Numbered from the stretch's first letter, positions 1 to 16,975 are shown. The stretch: DNA of 16,975 bases from Methanobacterium sp. (GCA_003166335.1 PMWA01000026.1:13879-30853); one strand, 5' to 3'. Translations and numbers: made by a program. The notes: a model not told the origin generated them from the letters alone.

Positions 1-669
1 GTTTTTATCCCGCATAACCTCGTATTCAAATTCCTTCCAACCCAGCACGGACTCATCGATAAGCACTTGATTTATAAAACTCATTTCTAAGCCACGGGTA
101 GCCACTTCTATTAGTTCTTTTTTATTATAAGCTACCCCGCCCCCGGTTCCTCCAAGTGTAAATGCTGGACGCACGATCACAGGATAACCAATCTCTTCCA
201 CGGCATATAATGCTTCTTTTACGGACGTAACTGCATGATTTTTGGGGATGGGTTCATCAAGCTTTTCCATGAAACTACTGAATAAATCTCGGTCTTCTAC
301 GTTTCGAATAGTCTCTACTGATGATCCTATAACCTTAACATCAGAAAGTGCATTTATCTTCTCCAGTCCAGTGACAACATTTAAACCAGTCTGTCCGCCC
401 ATAGTGGGTATTACAGCGTCAGGTTTCTCTTTTTCTATGATTTTAGAGACGATTTCAGGGGTGAGGGGTTCTACATAAACTTGATCTGCCATATCTACGT
501 CTGTTTGGATGGTGGCCGGATTACTGTTTACGAGCACGGTTTCTATTCCCTCATCCATTAATGATTTACATGCTTGTGAACCAGAATAATCGAATTCAGC
601 AGCTTGACCAATCTGAATTGGCCCTGAACCAATGATAAGAACTTTTTTTATATCTTCATCCCGGGGCAT
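1..669 (-). CDS. carB: Carbamoyl-phosphate synthase large subunit, 5' part only (runs off the left edge)
   Basis: Not in the ORF track. Manual translation from ATG at 669 gives [57 protein letters not shown]..., the canonical CarB N-terminus. GAGGA SD-like motif upstream; lies directly downstream of carA. Confidence 0.98.
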
Positions 670-731
670 AATACTAATCCTCTTTTTTATGATAATATAA
701 ATTTCTAATTATTTTTTTTTATTAAAACATT

Positions 732-1814
732 CTAATATTTTTTTATGGCATTCAAAAAGTTGTCAAAGTAATAATCAGAATCATTAGGGCCTGGTCCGGA
801 TTCAGGATGGTACTGTACACTAAATACAGGCAGTTCTTCATGTTCTAATCCTTCAGGTGTACCATCATTCAGATTTATTTGAGTCACTTTTAATAAGGTA
901 CCCTCTACTGATCTAGGATCAACGGTAAAACCATGATTTTGAGAAGTAATAGAAACTTTACCCGAAGATAAATCTTTAATGGGTTGATTTATCCCTCGAT
1001 GCCCGAATTTCATCTTATAAATCTCAGCTCCGAACGCTAAACCGATAATCTGTTGCCCTAAACATATACCGAAGACTGGCATTTCTTCAGATAAGTCACG
1101 CACGTTTTCTATTGCCTTTTTAACTCTATTCGGATCACCTGGACCGCTTGAAACTAGCATGGCATCTGCATCATAATCTAAAATATCCTCAACATCCATT
1201 TTATAGGGTAAAACCACCACTCCAATCTTTCTTTTAAGCAATGCTTTTATACTATTATTTTTTATACCACAATCCAAAATCACTGCACGATGAGTATAAT
1301 CTTCTCCTAAAATTCGTGGTTCTTTGACACAAACCTGATCCACTAAATCTAAGTCTCGTATATCAGGTTGTCCCCGGATTAATTCTAGTAGTTCAGAGTC
1401 TTCTATATCTTCTGTGGATATAACTCCTTTCATAGTTCCATGTTCACGGATTTTAAGGGTGAGAGATCTAGTGTCAATTTCACTAATACCGGGTATACTG
1501 TTTTCCTCTAAGAAATCATTTAGACTTTTTTCTGATTTATTATGGGAAGGATGAGTGTTATGTTCTCTTACGATAAATCCTTCAGCTTTTATACTCTCTG
1601 ATTGAAACCATTCCCTAGATATTCCATAATTACCCTGTAATGGGTAGGTTGACATGAGTATTTGACCTTTATATGAAGGGTCAGTTAGTGATTCAACGTA
1701 TCCGGTCATTCCAGTTGCGAAAACTACTTCTCCACTTCTAATTGTCTCATAACCGAAGCCTTCTCCTTTATATATTGTTCCATCTTCTAAAGCTAATTTC
1801 GCTTCATTTACCAT
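732..1814 (-). CDS. carA: Carbamoyl-phosphate synthase small (glutaminase) subunit
   Basis: Motifs [32 protein letters not shown], catalytic [21 protein letters not shown] and QYHPE; GGTGA SD upstream; adjacent to carB. Confidence 0.98.
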
Positions 1815-1904
1815 TTACACTCACCAATATTTTTTGAAAAAATAATTTTTTTTCTAAAATCTAAAACCTTCATTTTTTTTTAAATGAATTATTAACTATT
1901 TATT

Positions 1905-2351
1905 CTACTCTAATTCAGTATCTAAATCCATTTCCATCAATACTGCATCTTCAAAATCCTCATAATATTTTTTAAGAATCTCTTTTTTATTAAATCCCAT
2001 TTCATTATAGAATTTAATAGCACCATCATTACTCACTCTAACCTCTAATTTGATAAGATTTACATTATAACGTTTGAAAATTTTAAGTGCAGTTTCAACC
2101 AATAGGGTTCCTACACTTTTCCTGCGATATTCATCATCTACGGCTATGGATATTATGTGTCCTTCTTCCTCAAATCTGATCCAAAATATAATATATCCTA
2201 CTACAATATTATCTTCTTGAGCAACTAAAAATCCTGCACCTAAATTAAAAATATCAATTAGGATTTTTGGTGGGTAGGGATCTTTGAAGGATCTATTTTC
2301 AATTTCAAGAACTCTCTTAATATCTTGTCGTTTAAATTCTCTTATTATCAT
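1905..2351 (-). CDS. rimI: RimI/Ard1-family GNAT N-terminal acetyltransferase
   Basis: Motifs GHIISIAVDDEYRRKSVG, LEVRVSN..AIKFY...GF and YYEDFEDA. Start moved from the track's 2426 to ATG 2351 (MIIREFKRQD), which has a GGAG SD and avoids overlap with the divergent gene. Confidence 0.92.
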   Translation of the reverse strand: MIIREFKRQDIKRVLEIENRSFKDPYPPKILIDIFNLGAGFLVAQEDNIVVGYIIFWIRFEEEGHIISIAVDDEYRRKSVGTLLVETALKIFKRYNVNLIKLEVRVSNDGAIKFYNEMGFNKKEILKKYYEDFEDAVLMEMDLDTELE

Positions 2352-2394
2352 AAAATTCTCCAAGTAAAAAAAATTTAGGAGCTGTGCAGAAATT

Positions 2395-2784
2395 ATGTGG
2401 AATGATTTTATCCAATACATTATCAATAATTACAACCACGCCCCTAAGATAGTGGAAGTGGCTGTAGGAAACTTCTTAGAAGTTGCATTCGGTTTAAATA
2501 AACATCTTAAGTTGAATATAATTATGACGGATATTAAACCTTCCCATACTAAAATTATTCAAGATGATATTAGCCTTCCTAACTTAAAAATATATAAGAA
2601 TGCATCACTCATCTATTCAATTCGACCTCCAGAAGAATTACATCCTCATTTAATAAAAGTTGCAGATAAAGTAGGATCAAATCTCATCATTAAACCATTA
2701 TCGACCGATTATATAAATTCACAGAGAAAACTGGAATTAATTAACTACAAAAAAACATTTTTCTATATGTTAAAAAAAATTTAA
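2395..2784 (+). CDS. UPF0146-family protein (small archaeal methyltransferase-like fold)
   Basis: Motifs KIVEVAVG, TDI, DDI..P and LIYSIRPPEELH match my recollection of UPF0146; AGGAG SD at about 2377. Confidence 0.85.
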   Translation: MWNDFIQYIINNYNHAPKIVEVAVGNFLEVAFGLNKHLKLNIIMTDIKPSHTKIIQDDISLPNLKIYKNASLIYSIRPPEELHPHLIKVADKVGSNLIIKPLSTDYINSQRKLELINYKKTFFYMLKKI

Positions 2785-2983
2785 TGAAATAATTAAATTA
2801 TTATAATATTTATGGCAAGATTCAACGTTATTTTAAAAAGAGTTTTTAAAAATGGGTTTAAATTAAATTAATAAACGATTTGAAGAAGAGGAAAATCATG
2901 CCAACTTTAAAATGTTCTTAACGCAGTTTAACTATATTTAATATGGTAAATAAGCTTAAAAGTGATTAAAAGAGGTTTTTAGA

Positions 2984-3784
2984 TTGAAGATAATAGTAAT
3001 GGCTGGTACCACTGAAGGGGTGAAGATCATAGCCATGATAGCTTCTCTTGAAAATACGCATATAATTGCTACTACTGTAACGAAGTTGGGTGGAGAGCTG
3101 GCTAAATCAGCTGGTGCCCATGAAGTCATATCAGAGGCACTGGATAAAGAAGGGATTGAGGAAATTATAAAAACTAAGAAAATAGATCTCCTGATAGATG
3201 CCACCCATCCCTTCGCAGAAGATGCCACCAGAAATTCCATAACAGCAACTAATGCGACGGGAATAAATTACTTACGGTTTGAAAGGCCTTTTATAGATTT
3301 TCATGAAAATAATCATATTCATTCTGTCGACTCTTTTGAAAATGCGGTATCAAAAGTTTTGAAACTTATAGACACTGATAATCCTCGGATTTTCCATTTG
3401 GCCGGGGTCATGACTCTACATTACCTAACAGAAGTTTTAAATCCAAAAAACATCGTGATAAGAGTTCTACCTTCAATATATTCAGTTAAAAAATGTCTTA
3501 ATTTAGGCTTGCCGGCTGAAAATATAATAGCAATGCAAGGAATTTTCTCTAAAGACTTCAATCAGGTTTTGATGCAAGAATACGATATAAATATAATGAT
3601 AACTAAGGAAAGTGGTGATGCTGGAGGAACTCCTTCTAAAATAGAAGCAGCACAACAGTTGGGGATTCCGGTGGTTATGGTTATGCGCCCAATAGTTTCA
3701 GAACTTAAGAAAAAAACTGTTTTCAATAATATCAATGATTTATTGGAAGAAATTCTGAATTTAAAAGTTATGAATAAATTATAG
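2984..3784 (+). CDS. cbiJ: Precorrin-6A / cobalt-precorrin-6A reductase (CbiJ/CobK)
   Basis: Motifs AGTTEG, IDATHPFA, YLRFERP, RVLP, IIAMQG, TKESG..GG...KI.AA..LGIPVVMV.RP; TTG start with a GAGG SD. Confidence 0.95.
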   Translation: MKIIVMAGTTEGVKIIAMIASLENTHIIATTVTKLGGELAKSAGAHEVISEALDKEGIEEIIKTKKIDLLIDATHPFAEDATRNSITATNATGINYLRFERPFIDFHENNHIHSVDSFENAVSKVLKLIDTDNPRIFHLAGVMTLHYLTEVLNPKNIVIRVLPSIYSVKKCLNLGLPAENIIAMQGIFSKDFNQVLMQEYDINIMITKESGDAGGTPSKIEAAQQLGIPVVMVMRPIVSELKKKTVFNNINDLLEEILNLKVMNKL

Positions 3785-3822
3785 AAAACTAGATTTAACT
3801 CAAAAATAAGTTAATATAAATG

Positions 3823-3886
3823 TTTAGCCTCAGTTCGCCCATCATTCATCACGGTTCAGAGCTCATAGGGTTCATCATCGGCCAAA
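3823..3886 (-). ncRNA. Archaeal box C/D 2'-O-methylation guide sRNA; D' guide predicted to target C34 of intron-containing elongator pre-tRNA-Met (sR49/sR-tMet-like function)
   Basis: Minus strand reads TTTGGCCG-ATGATGA (C, 3872-3878)-ACCCTATGAGCT (12-nt D' guide)-CTGA (D', 3856-3859)-ACC-GTGATGA (C', 3846-3852)-ATGATGGGCGAA (12-nt D guide)-CTGA (D, 3830-3833)-GGCTAAA. All four boxes are perfect consensus and there is a terminal stem (UUUGGCC/GGCUAAA). It is a GC-richer island in an AT-rich intergenic region. Confidence 0.93.
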
Positions 3887-4106
3887 AAATAGATCAATTA
3901 AATATTAATGGTAGATATATATCCCTAATATCGATCAGTTAATTATTTTCCTTAAAAATTTCATTATTTTATAAATAAACTCTCTTTGTACAATCATATA
4001 AAATTTATTAATTCTGATATCATTTTTTATTTACTAATTAAGTAATTTATGCAATGGTTTGTAAATTTAAATTAATTTTCAAAAAAATCCATGAATAAGC
4101 TTTCCT

Positions 4107-4553
4107 TTAATTTACGATGGGTAAAACTTCAAAGAACAGTTTTTTAAAGTTATTCAATAATTCTTTGGGGAAATTTAAACCAACACAAATAATCAAAACA
4201 CCAGTCCATATAACAGCATCTTGAATGTTCGGGGTTTCTATCACTTCTTCATCGAAAACCAGACTTACTTTTGCTTTTTTTTGGAGGAAATCCCAAAGAG
4301 TTTCACGTTCATGATTAGCACCGTTTATTACAATGTTATTACGTAATGCTAATTGCAAAAATTGTTTCCAATCATTAAAATCACAAAATTCGATCCATAT
4401 CGATCCATTCATATCAATACAAGAATTACATGTTTCAATTTCCCAATGAAAGAAGTTTTTAATAATATCCTCTAATCCTTCGTCAACAGAAATATAAAAA
4501 TCATCATCAATTTTAACTTCCACTTGTTCATGTTCAGACATAATTTTTACCAT
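4107..4553 (-). CDS. Hypothetical protein (about 144-148 aa) with an N-terminal VDxxLxxII...TxxSC motif
   Basis: Long open frame with globular, acidic composition. The track's extension to 4664 looks like AT-rich intergenic read-through; the likely start is ATG 4553 (MVKIM) or ATG 4541 (MSEHEQ). Confidence 0.7.
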   Translation of the reverse strand: MVKIMSEHEQVEVKIDDDFYISVDEGLEDIIKNFFHWEIETCNSCIDMNGSIWIEFCDFNDWKQFLQLALRNNIVINGANHERETLWDFLQKKAKVSLVFDEEVIETPNIQDAVIWTGVLIICVGLNFPKELLNNFKKLFFEVLPIVN

Positions 4554-4847
4554 CAATATCAAGCCTATTATTTTCATTATATTTATCAATTTATTATAAA
4601 ACTTAGCAATTTTTACATATTTAAATGATGAGTTGATGGAAAATGTAAATTTTTTATAGTCCAATGAAAAGAGAATTCATATTATCTTTTTTCAATTAGA
4701 GAATAATAATAAAATATAATATTTTATAGTTAATTAGTATGAAAAAACAGTAAATTGAATTTCATATTTGATTAATACTGATATTTCTAATGTGATCGAG
4801 ATGATTCTGTTAAAATAAAAAAATAGAGGATAAAATCCAGTTATGGA

Positions 4848-6080
4848 TTATCCGTACATTACTCCGGCTTCTTTTCGCATTTCTTCTTCACGTTCAATGC
4901 CCATTATTTTATCCACAGCATCCATAAAGTCGTTCATGGTAACGGTGACTCTTTCTTCTCGAATGGCGAACATTCCTGATTCGGTGCAGATAGCTTTGAG
5001 ATCGGCTCCAGATGCTCCTTCGGTCATGGAGGCTATCATTCGAATGTCGACTTCTTCATTTAATGTCATTTTTTTAGTGTGGATTTTAAGTATCTCCATT
5101 CTACCATCTTCGTTAGGTATATGTACTTCAATGAATCTGTCGAATCTTCCGGGACGTAGTAGTGCAGGGTCTAATATGTCGGGTCGGTTAGTAGCGGCTA
5201 CGATTCCAACGTCTCCCCGTCCTTCGAATCCATCCATTTCTGCTAGTAATTGCATTAGGGTTCTTTGAACTTCTCGATCTCCGCTGGTTGAGCTTTTTAG
5301 TCTTTTAGCTGCGATGGCATCGATTTCGTCCATGAAAATAATACTAGGTGCTTTTTCTTTAGCTAGTTCAAATACACCTCTTACTAGTCGGGCTCCTTCA
5401 CCGATATATTTTTTCACGAATTCTGATGCTACTATTTTTATGAATGTGGCGTTAGTTTCGTGAGCTACTGCTTTAGCAAGCAGTGTTTTACCAGTGCCGG
5501 GTGGACCGTAGAGTAATACTCCTTTCGGTGGTTCTATTCCTATTTCTTCGAATAATTCTGGTTTTTTCAGGGGTAATTCTACTGTTTCTTTTATTTCTAC
5601 TATTTGTTCTTCTAATCCACCTATTTGTTCATAACTAATGTCTGGTTTTTCTTCTACTTCCATTCCAGTTACCAGTGGATCTTTTTCAGATGGTAATACA
5701 TTTACTATGCCAAATGTTTGTTGATTTAAAGCTACTCTGGCACCTGGTTCTAAGGCATTTTCATCTAAGAATCGTGAATATCCTATAACGAAGTGTGGAC
5801 CGGTACTGCTTTTTACGACTACTTTTCCATCATCTAGAACTTCAGTTACTGTGGCTATGACTAGTGGAGGGGATCTGAATCTTTCAATTTCTCCTCTTAA
5901 TGATTTCACTTCCCTATCAAGCCGCATTTTCTCGTTTTCCATCAGTACTTTGTCTTTTTCAAGTTTTCTTACCTTCCACATTAAATTTCTTTTAGTTTTA
6001 GTATTTTCTTCTTTAAGAAGCTTTATCTCCTTTTTGAGGTCTTCAATTTTTTTAAGAATATTTTGGGACATGTTTTCCAT
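4848..6080 (-). CDS. pan: Proteasome-activating nucleotidase (AAA+ ATPase)
   Basis: N-terminal coiled coil, OB domain (SSTGPHFV), Walker A GPPGTGKT, pore loop KYIGEG, Walker [32 protein letters not shown], and C-terminal HbYX motif (MYG); GGAGTGAG SD. Confidence 0.98.
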
Positions 6081-6139
6081 GATCCTAGCTCACTCCTACT
6101 CGGTTTTCACTGTTAATTAATTATTTTGATTTTTTATAA

Positions 6140-6147
6140 TTATATAA
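6140..6147 (-). promoter_or_regulatory. Candidate TATA box for pan
   Basis: TTATATAA 60 nt upstream of the pan start, leaving room for a leader containing the SD. The AT-rich background limits specificity. Confidence 0.4.
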
Positions 6148-6193
6148 CCAATTTATTATACTTAATAATATTTAAATATTGAGGTAGCTGAAG

Positions 6194-6201
6194 TTATATA
6201 T
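6194..6201 (+). promoter_or_regulatory. Candidate TATA box for mbf1
   Basis: TTATATAT preceded by purine-rich GAAG (BRE-like), about 33 nt upstream of ATG 6234. Confidence 0.45.
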
Positions 6202-6233
6202 AGAATATAAATTTATAAAAAAGGTATGTGATT

Positions 6234-6692
6234 ATGAGATGTGAGATTTGCGGTAAAAAAGTGGTTGGAACACCTGTTAGGGTTAAAATTGAAGGTTCAG
6301 TTATGCAAACTTGTCAGGAATGTTCAAAATTTGGTAAAGTTCAAAAAGAACCTCAAAGAGCGATTAGAAAAAGAACTCCTCCGCGACGTCCTCGGTATAA
6401 GGAGCCTTCAAATGAGGTTTTAGAGGATTTCAATACAGTTATACGTAAGGCCCGAGAGAAGATGGGATGGTCTAGGGAAGATTTGGCTGAGAAGGTTTAT
6501 GAAAAGGTTTCTGTTATAGGACGGGTAGAATCTGGGAAGATGGTTCCCGATATTAAGCTCGCCAGAAAACTGGAGAAGATTTTGAATGTGAGTCTTCTTG
6601 AGAAAGTTGAGGATGAAAATTTAGAGGATAAAGGTCCTCAAAAGATTAGAGGGGCGACTATTGGTGATATAGCTTTTATAAAAAAGAATTGA
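6234..6692 (+). CDS. mbf1: Archaeal multiprotein bridging factor aMBF1 (Zn-ribbon plus Cro/C1 HTH)
   Basis: MRCEICG...CQECSKFG zinc ribbon; HTH IRKAREKMGWSREDLAEKV.EKVSVIGRVESG; C-terminal TIGD; divergent from pan. ATG 6234 is preferred over GTG 6228. Confidence 0.95.
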   Translation: MRCEICGKKVVGTPVRVKIEGSVMQTCQECSKFGKVQKEPQRAIRKRTPPRRPRYKEPSNEVLEDFNTVIRKAREKMGWSREDLAEKVYEKVSVIGRVESGKMVPDIKLARKLEKILNVSLLEKVEDENLEDKGPQKIRGATIGDIAFIKKN

Positions 6693-6696
6693 TAGA

Positions 6697-6704
6697 TTTT
6701 TTTT
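6697..6704 (+). terminator. Oligo-T archaeal terminator candidate after mbf1
   Basis: T8 run beginning 5 nt after the stop codon, in a convergent intergenic region. Confidence 0.5.
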
Positions 6705-6844
6705 AGAAATCAATTTTATCCCCAATTTTCTTTTAAAAAAATTGAGAAGAATTTTTAACTATTTTTTGATTTATTTAGACTTAATAAAATGAAAATTTTT
6801 ATATAGATAAAGAATTTACTAAATTTTTTCTTTGGAGGAATATT

Positions 6845-7201
6845 TCAGGAAGTGTTTTTATGGGAATAATAACCTCTTAATGGTTTAAGATCTTTAAAAA
6901 TTTTTTCTAATTCCGAATAATCATCGTATTCACGGCTTAAAACCATGATATGTGCAGGAGGATGTATTTTCTTTACTTGCATTATGCTTTTAGTGGTATC
7001 CTCCTGCACTCTAACCATAACCACAAACTTAGTTTTTGACTTCAAATCTTGTTTTAGAACGCTTTTCATAAATTTATCAGCAATCTTAGCTTGCAGTATC
7101 CTTGGCTTTCCAATGATCTTTAATTTAGCATGTCTTTCCAGATCAGCCAATGCATTCAAGATTTTCTTATCACTATCCGCTCTAACTAAAATTAATGCCA
7201 T
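6845..7201 (-). CDS. DUF356-like small protein, last gene of the cell-wall cluster
   Basis: LILVRAD...K..NALADLERHA.L.I.GKPRI and IHPPAHI match my recollection of DUF356; AGGAG SD; 19-nt gap from the upstream gene. Confidence 0.8.
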   Translation of the reverse strand: MALILVRADSDKKILNALADLERHAKLKIIGKPRILQAKIADKFMKSVLKQDLKSKTKFVVMVRVQEDTTKSIMQVKKIHPPAHIMVLSREYDDYSELEKIFKDLKPLRGYYSHKNTS

Positions 7202-7220
7202 AATTTCATCTTCTCCTTTT

Positions 7221-8519
7221 CTATAACTTTTTCCTTCTCCTTGAGAAAGAAGAGATAAGAGTACTTCTAAATAGTACTAAAACTACCATAATCAAACCTA
7301 TAGCAGTCTGTAAATTTCCAATAGTATCTAATATAGAAGAGCTTATTGGCAGATTCCAAGCTGGTGCAGTCCTACCGTTTGGAAGTGGAGTGTAGTAAAT
7401 TCCCACTTGTTTAGTGTAGGTTAAAATATGGATATCATCCGGTTCAACAGGGTTAACACCAATTAACAAACCACTACTAATGGCTTTGTTAATATCACTA
7501 GCTATTAGAGTAGCATCGAAGCCATTTTTACTTACAGAAGATTCAACTACTGATTGGGTGGTATCAATAATACCGGGGTCGTCAGTTCCGTAGGTAGTAA
7601 CGCTAGCATTGGTTGGTTCAACTGTTATATAATGTTCAAGAGCTTGATAAGCGTATACTACTGTTAAAGGATTATTATCAATAGGGGAAGTAGTGTAACT
7701 ATCAGCATCAGGATAAGTAATACCCCAACCACTGATATTATCAACTTTCTCAAAGGGTTGATCCATCGGGAAACCTGTTTGATTTAATTGGGATGGTGTA
7801 AACGTATCTTCAGTGGATATACCCGAATCCAGATTGATACCTCCTCCACCATACTGTTCACCTGATTGACTGGCCACCATTTTAAAAGTATTAGCCAATA
7901 TTTGTGTAGCTGGGTAACCATCCCTAATTTGTTCACCAATCATTTCAGAAGCAGCCAGTCCCACTGCAGTGGTATTATCGGGTTGAGGATTACCTGGTGT
8001 GTGTAGCAAGTGAAGTACTGCTCCTTTGGTGCCGGGCGGTAATACACCTATTTCTCCGGTAGTGGGAGTGATGGTAATGGTACCATCATTTGCAACTTCG
8101 ATTAACCAATTACCAGATGTACCGGCTATTGCTGCTCCAATGGTTGGACCTCCAATCACTAATCTCTGCCCAGAGAAACTATTAGCAATACTAGCAGCGG
8201 ATTCTGTGGTAGCTCCTGATTTAAGTGCATTAATACATTGTACTATCATTTGCAACCTAGGTGTGTCATTTACAACAGTACTAGCACCAGAAGTATCCGC
8301 ACCACCGGATAGGATTGCAAACTTATCTTGAGGTGAGTTCATGAAGGTTGATTCGAACATGTTACTGTCAAAGGACATACTACCTGCGGCTGCACCGTTA
8401 GGATCCTGGCCAGTGGGATCAGTTATGATTATTACGTTACAAGTTGCAGCGGCAGCATTCATCATAACTAAGGTAGTAATAAATAGCACCAGAAGTCGTG
8501 CTATATTCACATTCCGCAT
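7221..8519 (-). CDS. Exported, C-terminally membrane-anchored protein; putative Ntn-hydrolase fold
   Basis: Signal peptide (MRNVNIARLLVLFITTLVMMNAAAA), a large T/S/G/N-rich ectodomain, and a C-terminal TM (AIGLIMVVLVLF) followed by a basic tail (RRRKKL). Start is ATG 8519 (GGTGGTGA SD) or GTG 8525, which overlaps the upstream stop. The fold call is an inference; the CDS itself is solid. Confidence 0.8.
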   Translation of the reverse strand: MRNVNIARLLVLFITTLVMMNAAAATCNVIIITDPTGQDPNGAAAGSMSFDSNMFESTFMNSPQDKFAILSGGADTSGASTVVNDTPRLQMIVQCINALKSGATTESAASIANSFSGQRLVIGGPTIGAAIAGTSGNWLIEVANDGTITITPTTGEIGVLPPGTKGAVLHLLHTPGNPQPDNTTAVGLAASEMIGEQIRDGYPATQILANTFKMVASQSGEQYGGGGINLDSGISTEDTFTPSQLNQTGFPMDQPFEKVDNISGWGITYPDADSYTTSPIDNNPLTVVYAYQALEHYITVEPTNASVTTYGTDDPGIIDTTQSVVESSVSKNGFDATLIASDINKAISSGLLIGVNPVEPDDIHILTYTKQVGIYYTPLPNGRTAPAWNLPISSSILDTIGNLQTAIGLIMVVLVLFRSTLISSFSRRRKKL

Positions 8520-8521
8520 GG

Positions 8522-8944
8522 TCACTTCACCACCACAGATGACCAGTCTTCGATTACATTCACAGTTACAATGCCTGTTTGATTATCAACTGTAATACTA
8601 GCAGCGGTTATGGGGTACATTGTTGTACCAGGATATGCTGACAGAGTTGCAGCTTGCTCTGCGTTTGTTATGGCTTCACTTAAGGGAAGCCTAGTTTTGC
8701 TGGTAACTAAGGTATCACCATCAATGTAACTTCCTTCTCTGAAGCCTTCATTAGCTACATTAGCTTTTATAACATCTGTTGGTTCTATATCGTTTCCTTC
8801 TATTATAACTCCCGATATGGGTACTCCTTCATTTATTCCTGGTGAGGAAGCGTAAGCGGTGTAAGTCATAAAACGTCCTGATAAAATAAGTATGAAGGCC
8901 AGTATGAGAATTATTAAAGTGTCTCTTCTAACTTTTATAAACAT
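8522..8944 (-). CDS. Single-pass membrane protein with a POTRA-like (FtsQ/DivIB-type) extracytoplasmic domain
   Basis: Short basic N-tail, one TM (LIILILAFILILSG), then PISGVIIEGN...TDVI...and a closing strand GIVTVNVIED, matching the POTRA pattern I.xI.I.GN....V.V.E; GAGGAG SD. Confidence 0.7.
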   Translation of the reverse strand: MFIKVRRDTLIILILAFILILSGRFMTYTAYASSPGINEGVPISGVIIEGNDIEPTDVIKANVANEGFREGSYIDGDTLVTSKTRLPLSEAITNAEQAATLSAYPGTTMYPITAASITVDNQTGIVTVNVIEDWSSVVVK

Positions 8945-9127
8945 TTCTTGGGTTTCTCCTCTGATTTTCGATTCTAATTATATTATGAATTTAATTTTTT
9001 GTAATATTTAAAATTTGCATTAATGAAATTGGAATAATATTATATTGTTTTGTTGGAATCATGTATAAACATGGGAATTAGTATTAGCATATAAATAGGT
9101 TTACATTATTATTTAACTTTTAGGGGT

Positions 9128-10696
9128 TTAAAATAAATAACGTGATTTTTTATAAATATCTTCTTTATATTTAAAGGCGGCTTCACCGATACAAACAACA
9201 GCAGGTACGTCACATTCTAGTGCTTTTTCCAATCCACTTATTACCTGCTCTAAATTAGCTCCTAATGTTCGTTTTTTAAATTCTCGAGGATTTTTAGTAG
9301 TTAAAAGGATTTTTTCAGACGTCATAGATTCCATAAGTTTATCCGCAGCTTTTCGAGAGTAAAAAGAAGCAGGAATTATAAAATCAGCATTTTCTAGACA
9401 TTTATTTAAAATGTTAATATCACCTGTTTCACCTGATTCTGATGAAACAGTTATAACAACTGCAATTCGTCCATGAATCTTACGCAATTCCCGGAGCACG
9501 GTTTCCACTCCTCCCGGGTTATGAGCATAATCTATTATCACTTCTTTACCCTTACAATAACCAATATAATCAAGCCGCCCGGGCACGCCTTTAAAACATT
9601 CTACAACAGTTAAAATTTCATTAATCGGTATATCCAGGAATTCTATCGCTGCTGTTATCGCGCCTAAGATATTGTAAATATTATGAAGTCCCACGATTGA
9701 TGTATGTACATTAAAAACATCTTCGGGTGTGTGTAGTATGAAACCATCCTTATCTATGGCCGTGGCAAGATAATCAGGCTCAACCCTCTCCACCCCACAT
9801 TCGCAGCGATAATAACCCATTCCGGATATAGTTTCCTCTACAATGATTTCTCTTCCACAACAGCATAATTTTTTATTTTCAACTGTCTCCTTATAATCCA
9901 CTCCAAATCTAATAATATGGCCAGTTATATCAGAAGGAAGATTATTAATTAAACCTGTTATTGTAGGGTCATCCGCATTTATGATTAACAGTTTATTTTT
10001 AAGATAATCTACAAATTCACTTTTTATAGCAGCGTAACTGAGAAAATCTTGATGATTTGGCATGTGATCTGGAGTGATATTGGTTATTATACCGCATGAT
10101 GGTTCACAACGTTCCAATATAAATTTCAAGTCTCCTGGAACACCGAACGTACCGGTTTCGAGAATGGCTACATCTCCTTGTAATCTGCACTGTAATGGTG
10201 GTATATAATCAATATTACCCTGTAATTCTTTGAAACCATGCTCTGTGGGAGTAATTCCGTAGTAATTGCATATATGTTTCAAGAGAGTGGTAGTAGTGGT
10301 TTTACCATTAGTGCCGGTTATGCAAAGCACGGGTTTATCCGGCTTGATCATATTAAGTATATCATCAACTTCTAAGACTTCAGATCTACCATGTATTAAC
10401 TTTTTATAAAGATTAGAATTCTTGGATAAGCTGGGGGGTGGAATTATATAATCTGATTCTTTAAAAAAATTTTCAGGATGCCCTGCAAGGTAAAGAGGTA
10501 AGTCATAATTCTCGAAAGTGTATTTGAATTTACATTGAGCTGCTGACTTATAATCAGTGCCTATAACTTTTAAATCATGTTCAAAGAGTACACGAGCTAT
10601 CAAATTCCCGACTACTCCACAAACACCTATTACTCCATAAATAGGAGGACATGGTTCTATCAGAGGTACAATGTCATCTTTTTTATTGCTGTTCAT
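9128..10696 (-). CDS. Pseudomurein Mur-type peptide ligase, MurC-like, with a Cys-rich Zn-ribbon insertion
   Basis: N-terminal Rossmann [10 protein letters not shown]...VIGTD, P-loop [52 protein letters not shown] overlap with the upstream ligase. Confidence 0.9.
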
Positions 10697-12108
10697 TGTT
10701 TTCTACAACCTTTCTCAAGGCCAGATTTCATTTTTTGCTTCAACTCATCATAATTGGTTATAGCTCCAGGACCTACATGTAAAATGGTGTCACCAGGCTT
10801 TGAATTTTCAATGGCAAGCTTTCCAGCAGTTATCATGTCTTTTGTAGCGATTTTAATGCAGTTTGAATTATGGATGCCTCTTAAAACTTCATGGGCTGCA
10901 TTCATATCTACTACTCCTGTGGTTTCATTATATCCACTGGAAATGATAATATCAGCATATTCACCCACTACATTACCTATTTTGTATTTATCTCTAATAG
11001 TTGTGGTGTCAGGGTTATCGATTAAAACTATTAATTCTGGGTTAGAAAACTGTTCTAGGGTGGCAACTAATCCTTCCGGTACAAAAGCAGCATCAAAATG
11101 AATTTCTCGGCCACAATAATTTCCTATATATTCTAAATGTCCTGGAATCCCTTTGAATTGTATTAAACCTTGCTTAATCGTGTTTTCACTTAAACCATAA
11201 GTTAAAGCCACTGCTGCAGAGGCTATTGAATTTTCGAAATAGTAACCCATTAATTTAAAGGTTGATTCAAATGTACCATGACTATTGATTAATTCATAAT
11301 CAATCTGGATTCTCTGATTGTTAAGGTAACCAGAAACGTCACATTCAAATTCATTAATCGTTTTAGTTTTCCGGGTGCAATAATATATTGTATCATCCCT
11401 TAAAGGTTCTAGATATTCTTTGCATAAGGGGGTGGAAATTAAGGTTTCACTTGAATTAGCTATAAAAAGCTTACGCTGAGCATATTTTTCGACTGATCCC
11501 TCGAATTCATCAAGATGATCTTTATAAATATTAGTGAGTACTCCTATTTTCAGTTTAACCTGTGACATTAGTCTGGAAGTACCGTGGGGTAGTTCAAAAA
11601 TTGCTATATCATTTTGGTGATGATAATCTTTGATTATTCCGTCTATAATTACTTCACTTAGGAGATTACCATGGCGTGATGAACACTTCCACACTTTATA
11701 TCCTCCACTTTCAAATATTTGGGAGATGATGTGCGTTGTGCTGGTTTTACCTAGGGTTCCTGTAACTCCAATTATATCTATATTAATGATGTCATCGATT
11801 ATATGGGATATATCCCTATGATTAATTAATTTCACCCCATTAAGATTCAAAATTTTTCTTATCAATGAATTTGTAGGTATTGTGGGGGATATATAAGCTG
11901 AATTGATATATTTAAGTTCAGGAGTGTAATTTGGGCCTAAATTTAATTCTATTCCTTCTTTTTTCATTTGATTAAGGATTTTCTGAGTTTTTTTGGGGAA
12001 TTCTTCTAGTTTTTTCTGATCAGTGAGTACAACTTTATGATCAATGTAATTCAGAATCCTGGCTACGGGGCGCCCGGCGTTGCCAGCCCCTATTACTATG
12101 CAATTCAT
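10693..12108 (-). CDS. Pseudomurein Mur-type peptide ligase, MurD-like
   Basis: MurD-like N-terminus [13 protein letters not shown]...LTD, YISPTIP, P-loop [29 protein letters not shown]. Confidence 0.88.
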
Positions 12109-12390
12109 ATTAGGTAAACTCCATTTTATGAAACATTTAGGATAATCATTTATTATAGCTCATTTTTATGCTATATTTATTTTTTATTTTAATAGTCGTC
12201 TGATTGACAATATTAATATGAATATAAAAAATGATTCATTAAATGTTTATTTAAAAAAAATATGCATATCCTAATACATCTAAAATTTCATCGAGGATAT
12301 TATAATTAAATAAATTAATAATTAAAAATTTTTTTAAATAAAAGTTCTATTATTCTTACTTATTTGAAATTTGACATTGACTATTTTTTT

Positions 12391-13815
12391 TTAACATACC
12401 TCAATCTTCTTTAAAACTTCTTTAGCGGGATCCATTCCCTGAGCACCGATTAATAGAATAGTATCATCTTTTTTAGAGGATTTAATAACATATTTTAACG
12501 CATCAAACAATTCTTCATAGAATATGTAATTTAAATCATTCTTCTCAAGGGTTTCTGTAAATATCTTTTTTTCAGAGGGTTGAACCTTATTAGCCTGATC
12601 CACCATCTCCACGCTACTAGTGATTACCAGATGATGTTTAATGCCTTTTAAACTCTTAGCAATAGCTTCAGCATTTATTTGATTTATAGGTACACCACGA
12701 GAGCCGCGAATAGCCGATACAAGATATAAATCTCCACTAGCCATCTGCGCAGCACTTTTTATAGTAAACCTTATACCATCAGGATTATGAGCAAAGTCAT
12801 CAATTATAAGTGGACTTTCATATAGAACACTAAACCTCCGATTCAGGGCCTTATATGATGAAACTGCCTTCTTAATAATATCAAGATCAATTTTTAATGC
12901 CATAGCCACCCCCACAGCAGCTAGAGTGTTCTGAATAAAATGAGGACTTTTAAAAGGTAATTCATCTTTACTCAGTATAAGTCTTCCCTTATGATATATC
13001 CCATCATCTAAAAATTCTAACTCGGATCCATAGCCATAAAATACCACTTCAGCAGAAGACGGGACTAAGTCACCCATACTTCTTATAAGAGGATCATTAT
13101 AATTTAAAATAACATAATCTCCCTTAAATCCTTTAAGTGCTCCTAATACTTCATTAAATGATTCTTCAATAGAATTCACCAAACCAATATGATCCAAAGA
13201 AACGTTGGTGAACACTAAAATCTTTGGATTAATGGTAGAAGTCATGAGTTGGGCGTGATTTTTCATGATTCTATCCATCCATCCCTGAACTTCAGAAACC
13301 TCTACTACCATAGCCTCTATCCTACCCGGGAATTCTGCAATCTGTTTAGCCACCATAGGATCAATAAGAGTGTTAAATTCTGATTGAGAATCAGTATTAG
13401 TGTAAGTAGTGTAACCTGCCTCTCGTAAAATGGTGTAGATCATATGGGTGGTGGTTGATTTACCATTAGTACCAGTCACTACTACGCGTGTAGCATTATC
13501 TGAGAAGTTTTCTATTGACCATTTAAGTGCAAATGCATTGGCTAATTCTATTTTATCACAGATTATTAAAGGTAAACCAAGTAATTCAGCAGTTTTAAGA
13601 GCATTTTCAGAAGGATTTTGAGTTATAATACATGAAACACCTTTTTTAAATGCAATTTCAACACCGATTTCATCTATTCGATGTCTTATAACCACATCAT
13701 CCTTCTTTGAATCTTTTAAAATGTTAAATATACCATTTATATGGATATTATCTCCAATAAGTTCCCCATTAACATGATTCGCCAAATCAAGTGTGTTTAA
13801 TTCTGTTTTAACCAT
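12391..13815 (-). CDS. Pseudomurein Mur-type peptide ligase, MurE/F-like
   Basis: MurE/F-type N-domain (LANHVNGELIG), P-loop VTGTNGKSTT, VVEVSE, FTNVSLDH, LNYNDP, IDDFAHNPDG, DTILLIGA; 6 nt downstream of the MraY-like gene. Confidence 0.9.
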   Translation of the reverse strand: MVKTELNTLDLANHVNGELIGDNIHINGIFNILKDSKKDDVVIRHRIDEIGVEIAFKKGVSCIITQNPSENALKTAELLGLPLIICDKIELANAFALKWSIENFSDNATRVVVTGTNGKSTTTHMIYTILREAGYTTYTNTDSQSEFNTLIDPMVAKQIAEFPGRIEAMVVEVSEVQGWMDRIMKNHAQLMTSTINPKILVFTNVSLDHIGLVNSIEESFNEVLGALKGFKGDYVILNYNDPLIRSMGDLVPSSAEVVFYGYGSELEFLDDGIYHKGRLILSKDELPFKSPHFIQNTLAAVGVAMALKIDLDIIKKAVSSYKALNRRFSVLYESPLIIDDFAHNPDGIRFTIKSAAQMASGDLYLVSAIRGSRGVPINQINAEAIAKSLKGIKHHLVITSSVEMVDQANKVQPSEKKIFTETLEKNDLNYIFYEELFDALKYVIKSSKKDDTILLIGAQGMDPAKEVLKKIEVC

Positions 13816-13821
13816 TCTTAA

Positions 13822-14907
13822 TCACCGGAAGAAATGGTAAAAATATAGGGCGACTAAACAAATTATTAATGTAGCTAACCAATACGTGAGAACTATTTTA
13901 GTTTCAGACCATCCTTTATGATTCAATGTATGGTGTAATGGTTCTACTTCTAAATTTATGATACCTGCACGATGCATAAGACTGATTATAACGGAAATTA
14001 TAGGCACTGCTAGTACCACTACTGCAAAAATAATTACATCCCCCATTATAGCTGCAGCAGCATATAAACCTCCCAGAGCGAATGATCCAACATCACCCAT
14101 GAATATAGATGCCGGTATTTTATTGTACACTAAAAATCCGAAGCAAACTCCTCCAATAGCCATGAAAATTACTGAAGTATCCAATCGACCAGTTAGAATT
14201 GAGAATACTGCACAAGCTACTGAAGCCATTCCTAATATTCCTGATGCTAAACCATCCATTCCATCTATTAAATTAACGGCATTAATGGATCCAACCACAC
14301 CGACAATGGTTATGGGGATAGCTAATAATCCAACGTAAAAACCGCTTAAAGTGGTGGGTATAGCTCCAGACACTATCAAAAATAGTGATACCATAATTTG
14401 GGCTAATATTTTATTCTTTTCTTTTAATTCACTCTTGATAGGAATTTCGCGGATAACTTTTATTTTATTTTGACTTAAAAGTTCATCAAGCTGTTTCTTA
14501 GCTTTAGAAGTTATAATTCTTGCCTCATGACCTGGTTTTAAGGCTATCATACCTATTTCTACTTGTTTAGAATAAATATTTTGAACTACCTTCTGAAATT
14601 CTTTGATTCTAAGGCCGATAAGGTCATCTAGCAATCCTATAACTGCAGCCACTACCATTAATCCAACTGTTAAAACTACGAGTTTATTTTGGTAATATAA
14701 ACTGAGGATTAATAACATTCCTAAAATTATTGCTAAACCACCCATTGTGGGTGTTCCTTTTTTGTGACTGTGCTCTGATACTATGGGATTATCGGTTATA
14801 CTAGCTTTTAATAATGCTAATCGGACGTAAGGTGTGAAAAAAGCCACTGCCACAAACGCTATTATAAAAGGAATTATTGAGTTTAATAATCCCAAGTTAA
14901 GACTCAA
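13822..14907 (-). CDS. mraY: MraY-like polyprenyl-phosphate sugar-phosphate transferase (glycosyltransferase family 4)
   Basis: Motifs HKKGTPTMGG, GLLDD, NAVNLIDGMDGLA, IFMGDVGS, PLHH, W.E.KIV; multiple TM helices; TTG start. Confidence 0.92.
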   Translation of the reverse strand: MSLNLGLLNSIIPFIIAFVAVAFFTPYVRLALLKASITDNPIVSEHSHKKGTPTMGGLAIILGMLLILSLYYQNKLVVLTVGLMVVAAVIGLLDDLIGLRIKEFQKVVQNIYSKQVEIGMIALKPGHEARIITSKAKKQLDELLSQNKIKVIREIPIKSELKEKNKILAQIMVSLFLIVSGAIPTTLSGFYVGLLAIPITIVGVVGSINAVNLIDGMDGLASGILGMASVACAVFSILTGRLDTSVIFMAIGGVCFGFLVYNKIPASIFMGDVGSFALGGLYAAAAIMGDVIIFAVVVLAVPIISVIISLMHRAGIINLEVEPLHHTLNHKGWSETKIVLTYWLATLIICLVALYFYHFFR

Positions 14908-14914
14908 ATAATCA

Positions 14915-16057
14915 CTACTCCATTATTTTAAGATTTTTCACAATTTCAAATGAATTAGATAGATTTTCTGATCTAATTGTTATTCTACATGCTTTATCAG
15001 GTCCATGGATTATCCATGGTTTATCTGAAGTAAATATGCGGTTTTTATGATCATTATTATTCTGTGAAGGATTTTGAATTAGATTATTTTTATTTAAGGA
15101 TAATGACATTTCTAAAGCGTTGTATTGTTTGATTTCTCTTTCAATTATACGAGGTTTCCATTCGCCCATTGCCATGTTAACTAGTTGCTGCATAGGGTTT
15201 ATATTTGATGAGCTGAAAGTCAGAAACCTAGTACCACTAGGTCTAGTGTTCATCTCCAATGTATTTATTTGTTTTGTTTCTTCGCTAAATATAAATTCTA
15301 TTTCAGTGGTTCCATTTGCATCAAGTTTATCAGTAATGTTTTTAGCTATTTTCATGAGTTTTTGATTATTTAAATTTTCAAGATTAGCTGGTGCAGTTCT
15401 GATTTTATTTAAGGGATGAGTTCCTTCTAAAGTTGTATCACCTTTATATACACTCACTAAGGGTACAGACTTATTTTTCCATCTTAATACTTCCACTGAG
15501 ACTTCTGCACCTTTTAAAAAATCTTCCATCATTGCTTGAGAATATATTCCAAAATATGATTCTATATCTTCGGGGGATAAAGCGATTTTAACGCCAACAC
15601 CACCCTGGCCTTCAGCCTGTTTCAGAACGGTTGGAAATCTTAATCTATATTTAGAGGATTCGTACTGTTTTTTGGAAATTTCAATGGATCCGGGGGTTTT
15701 TATATTATTTTTTATTAAAAAATTCTTTGTTTTAAATTTATTTATGGAAATTTCTGTAGCATTTATTCCTGAAGCAATTACGGGTAGGTTATAATCCTTC
15801 TCAAGCTTCTCTTTCATTTTAGCTACTTCAAGAAGCGGTTTATCAATACCTATAAGGGGTACTACTGCATCAACATCTTCAGATAAAGCTATATTTATCG
15901 GATGATCCATTCCTCTGGGAACTATATGATACTCATCAGCTAATTTTAGATTTGAAGAATTAGGGTTGGATTCTGATAAAATGGTTGTAACTCCCCGGGA
16001 TTGGGCATACAATGCCACTTCATCAAAGAGTCTTGCCCCAATAAATAAGATTTTCAT
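14915..16057 (-). CDS. ATP-grasp ligase (CarB/biotin-carboxylase-related) of the pseudomurein cluster
   Basis: Motifs NKFKTK.FL....I.TP, FPTVLKQAEGQGGVGV, EDFLKGAEVSVE and LEMNTRPSG; 7 nt upstream of the MraY-like gene. Confidence 0.88.
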   Translation of the reverse strand: MKILFIGARLFDEVALYAQSRGVTTILSESNPNSSNLKLADEYHIVPRGMDHPINIALSEDVDAVVPLIGIDKPLLEVAKMKEKLEKDYNLPVIASGINATEISINKFKTKNFLIKNNIKTPGSIEISKKQYESSKYRLRFPTVLKQAEGQGGVGVKIALSPEDIESYFGIYSQAMMEDFLKGAEVSVEVLRWKNKSVPLVSVYKGDTTLEGTHPLNKIRTAPANLENLNNQKLMKIAKNITDKLDANGTTEIEFIFSEETKQINTLEMNTRPSGTRFLTFSSSNINPMQQLVNMAMGEWKPRIIEREIKQYNALEMSLSLNKNNLIQNPSQNNNDHKNRIFTSDKPWIIHGPDKACRITIRSENLSNSFEIVKNLKIME

Positions 16058-16359
16058 AGTAACCGTTAAAACGTTTCTTTAGATTAATAATTATAGTAAA
16101 TAATTAATTTATTTTATTTTTCTGAAATTTTACTAAATTAAATATAAGTTATAAATACAGCAAATTTAATTTTCTTAATTTAAATTAATATGTGTAATCC
16201 AAAATAAATTTTTTATTATTTTTACATAACTCTTTTTTAAAATGTCATGTAAAATCTTTTTGGATAATCAATTTTTACTAAGAATTTGGAATTTTTCATA
16301 TTAATAAAACTAGATCTCAATTTCTATTAATTTATAGAGGTTTATAAGACTATCTAGAT

Positions 16360-16833
16360 TCATTTTATTAAAATCTTCAAGAATATATTAACTAAATATT
16401 CCATACTTTTTTTAATTTCCATCGAGATATTACACACAAATTCCAGTTCTTTAGGCTGAATTCCTATAAGAACAATATCTGCTTTAGTTGAATGTTCAAG
16501 ATACTTCACCAAAAATGAGAGGGGCATGGCATGAGTTGATAAATGATAATTAGCAATTTCATTATGTTCTATAATTCTAATGTATCCTGGTTCTTTTCCC
16601 ATATCCGCAGCGTCAATCAAAATGATATTATCAGGATTCTCCTTTTTAATGGCCCCAGTATAGTTTTCAGGGACAGTTCCCCCATCCATAACCACTATAT
16701 TATTCTTTTCTTTGAATAATTTACTAAGTCGCCTGGCCAAAAGTGATCCTAAGAAGTCATCACCTCTTAACTCATTCCCTATGCCTAAAATAACTAGTTT
16801 ATCACTGTTATTAAGAAATTTCTTTAATTTCAT
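16360..16833 (-). CDS. hycI: Hydrogenase maturation endopeptidase, HycI-type
   Basis: Motifs LGIGNELRGDD..G, DGGTVPENY, IILIDAA, STHAMPL, LIGIQP. Confidence 0.93.
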   Translation of the reverse strand: MKLKKFLNNSDKLVILGIGNELRGDDFLGSLLARRLSKLFKEKNNIVVMDGGTVPENYTGAIKKENPDNIILIDAADMGKEPGYIRIIEHNEIANYHLSTHAMPLSFLVKYLEHSTKADIVLIGIQPKELEFVCNISMEIKKSMEYLVNIFLKILIK

Positions 16834-16975
16834 TTCTAATGGTATTTAATCCACCGCCCATAGTATACTTTAAATTAATTGTTATATTATCATCCTTTTT
16901 AACTCTTAATTTCTCAATTGGAATTAATAAAGGAGGATTTAACATGGGAGTTGGTCCACAAATTATATTAGATGT
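16811..16975 (-). CDS. 3' end of a gene entering from the right edge; probably an archaeal SAM-dependent methyltransferase (PrmA/PRMT-like)
   Basis: Not in the ORF track. Open frame from the window end: TSNIICGPTPMLNPPLLIPIEKLRVKKDDNITINLKYTMGGGLNTIRNEIKEIS*, overlapping the hycI start by 23 nt. The product call rests on recalled similarity of the GPTPMLNPP / Y.MGGG C-terminus. Confidence 0.65.
   Translation of the reverse strand, partial: TSNIICGPTPMLNPPLLIPIEKLRVKKDDNITINLKYTMGGGLNTIRNEIKEIS

Follow-up and report, generated by a model that had tools for sequence, protein, structure and literature searches.

Mfer764, a conserved protein of the pseudomurein gene cluster, is predicted to adopt an Ntn fold and is a candidate for cross-linking of the wall

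Which enzyme cross-links the stem peptides of pseudomurein, and could it be encoded inside the biosynthetic gene cluster? The cross-linking enzyme has not yet been assigned, and the transglutaminase-like proteins proposed for this step are encoded outside the gene clusters. In the available text of PMC10117817, archaeal orthologues of transpeptidases or PBPs are reported as not found and transglutaminases are postulated as cross-linkers; the transglutaminase-like orthogroup OG0000044, located outside the clusters, was proposed without an assay as the best candidate (PMC11915815). The window analysed here, a stretch of 16,975 nucleotides from Methanobacterium sp. (GCA_003166335.1 PMWA01000026.1:13879-30853), carries next to the genes for the pseudomurein peptide ligases a minus-strand ORF at 7221-8525 (434 residues from GTG). 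An alternative ATG start gives 7221-8519 (-) with 432 residues, and a ribosome-binding-like run, GGTGGTGA, lies upstream of this ATG at 8519.

The ORF matched the NCBIfam model of the Mfer764 family (NF053642) over its full length with an E-value of 5e-162 and 539.2 bits. This score falls below the curated cut-off of 560 bits, as do those of six other genomes of the same sub-clade with an intact match, and the ORF is filed as a divergent Mfer764 orthologue, not as a formal member of NF053642. It is present in a single copy in the genome of the window, downstream of pMurE and Mfer763, and in the gene tree it is nested among the orthologues of its own genus. The order Mfer763-Mfer764-DUF356 was found in all 20 regions fetched, each time directly after the Mur ligases, so that the operon position given in an earlier note on this DNA, downstream of these ligases, held throughout. 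In the window, pMurC and pMurD1 (9128-12108) are located between pMurE and Mfer763, and several relatives are without one or both of them at this place. DUF356 ends the run ahead of a convergent MBF1-like gene at 6228-6692 (+). In one genome (L080-L083) Mfer764 and its neighbours are frameshifted; an assembly error is likely, because many genes of this genome are affected. A sigma-70 promoter scan was uninformative, the host being an archaeon. The features of the ORF and its neighbours are listed in Table 1.

Table 1. Predicted features of the Mfer764 ORF and neighbouring genes in the window
Feature	Position	Strand	Basis or remark
Predicted Sec/SPI signal peptide	8445..8519	-	25 residues from ATG 8519; Ala at -3 and -1
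Thr1 of predicted mature protein, candidate N-terminal nucleophile	8442..8444	-	Invariance and structural alignment
Predicted Ntn-fold domain, mature residues 1-206	7827..8444	-	Predicted model, fold searches, conservation
Ser22-Met-Ser24, end of strand 2	8373..8381	-	Strand 18-23 in model; both Ser in 268/268
Ser46-Gly47-Gly48, after strand 4	8301..8309	-	Gly47 and Gly48 in 268/268
Linker and zinc-ribbon-like insert, mature 207-275	7620..7826	-	Family Cys counts; weak Pfam matches
C-terminal alpha/beta domain, mature 276-368	7341..7619	-	Secondary structure of model
C-terminal membrane helix, basic tail, stop	7221..7340	-	Sequence and model
Mfer763 family protein	8522..8944	-	NF053641, 215 bits; stop overlaps Mfer764 start region
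pMurC peptide ligase	9128..10696	-	NF053645, 732 bits
pMurD1 peptide ligase	10693..12108	-	NF053646, 708 bits
pMurE peptide ligase	12391..13815	-	NF053648, 722 bits
MraY-like transferase	13822..14907	-	NF053644, 503 bits
Pseudomurein ATP-grasp (Ddl-like) protein	14915..16057	-	NF053643, 524 bits
DUF356 protein	6845..7201	-	PF04009; 19 bases downstream of Mfer764, last gene of run

The gene itself has been published. Mfer763 and Mfer764 were described as conserved membrane proteins that are always found downstream of pMurE and have no homology to annotated proteins, Mfer764 being the 'Con Pro' of pseudomurein Gene Cluster 2 (PMC10117817). In PMC11915815 it is OG0001472, without known domains; WP_013413841.1, entered under this orthogroup in Table S1, is an Mfer764 orthologue. 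The available texts of both studies give neither a fold nor a function for the family, and that of PMC12996149 (Cha et al.) covers only the cytoplasmic ligases. An Ntn reading of Mfer764 was not found in the literature searched, which misses most subscription papers; the Ntn fold and the catalytic hypothesis thus seem to be new.

Two hydrophobic stretches are present in the window protein, one in the leader and one ahead of the basic tail. The leader begins with basic residues, runs through a hydrophobic stretch and ends in AAAA, and the C-terminus consists of a hydrophobic helix followed by a basic tail. The AAAA-ended leader placed before a Thr at 8442-8444, the C-terminal anchor and all of the motifs quoted in the earlier note are indeed present in the sequence. 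The Thr codon is ACT (residue 28 from GTG, 26 from ATG); residues are numbered here from this Thr1 of the predicted mature chain, and the NF053642 model begins one residue before it.

For the conservation analysis, 304 full-length matches were reduced to 268 distinct homologues, many of them close kin. Two records begin downstream of Thr1, so that 266 rows count at this end of the protein. The Thr at +1 was found in all 266 of them, Methanopyrus included, together with Asn3 (266/266), Ala at -1 (265/266) and Ala, Val, Ser or Ile at -3 (266/266). The adjacent Cys (Cys29), considered as a second possible nucleophile, did not survive the comparison: at +2 there are 116 rows with Cys, 98 with Met, 47 with Leu, three with Phe and two with Thr, and with this position variable only the Thr can be the nucleophile. 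Ser22, Ser24, Gly47, Gly48, Arg63, Arg94, His145, Arg174, Asp175, Glu196 and Asn204 are present in 268/268 homologues. From 56 near-invariant positions, 38 (Gly199-201 among them) are located within mature residues 1-206, and the window protein keeps all 56.

Where the leader reaches 18 residues or more, which is so in 216 records, a basic n-region and a hydrophobic h-region are always present; the other 52 of the 268 are annotated from a shorter start. A C-terminal hydrophobic helix is present in 267/268. Many family entries (e.g. records P0200, P0125, P0174 and P0276) start at a Met inside the leader or just past Thr1, so that the signal peptide, and in some cases the candidate nucleophile as well, goes unseen. 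In Table S1 of PMC11915815, SignalP5 returned Sec/SPI for two of four Mfer764 orthologues and OTHER for the other two. One of the latter, WP_013413841.1, is annotated from a Met seven residues before the Thr, and the frame upstream of it encodes a hydrophobic stretch. This upstream region (L036:1429-1506) reads as a basic and hydrophobic leader, but none of ATG, GTG and TTG occurs at a sufficient distance upstream; an ATT codon is found there behind a purine-rich run, and Mfer763 also reads further at this place. In Mfer763, too, the residue that follows the predicted cleavage site is conserved, being Ser in 25 of 26 rows, and the invariance at +1 of Mfer764 alone is therefore weak evidence. 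Taken from sequence features, Mfer764 is predicted to be exported by the Sec pathway, cleaved between Ala and Thr, and held by its C-terminal helix.

The fold was predicted by AlphaFold2 for the mature chain of the window protein, starting at the Thr and using an alignment of 50 sequences. The model (pLDDT 83, pTM 0.71) shows in residues 1-204 the strand and helix order of the alpha-beta-beta-alpha Ntn sandwich. Foldseek gave eight matches under E 0.001, all to circularly permuted (cp) taspase-1 (E 1e-4 to 7e-4), followed at weaker E-values by PP2C domains, proteasome subunits, DUF1028 and HslV. With VIA-align against 48,161 chains, the first 20 rows were all Ntn-fold proteins, headed by the DUF1028 protein 2imh (Z 14.5, rmsd 3.3, 184 residues aligned), with cp-taspase-1, HslV (Z 12.3, model 1-205 on chain 1-171), NAAA, Anbu and proteasome subunits next in order. 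In a second run cp-taspase-1 (6ugk; Z 14.7, rmsd 4.7, 219 aligned) tied with 2imh, and HslV 4hnz reached Z 12.6 (rmsd 2.9, 154 aligned); Connectase was matched with Z 8.6 in the first run, and acid ceramidase, a hydrolase, is also among the closest folds. A PP2C phosphatase fold was rejected, as its Z is lower (9.8) and its alignment starts at residue 13.

Thr1 of the model is the first aligned residue, facing Thr1 of HslV, residue 1 of proteasome beta and residue 2 of both 2imh and 6ugk. The model starts at Thr, so its placement at the nucleophile position assumes cleavage between Ala and Thr. The structural alignments give range ends only, and inner residue equivalences were drawn from strand order. 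The Ntn fold suspected from the sequence is thus predicted by the model and both fold searches, with Thr1 in the nucleophile position; the link to DUF1028 also stands at the level of fold, 2imh being one of the two closest structures, and an invariant Gly47 ends the fourth strand. The ranking of the Ntn families is tentative, because single-chain searches handicap two-chain Ntn enzymes. The C-terminal domain (mature 276-368) had no significant sequence match in the PDB and was barely probed by the fold searches.

At the sequence level, neither the window protein nor the 50 aligned members matched PF06267, PF01112 or PF01019 in Pfam; weak zinc-ribbon matches were seen in other members. PDB searches by phmmer and by profile gave no family match, and the vWA-type matches in the ESM Atlas (0.76-0.77) were below the lead threshold. 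Profile alignment by hhalign, local or global, was not significant against DUF1028 (13 rows; E 0.2) or proteasome beta (five rows); its power is low, since the positive control, DUF1028 against proteasome beta, also failed to reach significance. With an anchored profile of 24 positions, 10 of 13 DUF1028 N-termini ranked within the best 5% of 12,000 background windows that begin with Thr, as did all three parsed GGT sequences (of seven loci) and the single asparaginase; none of five proteasome beta subunits did so. At 48 positions most Ntn N-termini were not separated from the background, the signal being mostly gone. The resemblance to DUF1028 claimed from the sequence is thus borne out over the first 24 positions and not by profile-profile comparison; it is real but slight. 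The case for Ntn kinship consequently rests on the predicted fold.

Mfer764 would work like an Ntn amidotransferase but belongs to none of the DUF1028, proteasome-like, asparaginase and GGT families. DUF1028 (SPO2555; PF06267, 2imh), an uncharacterised Thr-Ntn family, aligns from residue 1 and shares the first hairpin: Thr, hydrophobic strand, Asp-Pro, Gly, small residues and Ser. Unlike Mfer764, the members fetched are without signal peptide or membrane anchor, and their own invariant residues (Gln42, Asn116 and Asp155-x-Arg157 in alignment A2) differ; DUF1028 was not found in 61 genomes of the phylum of the window. Five of 12 fetched DUF1028 genes are located directly downstream of a gamma-glutamyltransferase-family gene (L110-L114), a hint that DUF1028 may act in gamma-glutamyl chemistry. 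Taspase-1 and type 2 asparaginase (PF01112), the best Foldseek and tied-best VIA-align match with Thr first in the permuted chain, carry this Thr inside a precursor that is split by autoproteolysis into two subunits. There the alpha subunit precedes the internal Thr, whereas the Thr of Mfer764 is preceded only by a leader of 25 residues.

The proteasome-like family (beta subunits, HslV, Anbu, Connectase) aligns with Z about 12, residue 1 on residue 1, and differs in that Mfer764 is predicted to be exported and membrane-anchored. In the proteasome Gly47 is the oxyanion residue and the catalytic triad is Thr1-Asp17-Lys33 (PMC8665760). Gly47 closes strand 4 of Mfer764 in the same way; equivalents of Asp17 and Lys33 are absent, Gly21-Ser22-x-Ser24 and Ser32-Thr33-Phe34 standing at these places in a register taken from secondary structure. 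The main text of a survey of 22 proteasome homologues makes no mention of Methanobacteri-, Methanopyr-, transmembrane or secreted (PMC8665760). Beside the alpha and beta genes a further proteasome-like gene was seen, the third (L098:1477-2466; also L097). It has helical insertions and a Thr directly behind the start Met, and may belong to the divergent homologues already described.

The GGT enzymes (PF01019), among them CapD, which anchors polymer to peptidoglycan (PMC8062742), offer a functional precedent for ATP-free transpeptidation by exported Thr-Ntn enzymes, and the GGT Thr-x-Thr after strand 2 parallels the Ser-x-Ser of Mfer764 (PMC8062742). GGTs differ in being autoprocessed two-subunit proteins of about 550 residues with a large subunit before the internal Thr, and show no sequence match; no GGT chain is among the fold matches listed for Mfer764, which does not speak against GGT, its fold being split over two chains. 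Connectase, a methanogen Ntn protein ligase, is a further precedent for Thr-Ntn transpeptidation, and a different enzyme presumably opens it (PMC7980362). Autoproteolytic self-activation is held to be a hallmark of Ntn-hydrolases (PMC9140057); Mfer764 would depart from it, the sequence suggesting signal peptidase instead.

With the NF053642 model, Mfer764 was detected in 294 of the 301 genomes of the phylum and in 222 of the 223 that are at least 90% complete, and it is present in Methanopyrus. None of 14 control genomes, including four archaea without pseudomurein, was matched. Sampling covered this phylum, Methanopyrus and these controls, with other archaeal phyla thinly represented. A phmmer search of 1.84 billion representatives gave 51 matches, mostly fragments and none distant; they carry no taxonomy, so the restriction to pseudomurein producers, named as a check in the earlier note, holds for the sets searched. 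A search for shorter stand-alone relatives of the Ntn domain gave 96 matches, all at least 41% identical and consistent with fragments. No relatives were found in viral contigs or, beyond the E 0.001 threshold, among viral folds.

On these grounds we tentatively put forward, as a real possibility somewhat short of an even chance, that Mfer764 is an exported, membrane-tethered Thr-Ntn transpeptidase that cross-links pseudomurein stem peptides. Sec export and cleavage between Ala and Thr are predicted to leave the alpha-amine of Thr1 free only outside the cell, and the C-terminal helix would keep the protein at the membrane face. No autoprocessing would be needed, because signal peptidase would free Thr1. 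The hydroxyl of Thr1, helped by its own amine and probably by Ser22/Ser24, His145 and Glu196, would attack a stem-peptide amide. By strand register in the model, Ser22/Ser24 are the likely hydroxyl partner of Thr1; Ser46-Gly47-Gly48 likely form the oxyanion hole, with Ser46-Gly47 in that role during attack. The donor bond would be either the terminal Lys-Ala bond or a gamma-glutamyl amide, and the amine of a neighbouring stem would resolve the acyl-enzyme to a Glu-Lys cross-link without ATP. Mfer763 may position Mfer764, which is no more than a lead. The wider proposal, that Mfer764 is the missing counterpart of PBPs, Ntn-fold, penicillin-insensitive and activated by signal peptidase, with Mfer763 as a POTRA partner like FtsQ/DivIB, is possible as well and slightly more doubtful.

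Cross-linking is favoured because the gene is universal, single and located inside the biosynthetic cluster, because the step is without an enzyme, and because Thr-Ntn transpeptidases exist. A common Ntn fold does not establish function, and the majority of Ntn enzymes are hydrolases. Several points stand against it: published opinion favours exported transglutaminase-like proteins (PMC10117817, PMC11915815); to this are added the two SignalP5 OTHER calls in four, the Ser at +1 of Mfer763, the lack of a sequence link to any Ntn family, the missing Asp17/Lys33 and the replacement of Arg147, Asn148, Gly156 and Arg162 in the window protein.

The same exported Thr-Ntn enzyme could instead be a hydrolase that trims stem peptides or cuts isopeptide cross-links during growth or division. 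We consider this unlikely, yet the most serious of the alternatives, as hydrolases make up its closest folds (taspase-1, HslV, proteasome beta, NAAA, acid ceramidase) and the pseudomurein wall offers gamma-Glu and epsilon-Lys amides (PMC10117817) on which such an enzyme could act; for cross-linking, transglutaminase-like proteins have already been proposed. A hydrolase fits less well with a gene that is strictly single-copy inside the biosynthetic cluster, the transglutaminase-like genes lying outside, or with the lack of any relative on viral contigs or among viral folds, where lytic enzymes might be expected. Rather more improbable is a Thr-Ntn transferase or protease with another substrate, which would either process an envelope protein or couple polymers or surface proteins to the wall. 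Connectase and CapD provide examples of such ligation and anchoring, and taspase-1 is a site-specific protease; but Mfer764 is encoded together with MraY and all of the stem-peptide ligases, which speaks for the core polymer, and the genome of the window encodes its own Connectase.

There is a small probability that Mfer764 is non-catalytic and acts together with Mfer763 and MraY in a complex for wall assembly, either as an Ntn-fold scaffold or as the subunit that binds the substrate. Inactive Ntn-fold subunits exist, e.g. proteasome alpha (PMC8665760), the canonical triad is absent from Mfer764, and conservation at +1 is also a property of Mfer763. Against a scaffold, Thr1 is never replaced by Ser or Ala in the 266 rows though all four Thr codons are used among 49 loci, and the polar residues Asn3, Ser22, Ser24, His145 and Glu196 and the Gly47-Gly48 pair are invariant. 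It is very improbable that Thr1 is never free, either because the leader stays uncleaved as an anchor or because the protein is oriented towards the cytoplasm: the OTHER calls and the L036 frame with its h-region but no usable start codon would agree with it, whereas the residues at -1 and -3, the basic tail after the C-terminal helix and a shift in composition common only to the other exported protein, Mfer763, do not.

Mfer764 is thus a universal, single-copy, predicted surface-exposed candidate within the cluster, and with one obvious catalytic residue it is testable. If the cross-linking proposal is true, PBPs and L,D-transpeptidases would be joined by another chemical route to a cross-linked wall. 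Mfer764 would then also be an Ntn enzyme that export switches on, and would offer a surface-exposed target specific to methanogens of the rumen and gut.

The window copy has the gene order, single copy and full-length match of the family, but differs from it by an insertion of eight residues, by the absence of zinc-ribbon Cys and by substitutions at Arg147, Asn148, Gly156, Ala158 and Arg162. Four of these positions, Arg147, Asn148, Gly156 and Arg162 (Arg in 253/268 homologues), are otherwise conserved, and all five are located beside His145. The four zinc-ribbon Cys are present in 78/268 homologues; 72/268 have none of them, which rules out a required zinc ribbon. In gene trees built from 12 to 18 genomes per gene (three of 20 regions were left out, two being incomplete and one frameshifted), Mfer764 of the sub-clade stands 1.37 times as far from the outgroups as that of its sisters, against ratios of 0.86-1.14 for nine neighbours. 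Mfer764 evolves faster in the sub-clade but is still constrained, as dN/dS is 0.15-0.18 (four pairs); with all 56 near-invariant residues kept, this also rules out decay into a pseudogene.

Mfer763 has an N-terminal hydrophobic leader and a putative POTRA-like domain. In a profile search it hit the POTRA region of BamA (E 3e-4), two of 26 members weakly match Pfam POTRA, and its named ESM Atlas neighbours are all POTRA (0.76-0.79, sub-threshold). FtsQ/DivIB are membrane-bound POTRA proteins of bacterial wall clusters that serve septal synthases. As a lead, Mfer763 may be a membrane-bound POTRA-like protein recalling them; that it looks POTRA-like is new.

Also new for this sub-clade are the faster Mfer764, the lost zinc-ribbon Cys and the halved Lys+Arg content of two exported proteins. 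Lys+Arg make up 3.3% of the Mfer764 ectodomain in the window (7341-8444) against 6.6% and 7.4%, and 5.0% of Mfer763 (8522-8854) against 8.5% and 10.1%. In the sub-clade the drop is confined to Mfer763 and Mfer764 and was not seen in eight cytoplasmic or membrane neighbours. It is not unique, some other lineages having 4.1-4.5%, and the shift in the sub-clade counts as one evolutionary event. The drop fits exposure of both proteins to the outside, perhaps to an acidic medium; one close relative is labelled with SPRUCE, a peatland site.
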